A stretch of DNA of 64,000 nucleotides from an uncultured Eubacteriales bacterium (GTDB taxonomy: Bacteria; Bacillota; Clostridia; TANB77; CAG-508): assembly GCA_949287075.1 (NCBI GenBank), contig CASEEU010000086.1, positions 204-64,203 on the forward strand, in the 5' to 3' direction. Within the stretch, counting starts at the first letter, position 1, and every line of letters begins with the position of its first letter. The notes below the pieces were generated by a model. It had not been told where the DNA came from. It made no database searches and worked only from the letters and a program-made list of their open reading frames with translations. The position numbers were made by a program, and so were the translations under genes. This document shows, one piece after another, positions 1 through 64,000 of the stretch.

Positions 1-52
1 ATATACTATAAACAAGGATGTGAAAATATATGATAAAAATATGTGAAATATG
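1..52 (+). repeat. Left copy of a perfect direct repeat of at least 52 bp (partner at 1932..1983)
   Basis: Read directly: atatactataaacaaggatgtgaaaatatatgataaaaatatgtgaaatatg occurs at 1..52 and at 1932..1983. The copies diverge at the next base (t vs c). The left limit is unknown because the window starts inside the repeat. Confidence 0.9.
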
Positions 53-404
53 TAATAACAAATTTGAAACAAAATCTTCTACAAGAATATATTGTTATCA
101 TTGTAGTGGAGAATCTACAAGGAATAATAATGAAACAAGAAAGCATCAAAAAACAATATTACGAAGAAGTATGAAAATACAAGCAATTAAATTATTAGGC
201 GGAAAATGTTCTATTTGTGGATATAATAAATGTATAGATGCATTAGAATTTCATCATGAAAATCCAGATGAAAAAGAATTTAAACTAGGTTCAGGAAATA
301 CAATGTCATGGAAAGAATATAGGCAAGAAGCTTTAAAATGTGTTTTAGTATGTTCTAATTGCCATAAAGAAATACATAGTGCGATTGGATATAAAAATTT
401 TTAA
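30..404 (+). CDS. HNH (His-Me finger) endonuclease family protein
   Basis: 124-aa ORF with four CxxC pairs (CEIC, CYHC, CSIC, CSNC) and a C-terminal CSNCHKEIH motif typical of HNH nucleases. Confidence 0.6.
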   Translation: MIKICEICNNKFETKSSTRIYCYHCSGESTRNNNETRKHQKTILRRSMKIQAIKLLGGKCSICGYNKCIDALEFHHENPDEKEFKLGSGNTMSWKEYRQEALKCVLVCSNCHKEIHSAIGYKNF

Positions 405-443
405 TAATAAGGTTAAAAAATTAAATATGAAGGTGAGTTAAAA

Positions 444-1016
444 ATGAAAGTATTAATATTAAGTTTCAGTAGTAATCAAGTAAACGAAGATAGTTTTATA
501 CCAAATAAAATAGGATTAACTTTTTCTTGTGTAGAAGAATGTGAGAAAAAATTAAAAGGTCTAGGAAATGAAGTAGAACATATTTGTATAAATAGAAAAA
601 ATATTAAAAAATGTTTAGCTTGTGGTAAAAGAGGTTGGGGAATTTGTCTTGAAGAACATTTATGTATTCAAAAAGATGACTTTAACGAAATATACAAATA
701 CATGGAAAACTTTGATGCATATGTATTTATTACACCAGTGTATTTCCATGAAATGAGTGAGTCAGCAAAAACTTTTTTTGATAGATTAAAAAGATGTGAT
801 GCATTTAATGACAATTCAAAAATAAAAGGAAAGAAAATAGTGTGTATTGCATGTGCAGGAGGAAGTGGCACTGGAACAGAAGAAACATTAAAGGCATTTG
901 ATACATTAAATTATTTTTTGGGAACAAAGATGTATGCAAGGATACCTGTAACAAAAGCAAATTTTGAAAAACAAAGAGAAGTTATAGATGATGCAATGAA
1001 ATTGGAAGATGATTGA
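444..1016 (+). CDS. Flavodoxin-like-fold NAD(P)H-dependent FMN reductase / iron-sulfur flavoprotein-like protein
   Basis: 190 aa. It has the MKVLILSF N-terminus, ITPVYFHEMSESAKTFFDRL, and a Cys cluster CLACGKRGWGIC. RBS GAAGGTGAG lies upstream. Confidence 0.55.
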   Translation: MKVLILSFSSNQVNEDSFIPNKIGLTFSCVEECEKKLKGLGNEVEHICINRKNIKKCLACGKRGWGICLEEHLCIQKDDFNEIYKYMENFDAYVFITPVYFHEMSESAKTFFDRLKRCDAFNDNSKIKGKKIVCIACAGGSGTGTEETLKAFDTLNYFLGTKMYARIPVTKANFEKQREVIDDAMKLEDD

Positions 1017-1054
1017 TATTGAGATAAAGTATTATAGCTTGAAAGGAAAATAAA

Positions 1055-1672
1055 ATGATAAGAAATATAATTTTTGATTTAGGAAATGTGATTATAAATT
1101 ATAATCAAGAACAAATTATTAATAACTTTACTAAAAAAGAAGAAGAAATAAAATACATATATGATGAAATTTTTCATGCTCCAGAGTGGGAGTTAATGGA
1201 TTTAGGAAATACTACTAATGATGAAGTAATAGAAGTAATCAATAAAAGAAATAAATTCAAATACCAAAAATTAACAGAGGATTTTTTGCATGAATGGTTT
1301 AAAAAACAACCAATTAACAGAGAAATTGTAGAAATAGCAAAAAAATTAAAGAAAAATGGATATAATTTATTTGTTTTATCTAATATGGCTAATTTAACAT
1401 ATGAATATTTTAAAAATGAAGAATTCTTTTCATTATGTACAGGAATCATTATATCAGCACATGAACATTTAATAAAACCAGATGAAAAAGTATTTAAATT
1501 ACTTTTAGATAGATATAAATTAAATGCAGAAGAATGTTTATTTATAGATGATGATCCATCAGAAGAAAACTATAAAACGGCTAATAAAATGGGTATGAAA
1601 GGTAGAAGAATTATACCAAACCAAGTAGAAGATATTAGAAAATTATTATTAGAATTTGGGATAGAAATATAA
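1055..1672 (+). CDS. HAD superfamily hydrolase (subfamily IA-like)
   Basis: 205 aa. Motif I is IIFDLGNVI, the SN motif is FVLSNM, and motif IV is LFIDDD. Confidence 0.7.
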   Translation: MIRNIIFDLGNVIINYNQEQIINNFTKKEEEIKYIYDEIFHAPEWELMDLGNTTNDEVIEVINKRNKFKYQKLTEDFLHEWFKKQPINREIVEIAKKLKKNGYNLFVLSNMANLTYEYFKNEEFFSLCTGIIISAHEHLIKPDEKVFKLLLDRYKLNAEECLFIDDDPSEENYKTANKMGMKGRRIIPNQVEDIRKLLLEFGIEI

Positions 1673-1872
1673 ATAAGGTTGATAACGTGATACGAAGTCA
1701 TAGTAGAATTCATAAAAAAGTTATTTTTTATAAAAATAAGTTAAAATTTGTGATAAACTGTAAAAATAGTGTCCTCAAATGTGTCCACAAAAAACAAGAA
1801 AAGAGCCAAACATAACTTATATCAAAACATTAAGACTTGAAAGTTAGTTACATTCGAGGAGCCATAAAATAG

Positions 1873-1899
1873 CAGATAAGAAATTATCTGTTATTTTTT
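1873..1899 (+). terminator. Intrinsic terminator-like hairpin
   Basis: cagataa-gaaa-ttatctg stem-loop followed by ttatttttt. Confidence 0.5.
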
Positions 1900-1931
1900 G
1901 CTTGTTCGCTAGTTTTTCTATTAGAAATCAT

Positions 1932-1983
1932 ATATACTATAAACAAGGATGTGAAAATATATGATAAAAATATGTGAAATATG
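1932..1983 (+). repeat. Right copy of the 52-bp direct repeat; starts a truncated 22-codon relic of the HNH ORF (1961..2029)
   Basis: Identical to 1..52. The duplicated ATG at 1961 reads MIKICEI, then diverges and stops after 22 codons. Confidence 0.9.
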
Positions 1984-2061
1984 CAAAATCTTAAAATACT
2001 ATTGTAACTTTGAGATTTATATAATATAATTAAAATATGGAATAAAAAGGGGGAAAAAGAA

Positions 2062-2604
2062 ATGAAAAAAATTAAAAACATTTTAGCAGCAGTTGGATCA
2101 GTAGTAAAATCTCATATTAAATTATTATTGATTCTAATAGCAATAATTGTAATAATCATCATAGCAATTAATTTTATCTCAGGAGGACCTGAAAAAGTAG
2201 TTAAAGCCTATATAGGAGCCATGAATGATGCTAATACAGAAGAATTCATTAATAATATGGATTTAAGAGGAGCAATGGCTTGGTCAAAATGTGGGGAGGA
2301 TGAAAACAAATTTCAAGAAGAATATGATAATATAGATGTAAATTCAGAAGACACAAAAAAACAATTTGAGACAGCGGAAAAAGGATTAGAAAGTATGATA
2401 GATATGCTTGATGATAACTTGGAAGACTATAGTATAAAAGTTAAGGAATTCAAAGATACTGAAAAATTGACCAAAGGATTATATAGAGTAAAAGTACAAA
2501 TCGAGACAAAAGCAAAAAATGATGATGGAGAAGAAGAAGAAAATACAGCTACAGCAACATTTTTAGTATATAATAATAAAGTAATTGATATGGAAAATGA
2601 TTAA
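2062..2604 (+). CDS. Hypothetical membrane-anchored protein (one N-terminal TM helix, acidic ectodomain)
   Basis: 180-aa ORF with strong RBS AAAGGGGGAAAAAG. It has the hydrophobic segment LLLILIAIIVIIIIAINFI. I recognised no catalytic motif. Confidence 0.5.
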   Translation: MKKIKNILAAVGSVVKSHIKLLLILIAIIVIIIIAINFISGGPEKVVKAYIGAMNDANTEEFINNMDLRGAMAWSKCGEDENKFQEEYDNIDVNSEDTKKQFETAEKGLESMIDMLDDNLEDYSIKVKEFKDTEKLTKGLYRVKVQIETKAKNDDGEEEENTATATFLVYNNKVIDMEND

Positions 2605-2648
2605 CACGTATAATAAACTATGTTATAAGTGAAAAAGTATAAAGAAAG

Positions 2649-2725
2649 AATAACAGATAAAAATACTCTCTCTTTATTAAAGACAAAAGTTTAACAAAGA
2701 GATGTTATTTTATCTGTTATTTTTA
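2649..2725. terminator. Long bidirectional hairpin between convergent genes
   Basis: aataacagataaaa (2649..2662) pairs perfectly with ttttatctgttatt (2708..2721). An inner imperfect stem is present and T-runs flank the structure. Confidence 0.6.
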
Positions 2726-2744
2726 TACATAAAATGTTCAATTT

Positions 2745-3362
2745 TTATAAAGTATATAAAATATTTTTAAGTTGTTCTTTAATCATATTCAATGCTACTG
2801 CATTGTTGCCACCTTCAGGAACAATAACATCAGCATTTTTCTTGCTATATTCAACAAATTGCTCATGCATAGGTTTAACAGTAGAGCAGTATTGTTCAAT
2901 AACAGAATCTATACTTCTTCCACGTTCATTAACATCGCGAACAAGTCGTCTAATAAAACGAATATCTGCGTCTGTATCAACAAAAATCTTAATATCCATT
3001 AAATTTCTAAGTTTCTCATTTTCAAAAATAAGAATACCTTCAACAATAATGATTTTTTTGGGTTCAACAAGTACAGTTTCCTTTTCTCTATTATGTTTAA
3101 CAAAAGAATAAACAGGATGTCTAATAGATTTACCTTGTTTTAAAAGTTGTAAATGTTTTATTAAAATATCTGTATCAAAAGCAAGAGGATGATCATAGTT
3201 TAATTTCTGGCGTTCTTCAAAAGTAAGTTCATCATGTTGCTTATAATAAAAATCATGACAAAGTACTGTAATGTCATCTCCAAATTCTTTTTTCAAATTT
3301 TCAGCCAATGTAGTTTTACCAGATCCGCTACCGCCGGCTATTCCAATGATTATAGGTGTCAT
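2745..3362 (-). CDS. udk: Uridine kinase
   Basis: P-loop IIGIAGGSGSGKTTLA, then HDFYYK and DTDADIRFIRR. I prefer the start at the second ATG (3362), which is preceded by AAAGGA. The longer ORF reaches 3377. Confidence 0.9.
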   Translation of the reverse strand: MTPIIIGIAGGSGSGKTTLAENLKKEFGDDITVLCHDFYYKQHDELTFEERQKLNYDHPLAFDTDILIKHLQLLKQGKSIRHPVYSFVKHNREKETVLVEPKKIIIVEGILIFENEKLRNLMDIKIFVDTDADIRFIRRLVRDVNERGRSIDSVIEQYCSTVKPMHEQFVEYSKKNADVIVPEGGNNAVALNMIKEQLKNILYTL

Positions 3363-3552
3363 AATATATCCTTTCATTATATCATTAAATTCTCTATATA
3401 TTATAAGACATTTTTCGATATTTCACAAGCTGTAAGGTTAAAAATACTAAGAAATTAGGTATTTATTGGAGATTTTGTTCTATTTACTAGTTTTTATATT
3501 GAAAATCATATATAATATAGAAAATAAAAGTATAAATTTTATGGAGGAAAAA

Positions 3553-4206
3553 ATGAAATTTTATTTATCGTCATTAAAATTGGGAAATAAAACAGAAGAA
3601 TTAAAAAAATGGATAAAAGAACATGATAACAAAATCTGTTTAATACCAAATGCAAGAGATGTATATCCTGATGGTGAGAGAAAAACATCAAAAATTTATT
3701 CAGATGTGCAAGAATTAACAAATTTAGGGTTTGAGGTTACAATACTGTCATTAAAGGATTATTTTAATAAAAAGAATGAATTAGTAAAAAGATTGGAAGA
3801 ATTTCATGCTTTTTATGTAATTGGTGGAAATGCATTTGCCTTAAGACAAGCAATGTATTTAAGTGGATTTGATAAATATTTAAAAACAATAGAAAATAAT
3901 CCAAACTATTTATATATAGGATATAGTGCGGGAATATGTATATTAGCAAAAGACTTGCATGGATTAGAAATGTGTGATGATCCGAATATAAATCCATATG
4001 GTATAGATACAATATGGGAAGGATTGGGATATTTTGATTATTTGTTTCTTCCACATTATCAATCAGACCATAAAGAAACAAAATTAGTAGATGATTGTGT
4101 AGCATATTGTGATAAACATAATCTTAAATATAAAACACTTCATGATGGAGATGTTATTATAGCAGAAATCGATAAAGGAGAAGGAAAAGAAATAGAAAAG
4201 GAGTAA
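3553..4206 (+). CDS. Peptidase S51 (dipeptidase E-like) family protein
   Basis: VIGGNAFAL and the nucleophile motif GYSAGICIL. GGAGG lies 7 nt before the ATG at 3553; the track ORF starts further upstream at 3466. Confidence 0.6.
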   Translation: MKFYLSSLKLGNKTEELKKWIKEHDNKICLIPNARDVYPDGERKTSKIYSDVQELTNLGFEVTILSLKDYFNKKNELVKRLEEFHAFYVIGGNAFALRQAMYLSGFDKYLKTIENNPNYLYIGYSAGICILAKDLHGLEMCDDPNINPYGIDTIWEGLGYFDYLFLPHYQSDHKETKLVDDCVAYCDKHNLKYKTLHDGDVIIAEIDKGEGKEIEKE

Positions 4207-4209
4207 TCA

Positions 4210-4548
4210 ATGGAATTAAAAGAAGAATTAGAATTATTAAATGAAAACAGTACAATAGCAGATATTCAAAAATATATAAAAGATATGAAAAAGGCTAGAA
4301 AATTTGATGGTGTTACAATTGAAAGGGAAATGATGCTATTTATAGAAGAAATAGGAGAATTGGCTAAAGCAATTAGAAAAAAGACAAATGGATCTTTAGA
4401 TATAAATAAAAAATATGATGAGAGTGTTGAAGAAGAATTAGCTGATTGTTTTATTTACTTACTTAGTATAGCCAATATGAATCATGTAGATATATTTAAG
4501 GCATTTAAAGAAAAAGAAAAAAAGAATTGCAATAGAACATGGAAATAA
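4210..4548 (+). CDS. MazG-like nucleotide pyrophosphohydrolase
   Basis: 112 aa. The EEIGELAKAIRK ... EELADCFIYLLSIAN pattern (EExxE...ExxD) is typical of the all-alpha NTP-PPase family. Confidence 0.65.
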   Translation: MELKEELELLNENSTIADIQKYIKDMKKARKFDGVTIEREMMLFIEEIGELAKAIRKKTNGSLDINKKYDESVEEELADCFIYLLSIANMNHVDIFKAFKEKEKKNCNRTWK

Positions 4549-4587
4549 ATAATAAAATTTGTAAAATAATTAATTTAGGGGCAAAAA

Positions 4588-5626
4588 ATGAGAAAAGAAT
4601 TAAAACAAATCGTAGAACCAATTGTAAAATGGTATCAAAAACAGGAAAAAACATTACCTTGGAAACAAGATAAAGAACCTTATCATATATGGGTTTCAGA
4701 AATCATGTTACAACAAACAAGAATTGAAGCAGTAAAAAAATATTATACAAGATTTATGAAAGAATTACCAACTATACACGATTTAGCAATTGTACCAGAA
4801 GAAAAGTTATTAAAATTGTGGGAAGGATTAGGATATTATAGTAGAGCAAAAAATTTAAAAAAAGCAGCAATACAAATTGAACAAGAATATAGTGGAAAGC
4901 TACCAACAAGTTATACAGAATTATTGAAATTATCAGGAATAGGAGAATATACAGCAGGTGCTATTGCATCTATTAGTTATAAGGAAAAAGTACCAGCAGT
5001 GGATGGAAATGTTTTAAGGGTTGTTTCTCGAGTATTAGCAAGTAAAGAAGATGTGTTATTACCAGAAACCAAAAGAAAAATTACGAAAGAATTGCTAGAA
5101 ATCATGCCTGATGAGCCAGGAGATTTTAATGAGGGATTAATGGAATTAGGAGAAAAAATTTGTCTACCAAATACAGTTCCATTGTGTGAAACATGTCCAA
5201 TTCAAGAATTTTGTATGGCAAATAAAAAAAATCTAACAAATGAAATACCTGTTAGAATAAAAAAGCAAAAACGAAAGATAGAAAATAAAACTGTTTTTAT
5301 ATTAAAATATAAAAATGAAATAGCGATTAGAAAACGTGAAAAAACAGGAATATTGGCAAATTTGTATGAGTTTCCAAATGTCATTCGGAGAAACATCAGA
5401 AGAGAAGATTCCCCAAATTTTAGAACAATGGAAAATACAATTTAAAAATTTACATATAAAAAAGCATGCAAAACATATATTTACACATATAGAATGGAAT
5501 ATGGTTGTGTATGAAGTGGAAGTAAAAAACAAAAATAAGATATGGTCATGGGTAACAGAAAAACAAATGGAAAATGAATATCCATTACCAACGGCATTTA
5601 AGAAACTATTAACAAAAGAAAAGTAA
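4588..5626 (+). pseudogene. mutY: A/G-specific adenine DNA glycosylase MutY, split by a +1 frame change near 5376..5392
   Basis: ORF 4588..5445 carries the HhH-GPD and Fe-S parts (WVSEIMLQQTRIEAV, GIGEYTAGAI, the CxxxxxxCxxCxxxxxC region) up to LYEFPN. The NUDIX-like C-terminus (HIFTHIEWNMVVYEV) continues in frame +1, in ORF 5336..5626. Confidence 0.75.
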
Positions 5627-5651
5627 GAAAAAATAAATAATTTCAAAAAAA

Positions 5652-5801
5652 CTATTTATCATTTAAAGCAGCAAGGGTGGATAACGTATCACCAAGTTGT
5701 GTGAAAAAAGCAGCTAAAATTGCAAGTTCATCTTGTGACTTATCTTTTGCAATTTCACAAGCGAGTAAAGAAATAAAGTTAACAAAAGCACATGAATTCA
5801 T
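5652..5801 (-). CDS. Small conserved-looking 49-aa protein (not on the ORF track)
   Basis: My own translation is MNSCAFVNFISLLACEIAKDKSQDELAILAAFFTQLGDTLSTLAALNDK. GAGGTG lies 7 nt upstream of the ATG. It resembles ~50-aa clostridial proteins with an LAC.IAK....L....F.QLGDTL pattern. I recall these being catalogued as a DUF family, but that is from memory and unverified. Confidence 0.5.
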   Translation of the reverse strand: MNSCAFVNFISLLACEIAKDKSQDELAILAAFFTQLGDTLSTLAALNDK

Positions 5802-5883
5802 ACAAACACCTCATATTATAATATGAAAAAGACTTGTAGCTGTGATAGCAAACCAGGCTTTTTCTAAAGAAGAAAAGATTGAA

Positions 5884-5912
5884 TTGATATAGTAAAAGAC
5901 TTATGATATAAT
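5884..5912 (+). promoter_or_regulatory. Sigma-A-type promoter with extended -10
   Basis: TTGATA - 17 nt - TATAAT, with TG one base upstream of the -10 (tgatataat). Confidence 0.5.
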
Positions 5913-5937
5913 AAAGCAAAAAAGAAGGAAGTAAGAA

Positions 5938-6420
5938 ATGAAAATTGGATTTACAATAGGAAAATTTGCTCCATTACATAAAGGGCATCAGTATCTAATA
6001 GAAAAAGGTATTAAAGAAATGGATGAGTTTTATGTCATTGTATATGAAACAAACGTCATAGACATACCTCTAGAACAAAGAGCTAGATGGATAAAAGAAC
6101 TGTATCCAGAAGTAAAGATTTTATTAGCAAAAAATCCACCATCACAATATGGATTAGATAAAGAAAGTGTAAAAATTCAAATGGATTATTTAAAAAATAT
6201 TATAAAAGATATTCCTGTTACCCATTTCTATAACAGTGAACCTTATGGAAAATATGTTGCAAAAGATTTACATATAGAAGAAGTACAAGTAGATAGACTT
6301 AGAGAAAAATATGCGATTAGCGGAACAAAAATTAGAAAAGATGTAAATGAAAATAAAGAATATATAGAAGAAATAGTATATAAAGAAATAAAATCAAGCA
6401 AAAAAGATGAAAGTTGTTAA
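5938..6420 (+). CDS. Cytidylyl/adenylyltransferase-fold protein, NadR-type NMN adenylyltransferase-like
   Basis: GKFAPLHKGHQYLI (the HxGH motif) and ISGTKIR (an ISxT-like motif). 160 aa. Confidence 0.6.
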   Translation: MKIGFTIGKFAPLHKGHQYLIEKGIKEMDEFYVIVYETNVIDIPLEQRARWIKELYPEVKILLAKNPPSQYGLDKESVKIQMDYLKNIIKDIPVTHFYNSEPYGKYVAKDLHIEEVQVDRLREKYAISGTKIRKDVNENKEYIEEIVYKEIKSSKKDESC

Positions 6421-6443
6421 GAAAAAACTTAGCAACTTTTTTT
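6411..6443 (+). terminator. Intrinsic terminator overlapping the stop codon
   Basis: aagttgttaag / cttagcaactt stem (one G-U pair) followed by tttttt. Confidence 0.55.
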
Positions 6444-6611
6444 GTTAAATATAAAAAAAAAGAGATGTTTGGTTAATAAGAAAAAATTAAGAAATACCAA
6501 AAAGACTTCATAAAATATTAAGAAAAAATCAATTGGAAATCAATAAATATATGTTAGAATTTGAAACAGTAAACAAGTTAAAAATTTTTAAAGGGGAGGA
6601 ATGATGAATAT

Positions 6612-7518
6612 ATGGAAACCATATTAAAATGTGAAAACTTGTGTAAGACATTTGGAAAAAGAGATATCTTAAAAAAAGTTTCTTTAGAAATAAAGCAAGG
6701 AGATATTTTAGGATTCATTGGACCAAATGGTGCACGGAAAAACAACAACCATAAAATTAATTTTAGGATTACAAAGCATTACTAGTGGAAAGGTAACCAT
6801 CAATGGATATGATATTGAAAAAGAGTTCACACATGCCATTAAGAAAGTAGGAGCCATTGTTGAAAATCCAGATATGTATATGTACTTATCAGGATATCAA
6901 AACTTAAAATTAGTAGCCAATTTATATAAAGAAATCACAACAGAAAGAATTGATGAAGTCGTAAAATTGGTAAAATTAGAAAACAGAATTCATGACAAAG
7001 TATCTAAATATTCTTTGGGAATGAGACAAAGATTAGGAATTGCACAAGCCATATTGCATAAACCAAATTTATTAATATTAGATGAACCAACGAATGGATT
7101 AGATCCAGAAGGTATTAAGGAAATGAGAGAGTTATTAGTAGATTTAGCAACAAAGGAAAAAATGGCCATTTTAATTTCTAGTCACAATTTAGCAGAATTA
7201 GATAATTTTTGCACAAAAGTATGTATTATTAAAAATGGAGAAGTGATAGAAACCAGTGAAATTTCTGAAATCAAAAAAGAAACAAGTCAAGATTTACGAA
7301 TATTTGAAGTAGATGATGTAAATCGTGTTAAAAATATGGTAAAAGATGTGATTATAATCGATAATCATAAATTTAAGATAAATGTACCAAAAGAAGAGGT
7401 ACCAGAAATGATTGAAAAATTAGTAGAAAACAAAATTAAGATTTATGAAGTCAAACAAGAAGAAAAAACATTAGAAGATGCATTTTTTGAAAAGACAGGG
7501 GGGAATGTCATTGAGTAA
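6612..7518 (+). pseudogene. ABC transporter ATP-binding protein with a 1-nt insertion inside Walker A
   Basis: From the ATG at 6612 the read is METILKCENLCKTFGKRDILKKVSLEIKQGDILGFIGPNGA, and the frame then stops at 6783..6785. The +1 frame continues GKTTTIKLILGL..., followed by LSGGxxQ-like SLGMRQRL and Walker B LLILDEP. In ggtgca-c-ggaaaaacaacaacc the c at 6735 is the extra base. Confidence 0.8.
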
Positions 7519-8974
7519 TTTAGTGAAAAATGAATTAGTTAAAATATTTAGAAAGAAAACCATTTATATCACAATGGTGGTTATATTCTTATTATTAATT
7601 TTTATGAATTGTATGTTTAAATATGCAAATGGTGGAAGTGAATATGATTATTATTTATATAATGAAAATTATATTAACTCACTAAGAGGAGAATTAGAAA
7701 CACTAAATCCAGAAAAATCAAGTGATGTAACAACCTATATTAATTTATTATCAGAAATACAATTAAGTGAAATGATGGAACAACACAAAGATGCAGAATG
7801 GAAGTTAGCCATTATTAATGAAAGAATTGCACCATATATAACAGAAAGAAATACCTATCAATATGGAGCAGAAAAGGATGAAACACAGGTAGAAGCAGTT
7901 AATCAAGAAATTAATGATTTACTTGCAAAATTAGATGAAAATGATTGGAGATATTTTGCAAGAGAAGATTTAGAAAAAGCAGAACAACAAATAGAAGAAT
8001 TGAACATTCAAAAAGAACAAACAGAAGATAAAGCAGTGTTAGAAAATATTGAAACAGAATTAGATAATGCAAAAATGGAAAAAGAAATTGCAGAAATTCG
8101 ATTAAATAAAGAAATTCCTTATGGTAGTGATTATTTAAATAGAGCCATTTCAAACTTACAAACGGCTACCACAAATTTAGCAAATTTTAAAAATGTAGAA
8201 GAATTAACCTATGAACAAAAATTAGAATATAATAGCAATTTAGAAGAACAAGCAGAAAGTAGATATATATTAGAAACTGGAAGAGATATTCATAATTCAA
8301 GTACATTAAAAGGTATTTTAGAAAACTTCTATGCACAATTTGGAATCTTTTTGATAGTAGTCATTGTGATGATAGCAGGAACAATTGTAAGTGAAGAATT
8401 TAATAAAGGTACAATAAAACTATTATTAGTAAAACCATATAGTAGAAATAAAATCTTGATGGCAAAAGCAATCACATCACTGATTATGATTATCTTCGTC
8501 ATTGTCGTTACACTAATCATGCAAATTCTAATAGGTGGCATTATCTTTGGATTTGATAGTTTATCAGAACCAGTTGTGGCATATAATTTTAATACCAATA
8601 CAATAGAAGAAATGAATATATTTGTAAATTTAGGAGTACAGACATTAACACAATTACCAATGATTATTTTGTTGGCAACATTAGCATTTGCAATTAGTAC
8701 TTTATTTAGCAATAGTACACTTGCTATAACCATTTCTTTATTAGGATTTATGTCAGCATCTATTATCAATCAATTGGCTATTGGATATGATTTACAATTT
8801 ATGAAATATTTTGTGACTATGAATTGGGATTTAAGTATATACGCAAATGGCGCTTTACCATATATGGAAGGAATGAGTATGGCAATGTCAATTATCATTT
8901 GTGTGGTATATTTCCTAATTATGATGATACCAACATTTATAGTGTTTAAAAAAAGAAATATTAAGAATATATAA
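7505..8974 (+). CDS. ABC-2 type transporter permease with a large coiled-coil extracytoplasmic insert
   Basis: One N-terminal TM helix, about 250 aa of E/K-rich helical region, then 5 hydrophobic helices. The start MSLSNLVKNEL follows GGGGGGA. The gene overlaps the ATPase gene end. Confidence 0.65.
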   Translation: MSLSNLVKNELVKIFRKKTIYITMVVIFLLLIFMNCMFKYANGGSEYDYYLYNENYINSLRGELETLNPEKSSDVTTYINLLSEIQLSEMMEQHKDAEWKLAIINERIAPYITERNTYQYGAEKDETQVEAVNQEINDLLAKLDENDWRYFAREDLEKAEQQIEELNIQKEQTEDKAVLENIETELDNAKMEKEIAEIRLNKEIPYGSDYLNRAISNLQTATTNLANFKNVEELTYEQKLEYNSNLEEQAESRYILETGRDIHNSSTLKGILENFYAQFGIFLIVVIVMIAGTIVSEEFNKGTIKLLLVKPYSRNKILMAKAITSLIMIIFVIVVTLIMQILIGGIIFGFDSLSEPVVAYNFNTNTIEEMNIFVNLGVQTLTQLPMIILLATLAFAISTLFSNSTLAITISLLGFMSASIINQLAIGYDLQFMKYFVTMNWDLSIYANGALPYMEGMSMAMSIIICVVYFLIMMIPTFIVFKKRNIKNI

Positions 8975-9034
8975 GGAATTTATTCATAACGAAATTAAAA
9001 TTAATATAAAAATATTTTACAATATAAAAAGATT

Positions 9035-9064
9035 GAACCCCAGACTCTTGCGAGAATGGGGTTC
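9035..9064. terminator. GC-rich hairpin
   Basis: gaacccca ... tggggttc with an inner ctc/gag stem. The T-run is better on the minus strand (caatcttttt), so the hairpin probably terminates the small minus-strand ORF. Confidence 0.5.
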
Positions 9065-9111
9065 TTTGTAACTACACACACCGCCTGAACAAATTGACGG
9101 CGCGGGAGGAC

Positions 9112-9279
9112 TTAAAGAGAGTATAAAAGACTCAAACAAAGGTGCCCATTATTAAAGACATGTTCCTTTGTTAAATCTTCCTTAATTTGCAAAGGAAGAT
9201 TATCAGACAATAAGAAATCAAAAGTTGCCTGAAATCCATCCTTCGAAATTTTTCTCTTTAATGCTGCTAAATCGTACAT
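9112..9279 (-). CDS. 55-aa hypothetical ORF in a GC-elevated patch (possible gene remnant)
   Basis: GGAGGT lies 8 nt before the ATG. Translation is MYDLAALKRKISKDGFQATFDFLLSDNLPLQIKEDLTKEHVFNNGHLCLSLLYSL. A hairpin lies downstream. I recognised no family. Confidence 0.3.
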   Translation of the reverse strand: MYDLAALKRKISKDGFQATFDFLLSDNLPLQIKEDLTKEHVFNNGHLCLSLLYSL

Positions 9280-9424
9280 CGGTATGTACCTCCTTATAAT
9301 TTATAGTTATCTATTATTATACCACAAATTAACATAAAAATCAAAAAGCATATTCATTTTTATATTGTAAAATCCTAAAAAATGGTATATAGTTATAATG
9401 AAATAAATTAAAGGAGTGTGTTTT

Positions 9425-10504
9425 ATGAATTATCCAGAAAACTTAAAAAAGGGAGATACCATAGGAATTTGTGCACCATCAGGAGGAATCTCTGAAGAAG
9501 ATGCAATCAAAAAATTAGAATTAGCAGAAAAACAATTACAAGAAATGGGATATAAAATCATAGAAACAGAAAGTGTAAGAAAAGAAGAAAGAGGAAGAAG
9601 TGCATCAGGAAAGCAAAGAGCAAAAGAATTTATGGAATTATTAGAAAATGATGATGTAAAATTAATCATATTTGCACAAGGGGGAGATTTTCTAGTAGAA
9701 ATGATACCATACTTGGATTTTGAAAAAATAGAAACGTTAAAACCAAAATGGATGCAAGGATATTCCGATATTACAGGTATCAATTATTTGTGGAATATGA
9801 TGTTAGAAAGACCATCTATATATTGTGAAAATGTAAAAGATTATGCCATGAGACCATTATTCAGAAACTTAACAGATGCTTTAAAAATTGCAAGTGGAGA
9901 AGAAATTGAACAAACATCATTTGAAAAACATGAAGAAATCATTGATTTTAGAGTAGAACAACCAGAACAACCTCTTAAAAATCAAGAAAGTATAGAAGAT
10001 ATTCAAGACGAAACAAAAAAATTAGAAAAAGGATATAACTTAACACAAGAAACCAAATGGATTAATTTAAAAGGTGAAGAAAAGATAGAATTTAGAGGAA
10101 GAGCCATTGGTGGTTGTTTAGACTGTGTAAAAGCTTTTATTGGAACAAAATATGATCATGTAAAAAAGTATATTGAAACATATAAAGAAGATGGAATTGT
10201 ATGGTTCTTAGAAGTTTTTGAAATGAGTTCACCAACTGTACTTTTAACATTATGGCAAATGAGAGAAGCAGGATATTTCAAAAATTGTAATGGTATCATA
10301 TTTGGTCGACCATTATTTATTAGAAATGATTACGATACAGACTTTAATCAAACAGTAAGAGACGTTTTAGGAGACTTAAATATACCAATTATTTGTGATG
10401 CAGATGTAGGACATGTTTCACCACAGCTTGCTATGGTAAATGGAGCCATATTAGAAATTACTTCTCAAGATGGAAAGGGAAAAGTGAAAACAATTTTGAA
10501 ATAG
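9425..10504 (+). CDS. LD-carboxypeptidase / MccF-like serine peptidase (S66 family)
   Basis: GDTIGICAPSGG, the nucleophile region GYSDITG, and the C-terminal GHV motif. AGGAG lies upstream of the ATG at 9425. Confidence 0.75.
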   Translation: MNYPENLKKGDTIGICAPSGGISEEDAIKKLELAEKQLQEMGYKIIETESVRKEERGRSASGKQRAKEFMELLENDDVKLIIFAQGGDFLVEMIPYLDFEKIETLKPKWMQGYSDITGINYLWNMMLERPSIYCENVKDYAMRPLFRNLTDALKIASGEEIEQTSFEKHEEIIDFRVEQPEQPLKNQESIEDIQDETKKLEKGYNLTQETKWINLKGEEKIEFRGRAIGGCLDCVKAFIGTKYDHVKKYIETYKEDGIVWFLEVFEMSSPTVLLTLWQMREAGYFKNCNGIIFGRPLFIRNDYDTDFNQTVRDVLGDLNIPIICDADVGHVSPQLAMVNGAILEITSQDGKGKVKTILK

Positions 10505-10581
10505 TCACTGAAAAATAACAAAATAATATATTAATAATGGATAAAACGATTAAATATAATAAAACTGAAAGGAAAGTGAAT

Positions 10582-11205
10582 CATATGAAAGTATTATTAG
10601 TGAATGGAGGACCACATAAAGAAGGATGTACATATACAGCTTTAAAAGAAGTAGAAAAACAATTAAACAAACAAGATATAGAAACAGAAATATTTTGGTT
10701 AGGTGTAAAACCAGTAGCAGGTTGTATTGGATGTGGTAGTTGTAAAAATACAGGAAAATGTTTTGTAGATGATAAGGTAAATGAATTTATTGAAAAAGCA
10801 AAAGAAGCAGACGGATTTGTATTTGGAACACCAGTACATTTTGCCTCAGCAACAGGAGCTATTACTTCATTTATGGACAGAGTATTTTATGCAGGAAAAC
10901 CAGTATTTCAAAATAAATTAGGAGCTTGTGTAGTAAGTTGTAGAAGAGGAGGAGCTACTTCAACTTTTGACCAATTAAATAAATATTTTACAATTAATAA
11001 TATGCCAATTGTATCATCACAATATTGGAATATGGTACATGGAAATACTCCAGAAGAAGTAGTACAAGATGAAGAAGGTATGCAAACAATGAGAACATTA
11101 GGAAATAATATGGCATGGCTATTAAAATGTATTGAACAAGGTAAAAAGGCAGGAATAGAAGTACCTGAAAAAGAACAACCAATCAAAACAAATTACATAA
11201 GATAA
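10582..11205 (+). CDS. Flavodoxin-family protein (iron-sulfur flavoprotein-like NAD(P)H-dependent FMN reductase)
   Basis: MKVLLVNGGPHKEG, the Cys cluster GCIGCGSCKNTGKC, and FGTPVHFASATG. Confidence 0.6.
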   Translation, partial: HMKVLLVNGGPHKEGCTYTALKEVEKQLNKQDIETEIFWLGVKPVAGCIGCGSCKNTGKCFVDDKVNEFIEKAKEADGFVFGTPVHFASATGAITSFMDRVFYAGKPVFQNKLGACVVSCRRGGATSTFDQLNKYFTINNMPIVSSQYWNMVHGNTPEEVVQDEEGMQTMRTLGNNMAWLLKCIEQGKKAGIEVPEKEQPIKTNYIR

Positions 11206-11408
11206 GAGAAATATAAAATGGAGATGGTTTGGAAACTGGAAAAATCACGGATAAACATAAGAAATATAAGGGAGAAGTAAAAAATGTCTGAAAATTTTGA
11301 AAATAAAGGAACAGAAATAAAATAACAGAGAAGGGTTAAATTTCTTAAAATAAATATGAAAAATAGAATATAAAAATAGGACAAAAATAAAAACAAGAGG
11401 AAGAAGAA

Positions 11409-12164
11409 ATGAACAAAAATGAAACAATTGGAATCTTTGATTCAGGAATAGGAGGCGTCACTGTATTAAGAGAAATCTTAAAAGTATTACCAAATGAAAA
11501 TTATATCTATTATAGTGATTCTAAAAATAATCCTTATGGAGATAAAAGTGATGACCAAATTAATGAATTATGTGAAAATATAGTAAATTTATTTATTGAA
11601 CAAAAATGTAAGGCAATTGTCATTGCTTGCAATACAGCAAGTGCCAAATCAGCTCAATATTTGAGGGAAAAGTATAGAAATATACTATTTATAGCAATTG
11701 AACCAGCCTATAAAATGGTGTATGATTATGCATATAATGAACCAACTTTGGTGTTGGCAACAAAAGGAACGATTGAAAGTGAAAAATTTAATCTTTTATA
11801 TCATACATATGATAATCATAAAACCATTTTACTTCCATGTGTAGGACTAGCAGATATCATAGAAGAGGGGAATAGAGAAAAAATAAAAAAATATTTGAAG
11901 GAACATTTGGAATCATATAGAGGAAAAGTAAAAAACGTAGTTCTAGGTTGCACACATTATCCATTGATACAAGATGAAATACAAGAAGTGTTAGGAGAAG
12001 TTACATTTTTTAATGGAGCACCATATTTGGCAAAACACTTAAAAGAGGTTTTAGAAGAAAAAGATTTGAGTAACAATAAGGGGAAAAAAGGTACAATACA
12101 ATTTATAGATTCATCTAATGATGAACAAAAGAGAAAAAGATTTTTTGAAATCTTAGAGAAATAA
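11409..12164 (+). CDS. murI: Glutamate racemase
   Basis: IGIFDSGIGGVTVL, plus the catalytic Cys motifs IACNTAS and LGCTHYP. Confidence 0.9.
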   Translation: MNKNETIGIFDSGIGGVTVLREILKVLPNENYIYYSDSKNNPYGDKSDDQINELCENIVNLFIEQKCKAIVIACNTASAKSAQYLREKYRNILFIAIEPAYKMVYDYAYNEPTLVLATKGTIESEKFNLLYHTYDNHKTILLPCVGLADIIEEGNREKIKKYLKEHLESYRGKVKNVVLGCTHYPLIQDEIQEVLGEVTFFNGAPYLAKHLKEVLEEKDLSNNKGKKGTIQFIDSSNDEQKRKRFFEILEK

Positions 12165-12221
12165 AAAGCATTTCAGATAGGACAAGTAAAAAAGAAAATG
12201 TAATATGAAGGGTGTAGATGT

Positions 12222-12761
12222 ATGAAAATATTAAGAAATGAATTAAAAAGTGAACTACATATTAGAACACAAAAAGACTTTCCACAAGAAGGAATAGAAT
12301 TTATTGATATTATGCCATTAATTATACAGAAAGAAACTTTTAAAGAAATTGTTGATAGATTCATAGAAGAAATAAAAGATAAAAAAGTGGAATATATCGT
12401 GGGAGCAGAAGCAAGAGGATTTATTATAGGAGCAGCAGTAGCAAGTAAATTAGACATTGGATTTGTACCAGTTAGAAAAGCAGGAAAATTACCACCAATA
12501 ACAGTAGAAAAACAATTTGCGTATGAAAAAGAATATGGAAAAGACAAAATGGAGTTACCTAAATTAGTTAGTGAAGAATATAGTGGAAAAAGAATATATA
12601 TGATTGATGATATATATGCGACAGGAAATACTATGAAGGCAATGAAACAAGCAATAGAAGAAGTTGGAGGGATTGTTGTAGGACAAGGCGTGATTATGAA
12701 TATAAAAGAATTAAATAATGCAAAAGATGTATATTCTTTATTAGATATAAATGAAGGGTAA
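12222..12761 (+). CDS. apt: Adenine phosphoribosyltransferase
   Basis: FPQEGIEFIDIMPL, VGAEARGFIIG, and the PRPP motif IYMIDDIYATGNT. Confidence 0.9.
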   Translation: MKILRNELKSELHIRTQKDFPQEGIEFIDIMPLIIQKETFKEIVDRFIEEIKDKKVEYIVGAEARGFIIGAAVASKLDIGFVPVRKAGKLPPITVEKQFAYEKEYGKDKMELPKLVSEEYSGKRIYMIDDIYATGNTMKAMKQAIEEVGGIVVGQGVIMNIKELNNAKDVYSLLDINEG

Positions 12762-12788
12762 AGAAATGTCCTTTTGAGGACATTTCTT

Positions 12789-13217
12789 TTATAAATATTT
12801 TTTTAATCTTTCAACATTGTTTTCTTGAAATTGAATAAAGTTTGTCAAAATATTTTTTATTTCAGGAGTTGTCTCTGGATTATTGTTTAATAATTTGACA
12901 CCTTCAATAATTCCCATATTGGTTCCTTTAATCAACATTTCAGCGATTTTAGAGTCAGAATTATCTGTTAAAGTACTCATTTGAATATCAAACCATCCCA
13001 TCATTTTTTGAGCTGGATTTAATTCTTTAGGAAATTCTTCATATTTTCCAAGTTCTGCATTTACATCATTTAAAATGGTGTTATATTGATTATATTCAGA
13101 TTGCAAATCATCTTTTAACTGTTCATCTGTTACCTTTTCAGCAATTGAAGAAATAGAGTCCATTCCCATTTTAATTCCTTTATTAATTTCGTTTAAAATA
13201 TATTCAGGTCTATTCAT
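12789..13217 (-). CDS. Hypothetical all-helical protein (four-helix-bundle-like)
   Basis: 142-aa ORF with RBS GGAGGT. No catalytic motif seen. The family is uncertain. Confidence 0.4.
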   Translation of the reverse strand: MNRPEYILNEINKGIKMGMDSISSIAEKVTDEQLKDDLQSEYNQYNTILNDVNAELGKYEEFPKELNPAQKMMGWFDIQMSTLTDNSDSKIAEMLIKGTNMGIIEGVKLLNNNPETTPEIKNILTNFIQFQENNVERLKKYL

Positions 13218-13393
13218 TCTTATACCTCCTAATTTTCGAAAAATTTAATGATTATAAATTTTATTTGCTATTATTTTTTCTCTAGATTTATTATGTACAA
13301 ATATATAAAAAATATGAATATAATATTTTTTTGCATAAAAAAATAGAAAATGGAAAAAATGTACATATAAAATGAAAGATAGGAGTGAAAAAA

Positions 13394-13828
13394 ATGGAAG
13401 AAATGGTAAATAGGCTAAATGAATTTTTAGCAGACTTAAATGTGTTTTATAGAAAATTACAAAATTATCATTGGAATGTAAAGGGAAAAAATTTTTTTGT
13501 GTTACATGAAAAATTAGAGGAATATTATGACACAATTAATGAACAAATTGATGAAATTGCAGAGCATATATTGACATTAGATAAACAACCATTAGGTACT
13601 ATGAAAGATTATTTAGAAAAAACATGTATAGAAGAAGCACAAAATGCAAAAATAGAAGGAGAAATTGTTTTAGATAAAATCTTAAAAGATTTTGAAATGC
13701 TATTACAAAAAGCAATGACGATAAAGAAATTAGCAGATGAACATCATATATATGCAACTTCTAGTCTAATAGATGATTATATTTTAGAATATAGCAAAGT
13801 TATCTGGATGTTAAAACAACATAAATAA
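13394..13828 (+). CDS. dps: Dps family DNA-protection / ferritin-like protein
   Basis: LNVFYRKLQNYHWNVKGKNFFVLHEKLEEYYD and DEIAEHI (ferroxidase ligands). AGGAG precedes the ATG at 13394. Confidence 0.85.
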   Translation: MEEMVNRLNEFLADLNVFYRKLQNYHWNVKGKNFFVLHEKLEEYYDTINEQIDEIAEHILTLDKQPLGTMKDYLEKTCIEEAQNAKIEGEIVLDKILKDFEMLLQKAMTIKKLADEHHIYATSSLIDDYILEYSKVIWMLKQHK

Positions 13829-13854
13829 AAAAGAAAAAATGTTCGCAAAAAGTA

Positions 13855-13883
13855 TTGACAATTTTTTAATTTGTAGATACAAT
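13855..13883 (+). promoter_or_regulatory. Consensus-like sigma-A promoter of recN
   Basis: TTGACA (13855..13860) - 17 nt - TACAAT (13878..13883). It is bracketed by ATGTTCG (13839..13845) and CGAACAT (13889..13895). Confidence 0.55.
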
Positions 13884-13962
13884 AAAAGCGAACATTTTTT
13901 TAGAAAAAATATGTTCTTAAATAAAAATATTGTTTAATAAAATGAAAGTTGAGGAATGTGTT

Positions 13963-15597
13963 ATGATATCATCATTACATATTAGAAATATAGGAATTAT
14001 AGAGGATTTAAGCATAGATTTTAACAAAGGATTAAATGTGTTAACAGGGGAAACCGGAGCAGGGAAAACTTTAATTATAGATTCTCTTCAAATTATATCT
14101 GGAGGAAGATTTTCAAAAGAAATGATAAGAAAGGGAGAAAATAATTCTTTTGTAGAACTTTGTTTGTATTGTCCAGAAAATGAAAAAGCCATAGAAGGAA
14201 ATATTATTGTTTCGAGAGAAATTAATTTAAATGGTAAAAATATGTGTAAAATTAATGGAAGAATGGTAACGGTGAACGAATTAAAAGAGTTTATGAAACA
14301 GTTTATTGAAGTTCATGGACAAAATGATAACCAAAATTTATTAGATAGTAAATTACATTTGAAATATCTAGATGGATTTATTGGAACAGAAATTTTAGGA
14401 GAAGATAAAAATACATATAGAACATTGTATAATCGCTATTTAGAAATCAAAGACGAATTAAAACAAAACTATGGTGATGATAAAGAAAGACAAAGAAAAT
14501 TAGATTTATTAAGATATCAAACAGAAGAGATTGAAGAAGCAAAGTTAAAAGAAAATGAAGAAGAGGCATTAGAAGAAAAAAGAAACCTATTTTTGAATTC
14601 AGAAAAAATTGTAGAGAATTTAACTGAAGCAGATAATCTATTATCTGAAAATACCATAGATAGTTTAAGTATGGCAATTCGTGCTTTAGAAAAAATAGAA
14701 AGTATTGATAAAAAATATGAAAAAGCAAGTAACAGTTTAAAAAGTTCTTATTACGAATTACAAGAGTTAGCAAGAGATATTAATGGATATAAAGAAGATG
14801 TGTATTTTGATGAAGAAGAAAGAAACAATATAGAAGAAAGATTAGATATTATCTATGCATTAAAAAGGAAATATGGAAATAGTATACAAGAAATATTGGC
14901 GTATAATAAACAAATACAGGAAGAAATTGAACATATAGAAAATTTAGAAGAATATAACAATACATTAAAAAAAGAACTAGAAAAAATAGAAAAAGAAATG
15001 AATACATTAGGGAAAAAGATGAGCACTGTGAGAACAGAATATGCAGAAAAATTAAGTAACTCTATTAATCAGGAATTAGTTGATTTAGAAATGAAGAATG
15101 CGAAAATCAATGTAAAAGTAGAGTATGTAGAAAATGAATTTTTCAAAACAGGAAAAGATATTGTTAAATTTTATATTACGACAAACTTAGGAGAAGATGA
15201 AAAAGAATTATCTAAAATTGCATCAGGGGGAGAAATATCAAGAACTATGTTAGCAATTAAAAAAGTATTAGCAGATACAGATAAGATACCTGTATTGGTA
15301 TTTGATGAAATTGATACAGGAATCAGTGGAAAAGCTGCTAATTCTGTAGCAAGTAAATTAAAAGCAATTGCTAAAAAACATCAAGTTATGTGTATCTCAC
15401 ATTTACCAAATATTGCGGCAGTTGCAGATTATAATTATTTTATTAGTAAAAATGTTAAAGAAGAAAGAACCAAAACACAAATTAGATTATTAAAAGAAGA
15501 TGAAGTTATAGAAGAAATTGCTAGAATTTCTTCTGGGGAAATTAATGAAGTTACTTTACAATATGCATATGAATTAAGAAATAAAAAAGCAAGTTAA
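13963..15597 (+). CDS. recN: DNA repair protein RecN
   Basis: The N-terminus reads LHIRNIGIIEDLSIDFNKGLNVLTGETGAGKT. A long coiled coil follows, then the C-terminal ASGGEISR and Walker B VLVFDEIDTGISG. Confidence 0.9.
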   Translation: MISSLHIRNIGIIEDLSIDFNKGLNVLTGETGAGKTLIIDSLQIISGGRFSKEMIRKGENNSFVELCLYCPENEKAIEGNIIVSREINLNGKNMCKINGRMVTVNELKEFMKQFIEVHGQNDNQNLLDSKLHLKYLDGFIGTEILGEDKNTYRTLYNRYLEIKDELKQNYGDDKERQRKLDLLRYQTEEIEEAKLKENEEEALEEKRNLFLNSEKIVENLTEADNLLSENTIDSLSMAIRALEKIESIDKKYEKASNSLKSSYYELQELARDINGYKEDVYFDEEERNNIEERLDIIYALKRKYGNSIQEILAYNKQIQEEIEHIENLEEYNNTLKKELEKIEKEMNTLGKKMSTVRTEYAEKLSNSINQELVDLEMKNAKINVKVEYVENEFFKTGKDIVKFYITTNLGEDEKELSKIASGGEISRTMLAIKKVLADTDKIPVLVFDEIDTGISGKAANSVASKLKAIAKKHQVMCISHLPNIAAVADYNYFISKNVKEERTKTQIRLLKEDEVIEEIARISSGEINEVTLQYAYELRNKKAS

Positions 15598-15619
15598 AAT
15601 TTATTCATAATTTATTAAA

Positions 15620-15654
15620 ATGACATTTATTGAATATCAATAAATGTCATTTTT
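15620..15654 (+). terminator. Intrinsic terminator of recN
   Basis: atgacatttattga / tcaataaatgtcat, a perfect 14-bp stem with a 3-nt loop, then tttt. Confidence 0.75.
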
Positions 15655-15757
15655 GCAATAATTCATATAAAGTTGTATAGATTTCATGAAATTGTAAAAA
15701 CTGTATATATATGTAAATAGAATATTTTTAGAGCAAGAGTGTTCAAAAGGAGGTTTT

Positions 15758-17023
15758 ATGAAAAAGAGTGCATTAATTAAAAGTGTAGAAGCAATTGAAA
15801 TATTAGACTCAAGAGGAAATCCTACTATTCAAGTAGAAGTCATAACAGAAGAAGGTGTATGTGGGATAGCAGCAGTTCCGTCAGGTGCATCTACAGGAAG
15901 TTTTGAAGCAGTAGAATTACGTGATGGTGAAAAGAATCGCTATCAAGGAAAAGGAGTTACAAAAGCAGTTGAGAATGTGAATAAAAAAATTAGTAAAAAA
16001 ATAATTGGAATGAATGTATTTGAACAAAGAAAAATAGATGAAGAAATGATACGATTAGATGATACTTTAAATAAATCGAATTTAGGGGCAAATGCAATTT
16101 TAGGTGTTTCATTGGCAGTAGCAAAAGCAGCAAGTAATACATTAGGTATGGAATTATATAGATATATAGGAGGCATTCATGCAAAAGAATTGCCTGTTCC
16201 TATGATGAATATATTAAATGGAGGAAAACATTCAGAAAATAATATTAGTATACAAGAATTTATGATTATGCCAATAGGAGATATTACTTTTGCAGAAAGA
16301 TTGAGAAGAGGTGCTGAAATTTATCATACTTTGAAAAAAGTATTAAAGGAAAAGGGATTTGATGTTGGAGTAGGAGATGAAGGAGGATTTGCACCAAATT
16401 TAGATAATGAAGAAATGGCATTAGATGTCATTATGGAAGCAATAACAAAAGCAGGATATGAACCAGGAAAAGAAATAGCTTTAGCATTAGATGTGGCCAG
16501 TACAGAAATGAAAGAAGAAGCAAAAAAAATAGGAAAAGATGGTTATTATTTTTGGAAAACAGATATATTAAAAACAAATGAAGAGATGATAGAATATTTA
16601 GTAAACCTTTGTAAGAAATATCCAATTATATCTATAGAAGACGGATTGGCAGAGGAAGATTGGGATAATTGGAAAATACTAACTGAAAAATTAGGAAATA
16701 AAATACAACTAGTGGGTGATGATTTATTTGTAACCAATATGTCTAGATTAAAAAGAGGAATTGATAAAAAAGTAGCAAATGCAATTTTAATTAAGCCAAA
16801 TCAAATTGGAACTTTAACAGAAACATTAGATACTATTCAAATGGCAAAAGAGAATGGATATAAAACAATTATTTCTCATAGATCAGGAGAGACAGAAGAC
16901 ACAACAATTGCAGATATTGTCGTTGGCATAAACGGTATGCAAATAAAGACAGGAGCTCCTTGTAGAACAGATAGAGTGGCTAAATATAATCGATTATTGA
17001 GAATTGAAAACCAATGTAAATAA
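15758..17023 (+). CDS. eno: Enolase (phosphopyruvate hydratase)
   Basis: [44 protein letters not shown] and SHRSGETED. Confidence 0.9.
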
Positions 17024-17053
17024 TAATATAATTGTAATATTAAGAAAAATGAA

Positions 17054-17116
17054 AGGTATTTAATAGTAACTAATCAAAGCAAGTTTGAGAGTTACATATT
17101 AAATACCTTGTTTTTT
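17054..17116. terminator. Bidirectional terminator between eno and the VWA gene
   Basis: aggtatttaata / tattaaatacct, a 12-bp stem with the inner stem gtaac..gttac. T-runs are present on both strands. Confidence 0.65.
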
Positions 17117-17126
17117 ATAAAATATT

Positions 17127-18479
17127 TTAATGTTTCATGATTTTATCTAAAATGTTAAATCTTACAAATGAATAAATTAATAATCCAATAGATGCTATAA
17201 ATAGAGTAATCATAATAGGTGTACCAGCTGCAGGTAATTTAGCAGGTGGTTCTGTAAGTTTTAATTTTGGTGTTACATCAGAAGTATCTTCTACAGTTTC
17301 ACCATTAAAATTGGTATAAGAAATATCAACTTTTTCATTAGTATCTAAGATAGATCCAACAATTTTACTATCAAAATTTTCTTTTAAACTTAGTGTGTAT
17401 TGAACAGTAGCAGTTTCTCCTGGTTGTAATTCAGAAATTGTCCAAGTAATAGAATTATTTTCAGTATTTACATCAGCTGAAATGGTTCCAATGTTTGGTT
17501 CTGAAACATAAGCAAATTCAAAGTTATCGATAATTTCTTGTGGAAAATAATCTGTAATGACAATATCTTTTAATACTTGTTCAATTGGCAATAAGTCATT
17601 GTAAATATCATTGGTAATGGTTTGTTCAATTTCACTATCTTGTATATAATAGAATTTACCAACCGTTGGATTTTCTTCTGTTCCAAAAACTTCCTCAATA
17701 ATATCGGCATATGTTTTATCATCTTGTCTAGTTCCAGGAGTTGAATCAGGATTAGAAATACCTGTAAGTAATGTGATAACATTATATCCAGCTGTTCCTA
17801 AAGATTGTAATTCTGCTTTTGTTTTATTAATGACATCATCAGAATAATAATTCTTATCATAGTTTACAGCAACATTTGGAACACCATCTGTTAAAACAAT
17901 TACATATTTGTTATTATCTTCTTGTGTGAAATATTGACTTGCTAAATTTAATCCAGCTTGTAAATCTGTTCTAGGTCCAGTATATTGAATATTAGAAATA
18001 GCAGATACTAAACTTTGTGGATCTGATGATAAATTAGAAACTAAGTTAGCATCTTCAACAGTTCCTTCCTTAGAAACATCAGCATTTGTTGAGAAACTAA
18101 CAACACCAACTTTTAAATTATCATTTCCTTCTAAAATCGTATTTACTAAAGTATTAGCAGATTCGATAACTAGATCTTCTCTAGTAGTTGTTCCTTCAAC
18201 AACATCTTCCATACTTTGTGAGTTATCAATGACTAACATAATCTCACCTGTTGGTTGCAAAGAAGTTTCTTCATTTGTTACTTGTAATTGAAGTGTAACT
18301 TCTTTATTTGTTAAATCTTTTTCAATTAATCTTTTTTCAAAACTTGAACTATCTCCAATTTCTATTGTACAAACAGGCTCTTCAACGACTGTCATTGTAA
18401 CAGTATCGTAAGATGCAAATGAGATGTTTGCAATTAAAATTAGAATTAAAAATAAAGTAATAAAAACACTTTTCTTCAT
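17127..18479 (-). CDS. Cell-surface VWA-domain protein with signal peptide and an LPAAG-type sorting signal
   Basis: The signal peptide is MKKSVFITLFLILILIANISFA. The MIDAS motif is LVIDNSQSM. The C-terminus reads LPAAG + TPIMITLFIASIGLLIYSFV + RFNILDKIMKH. GGAGG precedes the ATG at 18479. Confidence 0.7.
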   Translation of the reverse strand: MKKSVFITLFLILILIANISFASYDTVTMTVVEEPVCTIEIGDSSSFEKRLIEKDLTNKEVTLQLQVTNEETSLQPTGEIMLVIDNSQSMEDVVEGTTTREDLVIESANTLVNTILEGNDNLKVGVVSFSTNADVSKEGTVEDANLVSNLSSDPQSLVSAISNIQYTGPRTDLQAGLNLASQYFTQEDNNKYVIVLTDGVPNVAVNYDKNYYSDDVINKTKAELQSLGTAGYNVITLLTGISNPDSTPGTRQDDKTYADIIEEVFGTEENPTVGKFYYIQDSEIEQTITNDIYNDLLPIEQVLKDIVITDYFPQEIIDNFEFAYVSEPNIGTISADVNTENNSITWTISELQPGETATVQYTLSLKENFDSKIVGSILDTNEKVDISYTNFNGETVEDTSDVTPKLKLTEPPAKLPAAGTPIMITLFIASIGLLIYSFVRFNILDKIMKH

Positions 18480-18609
18480 ACGTAATCCTCCCATAATTTA
18501 TTTCAATATATATTTTAACACAAGAAATAAAAAATACAACAAATTTGTAGAAAAAAACAAAAAAATGTGCTAAAATAAAACATGCAAATTAAAATAAAAA
18601 GGTGATAAC

Positions 18610-20628
18610 ATGTTAGAAAATATAAACTCTCCAGAGGATTTGAAGAAACTAAATATTTTAGAAGAGCAAAAATTAGCAGAAGAAATCAGAAAATATATAC
18701 TAGAAATTGTATCGAAAAATGGTGGACATTTGGCTTCAAATTTGGGAGTAGTAGAATTAACATTAGCATTGCATAATGTGTTTGATTTAAAAAAAGATAA
18801 AATTGTATGGGATGTAGGGCATCAAACTTATGTACATAAAATTTTAACAGGAAGAAGAGAAGCGTTAAAAACATTAAGAACATTGAATGGATTGGCAGGT
18901 TTCCCAAAAACTAATGAATCACCATATGATTTCTTCAATACAGGACATAGTAGTACATCTATATCAGCAGCTTTAGGAATGGCAAGGGCTAGAGATTTAA
19001 AAGGAGAAAATTATTCTGTATTAGCTGTGATTGGTGATGGAGCTATGACTGGTGGCATGGCATTAGAAGCTTTAAATGATGTTGGATATAGTAAAACCAA
19101 AATGACAATTATATTAAATGATAATGAAATGAGTATTTCACCTAATATTGGTGGATTAAATATGTTGTTAAGTAAATTAAGAACAAAAAAGATGTATACA
19201 AGAACAAATATCATTATGAAAAATAGGATTAGCAAAATACCAGTTATTGGAAAACCAATTGTTAAAATTGTGCAAATCGTTAAAAGAAGTATCAAACAAT
19301 TAATCATTCCTAAAATGTTTTTTGAAGATATTGGTTTTACTTATTTAGGACCAGTAGATGGACATAATATAGAAGAATTACAAAGTATTTTGACATTAAG
19401 CAAACAGATTGATAATCCTGTATTAATTCATGTATTAACTAAAAAAGGAAAAGGCTATGAAATTGCAGAAAAAAATCCAGATAAATTTCACGCAACAGGA
19501 CCTTTTGATATTGAGACAGGAAAAAGTAAAAAAGAAAAAGGAAAAGACTATTCTAAAGTATTTGGAGATAAATTAGTAGAACTAGCAAAGAAAAACGAAA
19601 AGATTGTGGCCATTACAGCTTCTATGAAAGATGGAACAGGTCTTACCAAATTTAGTGAAGAATTTCCAGATAGATTTTTTGATATCGGAATTGCAGAACA
19701 ACATGCATTAGGATTGGCAGCAGGTATGGCAATGGATGGAATGATACCAGTTGTCCCTATCTATTCATCGTTTTATCAAAGGGCATATGACCAAGTGATT
19801 CATGATATTGCACTTCAAAATTTACCAGTGATTATGTGTGTGGATAGAGCAGGGATTGTTGGAGCAGATGGAGAAACACATCAAGGAACCTTAGATATGG
19901 CATTTTTTAGATTAGTTCCCAATTTAACAATCTTAGCACCTAAAGATTTTAAAGAATTAGAAGATATGTTAGCATTTGCAGTAGACTTGAAAAAGCCAGT
20001 GGTAATTCGATATCCAAGAGGGGGAGAAGATAAAGACCCATTTGAAAAACATGAAAACATAGAGGAAGGAAAAGCAGAAATCTTAAAAGAAGGAAAAGAT
20101 ATATCCATATTTACAATAGGAAAAACAGTTGCAAGAGGAATAAAAATTGCAAAAAAACTACAAAATATGGATATAGATGCAGAAGTAATCAATGTTAGAT
20201 TTTTAAAACCTTTAGATGAGGAAACATTAAAAAAATCTATGGAAAAAACGAAAAAAGTAATTACGATAGAAGATGGAACGATAATCAATGGGTTAGGTAC
20301 CGCTATAAAAGAATTGATAATAGATAATCATATGGAAGATGTAGAGGTAAAAGCCTATGCTTATCCAGATAAGTTTATTCAACATGGAAGTGTTGATGAA
20401 TTAGAAAACATATATCATTTAGATGAAGATGATATTGTAGAAAACATACAAAAACACATAGAATTAGAGTTGAATAAGAGAAATGAAGATGAAAAAGAAA
20501 CAGAAGAAATTTTAAATGAGAACAAAGAAAAGGATAAAAATGTAAAAGCAGAAGAGGTAAAGAAAAATAATAAACATAAAAATAAAAAGAATAAAAAAGT
20601 GAAAATAGGAGAGATGAAACATAAATGA
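18610..20628 (+). CDS. dxs: 1-deoxy-D-xylulose-5-phosphate synthase with a ~55-aa Lys/Glu-rich C-terminal tail
   Basis: GGHLASNLGVVELT, WDVGHQTY, GDGAMTGG (the TPP motif) and AEQHA. The tail reads ELELNKRNEDEKETEE...KKNNKHKNKKNKKVKIGEMKHK. Confidence 0.9.
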   Translation: MLENINSPEDLKKLNILEEQKLAEEIRKYILEIVSKNGGHLASNLGVVELTLALHNVFDLKKDKIVWDVGHQTYVHKILTGRREALKTLRTLNGLAGFPKTNESPYDFFNTGHSSTSISAALGMARARDLKGENYSVLAVIGDGAMTGGMALEALNDVGYSKTKMTIILNDNEMSISPNIGGLNMLLSKLRTKKMYTRTNIIMKNRISKIPVIGKPIVKIVQIVKRSIKQLIIPKMFFEDIGFTYLGPVDGHNIEELQSILTLSKQIDNPVLIHVLTKKGKGYEIAEKNPDKFHATGPFDIETGKSKKEKGKDYSKVFGDKLVELAKKNEKIVAITASMKDGTGLTKFSEEFPDRFFDIGIAEQHALGLAAGMAMDGMIPVVPIYSSFYQRAYDQVIHDIALQNLPVIMCVDRAGIVGADGETHQGTLDMAFFRLVPNLTILAPKDFKELEDMLAFAVDLKKPVVIRYPRGGEDKDPFEKHENIEEGKAEILKEGKDISIFTIGKTVARGIKIAKKLQNMDIDAEVINVRFLKPLDEETLKKSMEKTKKVITIEDGTIINGLGTAIKELIIDNHMEDVEVKAYAYPDKFIQHGSVDELENIYHLDEDDIVENIQKHIELELNKRNEDEKETEEILNENKEKDKNVKAEEVKKNNKHKNKKNKKVKIGEMKHK

Positions 20629-21428
20629 ATAAACAAGAACTGTTAAAAGATTACAAAAAGCAAGAAGATAAATTATGTTTGTCACAAGTATTAGACAAAA
20701 TAGAAATATCATTAAAAAGAGAAAAAATTGAATATACAGATTTTTTAGATATGTATCAAGTATCTTTAGTAGAAAACTTTTTAAGAAAAATACAATTTCA
20801 AAATTTTAAACTATATGGTGGATATGAAGATGCAGAAAGAAAGGTATTGATAACTTTTCCCGAGAAATTTGCTGATAATATGCTAGAAAAAAATTATGAT
20901 AAGATTTTAAAAGTTGTGAGAATACAATTACCAGAAGAAGAAAAAGGAAAATATTCACATAGAAACTATTTAGGTGGAATTGTGAAATTAGGATTGAAAA
21001 GAGAAAAAGTAGGAGATATTCTTGTGGGAGAAGAAGGGGCAGATATCATAACTGTTAGTGATTTCGCAGATGTTTTAAAAACACAATTACCATCTCTTAC
21101 AAGATTTGAAAATGCGAAGATAGAAATAGAAAAGATACAAAATGTAAGAAAGTTAGAAATAAAGGTAGAAGAAGTTAGCATTATTGTTCCATCTTTACGA
21201 TTAGACAATATCGTATCAGACCTAGCGAGAACCTCTAGAAGTAAAGCATCAGAAATTATTGCTCAAGAAAGAGTATTTGTAAATGGACAAAATGAAACTA
21301 AGAACTCAAAACAAGTAAAATGTGGAGATATCGTAACCATTAGAGGAAAAGGGAGATTTATTATTAAAGAATTTACAGGAACAACAAGAAGTGGAAGAAC
21401 TGTGGTATTAGTAGAAAAATATGTCTGA
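20625..21428 (+). CDS. ylmH: YlmH-like RNA-binding S4-domain protein
   Basis: The C-terminal S4 motif is RLDNIVSDLARTSRSKASEIIAQERVFVNGQ. The start overlaps the dxs stop (ATGA). Confidence 0.7.
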   Translation: MNKQELLKDYKKQEDKLCLSQVLDKIEISLKREKIEYTDFLDMYQVSLVENFLRKIQFQNFKLYGGYEDAERKVLITFPEKFADNMLEKNYDKILKVVRIQLPEEEKGKYSHRNYLGGIVKLGLKREKVGDILVGEEGADIITVSDFADVLKTQLPSLTRFENAKIEIEKIQNVRKLEIKVEEVSIIVPSLRLDNIVSDLARTSRSKASEIIAQERVFVNGQNETKNSKQVKCGDIVTIRGKGRFIIKEFTGTTRSGRTVVLVEKYV

Positions 21429-21434
21429 AACATT

Positions 21435-21480
21435 GGGAACGTGTCAAAATGGACTAAAAATGTCAAAAAGAGCCAGACCT
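21435..21480 (+). repeat. 3'-UTR element related to 62741..62781 (inverted copy)
   Basis: gggaacgtgtcaaaatggac here compares with the reverse complement gggacgtgtcaaaatggac at 62763..62781. The 16-nt identical core is acgtgtcaaaatggac. Similarity continues as tgtc(c)aaaa(a)g.g. Confidence 0.55.
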
Positions 21481-21511
21481 AAGATAATTAATTTGGGGGA
21501 TATAAAATTAT

Positions 21512-21545
21512 AAAATAGTCAATGATTTTCATTGACTATTTTTTC
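21512..21545. terminator. Hairpin overlapping the tsaB-rimI stop codon
   Basis: atagtcaatga / tcattgactat, a perfect 11-bp stem flanked by A-runs and T-runs. Confidence 0.65.
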
Positions 21546-22645
21546 ATAAGAATTGCATCATATTTGTTATCATAATATTGTTTCCTTCTGCCACATTCTT
21601 CAAAACCGAATTTTTGATATAAAGAAATCGCAGAAAAATTTTCTTCATTGACTTCAAGATGAATTGTTTTAATACCTTTTTCTTTGCAAATAGTAAGGAT
21701 GTGATTTAGTAACAAAGTAGCAATTCCTTGCCTTCTATAATCTATTTTTACAGCAATATTCATAATATCTGCTTCATCTAATATGATTTTTATTCCAGCA
21801 AATCCAACTAATTTATTTTCTAATTTTGCACAGATAAATTGAGAAGTTTCACTTGTTAATTCATCTTTTAAAATATCCATATTCCAGAAATCATCAAAAT
21901 CAGAAATATCTAAATTTTCTATATCAGTAATGTTCATATTTTCAATAATCATATTTTTTCCTTCTAATTGTCTTTGTGCCTGAGGCTTTTTTAAATAAAG
22001 AGGAAGAAGGTTTTTATCTTCACCTAATTGTGTATATTTAGTGACTCCAGCAATTCCTAAAGCATAGACATCAACAGTCTCCAAGCTAACATTGTCAGAT
22101 AAAATAAAATTGGATGAACCTGTTTCAATCTTGTCTTTATATACTTCACAAGCATCTCCTACAAAAGTAATGGTAGAATTTGTATATTTATAATTTAAAA
22201 AAGTTAAACAATTTTCAACACTATCTGCTTTAGGACTTTCTAACAAAGTATATTGACTATTTTCTAATTGATATACAGCATAATAGCAATTATCATTTTT
22301 ACAATCAATCATACTACAAATGATGCCATTTGTTTTTATAGAATAAGCCAATCCTTCAAGAGAAGAAATACCAACAGCAGGAATATCCAAACTATCTGAA
22401 AAAGCTTTAACAGTAGCAACTCCAATACGAATGCCAGTAAAAGAACCAGGCCCAATATCACAAACCAATAAATCCATTTGAGATAAAGTTAAATTGGTTT
22501 CTTCTAATATTTGTTTAATAAGTGGCATTAAAGTTTCTGAATGTGTTAATCCATTATTCAATTCTATTTTTTTTATTAAATTTTTATCTTCTAATATTGC
22601 AACACTACATATTTTGCTAGAAGTTTCTATACCTAATACTTTCAA
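21536..22645 (-). CDS. tsaB: Fusion protein: TsaB (t6A biosynthesis) N-terminal domain + RimI-type GNAT acetyltransferase C-terminal domain
   Basis: Residues 1-231 read MKVLGIETSSKICSVAIL...GPGSFTGIRIG (TsaB). From Met232 (ATG at 21952, preceded by AGAAGGA) the sequence is MIIENM...RRQGIATLLL...LEVNEENFSAISLYQKFGF (GNAT/RimI). There is no stop codon between the domains. Confidence 0.8.
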   Translation of the reverse strand: MKVLGIETSSKICSVAILEDKNLIKKIELNNGLTHSETLMPLIKQILEETNLTLSQMDLLVCDIGPGSFTGIRIGVATVKAFSDSLDIPAVGISSLEGLAYSIKTNGIICSMIDCKNDNCYYAVYQLENSQYTLLESPKADSVENCLTFLNYKYTNSTITFVGDACEVYKDKIETGSSNFILSDNVSLETVDVYALGIAGVTKYTQLGEDKNLLPLYLKKPQAQRQLEGKNMIIENMNITDIENLDISDFDDFWNMDILKDELTSETSQFICAKLENKLVGFAGIKIILDEADIMNIAVKIDYRRQGIATLLLNHILTICKEKGIKTIHLEVNEENFSAISLYQKFGFEECGRRKQYYDNKYDAILMKK

Positions 22646-22646
22646 T

Positions 22647-23114
22647 CTAATCCTCCAACTTATTTAATAATTCATCATATTTTTCACCATAAGAAGTGAT
22701 ATTTAAAATTCTAGTATTTTCATCAACATCATTTCTTTCAAATTGGATATGTATATAGTCTTTTGGAAGAGCATCTTGAATAATTTCTCCCCATTCAATA
22801 ATACAAATTCCATTATCAAAATATTCTTCCCCACCAATGGCATAAAATTCAAAAGAATCTTCTAAACGATACACATCAAAGTGGAAAATTTTTGTATCAT
22901 CTTTTATATATTCATTAACGATGGTGAATGTAGGGCTAGAGATTTCATCTTCTAATCCGTAATATGTCAAAATACCTTCTGTTAATTTTGTTTTTCCTGA
23001 ACCTAATTCTCCTGTTAAAACAATAGTGTCACCTTTTTGTAAGAAACTAGCTAATGTTTTTCCAAAATCTAATGTTTCTTTCTCGTTATGAGATACTAAT
23101 TTTATATGTTTCAT
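22647..23114 (-). CDS. tsaE: tRNA t6A biosynthesis ATPase TsaE
   Basis: GELGSGKTKLTEGI, SPTFTIVNEY, and HFDVYRL. Confidence 0.85.
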   Translation of the reverse strand: MKHIKLVSHNEKETLDFGKTLASFLQKGDTIVLTGELGSGKTKLTEGILTYYGLEDEISSPTFTIVNEYIKDDTKIFHFDVYRLEDSFEFYAIGGEEYFDNGICIIEWGEIIQDALPKDYIHIQFERNDVDENTRILNITSYGEKYDELLNKLED

Positions 23115-23278
23115 AATATACCTCTAAACTTATATTTTCAAGCAATATTATACTATACAATTAAAGATTTTACAATGCGTGTTTATTACATTTCTATGAC
23201 ATTCAAAAAAAATGTTGAAAAAAGTCTTTTGTTCATATATAATAAAATTGTATGAGAATTTAACAAAGGAGGAAGCAT

Positions 23279-24082
23279 ATGGATACATTTGCTAATTACA
23301 TTTTAGACGAACAAGATATGGCTTCTAAAATGGAAATTACATACTATTTAGCAAAAAAGGCAAGAGTATTCTTTGACAAATCTGTTGTGTTTAAAACAGA
23401 AATAGCAAGAATGTTTGTAGACTATATGAAAATAGATGTAGATAAAAACTTAATTATAACTGCTTGTCTATTATGTAATTGTAAAAAAGTAGACAATGCT
23501 CAAGACATAGAAAAAATTCATTCATATGCAAAAGAAGGAGCAGATTATTTATTAACTTTAGGGTTTGACAGAAGATTTTGTAAAATATGTGAAGAAATTA
23601 ATCGATATAGTAATAGTAATCCGAGAGAAAGAGAAAGTGATGTATTAGAGTTAGTAGATCAATTTGGAGGAATGTTATTAGATAGACCAGAAAGAATTGG
23701 ATTTCAACCAGATGAAGCGATGGTGTTATTAGAACATAGAAATTTAAAAGATCAATATAATCGATTTTTACATACATTTGGAGAATTTGTTCAAATGATG
23801 GAACAAATAGAATTAAATGATTTAACTTCTATGAAATCTTTAAGAAGATTAGTAAAAATGCATAATGAATCAGAAAATATAAAAACTTTTATTAAAAAAG
23901 TATGTTATGAATATGAACCTAAAATAGATAAAGCAGTAGAAAATTATAGAAAAGAAATAAAAGGCGAAATGTTTAAAGATGCCAACAGACCATTATTTAG
24001 TGAAGAAACAACAAGAAAAATATTGGCACATATAGCAGAAGAAAATATGCAAGGTGAAAAATTAAAAAATGAAAATCAATAA
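23279..24082 (+). CDS. Hypothetical protein (all-helical, degenerate HD-domain-like?)
   Basis: 267-aa ORF with RBS AAGGAGG. I recognised no confident motif. Confidence 0.45.
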   Translation: MDTFANYILDEQDMASKMEITYYLAKKARVFFDKSVVFKTEIARMFVDYMKIDVDKNLIITACLLCNCKKVDNAQDIEKIHSYAKEGADYLLTLGFDRRFCKICEEINRYSNSNPRERESDVLELVDQFGGMLLDRPERIGFQPDEAMVLLEHRNLKDQYNRFLHTFGEFVQMMEQIELNDLTSMKSLRRLVKMHNESENIKTFIKKVCYEYEPKIDKAVENYRKEIKGEMFKDANRPLFSEETTRKILAHIAEENMQGEKLKNENQ

Positions 24083-24089
24083 TTTTAAG

Positions 24090-24112
24090 GCGAGCATAGC
24101 TCGCTAATTTTT
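24090..24112 (+). terminator. Short GC hairpin terminator
   Basis: gcgagc-ata-gctcgc followed by taattttt. Confidence 0.55.
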
Positions 24113-24119
24113 CTATATT

Positions 24120-24229
24120 CTTAGGAAAGTCATCCCATGAAATGGGTGAGTTTCCTTAGAAGATAGATATGGAAGAGTTAGATTTTCTTGTGCGACTTTG
24201 TCGCTTAGAAAATCTTAGTCTTGTTTTTT
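24120..24229 (+). promoter_or_regulatory. Structured leader upstream of the EndoQ-like gene: a long imperfect hairpin plus a terminator-like hairpin
   Basis: Hairpin A spans 24120..24159 (cttaggaaagtcatcccat / atgggtgagtttccttag). Hairpin B spans 24180..24216 (agattttct..gcgac-ttt-gtcgc..agaaaatct) and is followed by tagtcttgtttttt, about 10 nt before the RBS. Confidence 0.4.
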
Positions 24230-24246
24230 AGAAAAGAGGTATTAAA

Positions 24247-25434
24247 ATGTACGAAATATTTGCAGATTTACATGTACACATAGGAAGAAGTGAAAATGGA
24301 AAACCAATCAAAATAACAGCAGCAAGATCTTTAAATTTTGCAAACATTGCAAAAGAATGTGCTCAAAAGAAAGGGATTCATGTTGTAGGAATTATTGATT
24401 GTGCATCACCATATGTGATAGAAGATATAGAGAATTTCTTAAAAACAGGAGATGCCTATGAATTAAAAGATGGAGGTATTATTTATAAAGATAAAGTTTG
24501 TATACTTTTAGGAAGCGAAGTAGAAACTTCAGAAGAAGGAAGAAATGGAAAAAAAGGTGCAGCACATAATATTTGTTTCTTTCCACATTTAACAGATATC
24601 AAAGGATTTTCAAATGAACTAAGTCATCATTTAAAAAATATTACCTTAAGTACCCAAAGGTCTGATTTATCAGGCTATGATTTAATTGATATGGTAGAAA
24701 GATATAATGGAATTTTAATACCTGCCCATATTTTTACACCACATAAAAGCTATTATGGAAATTGTACTGATAGATTACAATATATATTTAAAGAAAAATA
24801 TGATAAAATATTTGCAGTAGAATTAGGATTAAGTTCAGATACTTATTTAGCAGATATGATTTCAGAATTAGAGAATAAAACTTTTGTTACAAATTCAGAT
24901 GCACATTCTTTACCTAAGATTGCAAGAGAATACAATAAAATGCAAGTAGAAGATATTTCATTTAAGGAAATTGTAAAAGCTTTAAAAAATGAAGATGGAA
25001 GAAAAGTAGTGGCCAATTATGGATTAGATCCCAAACTTGGAAAATATCATAGAACGTATTGTGATGATTGTGAAAAAGCAATAGAAACAAAAGAACCAGT
25101 AGAAGTTTGCCCATATTGTGGTGGAAAAAATGTAACTTTTGGTGTTTTTGATAGAATTGAATTAATTCGTGATAAACAAGAATCTAAAAGCCCAGAAAAT
25201 AGACCACCATATGTGTATCAAATTCCTTTAGGATTTATTCCAGGAGTTGGTGGAAAAACGATTACTAAATTATTAGATACCTTTGATACAGAAATGAATA
25301 TTCTTCACAAATTATCAAAAGATGATATAGAAGCAGTTGTCGGAGAAAAAATTGCCAATACAATTGAAAAAGCCAGAAATGGAGAGTGTAAAGTACAATC
25401 TGGTGGGGGTGGAAACTACGGAAAGGTAGTTTAA
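24247..25434 (+). CDS. Endonuclease Q-like protein (PHP-type N-domain + Zn-ribbon)
   Basis: ADLHVHIG, PAHIFTP, ELGLSSDTYLADM, TNSDAHS, GLDPKLGKYH, the CxxC...CxxC ribbon, RPPYVYQIPL and SGGGGNYGKV. These are collinear with my memory of archaeal EndoQ. Confidence 0.7.
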   Translation: MYEIFADLHVHIGRSENGKPIKITAARSLNFANIAKECAQKKGIHVVGIIDCASPYVIEDIENFLKTGDAYELKDGGIIYKDKVCILLGSEVETSEEGRNGKKGAAHNICFFPHLTDIKGFSNELSHHLKNITLSTQRSDLSGYDLIDMVERYNGILIPAHIFTPHKSYYGNCTDRLQYIFKEKYDKIFAVELGLSSDTYLADMISELENKTFVTNSDAHSLPKIAREYNKMQVEDISFKEIVKALKNEDGRKVVANYGLDPKLGKYHRTYCDDCEKAIETKEPVEVCPYCGGKNVTFGVFDRIELIRDKQESKSPENRPPYVYQIPLGFIPGVGGKTITKLLDTFDTEMNILHKLSKDDIEAVVGEKIANTIEKARNGECKVQSGGGGNYGKVV

Positions 25435-25566
25435 TCGTTATAATTTACAATATTATCTTTAGAAAGACAGGATATTTTTGAATTATCATATGTTATATTA
25501 TAAAAAAATAGTTCTATAAATCTTCTTATCGAATACACATTATGTATAAACGATAAGGAGATTTTT

Positions 25567-26205
25567 ATGAGAGAAAAGAGACAACTTAAAGTATTAAAAA
25601 TAATTAAGGAACATGTGATAAACAATAAAAAAGAATATGTTATCACTTTTCTGATATTTGTTATGGGGATATTTAGTGGTGTTTTTTTTATCAATCATTT
25701 GCAAGAAACACCTAAGATAGAAATAACAAATTATTTAAATGAATTTATAGAAAAATTTAAAGGGCTAGAAAGCATAAACTGTATAGAATTGCTAAAAAAT
25801 TCAATGATACAAAATACAGGATTAGCAGTTATTATTTGGTTTTTTGGAACAACTGTTATTGGAATTCCTATTGTTTTTGCTATTATTCTATACCGAGGAT
25901 TTTGCTTAGGATATACGATTTCACTATGTATTACGATTATGGGAACAGGAAAGGGGATTAGCTTTGTATTTATAACGTTATTGTTGCAAAATATTTTATT
26001 AATTCCTGCTATTTTGGCATTAGCAGTAAGTGGAATAAAATTATATAAATCAATTGTAAAGAATAAGACGAAGGAAAATGTCAAAATAGAAATATTAAGG
26101 CATACCATATTTTCTACAATTATGTTAATTATACTAATTACTGCATCTGTTGTAGAAATATTTATGTCTACGAATTTACTAAAAATGCTTATTAAATATT
26201 TTTAA
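25567..26205 (+). CDS. spoIIM: Stage II sporulation protein M
   Basis: 212-aa polytopic membrane protein with the typical N-terminus (charged lead, then ITFLIFVMGIFSGVFFINH). It sits upstream of xerD. Confidence 0.7.
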   Translation: MREKRQLKVLKIIKEHVINNKKEYVITFLIFVMGIFSGVFFINHLQETPKIEITNYLNEFIEKFKGLESINCIELLKNSMIQNTGLAVIIWFFGTTVIGIPIVFAIILYRGFCLGYTISLCITIMGTGKGISFVFITLLLQNILLIPAILALAVSGIKLYKSIVKNKTKENVKIEILRHTIFSTIMLIILITASVVEIFMSTNLLKMLIKYF

Positions 26206-26304
26206 AAAATATCAAAAAATGTATTTACTTTTTTTTAATAGTTTGATATAACATATATAGTTTATGTAAATATAATTCAAAATATATAGAGGTAGGGGAA
26301 AAAA

Positions 26305-27186
26305 ATGGAGAGACAATTAAAATTCTTTTTTAACTTTTTAGAGAATGATAAAAAATTATCAGATAATACGTTACAATCATACAAAAGAGATTTAAAGCAA
26401 TTTAGAAAATACTTAGAGGAAAATGGAATTCACTATAATAGAGTAAAAGAAGAAGATATTGAAGATTACATAAAAATTCTACAAGATCAAGGAAAAAAAG
26501 CATCAAGTATTTCTAGATGTATTGCATCAATACGTTCATTCTATCAATTTGTATTAAAAAATAAGAAAATTAAAGTAGATCCAACGACAAATATTAAGTC
26601 TCCTAAAATAGAAAAAAGAACACCAAATGTATTAACAGCCAAAGAAGTAGAATTATTGCTAAAACAACCAGATAATGTAGACTTAAAAGGAATCAGAGAT
26701 AAAGCAATGTTAGAGTTTGCTTATGCTACAGGAATGAGAGTAACAGAAATTATTTCTTTAAATATAGATGATGTTAACTTAGAAGAAGCTTATGTCATTT
26801 GCAAAAGTGGAAATAAACAAAGAATTATACCATTAGGATCAATGTCATTAAAAGCTTTAAAAGAATATATTGAAGAAGCAAGAGGAATCTTAATAAAAAA
26901 TGAAGATGAAAAAGCACTATTTGTTAATGTGAATGGTGGAAGGCTTACAAGACAAGGATTTTGGAAAATTATTAAATTCTATAAAGAACAAGCACATATT
27001 ACAAAAGATATTACACCACATGTTTTAAGACATTCATTTGCAACACATTTACTACAAAATGGTGCAGATTTAAGAGCCATTCAAACGATGCTTGGACATT
27101 CAGATATATCTTCTACACAAGTATATATGCAATTTCAAGATGAAGGATTAAGAGATATTTATAAAAAAGCACATCCAAGAGCTTAG
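26305..27186 (+). CDS. xerD: Tyrosine recombinase XerD (XerC/D family)
   Basis: The N-terminal SAM-like domain reads LSDNTLQSYKRDL. The catalytic motifs are ATGMRVTE, HVLRHSFATHLL and LGHSDISSTQVY. Confidence 0.8.
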   Translation: MERQLKFFFNFLENDKKLSDNTLQSYKRDLKQFRKYLEENGIHYNRVKEEDIEDYIKILQDQGKKASSISRCIASIRSFYQFVLKNKKIKVDPTTNIKSPKIEKRTPNVLTAKEVELLLKQPDNVDLKGIRDKAMLEFAYATGMRVTEIISLNIDDVNLEEAYVICKSGNKQRIIPLGSMSLKALKEYIEEARGILIKNEDEKALFVNVNGGRLTRQGFWKIIKFYKEQAHITKDITPHVLRHSFATHLLQNGADLRAIQTMLGHSDISSTQVYMQFQDEGLRDIYKKAHPRA

Positions 27187-27195
27187 ATAAAAATG

Positions 27196-27226
27196 AACAG
27201 CTATTACCAATATAGCTGTTTTTTTG
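27196..27226 (+). terminator. Intrinsic terminator of xerD
   Basis: aacagctat / atagctgtt stem followed by ttttttt. Confidence 0.7.
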
Positions 27227-27377
27227 TTATATAATATTTATCATTTTTAAAAAAGGAAATACTTGTATATATAATAAAAGATATGGTAAAATATCATGTA
27301 TGAGAAAAGCAAGTGTTAACGAAATCAAAGATTTCGATTACAATTGAAAACAATAGCAAAAAGAAAAGGTGGAAGAA

Positions 27378-28274
27378 ATGAAAAAATCAATCATACTAAG
27401 AATAATTGTAGTAGGTGTGGTTCTATGTCTTTGCATTTTAGCTTTAACGATAGCATATTTTTTTAATACAGATATTGAGACAAGAGAACCAAAACAAATT
27501 ATAGAAGAATGTGAAATACATACATATACATATAGAGAAAGAAATGTCTTTACAGTTACCCCAAAGGATGCAGAACAAAGTGATAATAAGAAATATATAG
27601 TATATTTTCATGGAGGTTCTTATGTAGCAGAAGCCACACAAAACCATTGGGCATTTTTAGAAAACATTGTAAAAGATACAGGATATACAGTGATTATGCC
27701 AGATTATCCATTAACACCAAAATACAATTATCAAGATGTATATCATATGGTAGAACCATTATATCAAGAAATTATAGAAAAAATTGGGAATGAAAATGTT
27801 ATCCTAATGGGAGATTCAGCAGGAGGGGGATTAGCACTTGGATTATATGAAAAGATGGCAAAAGAAAGTGTAGCACTTCCTGGAAAAACTGTTTTAATTT
27901 CTCCATGGTTAGATGTAAGATTAGAAAATGAAAAGATTCAAGAAATAGAAAAACAAGATACTATTTTAAATAAGGAAGCCCTACGACTAGCAGGTATTGC
28001 TTATGCAGGAGCTGATGGAATCAATAGTTACTTAGTAAATCCAATTGATGGAGATGTGTCTACATTACAAAATATAAAAATATTCATTGGAAGAGATGAT
28101 ATATTAAATCCAGACTGTCATTTGTTAAAAGAAAAAGCAGATGCTGTAAATGGTGATGTAGAAATCAATGAATATGAAAATGCAAAACATATTTGGATTA
28201 TTGATCATAATTCTGAGGAGAAAATCACAAAGCAAGCATATAATGATGTTATAGAAGAATTGAAAGATGATTAA
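27378..28274 (+). CDS. Membrane-anchored alpha/beta hydrolase (esterase/lipase, HGG-type)
   Basis: An N-terminal TM helix, the oxyanion motif YFHGGSY, and the nucleophile elbow GDSAGG. Confidence 0.7.
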   Translation: MKKSIILRIIVVGVVLCLCILALTIAYFFNTDIETREPKQIIEECEIHTYTYRERNVFTVTPKDAEQSDNKKYIVYFHGGSYVAEATQNHWAFLENIVKDTGYTVIMPDYPLTPKYNYQDVYHMVEPLYQEIIEKIGNENVILMGDSAGGGLALGLYEKMAKESVALPGKTVLISPWLDVRLENEKIQEIEKQDTILNKEALRLAGIAYAGADGINSYLVNPIDGDVSTLQNIKIFIGRDDILNPDCHLLKEKADAVNGDVEINEYENAKHIWIIDHNSEEKITKQAYNDVIEELKDD

Positions 28275-28364
28275 GGAGAGAAGTTGAAAATGATTACAAT
28301 CTAGGTTGTAGAAAAACTTTAATTTTCCAACCGAATTGATGCCTTTGAGAGGAATGGTAATAAA

Positions 28365-29660
28365 ATGAATGATAAAAAAGAAAAATTATATTGGAGAAGA
28401 TTAGATAATTCCGCAAAAATATTTCCCATATCTGCTGGAAAAAGATATAGTACAGTTTTTAGATTATCTGTTGTTTTAAAAGAAGCCATACAACCAGATA
28501 TATTACAAATAGCACTAGAAAAAGCATTAGAAGAGTATGAATTTTTTAGAGTTCGATTAAAGAGTGGATTTTTTTGGAACTATTTGGAATATAACCCGAA
28601 AAAGCCAATTGTAGAACAAGAAAAGGAATATCCTTGCAAGTATATAGAACCAAAAGAAAATAATCAATACTTATTTAAAGTTACCTATTTTGATAAAAAA
28701 ATAAATATTGATATATTTCACTCTTTAACAGATGGAAATAGTGGCATCATGTTTTTTAGAGAAATTGTCTATAATTATATAGAAATGTCTCATAAAGAAG
28801 AATTCCAAGAGGAATTAAGAATTAAAAGAAAATTTGACTTATCAACAGAAGATAGCTATATAAAAAATTATAATAAAAAAGCAAAAGGAAATAATTCGTC
28901 TAAAAAAGCATATAAATTAGCAGGAAGAAAAATCAAATTCGGTGCGATTTCAGCAATACATGAAATTATAGATTTACAGGAATTAAAACAAGAGGCAAAA
29001 AGCCATAATGCAACCATTACACAATATTTAACTGCTGTTCTAATATATGCCATCTATCAAGCTAATTATTTAAAAAATAAAGGAAAAAAGCCAATAAAAG
29101 TATGCATACCAGTCAATTTAAAGAAATATTTTCCTTCAAATACAATTTCTAATTTTTTTTCATATATAACAGTAGAAGCACAAATGCAAAAAGAGCATTT
29201 AGATACATTTGATAAAATATTAGAATTTGTAAAGAAAGACTTTGAAGAAAAATTAATGCCAGAAGAAATCCAAAAAACGATGTCAGGAAATGTAAAATTA
29301 GGAACAAATCTATTTATTAAAATAATACCATTAGTATTAAAAAAGCCAATTGTGAGATTAAGTTATTTAGAAATTAGAAAATATACAACAACAACATTTT
29401 CGAATATAGGAAGAATTGGTATTATTGGTAAATATCAAAAATATATAGAAGATTTTCTTATGTTAATTGCACCTGAACCAGTAGAAAAAATTAAATGTTC
29501 TGCATGTTCATTTGAAAATCATATTGTATTTACCTTTACATCCATTTTAGATGATTGTAGTATAGAAAAAGTATTTTACAAATTTTTAACACAAAAAAAT
29601 ATCCATGTCAGAATAGAAAGCAATGAAATTTTAGATATAAAAGATGGTAAAGAATCATAA
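28365..29660 (+). CDS. Condensation-domain-like / alcohol-acetyltransferase-like acyltransferase (HxxxD)
   Basis: WRRLDNSAKIFP at the N-terminus and the catalytic-type motif HSLTDGNSG. 431 aa. Confidence 0.55.
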   Translation: MNDKKEKLYWRRLDNSAKIFPISAGKRYSTVFRLSVVLKEAIQPDILQIALEKALEEYEFFRVRLKSGFFWNYLEYNPKKPIVEQEKEYPCKYIEPKENNQYLFKVTYFDKKINIDIFHSLTDGNSGIMFFREIVYNYIEMSHKEEFQEELRIKRKFDLSTEDSYIKNYNKKAKGNNSSKKAYKLAGRKIKFGAISAIHEIIDLQELKQEAKSHNATITQYLTAVLIYAIYQANYLKNKGKKPIKVCIPVNLKKYFPSNTISNFFSYITVEAQMQKEHLDTFDKILEFVKKDFEEKLMPEEIQKTMSGNVKLGTNLFIKIIPLVLKKPIVRLSYLEIRKYTTTTFSNIGRIGIIGKYQKYIEDFLMLIAPEPVEKIKCSACSFENHIVFTFTSILDDCSIEKVFYKFLTQKNIHVRIESNEILDIKDGKES

Positions 29661-29740
29661 AAAGCAAAAGATAAATACATGAATTTTTATTGCAAATCTA
29701 ATAAAATTATAAACATTTTATACAAAGAAAGGAATTACTT

Positions 29741-30304
29741 ATGCTATATCCTAAAAAATTAAGTAGTAAAAAAAGTAATTTATTGATAAAAATATTATTA
29801 GGTGTATCATTGATAATTGCTATTATATTAACAATTATTAACAAATTAACAACACCTGAAGTTCATTGGGCAGCCCTTGCTAATAGTGGAATTATTTACA
29901 TATGGATAACTGTCAGATATTCTATAAATAAAAGGACCAATATCGCAGGGCATGTTATGATACAAGCCATTGCTATTTCAATTCTAACAACTTACATAGA
30001 TTATAATTTGGGATTTAAAGGTTGGTCTTTAGAAATTTCCATTCCGATTATTATCATGATAGCCAATGTAACTATGTTGGTATTAACGATTGTTAGTCAT
30101 AGAAAATATGTAAGATATGCAATATATCAATTGATTATTTGTATATATAGTATGATACCAATTTATTTTATACAAAAAGAATTAATTGATAATTATATTT
30201 TAAGTTATATAGCTATCGGTATTTCTATTGCAAATTTTATTTTAACAATTGTTCTTTCAGCAAAAGATGTGAAGGAGGCAGTTGTTAGGAAATTTCATAT
30301 GTAA
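29741..30304 (+). CDS. Polytopic membrane protein of unknown function
   Basis: 187 aa with about 5 hydrophobic helices. It lies immediately downstream of the acyltransferase. Confidence 0.5.
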   Translation: MLYPKKLSSKKSNLLIKILLGVSLIIAIILTIINKLTTPEVHWAALANSGIIYIWITVRYSINKRTNIAGHVMIQAIAISILTTYIDYNLGFKGWSLEISIPIIIMIANVTMLVLTIVSHRKYVRYAIYQLIICIYSMIPIYFIQKELIDNYILSYIAIGISIANFILTIVLSAKDVKEAVVRKFHM

Positions 30305-30380
30305 TGTCCCAAATGTCGCATAGAGATCGTTTTTCTGTGCGACATTTGTCCCATAGAGAAACGAACTCTGTGGGACATTT
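30304..30380 (+). repeat. Tandem self-similar hairpins built from four copies of AAATGTC[G/C]CA[T/C]AGA
   Basis: Hairpin 1 pairs 30311..30324 with 30334..30347 (14 bp, one G-U). Hairpin 2 pairs 30348..30358 with 30366..30376 (11 bp, one G-U). Confidence 0.7.
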
Positions 30381-30727
30381 CTAAACAATAAGCTTGCTAT
30401 TTATCAAACAATATGATATATTATTAACATAATTATTTATAATTAAATTCAAAAAAGCTTAAATCAAAAATTTATATCTAAAAATTCCATGATGAAAAAG
30501 TGTAAGTATTATTTAATAAAATAGGAAGTGATGTAAAATCATTTATAATAGTGATTATGTTTTTTATTTATTATTTTTTATAGTTTCAATCTCATCTTTT
30601 TTATATTAAAATTTTTAATCTAATAATTTATAAATTTCATATTTTATTTTTTAAAAGTTAAATCTGATAGATTCTAAAAGGTAATTTAATTATAAGTAAT
30701 TATAAATGATTAAGAAGGAGGAATTAC

Positions 30728-31624
30728 GTGAAGCAAAAAGAAAACAAACCTACCAAAGAAAAAACAAAATTATTATCTCCCAAATTAGACGTTGTATTTC
30801 AAGCATTATTTGGAGAAGTAGGAAATGAAAGAATTACAAAAAAATTTCTAGAAGCAATATTAGATAAGAAATTAGAGGATGTGGATTTAAGTAGGAATAT
30901 TGTTTTAAGAAGAGAAAAGCCAAAAGATAAAATGGGAATATTAGATGTTTTAGTCAAAATTAATCAAAAAGAATATTGTAATGTAGAGATGCAAATGATA
31001 GAAAAAGATAATTTAATAGAAAGAATATTGTACTATTGGTCAAGAATCTATGGGAGAAACTTAAATAGTAGTGATGATTATATAGAATTGAAAAGGACAA
31101 TTGGAATACTAATTGTAAATTTTGAAATAAAAAAATTAAAAGAATTAACATATCATAGTAAATGGCAGATCATAGAAGAAAAGGAGAGAAAGTTAGTCTT
31201 GACAGAACATTTGGAGTTACATATAATAGAGATACCAAAGATATATAAGATAGGAAAAAATGAAGAAACAGAAGAATTAGTAAAATGGATAAATTTTATA
31301 GAAAATCCAGAAAGTAAGAAGGTGGGGGAATATATGAAAGACAATGAAGAGATGAAAGAGGCAAAAGAAAAGTTAGAAGTGATGAGTGAAGATGAAAGAA
31401 TGCAAATTTTAGCCGAATTAAGATTAAAAGCAATTAGAGATGAAAAAGCAATCAAAAGATTTGCAATCAAACAAGGGATGGAAGAAGGAATGAAACAAGG
31501 AATGAAGCAAGGAATAGAACAAGAAAAAAAAGAAATAGCAAAAAAAATGAGAGAAGAAGGATTAGATATAGACATAATTAAAAAAGTAACAGGATTAACA
31601 GAAGAAGAAATCAATGCATTGTAA
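30728..31624 (+). CDS. Rpn-family recombination-promoting nuclease / PD-(D/E)XK putative transposase (YhgA-like)
   Basis: GTG start after AAGGAGG. It has LSPKLDVVFQALFGEVGNERI, DVLVKINQKEYCNVEMQM, and a C-terminal repetitive GMEEGMKQGMKQGIEQ helix. Confidence 0.7.
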   Translation: MKQKENKPTKEKTKLLSPKLDVVFQALFGEVGNERITKKFLEAILDKKLEDVDLSRNIVLRREKPKDKMGILDVLVKINQKEYCNVEMQMIEKDNLIERILYYWSRIYGRNLNSSDDYIELKRTIGILIVNFEIKKLKELTYHSKWQIIEEKERKLVLTEHLELHIIEIPKIYKIGKNEETEELVKWINFIENPESKKVGEYMKDNEEMKEAKEKLEVMSEDERMQILAELRLKAIRDEKAIKRFAIKQGMEEGMKQGMKQGIEQEKKEIAKKMREEGLDIDIIKKVTGLTEEEINAL

Positions 31625-31660
31625 AAGTCAAAAGAGTATAACTCAAGGTAGAGGTGAAAT

Positions 31661-33238
31661 ATGAAGTCCAATATTTTTAAATATATATTTATTATATTTG
31701 TCATTATCATTGTTGTTGTTGCATTTTTTGTTATCAGAAATAACGAAAGTGAACAAGAGACACGAGAAGAAACTACAAGTACAGAAAAAGAGATTATAAG
31801 ACAAATCCGATTAGGAATTGCACAATGTGATACATTAAATCCATTGTTAACTACGAATAAAAATGTTCAAGATATCACCAAATTAATTTATGAACCATTA
31901 GTGGATATATCATCAGACTATAAGGCAACACCAATGTTGGCAACAGAGTGGGCAAAACAAGATGCAACCACATATATTATCAAATTAAGAGAAAATGTGA
32001 AATGGTCAAATGGAGATAGATTTACAGCAATAGATGTTCAATTTACCTATGATAAATTAAAAGAAAATTCTTCTATATATTCAAGTAATCTACAACATGT
32101 TACAACACTAGAAATTGTAGATGATTATACAATAAAAATGTATTTAGACCAAGAAGTTCCATTTTTTGAATATTATTTAACTTTTCCAATACTATCTAAA
32201 ACATTTTATGACACACAAGATTATTACAATACGGGAATTGTATCAGTCGGAACAGGAAAATATAAAGTAGAAAGTGTAGAGGAAAATTATATAGAACTAA
32301 CAAAAAATACTAATTGGTGGGATAGAGATACAGAATTATCATTAGAAGAAATTACAGTTAATGTATATGATTCTGTGGGAGAATTATATAATGCCTTTAA
32401 ATTAGGAAATGTAGATATGGTTAATACCAATAATATGAATATACAAAACTATATAGGAACAATGGGATATAGTACAAAAGAAATAAAAGGAAGAGAACAT
32501 GATTTTCTAGTTTTAAATACACAAAATACTTTATTAGCAAATCAGGAAGTAAGAAGAGCAATTGCTTATTCAATAGATAAAAATAATATAGTATCAAATG
32601 TTTTTCAAAATAAATATTACACTTCAAGCTTTCCACTAGATTTTGGTTCATGGTTATACCAAGAGCAAGACGGAAGTTCTGGATATAACCCTGAACAAGC
32701 TAATCAAATTTTATCAGAAAATGGTTGGAGTTATAGAAATAATTCTTGGCAAAAAACGATAAATAGAAGAACACAAAGAATTGAACTAAATCTTATTGTA
32801 AAAGCATCAAATTCTACACAAATATCTGTGGCGGAAAATATAAAAACACAATTAGCAAATCAAGGACTTAGAATCAATATTCAGCAATATTCTGATGAGC
32901 AATATAATCTTGCAATACAAAATAAATCTTATGATATGATTTTATGTGGTATGAATTTATCACCAAATCCGGATATGTCACTATTTTTTGGAGAAGGCAA
33001 TTTAGCAAATTATACGAATGAAGAAGTTACCAATTTGATGAATGAAGTAAAAAATACAACAGATGAAGAAACGATAAAAAATGATTATGCAAGACTTGCA
33101 GAAATTTATAAAACAGATATACCATATATTAGTTTATATACGAATAAACATATAATAGCATATAATACAGAATTGGTAGGAGAAATTAATTCTAATTGGT
33201 TTAATCCATTTTGTGGAATAGAAACATGGTATAGATAA
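31661..33238 (+). CDS. ABC transporter substrate-binding protein, family 5 (peptide/nickel type); orphan
   Basis: A signal/anchor helix, then LRENVKWSNGDRFTAIDVQFTYDKL and other SBP_bac_5-like segments. No permease or ATPase gene is adjacent. Confidence 0.75.
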   Translation: MKSNIFKYIFIIFVIIIVVVAFFVIRNNESEQETREETTSTEKEIIRQIRLGIAQCDTLNPLLTTNKNVQDITKLIYEPLVDISSDYKATPMLATEWAKQDATTYIIKLRENVKWSNGDRFTAIDVQFTYDKLKENSSIYSSNLQHVTTLEIVDDYTIKMYLDQEVPFFEYYLTFPILSKTFYDTQDYYNTGIVSVGTGKYKVESVEENYIELTKNTNWWDRDTELSLEEITVNVYDSVGELYNAFKLGNVDMVNTNNMNIQNYIGTMGYSTKEIKGREHDFLVLNTQNTLLANQEVRRAIAYSIDKNNIVSNVFQNKYYTSSFPLDFGSWLYQEQDGSSGYNPEQANQILSENGWSYRNNSWQKTINRRTQRIELNLIVKASNSTQISVAENIKTQLANQGLRINIQQYSDEQYNLAIQNKSYDMILCGMNLSPNPDMSLFFGEGNLANYTNEEVTNLMNEVKNTTDEETIKNDYARLAEIYKTDIPYISLYTNKHIIAYNTELVGEINSNWFNPFCGIETWYR

Positions 33239-33265
33239 AGAAAATAAAAAAATTAAAAATAAGTA

Positions 33266-33293
33266 TTGACAAAACAAATTTTTGATATATAAT
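33266..33293 (+). promoter_or_regulatory. Sigma-A-type promoter of recA
   Basis: TTGACA (33266..33271) - 16 nt - TATAAT (33288..33293). AAACAAAAGTTC at 33303..33314 resembles a GAAC-N4-GTTC SOS box with one mismatch. Confidence 0.5.
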
Positions 33294-33334
33294 AACAATA
33301 TCAAACAAAAGTTCAAAAAATGAGGAGGAAAATT

Positions 33335-34390
33335 ATGAGTGAGAATGCAGAAAAAAAGAAGGCATTAGAAGCAGCAATGAGTCAAATAGAAAAACAATTT
33401 GGTAAAGGTTCTGTTATGAAATTAGGAGAATTTAAAGCAATGGAAATAGAGGCAATTCCAACAGGTGCCTTAAGCTTAGATATTGCATTAGGAATTGGAG
33501 GAGTACCTAGAGGAAGAATTATAGAAGTATTTGGACCAGAATCTTCAGGTAAAACAACGTTAGCATTACATATTATTGCAGAAGCACAGAAAATTGGAGG
33601 AGAAGCAGCATTTATTGATGCAGAACATGCGTTAGATCCAGTTTATGCAAAAAAATTAGGTGTAGATATAGATAATTTAATTGTATCTCAACCAGATACT
33701 GGAGAACAAGCATTAGAAATAACAGAAAGTTTGGTTAGAAGTGGAGCTTTAGATGTTATTGTAGTAGACTCAGTAGCAGCATTGGTTCCAAAAGCTGAAA
33801 TAGACGGTGACATGGGAGATTCACACATGGGATTACAAGCAAGACTTATGTCACAAGCGTTAAGAAAATTAGCAGGTGCAATTAATAAATCTAAAACAGT
33901 ATTAATCTTTATAAATCAATTAAGAGAAAAAATAGGAGTTATGTTTGGAAATCCAGAAACAACAACAGGTGGTAGAGCTTTGAAATTCTATGCATCAGTT
34001 AGAATGGATATTCGAAAAATAGAAAATATTAAGCAAGATGGAGAAGTAAAAGGAAATAGAGTAAGAGTAAAAGTAATAAAAAATAAAGTAGCACCACCAT
34101 TTAGAGAAGCTGAATTTGATATTATATATGGAGAAGGAATTTCAAAAGAAGGTAATATTCTAGATATGGCTGTTAATTTAGATATTGTAGAAAAAGCAGG
34201 TTCTTGGTTTAGCTATAATGGAGAAAGAATAGGACAAGGAAGAGAAAATGTTAAGAAATACTTAAAGGAAAATCCAAAAATGCTAGAAGAAATAGAAGGA
34301 AAAGTAAGACAAGATTTTGAGAAAGTATTTGAAGAAAGCTTAGGAGAAGAATTGCCTGAAATTGATATGGATGATGATGAAGAAGAATAA
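33335..34390 (+). CDS. recA: Recombinase RecA
   Basis: [19 protein letters not shown], Walker [26 protein letters not shown] and [29 protein letters not shown] precedes the ATG at 33335. Confidence 0.95.
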
Positions 34391-34395
34391 AATTT

Positions 34396-34426
34396 AAAAA
34401 AGAGATACAAAAGTATCTCTTTTTTC
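34396..34426 (+). terminator. Intrinsic terminator of recA
   Basis: agagatac-aaaa-gtatctct followed by ttttt. Confidence 0.75.
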
Positions 34427-34584
34427 AGTTTTGATTGTTTGGTCGATTACGTAATGTTTAAAATAATATATGATTAACCTTTTTAGCATTGGGGCTGAAC
34501 TATAACATGAGACAGAAAAAGTTATCATGAAGCAATATTTGTTATTGATATTTTGAAATCTTTATAGTAAAATATAAGGAAAGA

Positions 34585-35088
34585 ATGTGTTTACAAAGCA
34601 AATATGGGAGAGAAAAGATGAAAGAAAGATATAGAACTTTATCAGCCGTTATGTTAATGTTAATGAGGAAAGAAAATGGAAAAGAAGAAATTCTGTTGCA
34701 AAAAAGAAAAAATACAGGATATATGGATGGTTATTGGGATTGTTCAGCAAGTGGACATGTTGAAAATATGGAAAGCATGAAAATGGCGATGAGAAGAGAA
34801 GCAAAAGAAGAATTGTGTATTGATATTGATATGAAGGATTTAGAGTTTGTTTCACTAATACATAAAATAAATGGAGAAGACACGATTTATTATAATGGTT
34901 ATTTTAAAACAAATAAATGGAAAGGGGAACCTAAAATTGGTGAACCTAACAAAGATGAAGAAATAAAATGGTTTAATATTCATGACATTCCAGAAAATTT
35001 AATAGACGATAGAAAAGAAGCGATTAAAAATTATATACAAAAAATACCATATAGTGAATTTGGTTGGGATGAAAGAAAACAAGGGTAA
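34585..35088 (+). CDS. NUDIX hydrolase
   Basis: The Nudix box is GHVENMESMKMAMRREAKEELCI. An alternative start at 34618 (after GGGAGAG) is equally plausible. Confidence 0.75.
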   Translation: MCLQSKYGREKMKERYRTLSAVMLMLMRKENGKEEILLQKRKNTGYMDGYWDCSASGHVENMESMKMAMRREAKEELCIDIDMKDLEFVSLIHKINGEDTIYYNGYFKTNKWKGEPKIGEPNKDEEIKWFNIHDIPENLIDDRKEAIKNYIQKIPYSEFGWDERKQG

Positions 35089-35099
35089 AGGTGAATATT

Positions 35100-35972
35100 A
35101 TGATAAAATTACTAGCAAGTGATTTAGATGGAACAATTGTATCTAATAATCAGATAACAACAGATGATTTGGAAGCAGTTGAAAGATTAAAACAAACAGA
35201 TGTAAAATTTGTGATTTGTACAGGAAAGACATATGTAATGACAAAAGATATATGTCATCAATTAGAACCAGCATATGGTATTTTTGGAAATGGAACACAA
35301 ATTATGAATATACAAACTGGTAAAGAAATTATTAGAAATACGATAACAAATACACAAATAATGGATTGTTTAAAAATTGCCAAAAAACATCATTTACATA
35401 TACATATTTATACAGATCATAAAATTATCGCACAAGAAAAATTAGATTATATGGCTTATAGAAATTATATTTTATACAAAGATCAAGTAGAATTTGAAAT
35501 AGTGGATTCTATAGAAAATTATATAAAAGAAAAAAATCCCAATATATTGAAATTGATTTTATCTGGGGAAAAAGAGTTATCAAAAGTAAAAAATGAAATT
35601 GAATCAAAAGAGAAGGTAACAGCTATACGAATAAAGAAATGTGGACAATATATAGATAAAGTTGTTGGTAAAGAATATGAATATTTAGATATTGTACCTA
35701 AGCATATAACAAAATATCAGGCTTTAATGCAATTAAGTATATATTTAGGGATATCAATGGAACAAATTATGGCAATAGGAGATAATATCAATGATATAGA
35801 AATGATAAAACATGCAGGAATTGGGGTGGCAATAGGAGGTAGTTATAAAAGAGTACAAAATGTTGCTACATATGTAACCAAAAATACAGTAAAAACAGGA
35901 GGATTTGCAGAAGCAGTTGATAAATTTTTAATAGAAACAAGGAGTGAAAATGTATACAGTAGAAGAATTTGA
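35100..35972 (+). CDS. Cof-type HAD-IIB phosphatase
   Basis: LLASDLDGTIV, CTGK and GDNINDIEM. Confidence 0.75.
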   Translation: MIKLLASDLDGTIVSNNQITTDDLEAVERLKQTDVKFVICTGKTYVMTKDICHQLEPAYGIFGNGTQIMNIQTGKEIIRNTITNTQIMDCLKIAKKHHLHIHIYTDHKIIAQEKLDYMAYRNYILYKDQVEFEIVDSIENYIKEKNPNILKLILSGEKELSKVKNEIESKEKVTAIRIKKCGQYIDKVVGKEYEYLDIVPKHITKYQALMQLSIYLGISMEQIMAIGDNINDIEMIKHAGIGVAIGGSYKRVQNVATYVTKNTVKTGGFAEAVDKFLIETRSENVYSRRI

Positions 35973-36396
35973 TAAACAAAAAACAAAAGTATTAAAATAT
36001 ATATTATATAAAAAAAGAAGTGAAAATGAAATCAGAAAAAAATTCGAAAAAGAAATAGAAGAAAATTTGTTGGAAGATATTATTGCTTATTTAAAAGAGG
36101 CGAAATACATAGATGATAGGGAATATATTAGAAAAACAATTAATAATTTTATGGCTTTAAAAAATTTGTCTATACGTGAAATTGAATATAAGCTATATAG
36201 TAAAGGAATTAGAAAAGAAGATATAGAAGATTATATTTATGAAAATAAAGAAGAACTAAATCAATATGAAATAAAATCAGCTAGAAATATTACCAATAAA
36301 AAAGTAACATCATTGGAAATAGAAGAAATCAAACAATATCTAATGAAAAAAGGATATAAAAGAGAAAATGTAAATACAGCGTTAGAAGATATATAA
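35950..36396 (+). CDS. recX: Recombination regulator RecX
   Basis: About 148 aa of three-helix repeats with the typical LKYILYKKRSENEIRKKF and YIDDREY segments. AGGAG precedes the ATG at 35950. Confidence 0.65.
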   Translation: MYTVEEFDKQKTKVLKYILYKKRSENEIRKKFEKEIEENLLEDIIAYLKEAKYIDDREYIRKTINNFMALKNLSIREIEYKLYSKGIRKEDIEDYIYENKEELNQYEIKSARNITNKKVTSLEIEEIKQYLMKKGYKRENVNTALEDI

Positions 36397-36444
36397 ATAG
36401 ATAATATTAAAATTATTTATAAGGAGAAAAAGAGGAGAGAAACA

Positions 36445-37194
36445 ATGTCTATATTAACATTAGAAACAAAAAGATATGCTATTAAGATAGAGAATTTTGA
36501 AGGTCCTTTAGATTTATTATGTCATTTAATTGAAAAAAATAAGATGGATATTTATGACATTCATTTAAATGAAATTACAGACCAATATATACAATACTTA
36601 AATCAGATGGAAAAAATGAATTTAGAAATTGCTAGTGAATTTGTCGTTATGGCATCAACTTTATTATATCTAAAATCAAAGAATTTACTTCCAAAACAAG
36701 AAGAGGAAGAAGAAGAATTAACAGAAGAAGAATTGATTAGAAGAATTATCGAATACAAAAAGTTTAAAGAAATTAGTAAAGTATTAAAACAAAAGTATAT
36801 ACAAAATGGAACTCGATATTATAAAAATCAGGAAGATATTGAACTTCCGAAACAAAAAATAAAAAAAGACTATGATAATATGGTTATTCCAGACATATAT
36901 AAAAACGTAATAGCAAAAAATCGTGCAAAAATCAATCAAAATGCCAAAAATATTGAAAAAATTGCATTAGTAGAAAATTATACAGTTGCTAGTAAGGTAA
37001 AAGAAATGTTTAAAGTACTGGTTAAACAAAAAAGATTTGTGTTTAATAAATTATTTTCGTTAAATAAGCATAATAAGCAAGAAGTAGTAACTGCATTTAG
37101 TGGGTTATTAGAAATGTCAAGAAGGAAAAAAGTAGAAACTAAACAAGAAGAATTATTTGGAGATATTACGGTAGAAAAAACAAAAAGGGCATAA
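36445..37194 (+). CDS. scpA: Segregation and condensation protein A
   Basis: NFEGPLDLLCHLIEKNKMDIYDIHLNEITDQY and ASEFVVMASTLLYLKS. Confidence 0.85.
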   Translation: MSILTLETKRYAIKIENFEGPLDLLCHLIEKNKMDIYDIHLNEITDQYIQYLNQMEKMNLEIASEFVVMASTLLYLKSKNLLPKQEEEEEELTEEELIRRIIEYKKFKEISKVLKQKYIQNGTRYYKNQEDIELPKQKIKKDYDNMVIPDIYKNVIAKNRAKINQNAKNIEKIALVENYTVASKVKEMFKVLVKQKRFVFNKLFSLNKHNKQEVVTAFSGLLEMSRRKKVETKQEELFGDITVEKTKRA

Positions 37195-37261
37195 CTATGT
37201 TTAAAAAGATAAAAAAAGGAAAAACTAATATAAATTGCTTTATAAAAAGGAGGCAAGTATA

Positions 37262-37900
37262 TTGGTTTTTCTTTTTATTATGTGGATTATCCTTGTAGTT
37301 GCATTGGTAATTATAACAGCTAAAATAGAAGTAAAAATTGTAGATTTTGTTATAGACTCACAAAATAAAGAACATATTTCTGATAAATATAAAATTATTA
37401 CAAAAATAAAAATCTTTGGAAATATACCGATTATAAAGTTTACACTAAATAAGATTAAAGTAAGAAAAATACAAAAATTAAGGAAGATGAATGAAAAAGT
37501 AAAACAATTAGAGAGGGATATTTTGAAAAATGAAAATAAGTTTGATAAGAAAATAATGAAAGGATTAAAAGAATTTAGTAAAGGTATCTATGTGGAGAAT
37601 TTAGAGGTAGAAGTAAAATTAGGAACAGAAAACGCATTTTTAACATCTATGTTAGTTGCTTTTTTTTCCAGCATATTAGCTCTTCCTTTTTCAAGAATTT
37701 ATGTAAAAGAAAAGAATATTGTATATAAAATTGAACCAGTTTATGGGAATGAAAATTCTATAAAAATTGAAATTTCTGGTATATTTCAAATAAAACTGAT
37801 ACATATTATAAATACCATATATGTATTAAATAAAAAAGGAGGAAGGAAAAATCATGAGCGAACATCCAATAGAAGGTCTTATGACTACAGCTATGAATAG
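37262..37900 (+). CDS. Membrane protein, YtfI/DUF2953-like (sporulation-associated)
   Basis: An N-terminal TM helix; the gene sits directly upstream of ytfJ and overlaps it. The start is uncertain: TTG at 37262 after AAGGAGG, TTG at 37235, or ATG at 37280. Confidence 0.45.
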   Translation: MVFLFIMWIILVVALVIITAKIEVKIVDFVIDSQNKEHISDKYKIITKIKIFGNIPIIKFTLNKIKVRKIQKLRKMNEKVKQLERDILKNENKFDKKIMKGLKEFSKGIYVENLEVEVKLGTENAFLTSMLVAFFSSILALPFSRIYVKEKNIVYKIEPVYGNENSIKIEISGIFQIKLIHIINTIYVLNKKGGRKNHERTSNRRSYDYSYE

Positions 37901-38471
37901 TATTCAAGATATGATAGATGTAAATACTATTATAGGGGAGCCAATTGAAACATCTAATAATATTGTCATTATCCCTATTTCAAAAGTATCATTTGGATTT
38001 GCAGCAGGTGGAAGTGAATTTAAAGGAGAAACTGTTGATGAGTATAGAAAAAGAGAAAAAGAAGAAGAGGTACAATACAGATTACCATTTGGAGGTGGTT
38101 CAGGAGCAGGAGTTACGATTAATCCAATAGCATTTTTAGTTATTCAAGGGGAAAGTGTAAAACTAATGCCTGTTAATTATAGTTCATCAATAGACAAACT
38201 TTTAGATTATATTCCAGACTTATTAGATAAAACAAATAATATGATTAACAAATGTATGCAAAAGTCAAAAGATAAAGAAAAAACAAAAGAAGAAACTAAA
38301 GATAAGGAACAAGAAAAAACAAAAAAAGTAAAAATGGATAGAAATAGAATAGAAGAAGATTTAGATGAAAGTAGACATATAAAAGAAAGGATAGAAAAAA
38401 CAAAAAAACCAATAGAAGAAGAAATTACGTATGAGTATGAATATGATGAAACATTAGATGATGACGAATAA
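37854..38471 (+). CDS. ytfJ: Sporulation protein YtfJ (GerW family) with a ~65-aa Lys/Glu/Asp-rich tail
   Basis: IIGEPIETSNNIVIIPISKVSFGFAAGG and PFGGGSGAGVTINPIAFLVI. The tail runs KSKDKEKTKEETKDKEQEKTKK...YDETLDDDE. Confidence 0.75.
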   Translation: MSEHPIEGLMTTAMNSIQDMIDVNTIIGEPIETSNNIVIIPISKVSFGFAAGGSEFKGETVDEYRKREKEEEVQYRLPFGGGSGAGVTINPIAFLVIQGESVKLMPVNYSSSIDKLLDYIPDLLDKTNNMINKCMQKSKDKEKTKEETKDKEQEKTKKVKMDRNRIEEDLDESRHIKERIEKTKKPIEEEITYEYEYDETLDDDE

Positions 38472-38491
38472 AAAATAATAATTTTATTTAT

Positions 38492-38535
38492 AAATGTAAT
38501 GGATTGCTAATAGTATGTAGTTCATTACATTTTTT
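38492..38535 (+). terminator. Intrinsic terminator of ytfJ
   Basis: aaatgtaatg / cattacattt, a 10-bp stem followed by ttttt. Confidence 0.65.
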
Positions 38536-38724
38536 CCGTATACAACAAGGTTAAGTTTCTTATATTAAAAAAAGAATTATCTTAGAGATATAAGAAAAAG
38601 ACAAAATTTTACAGAAAATGACATTGACAAATATAAAAGAAAATATTAAAGTGGCATTATAGGCTAAATAGCTTTTTACAATAGATAAAATTTCATGAAT
38701 TATAAATAGAAAGGATGGAGGAAA

Positions 38725-40611
38725 ATGTTAAGAAGGAGAAAAGGTTATTTTGAATTTCGGCTGATAAAGCCAGAAGAATGTACAACAGAAAACAATATAA
38801 AGATACAAGTGAAGATTCCAGATAAGGGATTTGTAGAAAACCTTCAGTTAATCTTTTATCAGTTTGATAAAATTGTAGAAAAGGTAAATCTGCAATACCA
38901 AGGAAAGGAAGAAGAACAATCAGAAGAAACGAAAAGTGTGTACTCAGCTAAATTTAAGCTGAGTAAGTCAGCGATATACTGGTTCTATTTTACCCTTTGC
39001 ATAGAGGGAGAACAGTACTATGTTTATCAAGAAGAATTTTTAACAACACAGAAAAAAACAGAAGTATATCCAAACGAATACTGTTGGAGGCTTAAGGTTA
39101 AGGATGTAAATCTGAAGGAATATCCAGAATGGAAAGGCCGGATGATTTATCAGATTATGCCGGATAGGTTTGCTATTGGCAGTAATGGTATTATTCCAGT
39201 AAAAGGAAGAAAGATTAAAGACTGGGATGATAGAATGCCAGATTGGAAACCGGATTCGGACGGTATTTATCGGAACGAGTATTTTTATGGTGGTAATTTA
39301 CAAGGCATAAAAGAAAAATTGCCATATATAAAAGAACTGGGATTTAATGCGATATATATAAATCCAGTTTGTAAAAGTAAAAATTATCACCATTATGAGG
39401 CAGAAGATTTTTGGCAAATAGATCCTATGCTGGGAACTTGGAGGGATTTAGAGGAACTCTGTGCAGAAGCAAAGAAACTAGGAATGAAGGTTATATGTGA
39501 TATGGCATTTAACCATACATCAGATGAGCATGAATATTTTAAATCAGTAATATCTGATGTAAATTCTCCCTATAGAAGATTTTACATCTTCAAAGAGGGA
39601 AAAATAGTTACATGGGCTAACTATAGCAATATGCCAGAGCTTAACAAAAAAAATCCGGAAGTGCAAAAAGAATGCATTAACATCCTAAGGAAATATATCA
39701 GTGTAGGAGTAGATGCCTTTAGGATGGACTTAGGAGATATATTGCCAAGAGAATTTCTTTTAGCAGTCGTAAAAGAAATTCAAAAAGAGTATCCACAAAT
39801 CATTTTTATTAATGAAATGTGGGACATTGCGACTGAACGAGAAAACCCGCAAATCTTTGACGGACAGACAAATTCTTTAATGAATTATCCTATAAGAGAT
39901 GCGATTATTCGTTGGGTAAGATGGGGAAAGTGGGAGCATTTTCTGTACAACTTTAGAAGAGTGTATGGAGAATATCCCAAATCTGTGTCAGATATATTAA
40001 TGAATGTTATAGCGACGCATGACACAGTAACCTTAATGACATCGTTAGTTGGAGAACTCATGAATCCAGACCCATATAAGAAACTGGATGATATTGAAGG
40101 TCCTTGGAGGCATCCAGATGCTGATTTTGAAACTTTTGAATTTAGGAGTTACTCAGCAAGCCATGATGAATTATCAAAATATAAAAAAATTGTGGCAAGA
40201 AGGAGTGCTAAAATAGCACTACCGATATGGTACACTTTTCCAGGAAATCCTAGTATGCTTCAGGGAGCGGAGAATTGTGTCACGGGATACAAAGATCCAT
40301 TTTGTCGGAAAGATATGGATTGGGAGAATCCTGATTTGGATATGCATGCGTATATCCAGAAATTAAACCATTACCGGCAGGATAATATAGATATCTTGGG
40401 TGATGGTGAGCCAAGAGTCAGAAAAATCGATGAAAGATTTATGCTGACAGAAATGTATTCAGAAAAAGGAAACATTCTCTTATTCTCAAACAATACAGAT
40501 CAAGTGATTACCAATAATCATTTTAGAGAGTATAGGGAAATATTTAGTGAAAATAGTACGAAAGATAAAATTGGTGAGTATGGAACACTCATTTTAAGAA
40601 GAGATAAATAA
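38725..40611 (+). CDS. Glycoside hydrolase family 13 (neopullulanase/cyclomaltodextrinase-like alpha-amylase)
   Basis: The GH13 regions are IYQIMPDRF, GGNLQGI..LGFNAIYINPV, DMAFNHTS, DAFRMDLGD, INEMWD and ATHDT. GC is clearly above the flanks. Confidence 0.85.
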   Translation: MLRRRKGYFEFRLIKPEECTTENNIKIQVKIPDKGFVENLQLIFYQFDKIVEKVNLQYQGKEEEQSEETKSVYSAKFKLSKSAIYWFYFTLCIEGEQYYVYQEEFLTTQKKTEVYPNEYCWRLKVKDVNLKEYPEWKGRMIYQIMPDRFAIGSNGIIPVKGRKIKDWDDRMPDWKPDSDGIYRNEYFYGGNLQGIKEKLPYIKELGFNAIYINPVCKSKNYHHYEAEDFWQIDPMLGTWRDLEELCAEAKKLGMKVICDMAFNHTSDEHEYFKSVISDVNSPYRRFYIFKEGKIVTWANYSNMPELNKKNPEVQKECINILRKYISVGVDAFRMDLGDILPREFLLAVVKEIQKEYPQIIFINEMWDIATERENPQIFDGQTNSLMNYPIRDAIIRWVRWGKWEHFLYNFRRVYGEYPKSVSDILMNVIATHDTVTLMTSLVGELMNPDPYKKLDDIEGPWRHPDADFETFEFRSYSASHDELSKYKKIVARRSAKIALPIWYTFPGNPSMLQGAENCVTGYKDPFCRKDMDWENPDLDMHAYIQKLNHYRQDNIDILGDGEPRVRKIDERFMLTEMYSEKGNILLFSNNTDQVITNNHFREYREIFSENSTKDKIGEYGTLILRRDK

Positions 40612-40642
40612 ATTCAAAATATCTTTTGTACTTTTTAATCCA

Positions 40643-40673
40643 AAAGGGACAGGCATCGTGCCTGTCCTTTTTG
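40643..40673 (+). terminator. Intrinsic terminator of the GH13 gene
   Basis: ggacaggca-tcg-tgcctgtcc followed by ttttt. Confidence 0.75.
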
Positions 40674-40712
40674 TTAATTTTTTGAACGAGTTGGCACGTC
40701 CTAATGTTCAAT

Positions 40713-40782
40713 TGTCGAAAACTTCTTATAAAACGACAAAACTTCTTAAATTTCACTCTTGGAAAATATTGGAAAAAAGAAT
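40713..40782 (+). promoter_or_regulatory. spoIIA control region: Spo0A-box-like sites and a sigma-H-like promoter
   Basis: TGTCGAA at 40713..40719 is an exact 0A-box heptamer. An inverted TGTCGTT lies at 40732..40738. An 11-bp direct repeat aaaacttctta occurs at 40718 and 40738. GGAAAAT - 11 nt - GAAT spans 40761..40782. Confidence 0.45.
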
Positions 40783-40814
40783 ATAATACAAGAAGAATTT
40801 TAAAGGAGGCTATG

Positions 40815-41156
40815 ATGGAATCGAAATTTTATGAAGAGGACAAGTTATTAATTTTTAGAATCACAGATGAAATTGATGATTTTAGTGTTCAAAAGATAAG
40901 GAGGAGAGCGGATTATGACATTGAAAGATATATGCCTAGAAAAGTTATATTTGATTTTAATAGTGTTACATTCATGGATAGCGCAGGGATAGGATTAATT
41001 ATTGGAAGGTATAAGTTTGCAAAAATGTTGGGAAGTAAAGTAGAACTTGCCAATTTAACAAGTAATATTAAAAAAATATTTGAAATGAGTGGAATTTTAA
41101 GATTAATACCAATTACAAACTTAGAAAATGAAAAATATACAAACAAAATTGGATAA
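40815..41156 (+). CDS. spoIIAA: Anti-sigma-F factor antagonist SpoIIAA (STAS domain)
   Basis: FDFNSVTFMDSAGIGLIIGRYK is the phospho-Ser motif region. It is followed by spoIIAB and sigF. GGAGG lies upstream. Confidence 0.85.
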   Translation: MESKFYEEDKLLIFRITDEIDDFSVQKIRRRADYDIERYMPRKVIFDFNSVTFMDSAGIGLIIGRYKFAKMLGSKVELANLTSNIKKIFEMSGILRLIPITNLENEKYTNKIG

Positions 41157-41224
41157 TTTTATTTAGAAAAAGGTTATAGGAATACCTTATGAAAAACCTA
41201 AATATATATTAAAAGGAAAAGAAG

Positions 41225-41707
41225 ATGAAAAGTGAAATTGAAAATGAAATGAAATTAGAATTTATTAGTAAATCTGCAAATGAAGCATTTGCAAGAATTA
41301 CAGTAGCCGCTTTTGCATCACAATTGGACCCAACCATTGAAGAATTAGCAGATATTAAAACAGCTGTATCTGAAGCAGTAACCAATTGTATTATTCATGG
41401 ATATGATAAAAAACAGGGAATTGTTAAAATATTTGCCAGGTTAAAAGAAAACGAGATTTTAATAGAAATATCAGATAAAGGAAAAGGAATCGAAAATATC
41501 GATATGGCAAAAGAACCATTATATACGACAAAACCAAATCTAGAGAGATCAGGTATGGGATTCACCATTATGGAAAGTTTTATGGATGAAGTGGATGTGG
41601 AATCTGTTGTAGGTCTAGGAACAAAAGTAACAATGAGAAAGATTATAAAAAATAAATTAGAAAATGAGGAATCTGATGATGAGTTTGAAATGATTACAAA
41701 AGAATAG
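41225..41707 (+). CDS. spoIIAB: Anti-sigma-F factor SpoIIAB (Ser kinase, GHKL fold)
   Basis: [19 protein letters not shown], the N-box [14 protein letters not shown], the G-boxes DKGKGI and RSGMGF. Confidence 0.9.
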
Positions 41708-41716
41708 AGGTAAAAT

Positions 41717-42445
41717 ATGTTTGAAAATAGCGTAGAAGCAATTAAGAAAGCACAATCTGGTGATAAGTATGAAATGGAAAGAATGATTAGAGATAATAAT
41801 GGACTTATCTGGAGTATTGTTAAAAGATTTAATGGAAGAGGATATGATTTAGAAGATTTATACCAGATAGGGTGTATGGGATTTATAAAATCAATCAAAA
41901 GATTTGATACCAATTATGATGTGAAATTATCTACATATGCAGTTCCTTACATGATAGGAGAAATAAAACGATATATACGTGATGATGGGCCGATAAAAGT
42001 TAGTAGAAGCATTAAAGAATTAGGAATGAAGATAAGAGAATTACAAAAGGAAAGTATAAACAAAAAAGGAAAGGAATTGACGATTGAAGAATTAGAAAAA
42101 GAATTAAAAATTTCGAAGGAAGATATCGGATTAGCATTAGAAGCAAACAATACAGTAGAATCTATAGATGGAAAATTTTATACAGACAATAAAGATGGAA
42201 ATAGTATTAACTTAATAGAAAGAATTTCATCAGATAAAAACGAAGAAGAATGTATCACAAATAAATTAGCAATCAAACAATTAATAGAAGGATTAGAAGA
42301 TAGAGATAAAGAAATCATATTTTTAAGGTTTTACAAAGATAAAACACAGTCGCAAGTAGCAAAAATTCTTGGAATTACACAAGTACAGGTGTCAAGATTA
42401 GAAAGAAAAATTTTAGAGAATATGAAAATGAAGCTAATTTCGTAA
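41717..42445 (+). CDS. sigF: Sporulation sigma factor SigF
   Basis: Region 2 reads DLYQIGCMGFIKSIKRFD. The region 4 HTH reads QSQVAKILGITQVQVSRLERKIL. The operon context supports the call. Confidence 0.9.
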   Translation: MFENSVEAIKKAQSGDKYEMERMIRDNNGLIWSIVKRFNGRGYDLEDLYQIGCMGFIKSIKRFDTNYDVKLSTYAVPYMIGEIKRYIRDDGPIKVSRSIKELGMKIRELQKESINKKGKELTIEELEKELKISKEDIGLALEANNTVESIDGKFYTDNKDGNSINLIERISSDKNEEECITNKLAIKQLIEGLEDRDKEIIFLRFYKDKTQSQVAKILGITQVQVSRLERKILENMKMKLIS

Positions 42446-42457
42446 AGAGGTGATAGG

Positions 42458-43471
42458 TTGAAGAAAGTTTTTATCTATTTTTTTGCTTTTTTATTTATCT
42501 GTTTTGTTCTACCAGCATTATTTACTAAATCAGAAATAAATGCATCATCAAAAGTAGGGAATGAAGAAGAGAATGCAGATGGAAATGTAGAAAAAGTTTC
42601 AGAAGCATACATATACAACCAATATGGAACCATTCAATTGTTACATACAGATACGAATGAGGTAGAAGAAGTTGCTTTAGATACCTATCTTTGTCATGTG
42701 GTATCAGCAGAAATGCCAGTTGATTTTGAAAAAGAAGCTTTAAAAGCCCAAGCAATTGTGGCAAGAACCTATACAATTTATAAAATAAATAATAAAAAAC
42801 ACGATAATGCAGATATTTGTGATGATTCCAATTGTTGTCAAGCATGGATATCAAAAGAAGATAGATTAGCAAAATGGGACGAAGACAAAGAAGCAAAATG
42901 GAATAAAATAGAAGAATGTGTGAAAGAAACTCAAGGAAAAATCATTACCTATGATCATCAACCAATTAATGCGTTTTTTCATTCTAATAGTGGAGGAAAA
43001 ACAGAACTTCCAGTAGATGTTTGGGGAGGCGGTAGCAATATGCCATATCTTCAGGTTGTTGAAACAGCAGGAGAAGATGGATACTCGCAATATAATTCAG
43101 AAATAGACTTGACGAATGAGGAAATATTACAAAAATTAAAAGAAAAATATGTAGATATTCAAATTGATTTTAATAATGAGGATGATATAAAAATATTAGA
43201 ATATACAAGTAGTGGAAGAGTAAAAACAATTAAATTTGGCAACCACGAAATTTCAGGCACAGAAGCAAGAACTATATTTGGATTACGTTCTACTAATTTT
43301 GAAATATCAAAAGAAGAAGGAAAAATAAAATTTATAGTTATCGGATATGGTCATGGTGTAGGAATGAGTCAAACAGGAGCAGATAGTATGGCGAAAAATG
43401 GAAGTACGGCAGAAGAAATCATTAACCATTTCTATGTTGGTGTAGAGATTAAAGATGTGAATTCACTTTAA
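42458..43471 (+). CDS. spoIID: Stage II sporulation protein D (lytic transglycosylase family)
   Basis: TTG start after AGAGGTGATAGG. It has ALKAQAIVARTYT, CCQAW, FHSNSGGKTE and GHGVGMSQ. Confidence 0.85.
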   Translation: MKKVFIYFFAFLFICFVLPALFTKSEINASSKVGNEEENADGNVEKVSEAYIYNQYGTIQLLHTDTNEVEEVALDTYLCHVVSAEMPVDFEKEALKAQAIVARTYTIYKINNKKHDNADICDDSNCCQAWISKEDRLAKWDEDKEAKWNKIEECVKETQGKIITYDHQPINAFFHSNSGGKTELPVDVWGGGSNMPYLQVVETAGEDGYSQYNSEIDLTNEEILQKLKEKYVDIQIDFNNEDDIKILEYTSSGRVKTIKFGNHEISGTEARTIFGLRSTNFEISKEEGKIKFIVIGYGHGVGMSQTGADSMAKNGSTAEEIINHFYVGVEIKDVNSL

Positions 43472-43562
43472 TTTATAATTTTTTGAAAATCAATATTTAA
43501 AAATGTATATTCTTTAAAAAAAAGGAAATACTTGTAATAATAAAGTATTGAAGGAGGATTAT

Positions 43563-44375
43563 ATGAAAAAGGATATTCATTTAAAAAATATAGGGGAAAA
43601 AAATATAAATGATAAAATTATATCTTATGTAGTTATGGGAGCAATTGTTGTTGCGATTATCATTATTTCGCTTCTATTATATAGCCAAAAAATTAATAAA
43701 GATGTAAAAGATGAAACAATGACATTAGATCAAATGACAGATGCAATTGGAAAAACAAATGAAATTGTTGAAGAAGCAGAAAGTGCTAGTACAGAAATAG
43801 GAAAAACAGTTGAAGAGGCTCAAGAAGAAGAAAAAGAAGAAAACATTATACAGAATCAAACAACACAAAATATAAATAGTAAGGAAAGCATGGAAAGTAG
43901 TAATGTAGACACAAATACAACAAAAAATGGAACTAGTGAAGAGAATTTAAAAACAACAGAAGTAAAAGAATTATCATTTGAAACACCGGTAGAAGGAGAA
44001 ATTGTAAGAGAATTTGCACAAGATAATTTAATATATTCAGAAACATTAGAGGAATGGGTTACACATAGTGGAATAGATATAAAAGCAGATAAAACAACAG
44101 TTATAAAAGCAGCTGAAGCAGGTGTGGTTAAATCTATAAAAAATGATCCTAGATATGGGTTAACAATTGTAATAGAACATGATGATACATTCCAAACGGT
44201 ATATTCTAATTTGTTGACTTCTGAATTTGTTGTGGAAGGAGAAAACGTTGAAAAAGGACAATCTATAGGAACTGTTGGAAATAGTGCTGTATTTGAAATA
44301 GCAGACGAGCCACATTTACATTTTGAAATATTAAAAGACTCTATTGCAGTAGATCCTTCTATTTATATCAAATAA
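43563..44375 (+). CDS. Membrane-anchored M23/LytM-domain protein, SpoIIQ-like
   Basis: An N-terminal TM helix and a low-complexity linker. The LytM domain keeps an intact HxxxD (HSGID) and HxH (HLHFE). It is adjacent to spoIID, as I recall for clostridial spoIIQ. Confidence 0.6.
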   Translation: MKKDIHLKNIGEKNINDKIISYVVMGAIVVAIIIISLLLYSQKINKDVKDETMTLDQMTDAIGKTNEIVEEAESASTEIGKTVEEAQEEEKEENIIQNQTTQNINSKESMESSNVDTNTTKNGTSEENLKTTEVKELSFETPVEGEIVREFAQDNLIYSETLEEWVTHSGIDIKADKTTVIKAAEAGVVKSIKNDPRYGLTIVIEHDDTFQTVYSNLLTSEFVVEGENVEKGQSIGTVGNSAVFEIADEPHLHFEILKDSIAVDPSIYIK

Positions 44376-44501
44376 TAATTGACGAAGTAAAACATGTATG
44401 ATAAAATATAATAAGCTTAAAACCTTGTTATATAGTGATTTTCAAACGCAAGGAGTAATATGATAAGAAATATAATATGATAAAGAAGAGGGAATGAAAA
44501 A

Positions 44502-45593
44502 ATGAAGTTAGGAATCGTTGGATTACCAAATGTAGGAAAAAGTACATTATTTAATAGTATAACAAAGGCAGGTGCAGAATGTGCCAACTATCCATTTTGT
44601 ACAATAGAACCAAATGTTGGTGTTGTACCTGTTCCAGATGAAAGATTAGATGTATTAACCAATATGTATCATCCACAAAAAACCACACATGCAGTTATTG
44701 AATTTGTGGATATAGCAGGATTGGTAAAAGGAGCAAGTAAGGGAGAAGGATTAGGAAATAAGTTTTTATCACATATTCGTGAAACAGATGCTATATGTGA
44801 AGTGGTAAGATGTTTTGAAGATTCTAATATTGTACATGTTGATGGAAGTATAGATCCAGTAAGAGATATTGAAACCATTAATTTAGAATTAATATTTGCA
44901 GATATAGAAACAGTTAATAAGAGATTAGATAAAGCAAAGAAAAACTTAAAAGCAGATAAAAAATATCAAGAAGAAATCAATTTGTTAGAAAAAATAAAAG
45001 AAAATTTAGAAAATGGAATTTCAGCAAGGGCTATAGATTTTAATGAAGATGAACAAGCCTTAGTAAAAGATATGTTTTTATTAACAACCAAACCAATTTT
45101 ATATATTGCCAATGTATCTGAAGAACAACTTGGTGATGCGGAAAATGACTTAAATGTCAAAAAAGTAAAAGAATATGCTGCAAAAGAAAAAGCAGAAGTA
45201 ATACCATTATGTGTAAAAGTAGAAGAAGAATTATCAGGGTTAGAAGATAATGATAAAAAAGAAATGTTAGAAATGTTAGGTTTGGAAGAATCAGGATTAG
45301 ATAAGGTTATAAAGAAAAGCTATGATTTATTAGGATTAATGTCATTTTTAACAGCAGGAGAACCAGAAGTAAGAGCTTGGACAATCAAGAAAGGAACAAA
45401 GGCACCACAAGCTGCAGGAAAGATACATTCAGATATAGAAAGAGGATTTATCAAAGCAGAAGTGGTTTCATTTAAAGATTTAGTAGGACAAGGTTCAATG
45501 GTGGCAGCAAGAGAAAAAGGCTTAGTCAGATCAGAAGGAAAAGAGTATGTTATGCAAGATGGAGATATTGTTTTATTTAAATTTAATGTGTAA
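44502..45593 (+). CDS. ychF: Ribosome-binding ATPase YchF
   Basis: GIVGLPNVGKSTLFN, DIAGLVKGAS, and the C-terminal TGS-like MQDGDIVLFKFNV. Confidence 0.9.
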   Translation: MKLGIVGLPNVGKSTLFNSITKAGAECANYPFCTIEPNVGVVPVPDERLDVLTNMYHPQKTTHAVIEFVDIAGLVKGASKGEGLGNKFLSHIRETDAICEVVRCFEDSNIVHVDGSIDPVRDIETINLELIFADIETVNKRLDKAKKNLKADKKYQEEINLLEKIKENLENGISARAIDFNEDEQALVKDMFLLTTKPILYIANVSEEQLGDAENDLNVKKVKEYAAKEKAEVIPLCVKVEEELSGLEDNDKKEMLEMLGLEESGLDKVIKKSYDLLGLMSFLTAGEPEVRAWTIKKGTKAPQAAGKIHSDIERGFIKAEVVSFKDLVGQGSMVAAREKGLVRSEGKEYVMQDGDIVLFKFNV

Positions 45594-45804
45594 TATATGT
45601 CATTTCTTTGTAATAAAAATGTAACAAAAAAAATCAAAAAAATGTATTGACGAAAAAATAAAATAAGTATATTATAAGGATAACGTAAACAAAAGATAGA
45701 AATAGTGTGTTTATGGACTTGCAATTATTAAAAAAACGTGCTATAATAATAATTGTTTATAGAGTAATTTAAAAAATATACTATTTGAAGTAAGGAGAGG
45801 TAAT

Positions 45805-46170
45805 ATGAAAAGATCAATTATTTTAAAAAGTTTTTTAGTAATTTTAATGTGTGCAATGCTTATATTTGCAATAACACCAGTATATGCAGCAACAGATGAA
45901 GGATTTGAGGATATATTATCAGATAATACCTCAAATACAGGTAATACATCAAATACAAATTCTGCAAATACAAATACAAGAAACACAAATTCTAGTAATG
46001 TTCAAAATTTAAATGCATTAAGAAACACAAGTAATAGTGTTAACACTACAAATTCTTTACCAAAAACAGGAATAGAAGATTCATTACCAACAGCATTATT
46101 AGTTATCGTATTTGCAATTTCAGCAGTTTACGCATATAAGAAAATAAAAGATTATAGAAATATTGATTAA
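45805..46170 (+). CDS. Small LPXTG-anchored surface protein with an Asn/Thr/Ser-rich repeat region
   Basis: Signal peptide, then NTSNTGNTSNTNSANTNTRNTNSSN, then LPKTG + hydrophobic helix + KKIKDYR. Confidence 0.75.
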   Translation: MKRSIILKSFLVILMCAMLIFAITPVYAATDEGFEDILSDNTSNTGNTSNTNSANTNTRNTNSSNVQNLNALRNTSNSVNTTNSLPKTGIEDSLPTALLVIVFAISAVYAYKKIKDYRNID

Positions 46171-46197
46171 TAATTAAAATAAATAAATTGAAGATGA

Positions 46198-46890
46198 TTA
46201 ACCATCTTCAATTTTTGCTTTTATAATGATTCGATTTCCATTAAAGTTATTACAGGTGACTAAAGTTAATTCAAAAGAACCTGTGGTTGTATGATATACA
46301 GGAGACAAATCATCAGGTTTTACTTCATAATTTTTAATAACGGAATAGATATATTGATTGTCAAAAGTATCATATATATATATTTTATCATTTGTTTTTA
46401 AATCTTTAATTTTACTAAAAAATTTATCATTATCATAATTATGTCCAGCAATACATAAATTGAAATCTATAGAGTTGGTATGGGGAAAATCTCCAAAAAA
46501 ACGACAAGGAGAAGTTTTTAATAATTCATCTGTTAATTCATTAAAAATAGGATAGGAAATATTTAGTACTGGAATTTCAATCATTCCAATCATACTGTTA
46601 GGTTCAAGCTCAGTATTATTTCTGCTTTCACCATTAGTATTATTAGAATATAATTGAGTAATACTATAATTGTTAATTAATAAATTAGAAAAATCTTCTT
46701 TATGGTTTAAAGAGATTTTATAATAAGTAAATAGAGAAGTGATTATCAAGATGGCAATGATTGATAGAAAAAATTGAATATTAAATATTTTTTTATAAGA
46801 ATGTTTTTTAGAAGGGAGTATATATTTATTATGAGAATCTTCTGATTGATCAATATGTTTAGATAAATCAATATTGAGAATTTGATTCAT
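46198..46890 (-). CDS. Sortase family transpeptidase
   Basis: An N-terminal TM helix, His motif IAGHN, the catalytic TLVTCN, and Arg in NRIIIKA. The start is uncertain: ATG at 46890, or TTG at 46926. Confidence 0.75.
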   Translation of the reverse strand: MNQILNIDLSKHIDQSEDSHNKYILPSKKHSYKKIFNIQFFLSIIAILIITSLFTYYKISLNHKEDFSNLLINNYSITQLYSNNTNGESRNNTELEPNSMIGMIEIPVLNISYPIFNELTDELLKTSPCRFFGDFPHTNSIDFNLCIAGHNYDNDKFFSKIKDLKTNDKIYIYDTFDNQYIYSVIKNYEVKPDDLSPVYHTTTGSFELTLVTCNNFNGNRIIIKAKIEDG

Positions 46891-47131
46891 ATAGATTCCA
46901 TTCCTTTCATTCTTCACAAAATTCAAGTTTTTACTAATTCTTAGTATTTCCTTATATAATAAAAATATGATATTGAAACTAAATTAAAAAATGGAAATTT
47001 AGAAAAAATATACAAAAAAATTATGCAAAAATAGTTATTAATTAATAGAATATATTTTTATTAATAATTGCTTGACAAAAAATAAATATGGTATTAAAAT
47101 AGTTAGGTCACGAACTAAAAGAGGTGTAAAT

Positions 47132-47605
47132 ATGGAAAAAAATGAAATTGGAAAATACATTCAAATTGTATCAAGACAGTTAAAAAGAAATATGGATGAA
47201 ACATTAAGTAAATATAATGTTACAGGTGTACAATCGATGGTCATAGGATATATTTATAAAAAATCCAAAAAAGGAGAAGTATTTGCGAAGGACATCGAAG
47301 AAGAGTTTGAAATGAGAAAAGCGACAGTTACTGGGATTATTCAATTAATGGAAACAAATGGCTTGATTGAAAGGAAAGCTAAAGAGGGTGACTGTCGATT
47401 GAAAAGTATTGTATTAACACAAAAGGCACTAGAAATAAAAGAAGTTGTAAAAAAACAAATAAATATAGAGGAAAAAAATATTGTAAGTGAAATGACCAAA
47501 GAAGAGCAAAAGCAATTTTTAGAATTATTGAAAAAAGCATCAAAAAATTTAGAAAATTGTAAAAAGGAAAAATATAATCATAAAGAAAGGAGAGAAAAAT
47601 GTTAA
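47132..47605 (+). CDS. MarR family transcriptional regulator
   Basis: The winged-HTH segment is KDIEEEFEMRKATVTGIIQLMETNGLIERK. The gene overlaps the downstream ABC gene. AGAGGTG lies upstream. Confidence 0.75.
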   Translation: MEKNEIGKYIQIVSRQLKRNMDETLSKYNVTGVQSMVIGYIYKKSKKGEVFAKDIEEEFEMRKATVTGIIQLMETNGLIERKAKEGDCRLKSIVLTQKALEIKEVVKKQINIEEKNIVSEMTKEEQKQFLELLKKASKNLENCKKEKYNHKERREKC

Positions 47606-49338
47606 AAAAATTAGCAAGTTATATTAAAGAATATAAAAAAGATACCATATTAACACCAATTTTTGTTGTTTTAGAAGTTATTATGGAAGTAATTATTCCA
47701 CTATTAATGGCTAGAATTATAGATGTAGGAATCAAAAATGGAGATGTCCACTATATTTTAGAGATGGGAGCGTTACTAATTGTTTCAGCCATATTATCTT
47801 TAACATTTGGAATGTTATCTGGAAGATTTGCAGCAAAAGCTTCAGCTGGATATGCGAAAAACTTGAGAAAAGCAATGTTTCATAAAATACAAGATTATTC
47901 TTTTGAAAATATAGATAAATTTTCAACATCAAGTTTAGTAACACGTATGACAACAGATGTTACCAATGTGCAAATGGCTTTCCAAATGATTATTAGGATT
48001 TTGGTGAGAGGACCAATCATGATGATATTTGCATTATTAATGGTTATGTCTATTAGTATGAAATTATCAGCTGTCTTTTTTGTGGCAATACCAGTTTTGG
48101 GTGTGATCCTATTCTATATAGCGATAAAAGCACATCCCAACTTCGAAAGAGTATTTAAAAAATATGATAAATTAAATAGAGTTGTTCAAGAAAATGTATC
48201 TGCTATTCGAGTGGTAAAAGCTTATGTTAGAGAATCTTTTGAAGAAAAGAAATTTAAAGAAGTTAATGATGAAGTATATGAAAACTTCAAAAAAGCAGAA
48301 AAAATTGTTGCATTTAACGGACCAGTTATGCAATTTACCATTTATACATGTATTTTATTGATTTCATGGATTGGTACACAATTAATTGTTGGTGGAGAAA
48401 TGCAAACAGGACAATTATCAAGTATTATTACATATGCATGGCAAATTCTTGCAAGCTTAATGATGTTATCATTTGTATTTGTAATGATTATTATGGCACA
48501 ATCATCAGCAGAAAGAATTATTGAAGTGATTGATGAAGAACCTACTATAAAAGATAAAGAAAATCCACTAACAGAAGTAAAAGATGGATCTATCAAATTT
48601 GAAAATGTAAGTTTCCAATACAGTGATGAGCAAAATGATGATAAATTTGCTCTGGAAAATATTAATTTAGATATTAAAGCAGGAGAAACCATAGGAATCA
48701 TTGGTGGAACAGGAAGTTCAAAATCAACACTTGTACAATTAATTCCAAGACTATATGATGTTACAAAAGGAAGTATCAAAGTAGGCGGCGTTGATGTTAA
48801 AGACTATGAAATACATGCTTTAAGAGATGGCGTAGCGATGGTATTACAAAAAAATGTCTTATTTTCTGGAACCATTGCAGAAAACTTAAGATGGGGAGAT
48901 AAAGAAGCAGACCAAGAAGAATTAGAAGAAGCTTGTAAATTAGCACAAGCAGATGGCTTTATCAAAGAATTCCCAAGTAAATATGAAACGGTATTAGACC
49001 AAGGTGGTACAAATGTTTCAGGAGGACAAAAACAAAGAATTTGTATTGCAAGAGCCATGTTAAAGAAACCAAAAATATTAATTTTAGATGACTCAACAAG
49101 TGCCGTAGATACAAAAACAGATGCATTAATTCGAAAAGCATTTAGAGAAGAAATTCCAAACACAACAAAAATCATTATTGCACAAAGGGTTTCTTCAGTA
49201 GAAGATGCAGATAAGATTATTGTTTTAAATGAAGGAAAAATAGATGGCATTGGAACATCTGAAGAATTATTAAAAACAAATGCAATTTATAGAGAAGTAT
49301 ATGAATCACAGATGAAAGGAGGAGACGAAGATGCCTAA
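47599..49338 (+). CDS. ABC exporter, fused permease/ATPase (heterodimer subunit 1)
   Basis: Six TM helices, Walker A GGTGSSKST, signature VSGGQKQR and Walker B ILILDDSTSAVD. Confidence 0.85.
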   Translation: MLKKLASYIKEYKKDTILTPIFVVLEVIMEVIIPLLMARIIDVGIKNGDVHYILEMGALLIVSAILSLTFGMLSGRFAAKASAGYAKNLRKAMFHKIQDYSFENIDKFSTSSLVTRMTTDVTNVQMAFQMIIRILVRGPIMMIFALLMVMSISMKLSAVFFVAIPVLGVILFYIAIKAHPNFERVFKKYDKLNRVVQENVSAIRVVKAYVRESFEEKKFKEVNDEVYENFKKAEKIVAFNGPVMQFTIYTCILLISWIGTQLIVGGEMQTGQLSSIITYAWQILASLMMLSFVFVMIIMAQSSAERIIEVIDEEPTIKDKENPLTEVKDGSIKFENVSFQYSDEQNDDKFALENINLDIKAGETIGIIGGTGSSKSTLVQLIPRLYDVTKGSIKVGGVDVKDYEIHALRDGVAMVLQKNVLFSGTIAENLRWGDKEADQEELEEACKLAQADGFIKEFPSKYETVLDQGGTNVSGGQKQRICIARAMLKKPKILILDDSTSAVDTKTDALIRKAFREEIPNTTKIIIAQRVSSVEDADKIIVLNEGKIDGIGTSEELLKTNAIYREVYESQMKGGDEDA

Positions 49339-51193
49339 AACCAAAGGAAAGAAAAGAAAAACAATTAAAAGATTATTAAAATATGTAACAGAAGGATATA
49401 AATTACAATTAGCAGTTGTTTTAGTTAGTATCATCATTAGTGCTTTAGTTGGTGTTATTGGTACACAATTTATTAAATATTTAATCGATGATTTTATCAC
49501 ACCACTTTTAGGAAGTCAGTCTCCAGACTATACAGGATTATTAAATGTGATTATGATAATGGCAGTTGTATATTTAGTAGGTGTGGTTTGTACATTTACA
49601 TATAACCGATTAATGGTGAATATATCACAAGGTGTTTTAAACAAGATTCGTACGCAAATGTTTAATCATATGCAAAAATTACCAATTAGATATTTTGACA
49701 GTAGAACACATGGAGACATTATGAGTACTTATACAAATGACGTAGATACTTTAAGACAAATGTTAAGTCAAAGTATTCCTCAAGTATTTTCAGCTTGTGT
49801 TTCTATGGTAGCTGTATTAATTGCGATGCTTGCAACTAACATTTATTTAACACTTGTTGTATTAGCGATGGTTATATTAATGATATTTGTATCTAGATAT
49901 TTGGGTGGAAATAGTTCAAGATTTTTCGTTAAACAACAAGAAGATATCGGAAAAGTCAATGGATATATTGAAGAAATGATGGAAGGACAAAAAGTTGTCA
50001 AAGTATTTAATTATGAAGAAGATTCAAAAGCAAAATTTGATGACTTAAATGAACAATTATGTGATAGTATGACAAAAGCCAATATGTATGCAAATATCTT
50101 AATGCCATGTATCATGAATATAGGAAATTTAGGATATGTATTAGTTGCTGTTATAGGCGGTATTTTATCTGTTAATGGAATTTTAACAATTGGTAGTATT
50201 GCGGCTTTTTTACAATATGTAAAAGCATTTACAAATCCATTAGGTCAAGTATCTCAACAAATGAACTCTATTATTATGGCATTAGCAGGAGCAGAGAGAA
50301 TCTTCGATTTAATTGACCAAGAAGAAGAAGTGGATGAAGGATATGTAACATTAGTGAATGCCAAAATGGAAAATGGAAAAATTGTGGAATCTGAAGAGAG
50401 AACAGGAATGTGGGCATGGAAACACCCTCATAAAGATGGAAGAATTACCTATACAAGACTTCGCGGTCAAGTAGAATTTGAAAATGTACAATTTGGCTAT
50501 GAGCCAAAGAAACGAATTTTACATAATATTTCATTAACTGCAAAAGAAGGTCAAAAAGTATCATTTGTAGGAGCAACAGGAGCAGGGAAGACAACAATTA
50601 CAAATTTAATTAACAGATTTTATGATATCCAAGATGGAAAAATTCGCTATGATAGAATTAATATCAGAAAAATTAAGAAAGATGATTTAAGAAAATCATT
50701 AGGAATGGTTCTTCAAGATACAAGTTTGTTTACAGGAACTATCAGGGATAACATTCGTTATGGAAAATTAAATGCAACAGATGAAGAAGTTGAAGCAGCT
50801 GCAAAACTTTCAAATGCAGATAAATTTATTAAACATTTACCACACGGATATGATACGATGATAACTGGTAATGGAGAAGGTTTATCACAAGGTCAAAGAC
50901 AATTATTATCTATTGCAAGAGCAGCATTAAATAATCCACCAGTATTAATCTTAGATGAAGCAACATCAAGTATTGATACCAGAACAGAAAAAATTGTTCA
51001 AGAAGGAATGGATAAATTAATGAAGGGAAGAACTGTATTTGTCATCGCACATAGACTTTCAACAATCAAAAACTCTGATTTAATTATGGTATTAGATCAT
51101 GGAAGAATTATTGAGAGAGGAAATCATAAAGAGTTAATTGCACAAAAAGGAACCTATTATGGATTATATACAGGTGCGATTGAAATAGATTAA
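49331..51193 (+). CDS. ABC exporter, fused permease/ATPase (heterodimer subunit 2)
   Basis: Six TM helices, Walker A GATGAGKTT, signature LSQGQRQL and Walker B VLILDEATSSID. There is an 8-nt overlap with the upstream gene. Confidence 0.85.
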   Translation: MPKTKGKKRKTIKRLLKYVTEGYKLQLAVVLVSIIISALVGVIGTQFIKYLIDDFITPLLGSQSPDYTGLLNVIMIMAVVYLVGVVCTFTYNRLMVNISQGVLNKIRTQMFNHMQKLPIRYFDSRTHGDIMSTYTNDVDTLRQMLSQSIPQVFSACVSMVAVLIAMLATNIYLTLVVLAMVILMIFVSRYLGGNSSRFFVKQQEDIGKVNGYIEEMMEGQKVVKVFNYEEDSKAKFDDLNEQLCDSMTKANMYANILMPCIMNIGNLGYVLVAVIGGILSVNGILTIGSIAAFLQYVKAFTNPLGQVSQQMNSIIMALAGAERIFDLIDQEEEVDEGYVTLVNAKMENGKIVESEERTGMWAWKHPHKDGRITYTRLRGQVEFENVQFGYEPKKRILHNISLTAKEGQKVSFVGATGAGKTTITNLINRFYDIQDGKIRYDRINIRKIKKDDLRKSLGMVLQDTSLFTGTIRDNIRYGKLNATDEEVEAAAKLSNADKFIKHLPHGYDTMITGNGEGLSQGQRQLLSIARAALNNPPVLILDEATSSIDTRTEKIVQEGMDKLMKGRTVFVIAHRLSTIKNSDLIMVLDHGRIIERGNHKELIAQKGTYYGLYTGAIEID

Positions 51194-51235
51194 AAATGTC
51201 CAATTGTGGATTGCTATTCACAATTGGACATTTTT
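51192..51235 (+). terminator. Intrinsic terminator of the ABC operon
   Basis: tgtccaattgtg / cacaattggaca, a 12-bp stem extended by A/T pairs, followed by ttttt. Confidence 0.75.
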
Positions 51236-51356
51236 AGTTTTTTTTATAAAAAGCTATGCAAAATAAATTTATTATGATAAAATTTAAAAGAAAATGTTAT
51301 AATTTCTGTAAAAATAGGAAATTATGCAAAAATAAAAAATAAAAGGGGGATAACCA

Positions 51357-53063
51357 ATGAAAACGAAAGTAGTAGGAAAAGTATTAATCGTGCTAGTTGT
51401 ACTAATTTTAATTGCAGGAGGTGCTTTTGCATATGCATATTTTGGAACAGATTTATTTAAAACAAATGAAGAACTGTTTTTCAAATATTTAGGACAAATT
51501 GCTAGTGAGAAAAATGGCTTTGTAGAAAGTAGTTTAAAAGAATACACAAACAGAAAATACGAAGGAAAATATAAGGATTCTGGAGAATTTTCAATGGATG
51601 TAGATATTAGTGAAATGGATTCTGACATAGTAGATACATTAAAAGATTTTAAAATAACATATGAAGGAAACATTGACAATACAGAAAGAAAAAATGAGCA
51701 AAATATTACATTAAATTATTCTGATGATGTAAAATTCCCATTTAGATACAAATATGCTAATGAAACAGTGGGACTACAAGCAGATGGTGTAACAGAAAAA
51801 TATATTGCAATTGAAAATAAAAATTTAAAAGATTTTGCTAAGAAATTAGAAATAGAGGATACTGACTCAATTCCAGATTCTATTGATTTCTTTGAAAAAA
51901 TCAGAAATAATGAATTATCAGAAGAGGAAAGAAAACAAATCTCTGAAACATATTCACCTATATTCGTAGAAAACTTACAAGGAAAAGAATTTACGAAAAA
52001 TGAAGAAGACGGGGGAGCTAGTTATTCAGTAAAAATCACATATGAAGAATTGCAAAAAATGACTCTAGAAACATTAAAAGCATTAAAAGAGGATTCTGTT
52101 TTAATGCCAAAATTAGAAGAATCTTTTAAAGAAATATTAGAAATAGCAAATGAAAATTCTAGAGAAGAAATTACAATTGAAGAAACTATTCAAGAAATGA
52201 TTGATGAGTTAGAAGATGCAGAAGCAGAAGAAGGAGAAGTTACAGTAACTGTATCTCAAAAAGACAGAAAATTATCAGCAATAAAAGTTGAAACAGAAGC
52301 AGATTCAACAAAAGTAGAAATTAATATAGCTAAAACAGAAGAATCAGATAATTTAAAATATGATATGGAATTCAAAATGTCAAATTCTGAAGAAGAACAA
52401 GAAATGAGATTTTTTGTAACATCAAGTTTCCAAGGATTAAGCCAAATGCAAACTGTAAACGAAAATTATGAATACGGGCTTACAGGAAATATTGAAGGCG
52501 AAGAAATAAAAATGGTATATAACTTAAAATGTACAGATACGTTTGATGATTCCATTACAATAGAAGATTATAAACAAGACGAAGTACAAGTTCTAAATGA
52601 ATGTGACCAAGAAGAAATGGTAGAAATACTTATGGATGCAGGACAAAAAATTTATGAAATAAATGAAGAACAAATGGATGAAATAGGATTTACTGAATAT
52701 GGAAACCCAATTATGTTTGCATCACCAATTTTGTCAACAGGGATACTTATGTATAATCAAACAACAAGTGCAGTAAGAAATAATTCTATGTCAGAAGTAG
52801 AAAAAAGCACATTTAATGCTAGATTTGAGCAATATGAAGGTAACCAAAGAGGAACAGCTGTAAGAACATTACTACAACAAGTGTTGAGCAATAATTTAAC
52901 ACAAGATGATAATGATAGGAAAATAGAGATTAGTGGAGATGTAGAAATGGGAAAAAATGATAGACAATCTCCAACTACTGATATTAAATCAGGTTCAACA
53001 TATGAGGTTGAATTGAAATATGATAATGGATATGTAAGTGAAATCATCATTACAGAAAATTAA
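51357..53063 (+). CDS. Hypothetical membrane-anchored, acidic 568-aa protein
   Basis: One N-terminal TM helix (VLIVLVVLILIAGGAFAYAYF) and strong RBS AAAGGGGGA. I recognised no motif. Confidence 0.5.
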   Translation: MKTKVVGKVLIVLVVLILIAGGAFAYAYFGTDLFKTNEELFFKYLGQIASEKNGFVESSLKEYTNRKYEGKYKDSGEFSMDVDISEMDSDIVDTLKDFKITYEGNIDNTERKNEQNITLNYSDDVKFPFRYKYANETVGLQADGVTEKYIAIENKNLKDFAKKLEIEDTDSIPDSIDFFEKIRNNELSEEERKQISETYSPIFVENLQGKEFTKNEEDGGASYSVKITYEELQKMTLETLKALKEDSVLMPKLEESFKEILEIANENSREEITIEETIQEMIDELEDAEAEEGEVTVTVSQKDRKLSAIKVETEADSTKVEINIAKTEESDNLKYDMEFKMSNSEEEQEMRFFVTSSFQGLSQMQTVNENYEYGLTGNIEGEEIKMVYNLKCTDTFDDSITIEDYKQDEVQVLNECDQEEMVEILMDAGQKIYEINEEQMDEIGFTEYGNPIMFASPILSTGILMYNQTTSAVRNNSMSEVEKSTFNARFEQYEGNQRGTAVRTLLQQVLSNNLTQDDNDRKIEISGDVEMGKNDRQSPTTDIKSGSTYEVELKYDNGYVSEIIITEN

Positions 53064-53066
53064 GCT

Positions 53067-53110
53067 AAAAAAGATGTATTTGCTTTAATTTTGCAAATAC
53101 ATCTTTTTTT
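53067..53110 (+). terminator. Intrinsic terminator
   Basis: gatgtatttgc / gcaaatacatc stem followed by ttttttt. Confidence 0.7.
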
Positions 53111-53182
53111 ATGAATAATAGTGAATTTTAAAATAAAAGATGATATAATAGGTAAAAATAAAAATGGTTAAGGAGGATAAGG

Positions 53183-54355
53183 ATGAGAGATATGACGATT
53201 TCACAAGATATTCTATATATAGGAGCAAGTGATAAGGATATAAAAATATTTGAAAGTCAATATGTACTGGAAAATGGGATGAGCTACAATTCTTATTTAA
53301 TAAAAGATGAAAAAAATGTTGTATTAGATACAATTGATGAAAAATTAACAGATACATGGTTAGAAAATTTAGAAAAAGCATTAGATGGAGAAAAACCAGA
53401 TTATTTAATAGTTTCACATATGGAACCAGATCATGCATATAATATAGGTGCAATTGTAAAAAAATATCCAGAAATGAAAATTGTTGGAAATCAACTTACC
53501 TTTAATATGCTTGCAAATTTTTTCAAAGAAATTGATTTTTCTAATAGAAAATTTGTTGTTATGGAAGGTGATGTATTAGATATTGGAAAACATAAATTGC
53601 AATTTTTTATGGCACCAATGGTACATTGGCCAGAAGTTATGGTGACTTATGAGCAGACAGAAAAAATCTTATTTTCAGCAGATGGATTTGGAAAATTTGG
53701 AGCATTAGATGTAGATGAAGAATGGGATTGTGAAGCAAGAAGATATTATTTTGGAATTGTCGGAAAATATGGAATGCAAGTACAAGCATTGCTAAAAAAA
53801 GCTGCAACTTTAGACATTCAAATGATTTGTCCTTTACATGGACCAATCTTAAAAGAAAATTTAGGATATTATATCGATAAATATAATACATGGAGTAGTT
53901 ATAAGCCAGAAGAAGAAGGAATCTATATTGCTTGTAGTTCTATCTATGGAAACACTTTAAAAGCTGCTCAAAAGTTAGCAGACATCTTAAAAGAAAAAGG
54001 TGCAAAAAAAGTTGTATTAGTAGATTTGACGAAAGAAGATTGGGCAGAAGCTATTGAAGATGCCTTTAGATATTCACACTTAATTGTAGCATCTTCTAGT
54101 TATAATGCTGGATTATTCCCACCAATGAAACAATTTTTAGACCATCTAAAAGAAAGAAATTATCAAAACAGAACAGTAGGAATTATAGAAAATGGTTCAT
54201 GGGCACCTTCAGCTGGAAAATGCATGAAAGGAATTTTAGAAGAAATGAAAAATATCCGTATTATAGAACCAATTATTACGATAAAATCAACAATGAGTGA
54301 AGAAAATATGAAACAAATGGAAGAAATGACAGATAAAATTTTAGAGAATGAATAG
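53183..54355 (+). CDS. FprA-type flavodiiron protein (metallo-beta-lactamase + flavodoxin domains)
   Basis: The di-iron motif is VSHMEPDHA; MVHWPE follows; the C-terminus is a flavodoxin-like domain (IYIACSSIYGNT). Confidence 0.8.
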   Translation: MRDMTISQDILYIGASDKDIKIFESQYVLENGMSYNSYLIKDEKNVVLDTIDEKLTDTWLENLEKALDGEKPDYLIVSHMEPDHAYNIGAIVKKYPEMKIVGNQLTFNMLANFFKEIDFSNRKFVVMEGDVLDIGKHKLQFFMAPMVHWPEVMVTYEQTEKILFSADGFGKFGALDVDEEWDCEARRYYFGIVGKYGMQVQALLKKAATLDIQMICPLHGPILKENLGYYIDKYNTWSSYKPEEEGIYIACSSIYGNTLKAAQKLADILKEKGAKKVVLVDLTKEDWAEAIEDAFRYSHLIVASSSYNAGLFPPMKQFLDHLKERNYQNRTVGIIENGSWAPSAGKCMKGILEEMKNIRIIEPIITIKSTMSEENMKQMEEMTDKILENE

Positions 54356-54371
54356 AAAAATAATGATAAAT

Positions 54372-54416
54372 AAAAATACACTATATTATTTGTAAAATAT
54401 ATAGTGTATTTTTTTG
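54372..54416 (+). terminator. Intrinsic terminator
   Basis: aaaatacactatat ... atatagtgtatttt stem followed by a T-run. Confidence 0.7.
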
Positions 54417-54731
54417 AAATATAGAATGATTAATCATTATTTTGATTAACTAAAACAGAACTATCGATTTATCAACAAATTTTTCTAATAGCATATGATT
54501 GATTTTTCCAATAACTATATTTTCTAAAATAAAGGCAATGATAAAGGTTACAGGAAATTTAATATTATATCATGTTTAAAAAATTGACGTAATAGTAAAT
54601 TTTAAAAAAATGGAAAATTTTTTATTGTGTATATATGAGGATAATGATATAATGCTGTTAAATAAAATGTCTAAATGGTCAAAGGATTAAATAGAGGATT
54701 TTTCATTGAAATATAAAGGTTGGTGATTTTT

Positions 54732-54917
54732 ATGTCACATAAAAAAATGGAAACAGGATTAATTGTAATAAAACACACAAAATTTGATAAAATAAGAAGA
54801 GGTTTGTTGATGTTTTTTTATGGAAAGGATTATAAAATATTTGAAAATTACCAACGACTAATAGAAATAAATAGACCTAAAAATATTATTATTCCAAAAG
54901 AAATCAAAAACCTTTAA
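54732..54917 (+). CDS. Small hypothetical protein (61 aa) upstream of the hydrolase gene
   Basis: The ORF has a weak RBS (GGTGAT). An extended -10 promoter (TTGTGT-17-TATAAT with TG) lies about 80 nt upstream. Confidence 0.3.
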   Translation: MSHKKMETGLIVIKHTKFDKIRRGLLMFFYGKDYKIFENYQRLIEINRPKNIIIPKEIKNL

Positions 54918-54938
54918 AATTAATAAAAAGGTGAGAAT

Positions 54939-55913
54939 ATGTGTACTTGTGTAACATTCAAAACAAAAGATTATTATTTTGGAAGGAATTTAGATTTAGA
55001 AGTTACTTTTGGAGAAAAAGTAGTCATAACACCTAGAAATTATGAGTTTACTTTAAGAAATCATACTAAAATGAAAACAAAATATGCCATGATAGGAATG
55101 GGAACAGTTGTAGATGATTATCCATTATATGCAGATAGCGGAAATGAAAAAGGATTATGTATGGCAGGATTATATTTTCCAGGAAATGCTGTTTATTTTG
55201 AAGAAAAAGAAAATGCTATAAATATTGCTTCATTTGAATTAATTCCATGGTGTTTAGGAAATTTTTCAAGTATAGCAGAATTAAGAGAAGTGTTAAATAA
55301 GATAAATATAACCAATCAAACATTTCAGAAAAATATGCCAGTTGTGGATTTACATTGGATAATTAGTGATGAAAAAGAATGTATAGTGTTAGAACAAACG
55401 AAAAATGGATTACAAATATATGAAAATCCCTATGGTGTTTTAACCAATAATCCACCTTTTTGTTATCATCAAATGAATATCAATAATTATATAAATATAT
55501 CAGCTAAATTTCCAACCAATACGTTTTCAGAAGAGCTTTCCTTAAAACCATATGGACAAGGAATGGGAATGATAGGTTTGCCAGGAGAGGTTACACCAAC
55601 TGCTAGATTTGTCAGAGCAGCATTTTATAAATTCAACTCTATCACAGATGAAGATGAAGAAAGTTCAATTTCTCAATTTTTTCATATCTTAGATTCTGTA
55701 TCAATGATAAAAGGAAGTGTTATTACAAAAGAAAATCACTATGATATGACAACCTATTCTTCTTGTATAAATGCAAGTAAAGGTATATATTATTTTAAAA
55801 CTTACTATAATAATCAAATTAATGCAGTTTTGTTAAATGAAGAAAATAAAAATAGAGATACATTGGAAATATATGAATTACCTCAAAAACAACATATACA
55901 ATATATGAATTAA
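54939..55913 (+). CDS. Choloylglycine hydrolase family protein (bile salt hydrolase / penicillin V acylase type Ntn hydrolase)
   Basis: MCTCVTFKT..YFGRNLD gives the Cys2 nucleophile. 324 aa. It has NNPPF and the typical length. Confidence 0.85.
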   Translation: MCTCVTFKTKDYYFGRNLDLEVTFGEKVVITPRNYEFTLRNHTKMKTKYAMIGMGTVVDDYPLYADSGNEKGLCMAGLYFPGNAVYFEEKENAINIASFELIPWCLGNFSSIAELREVLNKINITNQTFQKNMPVVDLHWIISDEKECIVLEQTKNGLQIYENPYGVLTNNPPFCYHQMNINNYINISAKFPTNTFSEELSLKPYGQGMGMIGLPGEVTPTARFVRAAFYKFNSITDEDEESSISQFFHILDSVSMIKGSVITKENHYDMTTYSSCINASKGIYYFKTYYNNQINAVLLNEENKNRDTLEIYELPQKQHIQYMN

Positions 55914-55942
55914 ATAAGAAAAGAAATAAGAGAGGAAAAATT

Positions 55943-56968
55943 ATGAAAAATATTAAAGACTATAGTTTAGAAGAATTAAAAGAAGAACTAAAAGAAATCG
56001 GAGAAAAGCCATTTCGAGCAGAACAAATATATAAATGGCTTTATGAAGCAAGAGTTTCTGATTTTGATGAAATGACCAATTTATCATTAGAATTAAGAGA
56101 AAAATTAAAACAAATCTATGAGATAAAAGAATTTAAGATATTAAAAAAACAAGTGGCATCAGATGGAACAAGAAAATACTTATTTGATGTCTTAGACGGA
56201 AATGCCATTGAGACTGTACTAATGGAATATCATCATGGATTTAGTATTTGTGTATCTTCGCAAATTGGTTGTAAAATGGGATGTAAATTTTGTGCATCAA
56301 CAGGAATTCCATTTGCAAGAAATTTAAGCTCAGGAGAAATTATTGAACAAATTATGGCAGTAGAAAGAGATGCCGATGTTAGAATTTCAAATATTGTATT
56401 TATGGGAATAGGAGAACCATTAGATAATTATGATAATGTCGTAAAAGCAATTCGAATTATCAACCATCCTAAGGGATTAAATATAGGAGCAAGACATATT
56501 AGTATATCTACAAGTGGTTTAGTACCAAAAATATATCAACTGGCAGAAGAAAACATACAATGTACATTATCGATTTCTTTACATGCAACAACAAATGAGC
56601 AAAGAAGTAAAATGATGCCTGTAAACAATATATACCATATAGAAGAACTATTACAAGCCTGCAAGGATTATATCGAAAAAACACATAGAAGAATCTCATT
56701 TGAGTATGCATTAGCAAAAGAAAATAATGACAATCTAGAAGATGCCAAACGATTAGTGAAATTGTTAAAAGGAATGCTTTGTCATGTGAATCTAATTCCA
56801 ATCAACAAAATAGAAAATGGAGCATATACAAAAAGCTCAAATGAAAATATTATGAAGTTTAGAGATTATTTAAATGACCATGGGATTGTGGCAACCATTA
56901 GAAGAGAATTAGGTTCAGACATTGATGCAGCATGTGGACAATTAAGAAGAAAAAATTTAAAACGATGA
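55943..56968 (+). CDS. rlmN: Radical-SAM 23S rRNA/tRNA adenine-C2 methyltransferase RlmN
   Basis: FRAEQIYKWLY, DGTRKYLF, IETVLM, CVSSQIGCKMGCKFCAS, GIGEPL, and DIDAACGQL. Confidence 0.8.
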   Translation: MKNIKDYSLEELKEELKEIGEKPFRAEQIYKWLYEARVSDFDEMTNLSLELREKLKQIYEIKEFKILKKQVASDGTRKYLFDVLDGNAIETVLMEYHHGFSICVSSQIGCKMGCKFCASTGIPFARNLSSGEIIEQIMAVERDADVRISNIVFMGIGEPLDNYDNVVKAIRIINHPKGLNIGARHISISTSGLVPKIYQLAEENIQCTLSISLHATTNEQRSKMMPVNNIYHIEELLQACKDYIEKTHRRISFEYALAKENNDNLEDAKRLVKLLKGMLCHVNLIPINKIENGAYTKSSNENIMKFRDYLNDHGIVATIRRELGSDIDAACGQLRRKNLKR

Positions 56969-57068
56969 CTTTGGGGACGGAGCAAAAAATCATCATTTAA
57001 TCTATAAAAGTTTTATAAAAATCTTTATAGAATGATGATTTTTTGCTCCGTCCCCAAAGTCATCGTTT
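56960..57068. repeat. 109-bp near-perfect palindrome; the 38-bp perfect arms include the stop codons of both convergent genes
   Basis: aaacgatgactttggggacggagcaaaaaatcatcatt (56960..56997) is the exact reverse complement of 57031..57068. The 33-nt centre is itself partly palindromic. Both genes end ...K R stop, encoded by aaacgatga. Confidence 0.9.
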
Positions 57069-59351
57069 CAGAATTTCAAGTAAACTTTCAATATCTTTTT
57101 TACAATTCATCATTTCATAATCTTTAACAGCTTTTTGACAAAACTCTTGTGCTTTTTCAAAGTCATTTATATAGACAGAATATATGGTTTGTAATCGATA
57201 ATACAAAGCTTCATTTCGAATATCATCTAAATCATTGTCTTTTAGAAAATTTTCGCAAGCTTTTAATTCTGAATCAGCTTTTTCCAAAAGATTAGTATTT
57301 TTGGTAGTTGCATAATTTTCTAATAGTAAAGAAATTAATAAAAGGCGATAATCAGCTTGACCACGAGTGAAGTTGGCAAGCTTTGCTTCTTCTAATCGCT
57401 GAATTAACATTTCGTATTTTAAATCAAAAGTATTTTCAATTTTTAGATAACATCTGGTAATCCACAAATCTGTTACCAATTTTCTGTATTCGTTAATATA
57501 AGGAAAATAGTTTGCTTTGATATTCATCCATATATCATAGCTTTCTTTATAATCCTTTAAACAGTTACAAGTATACAAAGCTTTTACATGATAAAACAAG
57601 CAAACAATACGTTTTTCTAAAGAATCTTTTTCTTTGTCAACAATTTTTGAGGCAATAGCTAAATATTTCTCAGCTTCTTCTTGATTTTGTGATTTAGACA
57701 TAATATTAATATAATCACATAAAGCTTCTAATTCTTCATTTTTATCTTGAATTTCATTTGCCATTTTCGCTCTTTTTAAATGAGGAGAATCTTCTCCTTT
57801 TTCCCACATACCTCTAACATAAATGTAGTATTTTAAATTTCTAATTATCGTAATATATTCTTTATATAATTTGTTTTCTTCTAGCATATTTAAAACTTGC
57901 TTTGTAATGTTCCATTCATCTAATTCATCAAATAATTTTAATTTAGAAATATCATTATAACATTCACCAACATAGGCAGATTTATCTATATAAAATTTTG
58001 CTAATTGTTTCAAAAATGTTTCTTTATCAAAATCTTCATCAGAAGCATTTACTAAGACAAGTGTTTTGATTAAATTGTGCATATCTAATCTAGGATTGTT
58101 TTGAATAATTGGGATTAATAAATCATTTGTATAACATTCTGTAATCGCTTCTTGCCAGTCAGTTGATAATATATCTAAATGTAATATGTAAGAAACGAGT
58201 TCAATTGAGATGGTATATTTGAAATTTGCACAAATAATGACGATTTTTTTAGCGATTGGACTTAATTCTTCCCATATATCATGAATGATTTTTTCTGACA
58301 TGAGTTTATAATCTTCATTTGTTTTTGTATATTTAGAAATGGCATTTTCCAAAGAGATTCCAAGTTTATTGGCATTCACAATTTTTTTCATTAAATAGAT
58401 AGAGGCAAATGGAATGCCACCAGTAATGGAATATAATGTGTCAACTAGTGAAGAGTGCATATCCATAATTTTTTTAAAATCTTCAGTTGTATAAAGCATA
58501 GCTTCTAGCTCTTCTTTAGAAATAAAGTCATTAATACAAAAACTAGAACAATAAGTATCTAATGCATTCTCATATTGATGATAAGGGGTAGAAGTAATCA
58601 TTACGATTTTTGAAAATTTAGAAAAATTCTTTATACATGTAATGGTTTCATCTTGGATAATGTCATCATCAAAATCGAATATAAGGATAGACTTACTATT
58701 TTTTATAAACTCAAGACAAGCATCTTGTTTTTCTTCAGGTTTGATTTCTGCTTTATTTTCTAAATTGAAAAGCAAAATGGTATCTAAAATCGTAGATAGC
58801 TGATGTTCCTTTTTTAGATTGATCCAAATCATATTTTCAAATTTGTTTTTTAAGCTCAAATCATACATATATGCCATAACAGATTTTGATTTTCCACCTA
58901 ATTTATATCCATAAATATAAGCAATATTAATAGGATGATTGATAAAATCATCTAAAAATGAAGTGAGTTTTTGAGATCGAATAATTTTGCTTAAGTCTTG
59001 AGGAATTAAATTATTTTTTGTTTGGATAGTTGTATCCTGAAAAACAACTGTATTGGTAGCAGATAAATAATTTTTAGCAAATGCATCAATCTTAAAATCA
59101 TCCACTTGTACTAATTTTGCATATTCTAGAATTCCTTGAAGAAAACTAGGAATGTCTTTGGGAATACTACCAGTTAAGAATTTTCGGATACTCACTTCTG
59201 CATAATGTGTATAATCTGCAATTCTTGTATAGATATATGTTTTACTAGGCAATTCTCCTTTTATATTATGTTTTTTTATAGATAGTTTCATTTCATTAAT
59301 AAAATCAGATAATAATTTTGCTCTATTTGTTTTTAAGATATCTTGTTCCAT
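57060..59351 (-). CDS. STAND-class regulator-like protein: XRE-like HTH + NB-ARC NTPase + TPR-like repeats
   Basis: The HTH-like segment is IADYTHYAEVSIRKFLTGSIPKD. Walker A is GYKLGGKSKS and Walker B is ILIFDFDDD. KIVMITSTP follows, and the GxP motif is TGGIPFA. The C-terminal ~350 aa are helical repeats. GGAGG lies 5 nt before the ATG at 59351, and an extended -10 is upstream. Confidence 0.7.
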   Translation of the reverse strand: MEQDILKTNRAKLLSDFINEMKLSIKKHNIKGELPSKTYIYTRIADYTHYAEVSIRKFLTGSIPKDIPSFLQGILEYAKLVQVDDFKIDAFAKNYLSATNTVVFQDTTIQTKNNLIPQDLSKIIRSQKLTSFLDDFINHPINIAYIYGYKLGGKSKSVMAYMYDLSLKNKFENMIWINLKKEHQLSTILDTILLFNLENKAEIKPEEKQDACLEFIKNSKSILIFDFDDDIIQDETITCIKNFSKFSKIVMITSTPYHQYENALDTYCSSFCINDFISKEELEAMLYTTEDFKKIMDMHSSLVDTLYSITGGIPFASIYLMKKIVNANKLGISLENAISKYTKTNEDYKLMSEKIIHDIWEELSPIAKKIVIICANFKYTISIELVSYILHLDILSTDWQEAITECYTNDLLIPIIQNNPRLDMHNLIKTLVLVNASDEDFDKETFLKQLAKFYIDKSAYVGECYNDISKLKLFDELDEWNITKQVLNMLEENKLYKEYITIIRNLKYYIYVRGMWEKGEDSPHLKRAKMANEIQDKNEELEALCDYINIMSKSQNQEEAEKYLAIASKIVDKEKDSLEKRIVCLFYHVKALYTCNCLKDYKESYDIWMNIKANYFPYINEYRKLVTDLWITRCYLKIENTFDLKYEMLIQRLEEAKLANFTRGQADYRLLLISLLLENYATTKNTNLLEKADSELKACENFLKDNDLDDIRNEALYYRLQTIYSVYINDFEKAQEFCQKAVKDYEMMNCKKDIESLLEILKR

Positions 59352-59445
59352 ATGTTCCTCCATCAATAACAAAATCTATCTTTATTATACCATTATGTTA
59401 TATAAAAGTACAAGGATAGAGGGTAATATCTCCATAAAGAAAATA

Positions 59446-59472
59446 AAAATTGATAATTTTTTTATCAATTTT
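59446..59472. promoter_or_regulatory. Perfect 11-bp inverted repeat in the divergent control region (candidate operator)
   Basis: aaaattgataa-ttttt-ttatcaatttt, lying between the divergent STAND gene and the RtcB-like operon. Confidence 0.4.
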
Positions 59473-59631
59473 AAAAAACTGTATTTTGAAAAGTTTAATA
59501 ATTGAGATTAACATAAAATAAAATAGGCATATATTGAGCAGGAAACTAAATGCTTGAAAATGCGAAACTTGAATTCTTTAGTAAAGGATTTGTAACCAAA
59601 AACATTTAATGTAAAAAAAGGAGGAGACAAT

Positions 59632-60705
59632 ATGATTTATAATTTGACATTAAATGATAGAACACAGAAGAAAGTGCTTCGGGAGTTAGAAACAACAGAA
59701 AAGTTGATTTCGAAAGTTGCGACAAAACTTTCATCAACACAGAAAACTTGTGATATTTATGCAATGTCTGATTTAGGGATTGCACATAATGTTACAAGAA
59801 TGAGAGGTGGTTTCTTTACAGGAGCTGCATATGTCTGGGAACAACCAGATACTCCATTCATTCCTGTAGATACTACAATCAATGTATGTGGCACAGCTTT
59901 GTATAAAATAAATTCTGATATGAATATAACAGAATTTAGAAAGAGATGTGAGAAAGCTTTAGCAGATACATCGAAGTATGACTGGAATTTTACCAATGGT
60001 AACCATTTTATTTCTTTATGTTATTCGGAAAATAACATGGGAATGCAGGAAGGTTACTATATGCTTGTCCATGCTTCAGCATGCGAATACAAAGAAGAGT
60101 TATATCCAGTTATAGGAAACTGGTACTATAATAGTATTGTAACAGAAAGATTGGGAGAGTACCAGTATCTGAGATTTATTAAAGGAGAGAAAGTAGTAAG
60201 ATTTTATCAAATAGCAAAAATGCTGGAATCCTTTAATAGAGAAAGAAATTATAATTTTTGCAAGCAAGTTTTATCAGAAAAAATGGAAAATGAAATCTTG
60301 AATGTAGCTCATTATGGAATGCCAAGTATATATGAAGTATTGATTGGTGTTCAGAAAACTGCAGGACTTGCAACGTTATTAACAAGTCTAGGAAAAAATG
60401 TGTATATAGTGAAGAAAAAAGAAAAATCTGAAAATCATTATATTCCACATGGTTTTGGCTTAGAATTACCAGAAAATAGTGATTTTGCCTATTGCGAAAA
60501 TGGTATACAAATAGGTAAAAAGGAATTTTTTTCTGGTAGTATTACAATTGGAGAAGATGCGATTAACCGGCATGGATTTCCTGAAAAGGATAACGAGCTG
60601 AGAAATTATGCTAGAAAAATAGCAAAAATCAATGAATTAGAGATTTGTGCAGAATTGAAACAGATTTGCAGTTTTTCTACAAAGGGTTTTAAAATATGGA
60701 GGTAA
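59632..60705 (+). CDS. Divergent RtcB-like protein (putative RNA 3'-phosphate ligase superfamily member)
   Basis: Its motifs run collinear with my memory of E. coli RtcB: YAMSDLG / VMPDVHLG; PVDTTINVCG / GVDIGCGM; TNGNHFISL / GTGNHFIEI; MLVHASACEY / MLHSGSRGIG; NVAHYG / NCHHNY; SLGKNVYIVKK / SMGAKSFIVRG; IPHGFG / CSHGAGR; and a C-terminal ..KG. RBS AAAGGAGGAG. Confidence 0.45.
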   Translation: MIYNLTLNDRTQKKVLRELETTEKLISKVATKLSSTQKTCDIYAMSDLGIAHNVTRMRGGFFTGAAYVWEQPDTPFIPVDTTINVCGTALYKINSDMNITEFRKRCEKALADTSKYDWNFTNGNHFISLCYSENNMGMQEGYYMLVHASACEYKEELYPVIGNWYYNSIVTERLGEYQYLRFIKGEKVVRFYQIAKMLESFNRERNYNFCKQVLSEKMENEILNVAHYGMPSIYEVLIGVQKTAGLATLLTSLGKNVYIVKKKEKSENHYIPHGFGLELPENSDFAYCENGIQIGKKEFFSGSITIGEDAINRHGFPEKDNELRNYARKIAKINELEICAELKQICSFSTKGFKIWR

Positions 60706-60709
60706 GTGT

Positions 60710-61258
60710 ATGGTGCTATATGTAACAAGACACGGTGAAACAGCCTGGAACTTGTATGGAAAAGTACAAGGAAAAGCAGATATTTTGCTTAATAGTAAAG
60801 GAATAGAACAGGCAAAAGAAACAATGGAAAAGCTAAAAGAAGAAAACATTGATTTCATTATCTGTTCTCCTTTAAAAAGAGCAAGACAGACGGCTGAGAT
60901 TATTAACGCAGAGAAAAACATTCCCATTATCTTTGATGAAAGAATTTCTGAAAGAGATTTTGGAGAAATGGAAGGAATGTCTAAAGATGATTTTGATTTT
61001 CAGGGATTTTGGAATTACGAGAAAAATGTAACTTATGAAAAAGCTGAAAATATCAGAGTTTTCTTTAATAGAATATTTTTATTTTTAGATGAGATAAAAA
61101 AGAAATATAAAGATAAGAATATTTTATTTGTAACTCATGGAGGCGTTAGTATAGCCATTAACTGCTATTTCAATGGAATACCTGAAAGTGGAGCATGTTT
61201 ACCACTATGTATCAAAAACTGTGAGGTAAAAAGTTTTCATTTTCAAATAACATATTAG
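60710..61258 (+). CDS. Histidine phosphatase superfamily protein (PGAM-like), canonical active site
   Basis: YVTRHGETAWN, SPLKRARQTA, ERDFGEMEG and VTHGG. GGAGG lies 7 nt upstream, inside the 3' end of the preceding gene. Confidence 0.8.
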   Translation: MVLYVTRHGETAWNLYGKVQGKADILLNSKGIEQAKETMEKLKEENIDFIICSPLKRARQTAEIINAEKNIPIIFDERISERDFGEMEGMSKDDFDFQGFWNYEKNVTYEKAENIRVFFNRIFLFLDEIKKKYKDKNILFVTHGGVSIAINCYFNGIPESGACLPLCIKNCEVKSFHFQITY

Positions 61259-61268
61259 GAGAGTGCAT

Positions 61269-61799
61269 ATGAAACAAATCATTTTTTTGCGACATGCAAA
61301 GACTGAAATGAATGAAAAATGTCGGTTTTGTGGCATAATAGATACAGGTATCACAGAAGAGGGAAGAAGACAGGCAGAAAAAATGCAAGAAACATTTAAA
61401 GAATATCATTTTGATGCAATGTATTGTTCACCTCTTAAAAGAACAAAACAGACTTTAGAGGCTATTTTCCAAAATCGGGAATTCATTGAAGAGGATGGAT
61501 TTATAGAAATCAGTCTTGGAGATTGGGAAGGATTGAAAAAGGAGACTATTAGTCAGAAACTTCGAAAAGCCTTTCAGCGAGGAGAGTATGCACCACCTCA
61601 TGGTGAAAAGCATGAAGACATAGAAGCAAGAGTAAAAGAAGCAATTGAAAGAATCTTTGCAACTTATCCGGACGGTTCTGTAATTCTGGTATGTACAAGT
61701 AACGGAATTATGCGAACAATTAAGAGAATCTATGGTATCAAAACTGAAAAAATGATGTCAGGCAACTTAGAATTTTTTTCTTTGAAGAGAGAAGCGTGA
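61269..61799 (+). CDS. Histidine phosphatase superfamily paralog with a degenerate second catalytic His
   Basis: IFLRHAKTEMN, SPLKRTKQT and ISLGDWEG are present. The position of the (T/S)HGG motif reads CTSNG. AGGAGAG lies upstream of the ATG at 61269. Confidence 0.7.
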   Translation: MKQIIFLRHAKTEMNEKCRFCGIIDTGITEEGRRQAEKMQETFKEYHFDAMYCSPLKRTKQTLEAIFQNREFIEEDGFIEISLGDWEGLKKETISQKLRKAFQRGEYAPPHGEKHEDIEARVKEAIERIFATYPDGSVILVCTSNGIMRTIKRIYGIKTEKMMSGNLEFFSLKREA

Positions 61800-61810
61800 A
61801 AAAATATGAA

Positions 61811-61849
61811 AATAGAGTCTAGAAAGAATGTTTTTGGACTCTATTTTTA
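61811..61849 (+). terminator. Intrinsic terminator closing the RtcB-like/phosphatase operon
   Basis: aatagagtc / gactctatt, a 9-bp stem with a 17-nt loop, followed by ttttt. Confidence 0.6.
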
Positions 61850-61928
61850 TGAGTGAAATATTGTTCAATAAGGAAAAATTTACAAAATACTAAATGTATG
61901 GTATAATTAAATATGTGGAAGTGATGCT

Positions 61929-62633
61929 ATGAATAAAAAAGATATAAAAGCTATTTTGATGTCAATGAGAACAAGTGAAAATGATGCAATGATAAATAAA
62001 CTATTAGGAAAAATAGATATGATAGATGATATAGTATTACAAAATGCAGTTGAGCAAGTTGGAGGGACAAAAGAGGATGTAAGAGCATTTTGGGAAAAGA
62101 AAATATCAGGAAAACGATATGACAAAACAGAAAAACATATACCTATAAATGATATGTTTTTCTATGGAATATCTGAAAATAATATTCATCTTCATTTGCC
62201 TGTGGATTTACATCAAATGATTTCCCAAAAAGGAATTTCTAGAACAATTGATATAGTTAATTTATATCTATTAGATGCGATAGATAGACTAAAAGCTTTA
62301 AAGGACGAGGGCTACTACAAATTTCAAGGAAAAACTGGTATATATATGATTTCTCCTTTGTTAGCAGGAAGAGAAAGAAAATTTTTAGAAAATTTAGATT
62401 TTAGTACTAGAATTTACAAGAAAAAAGAGTTAAACAATGAAGAATTTTTAAAAGAAAATATCGAGGCTAAGTTAGCCACAGATGTTTTTGGAAAAGGAAA
62501 ACAAGTGGGAGTAGCAAGTATAAAATTTGATACAATATCTTCAGAAGAATGGCAAGAGAAAAAACAACAAGTAATAAAAGATTTGGAAAGCAAAGGAATT
62601 ACGTTAAATGAGAAGAAAAGTGTAGAAAAATAA
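61929..62633 (+). CDS. Hypothetical 234-aa protein, no recognisable motif
   Basis: It has its own extended -10 promoter (tggtataat at about 61900) and the RBS GGAAGTGA. Its composition is like the host background. Confidence 0.5.
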   Translation: MNKKDIKAILMSMRTSENDAMINKLLGKIDMIDDIVLQNAVEQVGGTKEDVRAFWEKKISGKRYDKTEKHIPINDMFFYGISENNIHLHLPVDLHQMISQKGISRTIDIVNLYLLDAIDRLKALKDEGYYKFQGKTGIYMISPLLAGRERKFLENLDFSTRIYKKKELNNEEFLKENIEAKLATDVFGKGKQVGVASIKFDTISSEEWQEKKQQVIKDLESKGITLNEKKSVEK

Positions 62634-62682
62634 TAAGAATATAAAAATACCTATGCATATGTGAAAATTTGAATATAAGTTT

Positions 62683-62711
62683 AACCCGAGGGAATGTTTC
62701 CCTCGGGTTTG
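62683..62711. terminator. GC-rich hairpin terminator
   Basis: aacccgagggaa-tgt-ttccctcgggtt, a perfect 12-bp stem. Confidence 0.7.
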
Positions 62712-62740
62712 TGCATATAAATCCATTTTGAATATGTAGA

Positions 62741-62781
62741 GTGTCCCTTTTGGACAAAAAATGTCCATTTTGACACGTCCC
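62741..62781 (-). repeat. Structured 3'-UTR element directly after the spoIVA stop; related to 21435..21480
   Basis: The minus strand reads tag-ggacgtgtcaaaatggacattttttgtccaaaagggacac. The inner stem is tggaca/tgtcca with a U5 loop. The outer stem is gtgtc/gacac. No U-run follows. Confidence 0.55.
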
Positions 62782-64000
62782 TAAAGGATAATACAGATTA
62801 ATCCGCCACTTCCTTCATTAACAATTCTTTCTAATGTTTCTTGTAACTTAATTTGTGCTTCTTCAGGCATTTTAGCAAGTTTGGTTTGTAAGCCTTCATT
62901 TACCAATTCATGTAAGCTTTTTCCAAAGATATTTGATTCCCAGATTTTTTGAGGTTCACTTTCAAATCCAGAAAGTAAGTAATTGACTAATTCTTCAGAT
63001 TGTTTTTCAGAACCAACGATTGGGCAAACTTCAGTTGCAACATTTGTCTTTATAAGGTGAATAGAAGGCGCCATGGCTTTTAGTTTTACACCAAATTTAG
63101 AACCTTGTTTTACCATTTCTGGTTCTTCTAAGATTAATTCATCCATTGAAGGGGTGACAATTCCATAACCTTTTCTATTAACTTCATCTAGTGCATAAGC
63201 GATTTTATCATATTTCTTTTTGACATCAGCCAATTCAGAGATAATGCTAAATAAATCACCTTCATTAGAAACAGGAACACCAGTGATTTCTGTCAATACT
63301 TGGTAGAATAATTCTTCTTTTAACGTAATTTCTACGTTAACTCTTCCTGTACCTAATTGAATATCTGTTATAGAAGTTTTTGAAATGATTTCTGTTTGTT
63401 TAATGGTATCTGCACAGCCTGAGATTTCTTTTAGGATATTTACATTAGAAAAAGCATCTTTAATTTCTTTAAATAATTCTGTTTTTAAAGGGTGTGACAT
63501 ATCTAATCCATCAATCCATCTAGGGAATTTGATGCAAATTTGGTCAACGGGAAATTCATATAATACTTTAGAAAACATGGTATTGATATTTTCAATCGTC
63601 AAATATTCACAATTAAGAGGCATAACAGATGTATTGTATTTTTCGCTTAGTTCTTCTGCAAGCTCTTTGGTATAATCTGAATCAGGGTCATTTGAATTTA
63701 ATAAAATGATAAATGGTTTGTTCAAGGATTTTAATTCATTAACAACTCTTTCTTCGGCTTTAATATAATCTTCTCTAGGAATGTCTGTAATAGTTCCATC
63801 AGTTGTTACTAAAACACCAATGGTAGAATGTTCTTCAATTACTTTTTTTGTCCCAATTTCAGCAGCAGTTTCAAAAGGAATTTCTTCCTCAGACCAAGGG
63901 GTCTTTACCATTCTAGGCATGTCATCTTCTAAATAACCAATCGCATTATCTACTAAATAGCCAACACAATCTACTAATCTTGCCTTAAATTTTAAATTAT
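62781..64000 (-). CDS. spoIVA: Stage IV sporulation protein A (partial; the N-terminus lies beyond the window end)
   Basis: PWSEEEIPFETAAEIGTKKVIEEHSTIGVLVTTDGTI... The reading frame stays open upstream of the Met at 63920 (..KFKARLVDCVGYLVDNAIGYLEDDMPRMV), matching the SpoIVA middle region. Confidence 0.9.
   Translation of the reverse strand, partial: NLKFKARLVDCVGYLVDNAIGYLEDDMPRMVKTPWSEEEIPFETAAEIGTKKVIEEHSTIGVLVTTDGTITDIPREDYIKAEERVVNELKSLNKPFIILLNSNDPDSDYTKELAEELSEKYNTSVMPLNCEYLTIENINTMFSKVLYEFPVDQICIKFPRWIDGLDMSHPLKTELFKEIKDAFSNVNILKEISGCADTIKQTEIISKTSITDIQLGTGRVNVEITLKEELFYQVLTEITGVPVSNEGDLFSIISELADVKKKYDKIAYALDEVNRKGYGIVTPSMDELILEEPEMVKQGSKFGVKLKAMAPSIHLIKTNVATEVCPIVGSEKQSEELVNYLLSGFESEPQKIWESNIFGKSLHELVNEGLQTKLAKMPEEAQIKLQETLERIVNEGSGGLICIIL

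Follow-up and report, generated by a model that had tools for sequence, protein, structure and literature searches.

An apparently undescribed gene module pairing a diverged RtcB-fold protein with a histidine phosphatase, and its putative STAND regulator, in an uncultured Eubacteriales bacterium

Introduction

RtcB ligases (Pfam PF01139), such as those of the E. coli rtcBA-rtcR locus and archaeal and human RTCB, are partnered by RtcA, archease or PrfH, and rtcBA is served by a dedicated, divergently transcribed, signal-sensing activator, the sigma-54/CARF protein RtcR. RtcB-type sealing requires a 3'-phosphate, whereas the ATP-dependent 5'-P/3'-OH ligases Pnkp and T4 Rnl1 need the 3'-phosphate removed. 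Both Pnkp/Hen1 and T4 Pnk with Rnl1 combine an end-processing phosphoesterase with a ligase-type enzyme, which in Pnkp takes the form of a metallophosphoesterase plus a ligase.

STAND transcription factors such as MalT, GutR, AfsR and PH0952 (6mfv) join a NOD switch to a helical-repeat sensor and a terminal DNA-binding domain. GutR is encoded divergently from and next to its target operon (gutB), and regulators of the LysR and GutR/MalT types mostly sense small metabolites. Thoeris ThsB-like TIR proteins, CBASS-type effectors and Avs proteins are modular anti-phage proteins that carry TIR or nuclease heads.

We examined a block of five genes in a 64,000-nucleotide stretch of DNA (the window) from an uncultured Eubacteriales bacterium, a gut member of the Clostridia. 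A first-pass annotation had proposed that an RtcB-like protein (RL) and twin histidine phosphatases (HP1 and HP2) next to a STAND sensor form an undescribed module. We found no prior description of an RL-phosphatase module in family libraries or the searchable literature, and the pairing does appear to be undescribed.

Results

Layout of the block. The block lies between rlmN (TIGR00048, E 3e-135) and spoIVA (TIGR02836, E 2e-158), as identified by NCBIfam profile search (Table 1). The five open reading frames, the 280-bp divergent region between the STAND gene and RL (59352-59631), the gaps of 4 nt (RL-HP1) and 10 nt (HP1-HP2), the terminator and the promoter of the last gene were all where the first-pass annotation had placed them. 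Read from its first TTG, the STAND-like frame spans 57060-59372(-); the ATG at 59351, preceded by a GGAGGA site, gives 763 aa, the same length as the gene callers give. The terminator stem is followed by the U-run UUUUUAU, and a consensus terminator scan did not pick up this hairpin and T-run after HP2. The 234-aa orphan has its own near-consensus promoter (TTTACA-17-TGnTATAAT, 61879-61907) and was found in just 3 of 80 species-genome loci (L018, L019 and L021), all close relatives; it had been counted as part of the block and is outside the RL-phosphatase system. The rlmN-spoIVA slot is variable, with other extra genes in relatives. None of the five window proteins matched any PADLOC defence model.

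Table 1. Positions of the genes, domains and control elements of the block in the window
Feature	Position	Strand	Description
STAND regulator gene	57060..59351	-	763 aa; putative N-terminal helical HTH domain, NB-ARC/STAND NTPase, TPR-like sensor
C-terminal all-helical TPR-like sensor of STAND, about residues 443-762	57066..58025	-	paired-helix repeats, pLDDT above 90
NOD / NB-ARC NTPase of STAND, about residues 127-440	58032..58973	-	Walker A GYKLGGKS, Walker B LIFDFDDD, GxP TGGIPFA
Putative helix-turn-helix, residues 37-58 of the STAND N-terminal effector domain	59178..59243	-	predicted helices 37-48, 52-58
Candidate STAND gene promoter TTGATA-17-TATTTT	59440..59468	-	consensus scan only; overlaps operator; putative function
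Putative palindromic operator AATTGATA-N7-TATCAATT	59448..59470	.	inside divergent control region
Candidate RL-phosphatase operon promoter TTAACA-16-TATATT	59508..59535	+	consensus scan, 10/12 matches; putative
RL	59632..60705	+	357 aa diverged RtcB-fold enzyme
HP1	60710..61258	+	182 aa canonical branch-1 histidine phosphatase
HP2	61269..61799 (alternative start 61263)	+	176 aa (178 aa from 61263) histidine phosphatase
Intrinsic terminator closing the RL-phosphatase operon	61805..61851	+	21-bp stem, -22.7 kcal/mol, z -8.2
Orphan gene	61929..62633	+	234 aa ORF

RL has a predicted RtcB fold. RL matched no Pfam, NCBIfam or PADLOC model and, in a sequence-profile search, no PDB HMM; hhalign against RtcB returned a probability of 9%. 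Its AF2 model (pLDDT 93, pTM 0.91) matched RtcB ligases and no other structures: the top five PDB matches were all RtcB (E 2e-7 to 8e-6), and a phage RtcB also matched (E 5e-10). Homology to RtcB is weakly supported by sequence profiles, and it is the predicted fold that points to it and bears out the annotated RtcB likeness, to which the profiles are blind.

Conserved motifs of RL are D47, D80/T82/N84/C86, N124-H125-F126, H147, H227 and H273-G-x-G. In RtcB, His404 accepts GMP, Cys98, His203, His234 and His329 are Mn ligands, Asn202 positions the 5'-OH nucleophile, and Arg238 binds the 5'-OH strand through its phosphates (PMC8051266). Motif alignment gave collinear RL counterparts, in the same order, for the four Mn ligands, Asn202 and His404, and these are invariant in 199 of 199 relatives except at C86 (Cys in 184, Asp in 15), where the swap would still suit a metal ligand. 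RtcB Asp95 aligns with RL Thr82, and the invariant RL Asp80 is two residues off. Across the 199 aligned RL sequences there was no conserved counterpart of Arg238, and RNA may for this reason not be the substrate. With about 10% identity to RtcB and a chain about 120 residues shorter, RL is probably an uncharacterised, far-diverged enzyme of the RtcB superfamily.

HP1 and HP2 belong to separate subfamilies. Both phosphatases match Pfam His_Phos_1 (E 7e-46 for HP1 and 5e-40 for HP2). HP1 has the canonical catalytic residues (RHG, R, E, HG), as annotated, and scores under every NCBIfam equivalog cut-off; among NCBIfam models the two phosphatases come closest, in every case below cut-off, to the small-molecule phosphatases CobC and PspA. 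HP2 keeps the RH nucleophile (in an RHA motif), both Arg residues and the Glu, and has lost only the second His, replaced by Ser in this clade and retained in orthologs elsewhere. HP2 had been taken for a degenerate paralog of HP1; at 25% identity, and in two separate RL-linked subfamilies, it is not a recent duplicate.

The closest structural match of STAND is a predicted transcription factor. The AF2 model of STAND (pLDDT 85) was closest in Foldseek to PH0952 (6mfv, STAND-TPR; E 2e-12), which has the same N-to-C domain order, followed by CED-4, plant NLR NB-ARC domains and Apaf-1; EfAvs5, a TPR-STAND antiviral sensor, was also among the matches. The C-terminal domain matched the 6mfv TPR sensor and the LGN TPR. 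The annotated NB-ARC domain was confirmed by the fold search and by motif conservation (Walker A, Walker B and GxP, with G148, G153, K154, D226 and G312 invariant in the family), whereas its Pfam match stayed below threshold (20.4 bits against a cut-off of 23.5; E 3.5e-4). The N-terminal domain matched no Pfam HTH model and, unlike those of known STAND transcription factors, falls in no recognised HTH family; the HTH is therefore a putative one, and its description as XRE-like found no sequence-family support. Across 30 homologs, the most distant of them 42% identical, residues E52-L59 ('EVSIRKFL') and G61 do not vary, and the putative recognition helix is thereby invariant. The family comprises about 111 proteins (clusters), all full-length and all from gut Firmicutes MAGs; it is small and goes with a single putative operator and a single target operon, unlike MalT, GutR, AfsR or PH0952.

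A palindrome accompanies the STAND gene. The window contains a single copy of the palindrome AATTGATA-N7-TATCAATT, against 0.04 expected, and the candidate operon promoter lies about 40 nt downstream of it. It was present exactly once, always upstream of RL, in 30 of 30 STAND-bearing loci and in 0 of 60 loci without STAND. This co-occurrence suggests that the palindrome is STAND's own conserved operator and that STAND acts as a DNA-binding transcription factor, not as a stand-alone immune sensor.

The RL-phosphatase pair is conserved and mobile. About 80% of the 80 species loci have a phosphatase gene after RL; tblastn places it directly downstream in 62 of 77 evaluable loci, and ORF clustering does so in 53 of 72. 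Among the long-form metagenome loci the figure is 71 of 72, and there the stop codon of one gene overlaps the start codon of the next. The two genes are still paired where identity has dropped to 43%, in a chromosomal setting unrelated to this one, and to 30%, on a 7.2-kb mobilisable contig. The adjacency recurs in over 130 loci from two branches and unrelated contexts, and the enzyme pair is kept in hundreds of loci of gut microbes. The tandem HP1-HP2 pair is confined to this clade; what is conserved is RL with a single histidine phosphatase instead of the twin arrangement proposed. The phosphatase partner of L083 and L085 is fused to a GDPD phosphodiesterase (His_Phos_1-GDPD), an architecture that hints at small-molecule chemistry; L026 has RL with neither an adjoining phosphatase nor STAND, and several further loci have no phosphatase near RL.

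STAND, annotated as the sensor of the module, is encoded in about 40% of those loci whose upstream sequence suffices to judge, and 30 loci contain the STAND-palindrome-RL trio. A LysR regulator (Pfam HTH_1 and LysR_substrate) takes its place in 31 loci, so that the upstream slot is a regulator slot, and STAND is an optional, exchangeable partner of the RL-phosphatase core. RL is sporadic (99 of about 185,000 species), with Mob_Pre, RepA_N, recombinase, transposase and relaxase genes nearby, and no transporter or other metabolic gene was consistently linked to RL loci. The block is a real, conserved module. That its genes meet by accident in a variable slot is refuted for the core of RL, phosphatase and regulator by the recurrent adjacency and the trio, and holds for the orphan only.

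Some RL relatives carry additional domains. In the long-form branch, RL is fused to N-terminal TIR or effector-like metallophosphoesterase (Metallophos) heads that match the PADLOC TIR-TM, 'Effector' and PDC-S60/S66 models; window RL has no such head. One natural protein, P0258, has a STAND NTPase and a helical region ahead of an RL domain at its C-terminus, and its STAND part is not specifically related to window STAND (best BLASTP E 0.008).

Discussion

With moderate confidence, we read the locus as a horizontally mobile, signal-inducible operon whose core is the translationally coupled pair of RL and histidine phosphatase and whose dedicated transcription factor is, most likely, STAND, of the MalT/GutR/AfsR/PH0952 type. 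An inducer would bind the TPR sensor, ADP/ATP exchange would open the NOD, and STAND would multimerise and place its HTH heads on the palindrome, about 40 nt upstream of the operon -35 and over its own promoter, probably activating rather than repressing RL, HP1 and HP2. The RL two-metal centre (C86, H125, H147, H227) and the putative nucleophile His273 could then form an enzyme-NMP intermediate and activate or join a phosphate-terminated substrate, and the phosphatase would take a phosphomonoester off the substrate or product. The likeliest substrates would be RNAs or nucleotides whose 2',3'-cyclic or 3'-phosphate ends arise under stress, toxin or phage attack.

Like rtcBA, the operon would be inducible and has a dedicated, divergently transcribed, presumably signal-sensing regulator; its partner is a histidine phosphatase and its regulator an HTH-NB-ARC-TPR or LysR protein. 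In their layout, the long-form Metallophos-RL fusions recall Pnkp, whereas the module itself has a PGAM-like phosphatase, no kinase and no Hen1. Its phosphatase would remove the 3'-phosphate that RtcB-type sealing needs, which is hard to reconcile with such sealing.

It is possible, if doubtful, that the operon instead handles a phosphorylated metabolite (a cyclic-phosphate nucleotide, a glycerophosphodiester-type compound or a nucleotide-like toxin or antibiotic), with RL nucleotidylating or ligating a phosphomonoester, the phosphatase trimming the product as CobC finishes cobamide loop assembly, and the regulator sensing the metabolite. The small-molecule-sensing classes of both alternative regulators, the loss of Arg238, the GDPD fusions, the nearness to CobC and PspA, and movement on mobilisable elements, as with accessory catabolic or resistance genes, would fit this. 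However, no transporter or metabolic gene is consistently linked, the repeated TIR, Metallophos and STAND fusions are usual in conflict systems but not in catabolism, and the invariant Asn124 is the counterpart of RtcB Asn202, which positions a nucleic-acid 5'-OH.

We think it improbable that STAND is an NLR- or Avs-like immune sensor whose TPR detects a phage or toxin protein and which activates RL and the phosphatases by oligomerisation instead of transcription. TPR-STANDs do include antiviral sensors such as EfAvs5, RL long forms bear TIR or nuclease-like heads, and P0258 fuses a STAND NTPase to an RL domain; but that STAND part is not a specific relative of window STAND, the five proteins lack PADLOC matches, and the closest structure, PH0952, is a predicted transcription factor. 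The palindrome strictly tied to the STAND gene, the invariant putative HTH, the divergent orientation and the interchange with LysR also argue for transcriptional control. Quite unlikely, too, is a toxin/antidote pair with DarT-DarG-like logic, in which RL would cap or mis-join tRNA or rRNA ends, the co-translated phosphatase would reverse or pre-empt this, and the regulator would silence the pair until needed. A near-obligate, coupled unit that is mobile and sporadic, and constant under variable effector-like heads, would suit such a pair; RL nevertheless persists alone in L026, other loci also lack the phosphatase, and histidine phosphatases act on phosphomonoesters, whereas the cap made by an RtcB-type enzyme would be a pyrophosphate.

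In view of the loss of Arg238 and the small-molecule type of the regulators, the favoured inducible operon may act on a non-RNA substrate. The sporadic spread, the mobility genes and the TIR, Metallophos and STAND fusions of RL suggest a conflict or stress context, in which inducible RNA-end healing, sealing or modification would be a plausible role for this module.

Organization of the block

The block lies between rlmN and spoIVA, both identified by profile matches. It comprises a gene for a STAND protein (putative HTH, NB-ARC NTPase, and TPR-like sensor), which is divergent from genes for an RtcB-like protein (RL), two histidine phosphatases (HP1 and HP2), and an orphan open reading frame (ORF). 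The layout described in the first-pass annotation was recovered throughout, from the ORFs and flanking genes to the 280-bp region between the STAND gene and RL, the gaps of 4 and 10 nt within the operon, a strong hairpin 3' of HP2 (-22.7 kcal/mol; z, -8.2) with a U-run next to it, and a near-consensus orphan promoter with an extended -10. The GC content of the block is not distinct from that of its surroundings. A search of the ~100-nt 5' leader for riboswitches or leader RNAs in Rfam gave no match. In exact look-ups, none of the five proteins was named by any source.

Features of the block and its surroundings in the window
Feature	Position	Strand	Basis
Bile salt hydrolase gene	54939-55913		NF038245, E 1e-132
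Long hairpin	56952-57076
STAND gene	57060-59372	-	ORF from first TTG; ATG at 59351 behind GGAGGA gives 763 aa, also the length given by metagenome gene callers
Palindrome	59448-59470
RL	59632-60705	+	ORF listing, 357 aa
HP1	60710-61258	+	ORF listing, 182 aa
HP2	61263/61269-61799	+	ORF listing, 178/176 aa
Orphan	61929-62633	+	ORF listing, 234 aa

A near-perfect hairpin of ~110 nt (-73 kcal/mol; z, -15.5) takes up all of the space separating rlmN from the convergent STAND gene and overlaps both stop codons; on either strand it matches Rfam models of a generic kind for long hairpins (miRNA precursors). Because one arm was found again in a few related genomes, twice as separate copies in one locus (L023), the hairpin appears to be a small repeated palindromic element, possibly doubling as a bidirectional terminator. 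Just upstream of rlmN is a choloylglycine (bile salt) hydrolase gene, which fits a gut origin of the genome.

RL has the RtcB fold

Sequence comparison placed RL in no known family. There was no match to Pfam or NCBIfam (E up to 0.1) or to PADLOC, and the only match among PHROGs was a faint one to "tRNA splicing ligase" (E, 0.14) over the NGNHF segment. Searches of PDB sequences with phmmer and hmmsearch were likewise nonsignificant, and the RL family HMM retrieved no RtcB from them. Alignment of RL to RtcB with hhalign reached a probability of 9% and was nonsignificant whether the target was Escherichia coli RtcB by itself or an alignment of four RtcB sequences. All 155 relatives of RL found among 5.8 billion proteins lacked a Pfam domain and a name.

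Structure comparison gave a different picture. The AlphaFold model of RL, built from 32 homologs (pLDDT, 93; pTM, 0.91), had RtcB from Pyrococcus horikoshii and human as its top five matches in the PDB (probability, 1.0; E, 2e-7 to 8e-6; TM, ~0.49 on the query), with a sharp drop to an E of 0.07 at the sixth. Among viral models the single match was a compact 370-aa phage RtcB (E, 5e-10; TM, 0.58). The initial proposal that the 357-aa protein is RtcB-like is thus upheld by the structure search, which places RL within the fold, and not by any sequence profile.

The profile-profile alignment of RL and RtcB is collinear along the entire protein, though statistically weak (see table below). The segment around H273 ("PHGxG"), which pairs with the "HGAGR" motif of RtcB, is the only one with local hhalign confidence. 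Besides the paired residues, G274 and G276 are shared by all of the 199 diverse family members compared, and R56, D80, and R313 are nearly invariant. RtcB Asp95, the remaining Mn2 ligand, pairs with RL Thr82 in this low-confidence alignment; the conserved Asp80 lies nearby and might stand in for it. RtcB Arg238, which contacts the phosphates of the 5'-OH strand (PMC8051266), has its equivalent at RL position 151 ("VHASAxE"), where the residue is variable.

Residues of RL and P. horikoshii RtcB paired in the statistically weak profile-profile alignment (roles from PMC8051266; conservation in 199 family members)
RL	RtcB	Role in RtcB	Conservation in RL family
D47	D65		nearly invariant
N84	N97		nearly invariant
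C86	C98	Mn1 and Mn2 ligand	Cys in 184/199, Asp in 15/199
N124-H125-F126	N202-H203-F204	Asn202 holds the 5'-OH nucleophile; His203 is an Mn2 ligand	invariant
H147	H234	Mn1 ligand	invariant
H227	H329	Mn1 ligand	invariant
H273	H404	accepts GMP	invariant

The proposed homology of RL to RtcB rests on the modeled fold and the collinear motifs, and we conclude that RL is predicted to be a catalytically active member of the RtcB superfamily. RL shares the fold and the nucleophilic-histidine motif with the RtcB family (PF01139) but lacks a significant profile match to it, and it lies outside that family as now defined. Its substrate may differ from that of RtcB; the isoelectric point was uninformative in discriminating between RNA and a small molecule. 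The neighborhood differs as well. In rtcBA-rtcR operons the adjacent genes encode the RtcA cyclase and the sigma-54/CARF activator RtcR. Those beside RL encode a STAND-type protein and a pair of His_Phos_1 proteins, and no match to RtcA, Sigma54_activat, or CARF was found among them.

Two histidine phosphatase subfamilies

HP1 matches PF00300 (His_Phos_1; E, 7e-46) with R7, H8, G9, R57, E81, and H143 all present, a complete catalytic set for a branch-1 histidine phosphatase. HP2 also matches (E, 5e-40) but has a partial set, with R, H, R, and E kept and the second histidine replaced by serine. None of the NCBIfam equivalogs (CobC, PspA, GpmB, and SixA) reached its cutoff with either protein; the best, TIGR03162 cobC, scored 120.5 and 102.3 bits against a cutoff of 162.9, and scores for the other models fell far short of their cutoffs.

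The second phosphatase had been regarded as a degenerate paralog, but recent tandem duplication is ruled out by the 25% identity of HP1 and HP2 and by their membership in two subfamilies, each of which occurs alone beside RL in other genomes. In the HP1 type the RHG/R/E/H set is complete. The HP2 type has RHA/R/E/HN and retains the second histidine in distant genomes; serine replaces it in the window's clade, even where HP2 is the sole phosphatase of the genome. At two loci (L083, 4697-6454, and L085, 3265-5022), RL is followed by a gene whose 585-aa product joins an HP1-like His_Phos_1 domain to a GDPD (glycerophosphodiester phosphodiesterase) domain and ends in an unannotated ~170-aa region with a putative HIT-like "HVHLYGR" motif.

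RL and its phosphatase recur in unrelated contexts

We scanned one genome per species across ~185,000 species and kept 80 loci. RL was present in 99 species, all represented by MAGs of uncultured gut Clostridia or Bacilli. By tblastn, 62 of 77 evaluable loci had a histidine phosphatase immediately downstream of RL; ORF clustering gave 53 of 72. The divergent STAND gene was found upstream of RL in ~25 of the 80 loci; in 31 others it was replaced by a codirectional gene for a 292-aa LysR-type regulator (HTH_1 and LysR_substrate). The expectation of an NB-ARC gene beside the RtcB-like gene holds for one part of the family and gives way to LysR in another. Similarly, the RL-phosphatase pairing recurs in unrelated contexts, but the tandem HP1-HP2 arrangement is limited to the window's clade. 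In one such context, between a peptidase M29 gene and comEC, an RL homolog with 43% identity retains the gene order, with a 760-aa NB-ARC-like protein encoded ahead of it on the opposite strand and His_Phos_1 after it. An accidental juxtaposition of the genes is excluded for the core.

Several RL cassettes adjoin Mob_Pre, RepA_N, serine recombinase, or transposase genes; a search of sequenced plasmids (PLSDB) for RL found none. In one related genome (L026, 1538-4987), the island between rlmN and spoIVA holds RL alone, with neither STAND gene nor phosphatase, and is a reduced or decaying version.

The orphan has no family match in Pfam or NCBIfam and was found in only 3 of the 80 species loci (L018, L019, and L021), all close relatives. 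In other relatives the slot before spoIVA is filled by unrelated genes (433 aa or 336 aa); the cargo at this position thus varies, and the orphan is ruled out as a component of the system.

Long forms carry variable N-terminal heads

An exhaustive profile search yielded 331 RL cluster representatives at 50% identity. Many of these are long forms of 760 to 1060 aa, with RL at the C terminus, a conserved unannotated middle domain of ~250 aa, and a variable head. Among 38 long forms, the heads were TIR (9 to 11), calcineurin-like phosphoesterase (3), DUF4062 (1), and a STAND NTPase (1). The phosphoesterase heads match the PADLOC "Effector" and PDC-S60 models. The middle domain and the unannotated heads had no Pfam match and only a faint CARF-like match in PADLOC (E, 0.034). 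The one STAND-headed protein (P0258; 1062 aa) begins with a STAND NTPase, continues through a helical region, and ends in RL, with no HTH; a specific kinship of its STAND part with the STAND protein of the window was unsupported.

Long-form RL (proteins P0286 to P0377) is abundant in human-gut metagenomes. A metagenome scan gave 80 loci (L092 to L171), mostly from human gut and falling into 17 clusters at 70% identity, with representative heads that were Metallophos (~1028 aa), TIR (~820 aa), or unannotated (examples: L095, 2957-6043; L107, 3977-6439). Of 72 evaluable loci, 71 have a histidine phosphatase gene as the next codirectional gene, and its start codon usually overlaps the stop codon of RL. 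A long-form RL-phosphatase pair also occurs in the single "phage" match, an unverified 7.2-kb fecal contig (MT837290) deposited as "Bacteriophage sp.", together with relaxase-like and ParB-like genes. No obvious virion genes were seen among its ORFs of at least 100 aa, so it looks more like a mobilizable element than a phage. RL and its phosphatase therefore form a near-obligate unit across the entire superfamily.

The STAND protein and its candidate operator

The STAND family is small (111 clusters); every member is full-length, and identity is 42% or higher. In the model of the window's protein (pLDDT, 85), five helices at the N terminus precede a NOD, and paired-helix repeats make up a further ~320 residues. 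The structure that this model matched best was 6mfv (E, 2e-12), with CED-4, plant NLR NB-ARC domains, and Apaf-1 next, all at a probability of 1.0. The Walker A, Walker B, and GxP motifs are invariant in the family, and the protein has the P-loop and winged-helix NOD fold of the NB-ARC/AP-ATPase clade of STAND NTPases; the Pfam NB-ARC model scored 20.4 bits against a cutoff of 23.5, and some homologs have a precomputed PF00931 assignment. These fold matches bear out the NB-ARC NTPase and TPR-like repeats that had been read from the sequence. The XRE-like HTH fared less well, as the N-terminal domain had no HTH family match; a helix pair is predicted at residues 37 to 58, and residues 52 to 59 in the second helix are invariant. 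The closest structure, 6mfv, is PH0952, described as a predicted transcription factor in which a DNA-binding effector at the N terminus is combined with a NOD and a TPR sensor (PMC6468293).

Within the 280-bp control region lies the palindrome AATTGATA-N7-TATCAATT, of which 0.04 copies were expected by chance. It overlaps the candidate STAND promoter and lies ~40 nt upstream of the candidate operon -35. The palindrome was present once, upstream of RL, in all 30 fetched STAND-bearing loci, including loci in unrelated contexts whose STAND proteins are only 44 to 51% identical, and was absent from all 60 loci without STAND. Because of this co-occurrence and the replacement of STAND by LysR, STAND is much more likely to be a transcription factor than an effector-coupled immune sensor, and a protein-level sensor in the manner of Avs is the less likely reading.

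Proposed mechanism

In the mechanism that the evidence favors, an inducer sensed by the TPR domain would flip the NOD, the HTH heads would bind the palindrome, and the RL-HP1-HP2 operon would be turned on. In the prototypes MalT and GutR, activation by inducer and then ATP leads to inducer- and ATP-dependent multimerization, which activates transcription (PMC10936776). RL would then use its RtcB-like metal center and His273 to form a nucleotidyl-enzyme and to activate or join a phosphate-terminated substrate, and the phosphatase would strip a phosphomonoester from substrate or product. The analysis shows the fold, the conserved residues, the pairing of the genes, and the co-occurrence of STAND with the palindrome; the enzymatic and physiological steps are all inferred.

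Given the superfamily to which RL belongs and its fusions to TIR, nuclease, and STAND domains, the most economical prediction is that it acts on cyclic or 3'-phosphate ends of RNA or nucleotides. A small-molecule substrate remains a serious rival, because Arg238 is lost, the regulators are of the metabolite type, and a phosphatase partner is found fused to GDPD. A toxin/antidote model is less likely.

Relationship to defense and significance

The five window proteins had zero matches to PADLOC-DB v2 at an E of up to 1; PADLOC matches were confined to the heads of long-form relatives (TIR-TM, Effector, and PDC models). No description of a module combining an RtcB-like protein, a histidine phosphatase, and STAND was found in family libraries or in the searchable literature, in which subscription journals are sparsely covered, in agreement with the initial impression that none had been described. 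Relative to known RtcB-centered inducible operons, the enzyme family, the obligate phosphatase partner, and the regulators are new.

There is a substantial chance that the RL system is a new type of conflict system. More specifically, and with rather more doubt than confidence, the RL-phosphatase pair may be the conserved core of unrecognized conflict systems of gut Firmicutes (anti-phage, anti-toxin, or interbacterial), in which RtcB-type phosphate-end chemistry is put to a new use. Such chemistry could possibly make, rejoin, or destroy a signal or damage product derived from nucleotides or RNA. In the short forms, the output would be transcriptional induction through the STAND HTH or LysR; in the long forms, it would come from the fused TIR or nuclease heads.

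To our knowledge, RtcB is the sole enzyme family that seals 3'-phosphate to 5'-OH ends; what it does in bacteria is a matter of continuing debate. RL is a sizeable predicted sister family (331 clusters) for which no Pfam or NCBIfam model exists and in which the RtcB catalytic constellation appears to be kept. Its near-constant histidine phosphatase partner is not predicted by the canonical RtcB mechanism. The family occurs mainly in bacteria of the human and animal gut, is borne on mobile elements, and is wired either to ligand-sensing transcription factors or to immune-type TIR or nuclease heads. If characterized, it could bring to light a new chemistry of RNA or nucleotide ends and a new stress or defense pathway of the gut microbiome, and it could give a compact, well-defined STAND transcription factor and operator for studies of NLR-type switches.

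Follow-up and report, generated by a model that had tools for sequence, protein, structure and literature searches.

Whether RtcB chemistry extends beyond RNA ligation is the question raised by one gene in the 64,000-nt window analysed here, a stretch of contig CASEEU010000086.1 from an uncultured Eubacteriales bacterium. To our knowledge, RtcB is the only family that seals 3'-phosphate/5'-OH ends via histidine-GMP, and it has until now been regarded as one fairly uniform family. The gene and its ribosome-binding sequence are as follows.

59632-60705, plus strand: RtcB-like gene, 357 aa, ATG start (open-reading-frame call)
59619-59628, plus strand: strong Shine-Dalgarno sequence AAAGGAGGAG, ending 3 nt ahead of the RtcB-like start codon (read from the sequence)

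An RtcB-like gene outside the curated families

An earlier note, made by eye, had described this product as RtcB-like with a rewired active site. The open reading frame and all of the motifs that it quoted are present, and they are collinear with those of E. coli RtcB: AMSDLG (D47), VDTTINVCG (D80, C86), GNHF (H125), LVHASAC (H147), NVAHYG (H227) and PHGFGL (H273) follow the order of MPDVH, VDIGCG, GNHF, LHSGSR, CHHN and SHGAGR. A K351-G352 pair lies near the C-terminus and is followed by five more residues. At 357 aa the protein is, as described, shorter than typical RtcB, by about 50-125 residues.

No Pfam or NCBIfam model matched the protein, even at E<=10, and at the same permissive threshold PF01139 matched none of the 30 RtcB-like family members tested. 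Comparison with PADLOC (PADLOC-DB v2), PHROGs and a plasmid database gave no match either, and searches of PDB sequences with the protein, using phmmer and profile hmmsearch, retrieved no RtcB. Two candidate identities, P_C10 (sub-threshold, 17.5 bits against a cutoff of 27) and ribosomal protein uL15 (E 0.14), were rejected as chance matches. Clustered at 50% identity, the family amounts to at least 329 clusters, which are without a name throughout and come mostly from uncultured gut Firmicutes, and we found no earlier description of it in a body of literature that lay apart from the RNA-repair survey of Burroughs & Aravind 2016. Because neither PF01139 nor NCBIfam matches it, the protein stands outside the curated RtcB family, and "RtcB-like" is the right wording for it.

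Relationship to RtcB in structure and profile comparisons

The AF2 model of the RtcB-like protein (pLDDT 93.5, pTM 0.91) was compared with the PDB using Foldseek. At E<=1e-3 the matches consisted of six RtcB entries only (E 4e-7 to 3e-6; TM about 0.5, normalised by query), with the first non-RtcB match at E 0.11. Against BFVD, two phage RtcBs were the only matches at E<=1e-3; the best of them, A0A8S5PN56 from a Myoviridae sp. (E 3.4e-10, TM 0.60/0.58), is similar in size at 370 aa and is annotated as a canonical RtcB ligase, and it shares 16% identity with our protein in a comparison made by structure match only. When diverse profiles of the RtcB-like and RtcB families were aligned with hhalign, a score of 44.9 and an E-value of 3.4e-5 were obtained over 293 columns, compared with scores of 14-22 and E-values of 0.04-0.5 for reversed, column-shuffled and unrelated control profiles. 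This run replaced one with a narrow RtcB profile, in which only the HGxG region aligned, at a probability of 6%. Relaxed-gap runs returned very low E-values that were set aside because they are uncalibrated, and from these runs the alignment path alone was noted. BLASTP against E. coli RtcB recovered the GNHF block only (E 0.008).

The resemblance to RtcB exceeds chance, and the significant profile-profile and structural matches are exclusively to RtcB, as the relationship proposed in the earlier note would predict. Judged from the structural model, the protein has the RtcB fold, and the family is a sister family to RtcB that goes undetected by Pfam, NCBIfam and PADLOC. The collinearity proposed from one terminus to the other stood in part: it is borne out by the alignment from GNHF through HGxG, but the N-terminal portion (the MIYNL/MNYEL start, D47 and D80/C86) is not significant alone and emerges only with a 60-70-residue RtcB insertion taken out of the profile, and hhalign of the N-terminal 112 residues with the RtcB N-terminus was likewise not significant. 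The family also has an N-terminal helix of its own, with invariant D9, T11 and T22.

The fold and the collinear motif order are common to the RtcB-like protein and RtcB ligase (PF01139, EC 6.5.1.8; 1UC2/4DWQ, 2EPG, human RTCB 8ODO and the E. coli enzyme). They would fit a fast-evolving but orthodox RtcB, that is, a GTP/Mn-dependent 3'-phosphate/5'-OH RNA ligase for tRNA or rRNA repair, as would the compact phage RtcB that is the best structural match and the retention of metal and nucleophile residues described below. The failure of PF01139 and NCBIfam even at E<=10, across all 30 members, weighs against such an enzyme, and we regard it as quite unlikely, for reasons that include the residues that have been lost.

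Active-site residues kept and lost

To place individual residues, we used the hhalign columns together with published residue roles in P. horikoshii (Ph) RtcB, mapped to the E. coli (Ec) numbering. In P. horikoshii RtcB, metal 1 is bound by Cys98, His234 and His329 and metal 2 by Asp95, the bridging Cys98 and His203; Asn202 contacts the phosphate and the 5'-OH, and His404 is the nucleotidylated nucleophile (PMC9745838). Confident columns pair N124/H125 with Ec N167/H168 and Ph N202/H203, H147 with Ec H185 and Ph H234, and H227 with Ec H281 and Ph H329. At the nucleophile position, P-H273-G-x-G aligns with Ec S-H337-G-A-G, so that H273 corresponds to Ph H404. The pairings of C86 with Ec C78 and of D47 with Ec D48 fall in low-confidence columns, and the C86-G87/Ec C78-G79 pairing appears only after a 60-70-residue insertion of RtcB is deleted from the profile. 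Opposite Ec D75, either D80 or N84 is placed depending on gap settings, again in low-confidence columns.

Conservation, counted over about 250 RtcB-like relatives, is nearly complete for N124 and H125 (248/249 each), H147 (252/253), H227 (247/248) and H273, G274 and G276 (239/240 each). D80 and D47 are each found in 246 of 252 sequences and C86 in 236 of 253, with Asp, which can also bind metal, at position 86 in 15 others. Based on these correspondences, the putative ligands are C86, H147 and H227 at site 1, and D80 or N84, C86 and H125 at site 2, with N124 as the putative phosphate contact and H273 as the putative nucleotidyl-accepting nucleophile. The alignment thus indicates that the family keeps residues equivalent to both metal sites, the phosphate-contact Asn and the nucleophile His, with less confidence for C86, D80/N84 and D47. 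In terms of the P. horikoshii enzyme, the equivalents of His234, His329, His203, Asn202 and His404 are kept, and those of Cys98 and Asp95 are probable, the last two within low-confidence alignment. The equivalence of ligands and nucleophile that had been proposed by eye therefore agrees with the alignment, at lower confidence for C86 and D47. Other residues are invariant within the RtcB-like family itself, namely R56, N84, E152, K154, Y228, M230-P231 and R313.

In RtcB, Glu206 makes a guanine-specific contact with N1/N2 (PMC9745838), and Arg238 (Ec Arg189) clamps the 5'-OH strand and is required for the sealing step (PMC8051266). Residue 128, which corresponds to Glu206, is S, I, M or T across the RtcB-like family; residue 151, which corresponds to Arg238, varies among N, C, K, A, S and I and is Cys in the window's protein. 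Positions 228, 277 and 49 hold no conserved equivalent of Asn330, Arg408 and His67, respectively. For Lys480, another guanine contact, S349 aligns with Ec K407 and the K-G pair follows two residues further on. The profile alignment bears out the substitutions first read by eye: Gly stands where PDVH has its His, Cys and Leu replace the final Arg of HSGSR and HGAGR, respectively, and Asp and Cys are spaced further apart than in RtcB. The distance from the Cys motif to GNHF differs in the opposite direction, with 38 residues as compared with 89 in E. coli RtcB. The description of the site as rewired holds family-wide, with the equivalents of Glu206, Arg238, Asn330, Arg408 and His67 unconserved or replaced.

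As aligned, the family has no equivalents of the guanine-specific Glu, the 5'-OH-strand Arg and two more phosphate-contacting residues, which is a further point against an orthodox RtcB. The pattern is consistent with a different nucleotide or substrate for the RtcB-like protein.

Histidine phosphatase partners

Two phosphatase genes follow the RtcB-like gene on the same strand.

60710-61258, plus strand: HP1, His_Phos_1 phosphatase, 182 aa (Pfam PF00300, E 7e-46, 156.8 bits)
61263-61799, plus strand: HP2, second His_Phos_1 paralog, 178 aa (Pfam PF00300, E 5e-40, 137.7 bits)

Both are far above the PF00300 cutoff of 21.7 bits, and PADLOC had no match for HP1, HP2 or a downstream 234-aa protein. 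HP1 starts 4 nt past the stop codon of the RtcB-like gene, and the three genes are predicted to form an operon. The catalytic set of HP1 is complete (R7, H8, R57, E81, H143). In HP2 the RHG motif reads RHA and Ser replaces the second catalytic His; the protein is possibly impaired or regulatory. In 57/73 to 59/75 species loci the next gene downstream of the RtcB-like gene encodes a His_Phos_1 protein, and at least 72 of 73-74 partner phosphatases conserve R7, H8, R57 and E81. HP1 and HP2 paralogs occur together in the close clade, and His_Phos_1 also adjoins the RtcB-like domain in four of five distant fusion contexts (P0303, P0321, P0268 and MT837290). This linkage suggests that the RtcB-like protein and the phosphatase constitute a new phosphate-end-processing enzyme pair. 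With an orthodox RtcB the phosphatase would be an unrelated or accessory neighbour. For the C-terminal part of a three-domain variant of the phosphatase, a HIT domain was considered and rejected, the best HIT-like PDB match having an E-value of 0.97.

The nearest NCBIfam model of both phosphatases is the CobC alpha-ribazole phosphatase (TIGR03162), at 120.5 and 102.3 bits, below the equivalog cutoff of 162.9, and three loci encode the phosphatase as a fusion with a glycerophosphodiester phosphodiesterase (GDPD) domain. These observations bring in another explanation, in which the RtcB-like protein forms phosphodiesters between small molecules: a phosphomonoester metabolite would be activated with NMP, by way of a His-NMP intermediate, and joined to an alcohol, and the phosphatase would remove leftover phosphate. 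Such a scheme is formally like the assembly of the cobamide nucleotide loop by CobU (which proceeds through His-GMP), CobS and CobC, or like CDP-alcohol chemistry, and the loss of the Arg that clamps a polynucleotide fits an acceptor that is not a polymer. The CobC score of HP1 is nevertheless under the curated cutoff (120.5 vs 162.9), linkage to cobamide or lipid-biosynthesis genes is absent, and the flanks vary by lineage. We consider a small-molecule role unlikely, taking into account the regulatory and fusion contexts described below. As to the enzyme pair, a phosphomonoesterase beside an enzyme that requires a phosphomonoester is not obviously cooperative.

Divergent STAND-like gene and candidate operator

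On the other side of the RtcB-like gene, the window contains a divergent gene and, in the intergenic region, a palindrome.

57060-59372, minus strand: STAND-like protein, about 763-770 aa, divergent from the RtcB-like gene (open-reading-frame call)
59450-59468, no strand: perfect palindrome TTGATAA-N5-TTATCAA in the divergent intergenic region, candidate operator

The listed start of the STAND-like gene is a TTG, but an ATG a few codons further in may be the true one. The product of the gene consists of a highly conserved HTH-like N-terminus, a P-loop NTPase and C-terminal helical/TPR-like repeats; the HTH and the Walker motifs (Walker A GYKLGGKS, Walker B ILIFDFDDD) were recognised by eye, and no model supported the HTH. 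NB-ARC (PF00931), whose cutoff is 23.5 bits, matched the protein weakly (E 3.5e-4, 20.4 bits), and weak matches to the same model were found for 11 of 22 homologs, the best with E 2.4e-5. No PDB relative and no PADLOC match were found for the protein, which belongs to a small family of 51 clusters without a name.

In 26 of 80 species loci the STAND-like gene is the divergent upstream neighbour of the RtcB-like gene, and these loci include lineages with 43-51% identity and unrelated flanks. The palindrome, whose core is TTGATA-N7-TATCAA, occurs once in the 64-kb window; among the species loci it is present in 25 of the 26 with the STAND-like gene and in 1 of the 54 others, its arms being conserved and its spacer variable. 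Based on this co-occurrence, the STAND-like protein appears to regulate the RtcB-like operon via the conserved palindrome and is its putative sensor-regulator. Scans for promoters and terminators performed no better than on shuffled sequence and were therefore not used as evidence.

In other loci the same upstream slot is occupied by LysR-type (31 loci) or XRE-type regulators. The LysR-type regulators, together with the GDPD-fused phosphatase, fit small-molecule metabolism at least as well as they fit the phosphate-end-processing pair. A search for riboswitches or other RNA elements found none in the leader or anywhere in the window, a point against the small-molecule enzyme.

Fusions and genomic context

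Distant lineages carry the RtcB-like domain joined to a PLD-like domain together with a TIR, metallophosphoesterase, HD or P-loop head. TIR heads account for 9 of 39 fusions and Metallophos for 3, with HD-CE, DUF4062 and STAND P-loop heads also present. What stays constant behind these variable heads is the C-terminal RtcB-like domain, and the middle domain has the PLD fold. PADLOC models match only the N-terminal effector heads of these fusions and their neighbours, which include ThsB-like TIR, caspase-like and Tmn-like genes; some of the fusions lie in defence islands. Neither the window nor any of the 80 species loci has a counterpart of the PLD-like middle domain, and the N-termini of the fusions show no similarity to the STAND-like protein or the phosphatases of the window. 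Mob, Rep or recombinase genes occur in 23 of the 80 RtcB-like loci. The flanks in the window's own clade are housekeeping genes (RlmN, SpoIVA), and the conflict reading therefore comes mainly from the distant fusion relatives.

Housekeeping metabolism would hardly account for TIR and other effector heads or for neighbours from defence islands, and the TIR and PLD-like fusions, like the tight, family-wide phosphatase linkage, are foreign to RtcB repair operons. The constant placement at the C-terminus behind variable heads is the usual position of the sensor in single-chain immune proteins, which raises the possibility of a non-catalytic or single-turnover sensor that binds or traps phosphate-ended RNA fragments or nucleotides arising from infection or damage and signals to fused effectors or, here, to the STAND-like protein. 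That such ends can signal is illustrated by RtcR, which is reported to sense damaged tRNA ends (PMC7790460). We nevertheless consider a sensor very unlikely: the complete catalytic constellation is invariant down to about 25% identity, which is rare for sensors, the window protein is not fused to any effector, and an always-present phosphatase with intact catalytic residues suggests enzymatic turnover.

Proposed function and comparison with known systems

Our preferred explanation is instead that the product of 59632-60705 is a compact, extremely divergent member of the RtcB superfamily that works as an enzyme; taken as a whole, with its mechanism, phosphatase pairing and regulation, we give it slightly better than even chances. 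The protein would be an active two-metal enzyme that nucleotidylates itself on His273 with an NTP, not necessarily GTP. The NMP would then be moved to a substrate phosphomonoester, which may be a nucleic-acid 3'-phosphate or 2',3'-cyclic-phosphate end or a phosphorylated nucleotide; the transfer would either cap the phosphate or activate it for hydroxyl attack, with the acceptor engaged otherwise than in canonical RNA ligation. The enzyme would pair with the co-transcribed His_Phos_1 phosphatase (intact in HP1, degenerate in HP2), which would act on the same phosphate-ended substrate or product, for example as a threshold-setting antagonist or as a trimming step, and the operon would be controlled by the divergent STAND-type NTPase through the palindromic operator. 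The low-confidence columns for C86, D80/N84 and D47 count against the metal sites assumed in this mechanism.

A wider reading, which we regard as possible but tentative, is that the RtcB-like protein and His_Phos_1 form the core of an unrecognised immune or stress-signalling system. A signal in the form of a phosphate-ended nucleotide or RNA would be made, capped or consumed by the RtcB-type His-NMP enzyme and reset by the phosphatase, with the pair wired either to transcription (STAND-HTH, LysR, XRE), as in the window, or, in defence islands, directly to effectors that kill or deplete NAD (TIR, PLD-like, metallophosphoesterase, HD). If true, this would show the RtcB fold put to a new biochemical use beyond RNA ligation, and the fusions in defence islands (TIR, PLD-like, phosphoesterase) open a part in phage defence or RNA-damage signalling to direct test. 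If the family is active, it would in any case extend RtcB chemistry to a new nucleotide or acceptor.

Single-chain immune proteins (STAND/Avs-like, Thoeris TIR) share TIR, Metallophos, HD-CE, DUF4062 and P-loop heads with the distant RtcB-like fusions. The constant part of the latter is, in contrast, PLD-like plus RtcB-like with a separate phosphatase gene, a combination that no PADLOC model covers, and the window's RtcB-like protein is without any such additions.

Parallels in organisation are found in the rtcBA/RtcR and RtcB2-PrfH systems (PMC7790460, PMC9223846), in which an RtcB-type enzyme is likewise co-transcribed with an end-processing or helper protein under a dedicated, adjacent signal-sensing regulator. 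Repair operons with dedicated regulators, as known from these papers, would also suit an orthodox RtcB. Compared with such operons, the partner differs: the RtcB-like family is accompanied by a His_Phos_1 phosphomonoesterase, and RtcB by the cyclase RtcA, by archease or by PrfH. The likeness to RtcR control of rtcBA leads us to view the cassette as probably an inducible damage-response or conflict module. Its putative regulator in the window, which has an HTH-like N-terminus and a palindrome to act on, is a STAND-type NTPase as opposed to the sigma54/CARF activator RtcR, with LysR or XRE regulators in other lineages; the STAND-type protein and its conserved candidate operator offer a clean unit in which induction of the cassette can be studied.

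Remote homology of the RtcB-like protein to RtcB

The RtcB-like gene is preceded by a ribosome-binding site and a palindrome, and followed by two phosphatase genes, HP1 and HP2.

Features of the RtcB-like operon
59450-59468: perfect palindrome TTGATAA-N5-TTATCAA, divergent intergenic region
59619-59628: strong Shine-Dalgarno sequence (AAAGGAGGAG) ahead of the RtcB-like ORF
59632-60705, + strand: RtcB-like ORF, intact, 357 aa, ATG start
60710-61258: HP1, His_Phos_1 phosphatase, 4 nt after the RtcB-like gene
61263-61799: HP2, second His_Phos_1, 4 nt after HP1

The motifs read in the protein are AMSD47LG, VD80TTINVC86G, GN124H125F, LVH147ASAC, NVAH227YG and PH273GFGL, with a K351-G352 pair 5 residues before the C-terminal end. 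All motifs quoted in the earlier note are present. In E. coli RtcB (from MG1655), the counterparts MPDVH, VDIGCG, GNHF, LHSGSR, CHHN and SHGAGR follow one another collinearly, with VKG at the C-terminal end. Sequence searches against Pfam, NCBIfam, PADLOC and PHROGs gave no meaningful match for the protein, none of 30 diverse family members matched PF01139 even at E<=10, and neither phmmer nor the family profile found RtcB among PDB sequences. BLASTP against E. coli RtcB aligned the GNHF block only (E 0.008). By the usual criteria, the sequence falls outside the curated RtcB family.

Structure and profile comparisons revealed significant RtcB matches. An AlphaFold2 model built from a 30-sequence alignment had a mean pLDDT of 93.5 and a pTM of 0.91. 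Foldseek against the PDB returned six matches at E<=1e-3, all of them RtcB (E 4e-7 to 3e-6; query-normalised TM ~0.5): P. horikoshii 1UC2, 4DWQ and 4DWR, T. thermophilus 2EPG, and human RTCB 8ODO and 8ORJ; the next match had an E of 0.11. In the independent BFVD library, both matches at E<=1e-3 carried the annotation 3'-phosphate/5'-hydroxy nucleic acid ligase; the better of the two was a compact phage RtcB of 370 aa (E 3.4e-10, TM 0.60/0.58). Furthermore, hhalign was run with profiles diverse on both sides (~230 family sequences versus E. coli-type RtcBs and 80 viral RtcBs) and gave a score of 44.9 (E 3.4e-5, probability 72%, 293 columns), compared with 14-22 (E 0.04-0.5) for reversed, column-shuffled and unrelated profiles. 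The protein thus has the RtcB fold, and its homology to RtcB is remote but real.

Conservation and loss of active-site residues

P. horikoshii RtcB has two metal sites, with Cys98, His234 and His329 as ligands of metal 1 and Asp95, Cys98 and His203 as ligands of metal 2; the gamma-phosphate is contacted by Asn330, His404 is the nucleophile, and guanine is read by Glu206 and Lys480 (PMC9745838). Arg238 (Arg189 in E. coli) clamps the 5'-OH strand and is important mainly at the sealing step (PMC8051266). E. coli (Ec) numbering was mapped to P. horikoshii (Ph) numbering, and conservation was counted across ~250 homologs, including the distant fusion proteins.

Active-site positions of the RtcB-like protein (Ec and Ph pairings are from confident hhalign columns)
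N124: Ec N167, Ph N202; conserved 248/249
H125: Ec H168, Ph H203; conserved 248/249
H147: Ec H185, Ph H234; conserved 252/253
H227: Ec H281, Ph H329; conserved 247/248
H273: Ec H337, Ph H404; conserved 239/240
D80: conserved 246/252
D47: conserved 246/252
C86: conserved 236/253; 15 others have Asp, also able to bind metal
Position 128 (Glu206 equivalent): S/I/M/T
Position 151 (Arg238 equivalent): N/C/K/A/S
Position 228 (Asn330 equivalent): invariant Tyr
Position 277 (Arg408 equivalent): L/Q/V/K
Position 49 (His67 equivalent): Gly

The N-terminal third of the protein alone gave no significant hhalign alignment to RtcB, in which the stretch from the Cys motif to GNHF is ~50 residues longer. When this insertion was removed from the RtcB profile at three different boundaries, low-confidence columns paired IYAMSD47LG with IAVMPD48VH and C86-G87 with C78-G79, and placed either D80 or N84 opposite Asp75.

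In these alignments, the catalytic constellation is conserved and the determinants for guanine and the 5'-OH strand are lost. This bears out, for the family as a whole, the earlier picture of a retained core in rewired surroundings. Two of the main alternatives are to be weighed here: an orthodox RNA ligase, against the lost guanine and strand determinants, and a non-catalytic sensor, against the conserved constellation. We favor an active two-metal enzyme that would form a His273-NMP intermediate and pass the NMP to a phosphomonoester, with a nucleotide and an acceptor probably unlike those of RtcB. The Asp replacing the putative bridging Cys86 in 15/253 homologs might mean altered metal preference or redox sensitivity.

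Phosphatase partner and upstream regulators

Counted over 80 species loci, the next gene downstream, in the same orientation, encodes a His_Phos_1 phosphatase in 57/73 to 59/75 of those with enough sequence, and this linkage extends to lineages at only ~40% identity with unrelated flanking contexts. The catalytic Arg-His, Arg and Glu are retained in the partner phosphatases, which would work on the same substrate as the RtcB-like enzyme or on its product. HP2 has RHA for RHG and Ser for the second catalytic His, the latter variant occurring in 15/71 partner sequences; HP2 thus looks degenerate, and it may be a decayed copy or one with a regulatory role. The closest model to both HP1 and HP2 is CobC, below its cutoff in each case. 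At three species loci (L087:4697-6454, L089:3244-5022 and L090:3591-5428) the downstream partner has three domains, in the order His_Phos_1, glycerophosphodiester phosphodiesterase (GDPD; E 1.7e-35 to PDB GDPDs) and a ~160-aa C-terminal region that contains the motif FHVHLYGR. This last region was not confirmed as a HIT domain (E 0.97), and at L090 the gene is apparently split into two ORFs.

The slot upstream of the RtcB-like gene holds a regulator whose type varies by lineage: a divergent STAND-like gene (770 aa) at 26 loci, a same-strand LysR-type regulator at 31 loci, and an XRE-type HTH gene in a subclade whose RtcB-like proteins carry 40 inserted residues. The LysR regulators, together with the CobC-like partner phosphatases and the GDPD-fused variant, speak for a third main alternative, in which the enzyme is a small-molecule phosphodiester synthase. 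The STAND-like proteins form a tiny, unnamed family (51 clusters) with weak NB-ARC and TPR matches; their most conserved segment is N-terminal and, read by eye, HTH-like. The palindrome occurs once in the 64-kb window and is present in 25/26 STAND-linked loci versus 1/54 others, with conserved arms and a changing spacer. It is probably the operator, and the STAND-like protein the operon regulator. In our preferred reading, the STAND-like protein would induce the operon on a signal, so that the cassette would be a damage-response or conflict module.

Fusion relatives

In 39 family members, with lengths of 500-1060 aa, the RtcB-like domain is C-terminal, behind heads that include TIR (9), calcineurin-like phosphoesterase (3), HD-CE, DUF4062 and STAND P-loop domains, some of which match PADLOC effector models. 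Between head and RtcB-like domain lies a conserved region of ~260 aa, whose model (pLDDT 79.7) gave marginal structural matches to the PLD superfamily only (E ~1e-3, TM ~0.35). This PLD-fold middle domain (e.g., residues ~205-470 of fusion P0303) has conserved His, Arg and Lys (IDHxV...R.T.LWT....YKG), and the canonical HxK(x)4D motif is absent from its alignment.

In four of five contexts (P0303, P0321, P0268 and MT837290.1), the fusion stop codon is immediately followed or overlapped by a His_Phos_1 gene; in the fifth, the contig ends 414 bp past the fusion gene. Since the phosphatase adjoins both stand-alone genes and fusions, the RtcB-like enzyme and His_Phos_1 are the invariant core, and regulators or effector heads the variable periphery. 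Among the fusion neighbors are genes for a ThsB-like TIR protein, a caspase-like protease, a Tmn-like protein and a phage integrase. The sole phage-collection match is MT837290.1 (7.2 kb, unannotated, 'UNVERIFIED Bacteriophage sp.', human faeces), putatively viral, which encodes an 856-aa fusion of PLD-like and RtcB-like domains at 3133-5703, overlapped by a His_Phos gene at 5700-6230.

Family extent, cassette variants and other window genes

A word-indexed search yielded 155 clusters at 90% identity and an exhaustive profile search 329 representatives at 50% identity, of which 131 reached E<=1e-30. No member carried a Pfam domain or name in any source checked. The fold and core chemistry are already known; the family, its partner, the regulator-operator pair and the fusion architectures are absent from Pfam, NCBIfam and PADLOC, and no earlier description of the family was found in the literature searched, which did not cover a key 2016 survey.

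All 80 kept loci, from species-representative genomes, belong to MAGs of uncultured gut Clostridia, Bacilli or Eubacteriales. In 23/80, nearly all outside the STAND group, there are genes for Mob_Pre, RepA_N or a serine recombinase. The cassette is evidently reducible, as in a close relative (L029:2601-3683) where the RtcB-like gene sits directly between RlmN and SpoIVA without STAND-like gene or phosphatase. At L030:6001-7084 the RtcB-like gene is in two ORFs (6001-6324 and 6347-7084), which could reflect a frameshift, a pseudogene or an assembly error. In the P0114-type subclade (400 aa; L010-L012 and L070), an insertion of ~40 residues separates the Cys motif from GNHF, the upstream gene encodes an XRE-type HTH_3 protein, and the downstream place of the phosphatase is taken by a DUF4325 gene.

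No model in Pfam, NCBIfam, PADLOC or PHROGs matched a 234-aa ORF 3' of the operon (61929-62633), which has a sigma-70-like promoter match (11/12) just upstream at 61879-61907. Because its homologs were seen at three close loci only (L021, L022 and L024), this ORF probably does not belong to the cassette. The window also contains a choloylglycine (bile salt) hydrolase family gene at 54939-55913 (PF02275, E 3e-104; N-terminal Cys present), RlmN at 55943-56968, and SpoIVA at 62781-63920, truncated by the window end; these three genes are consistent with a gut Firmicute origin.
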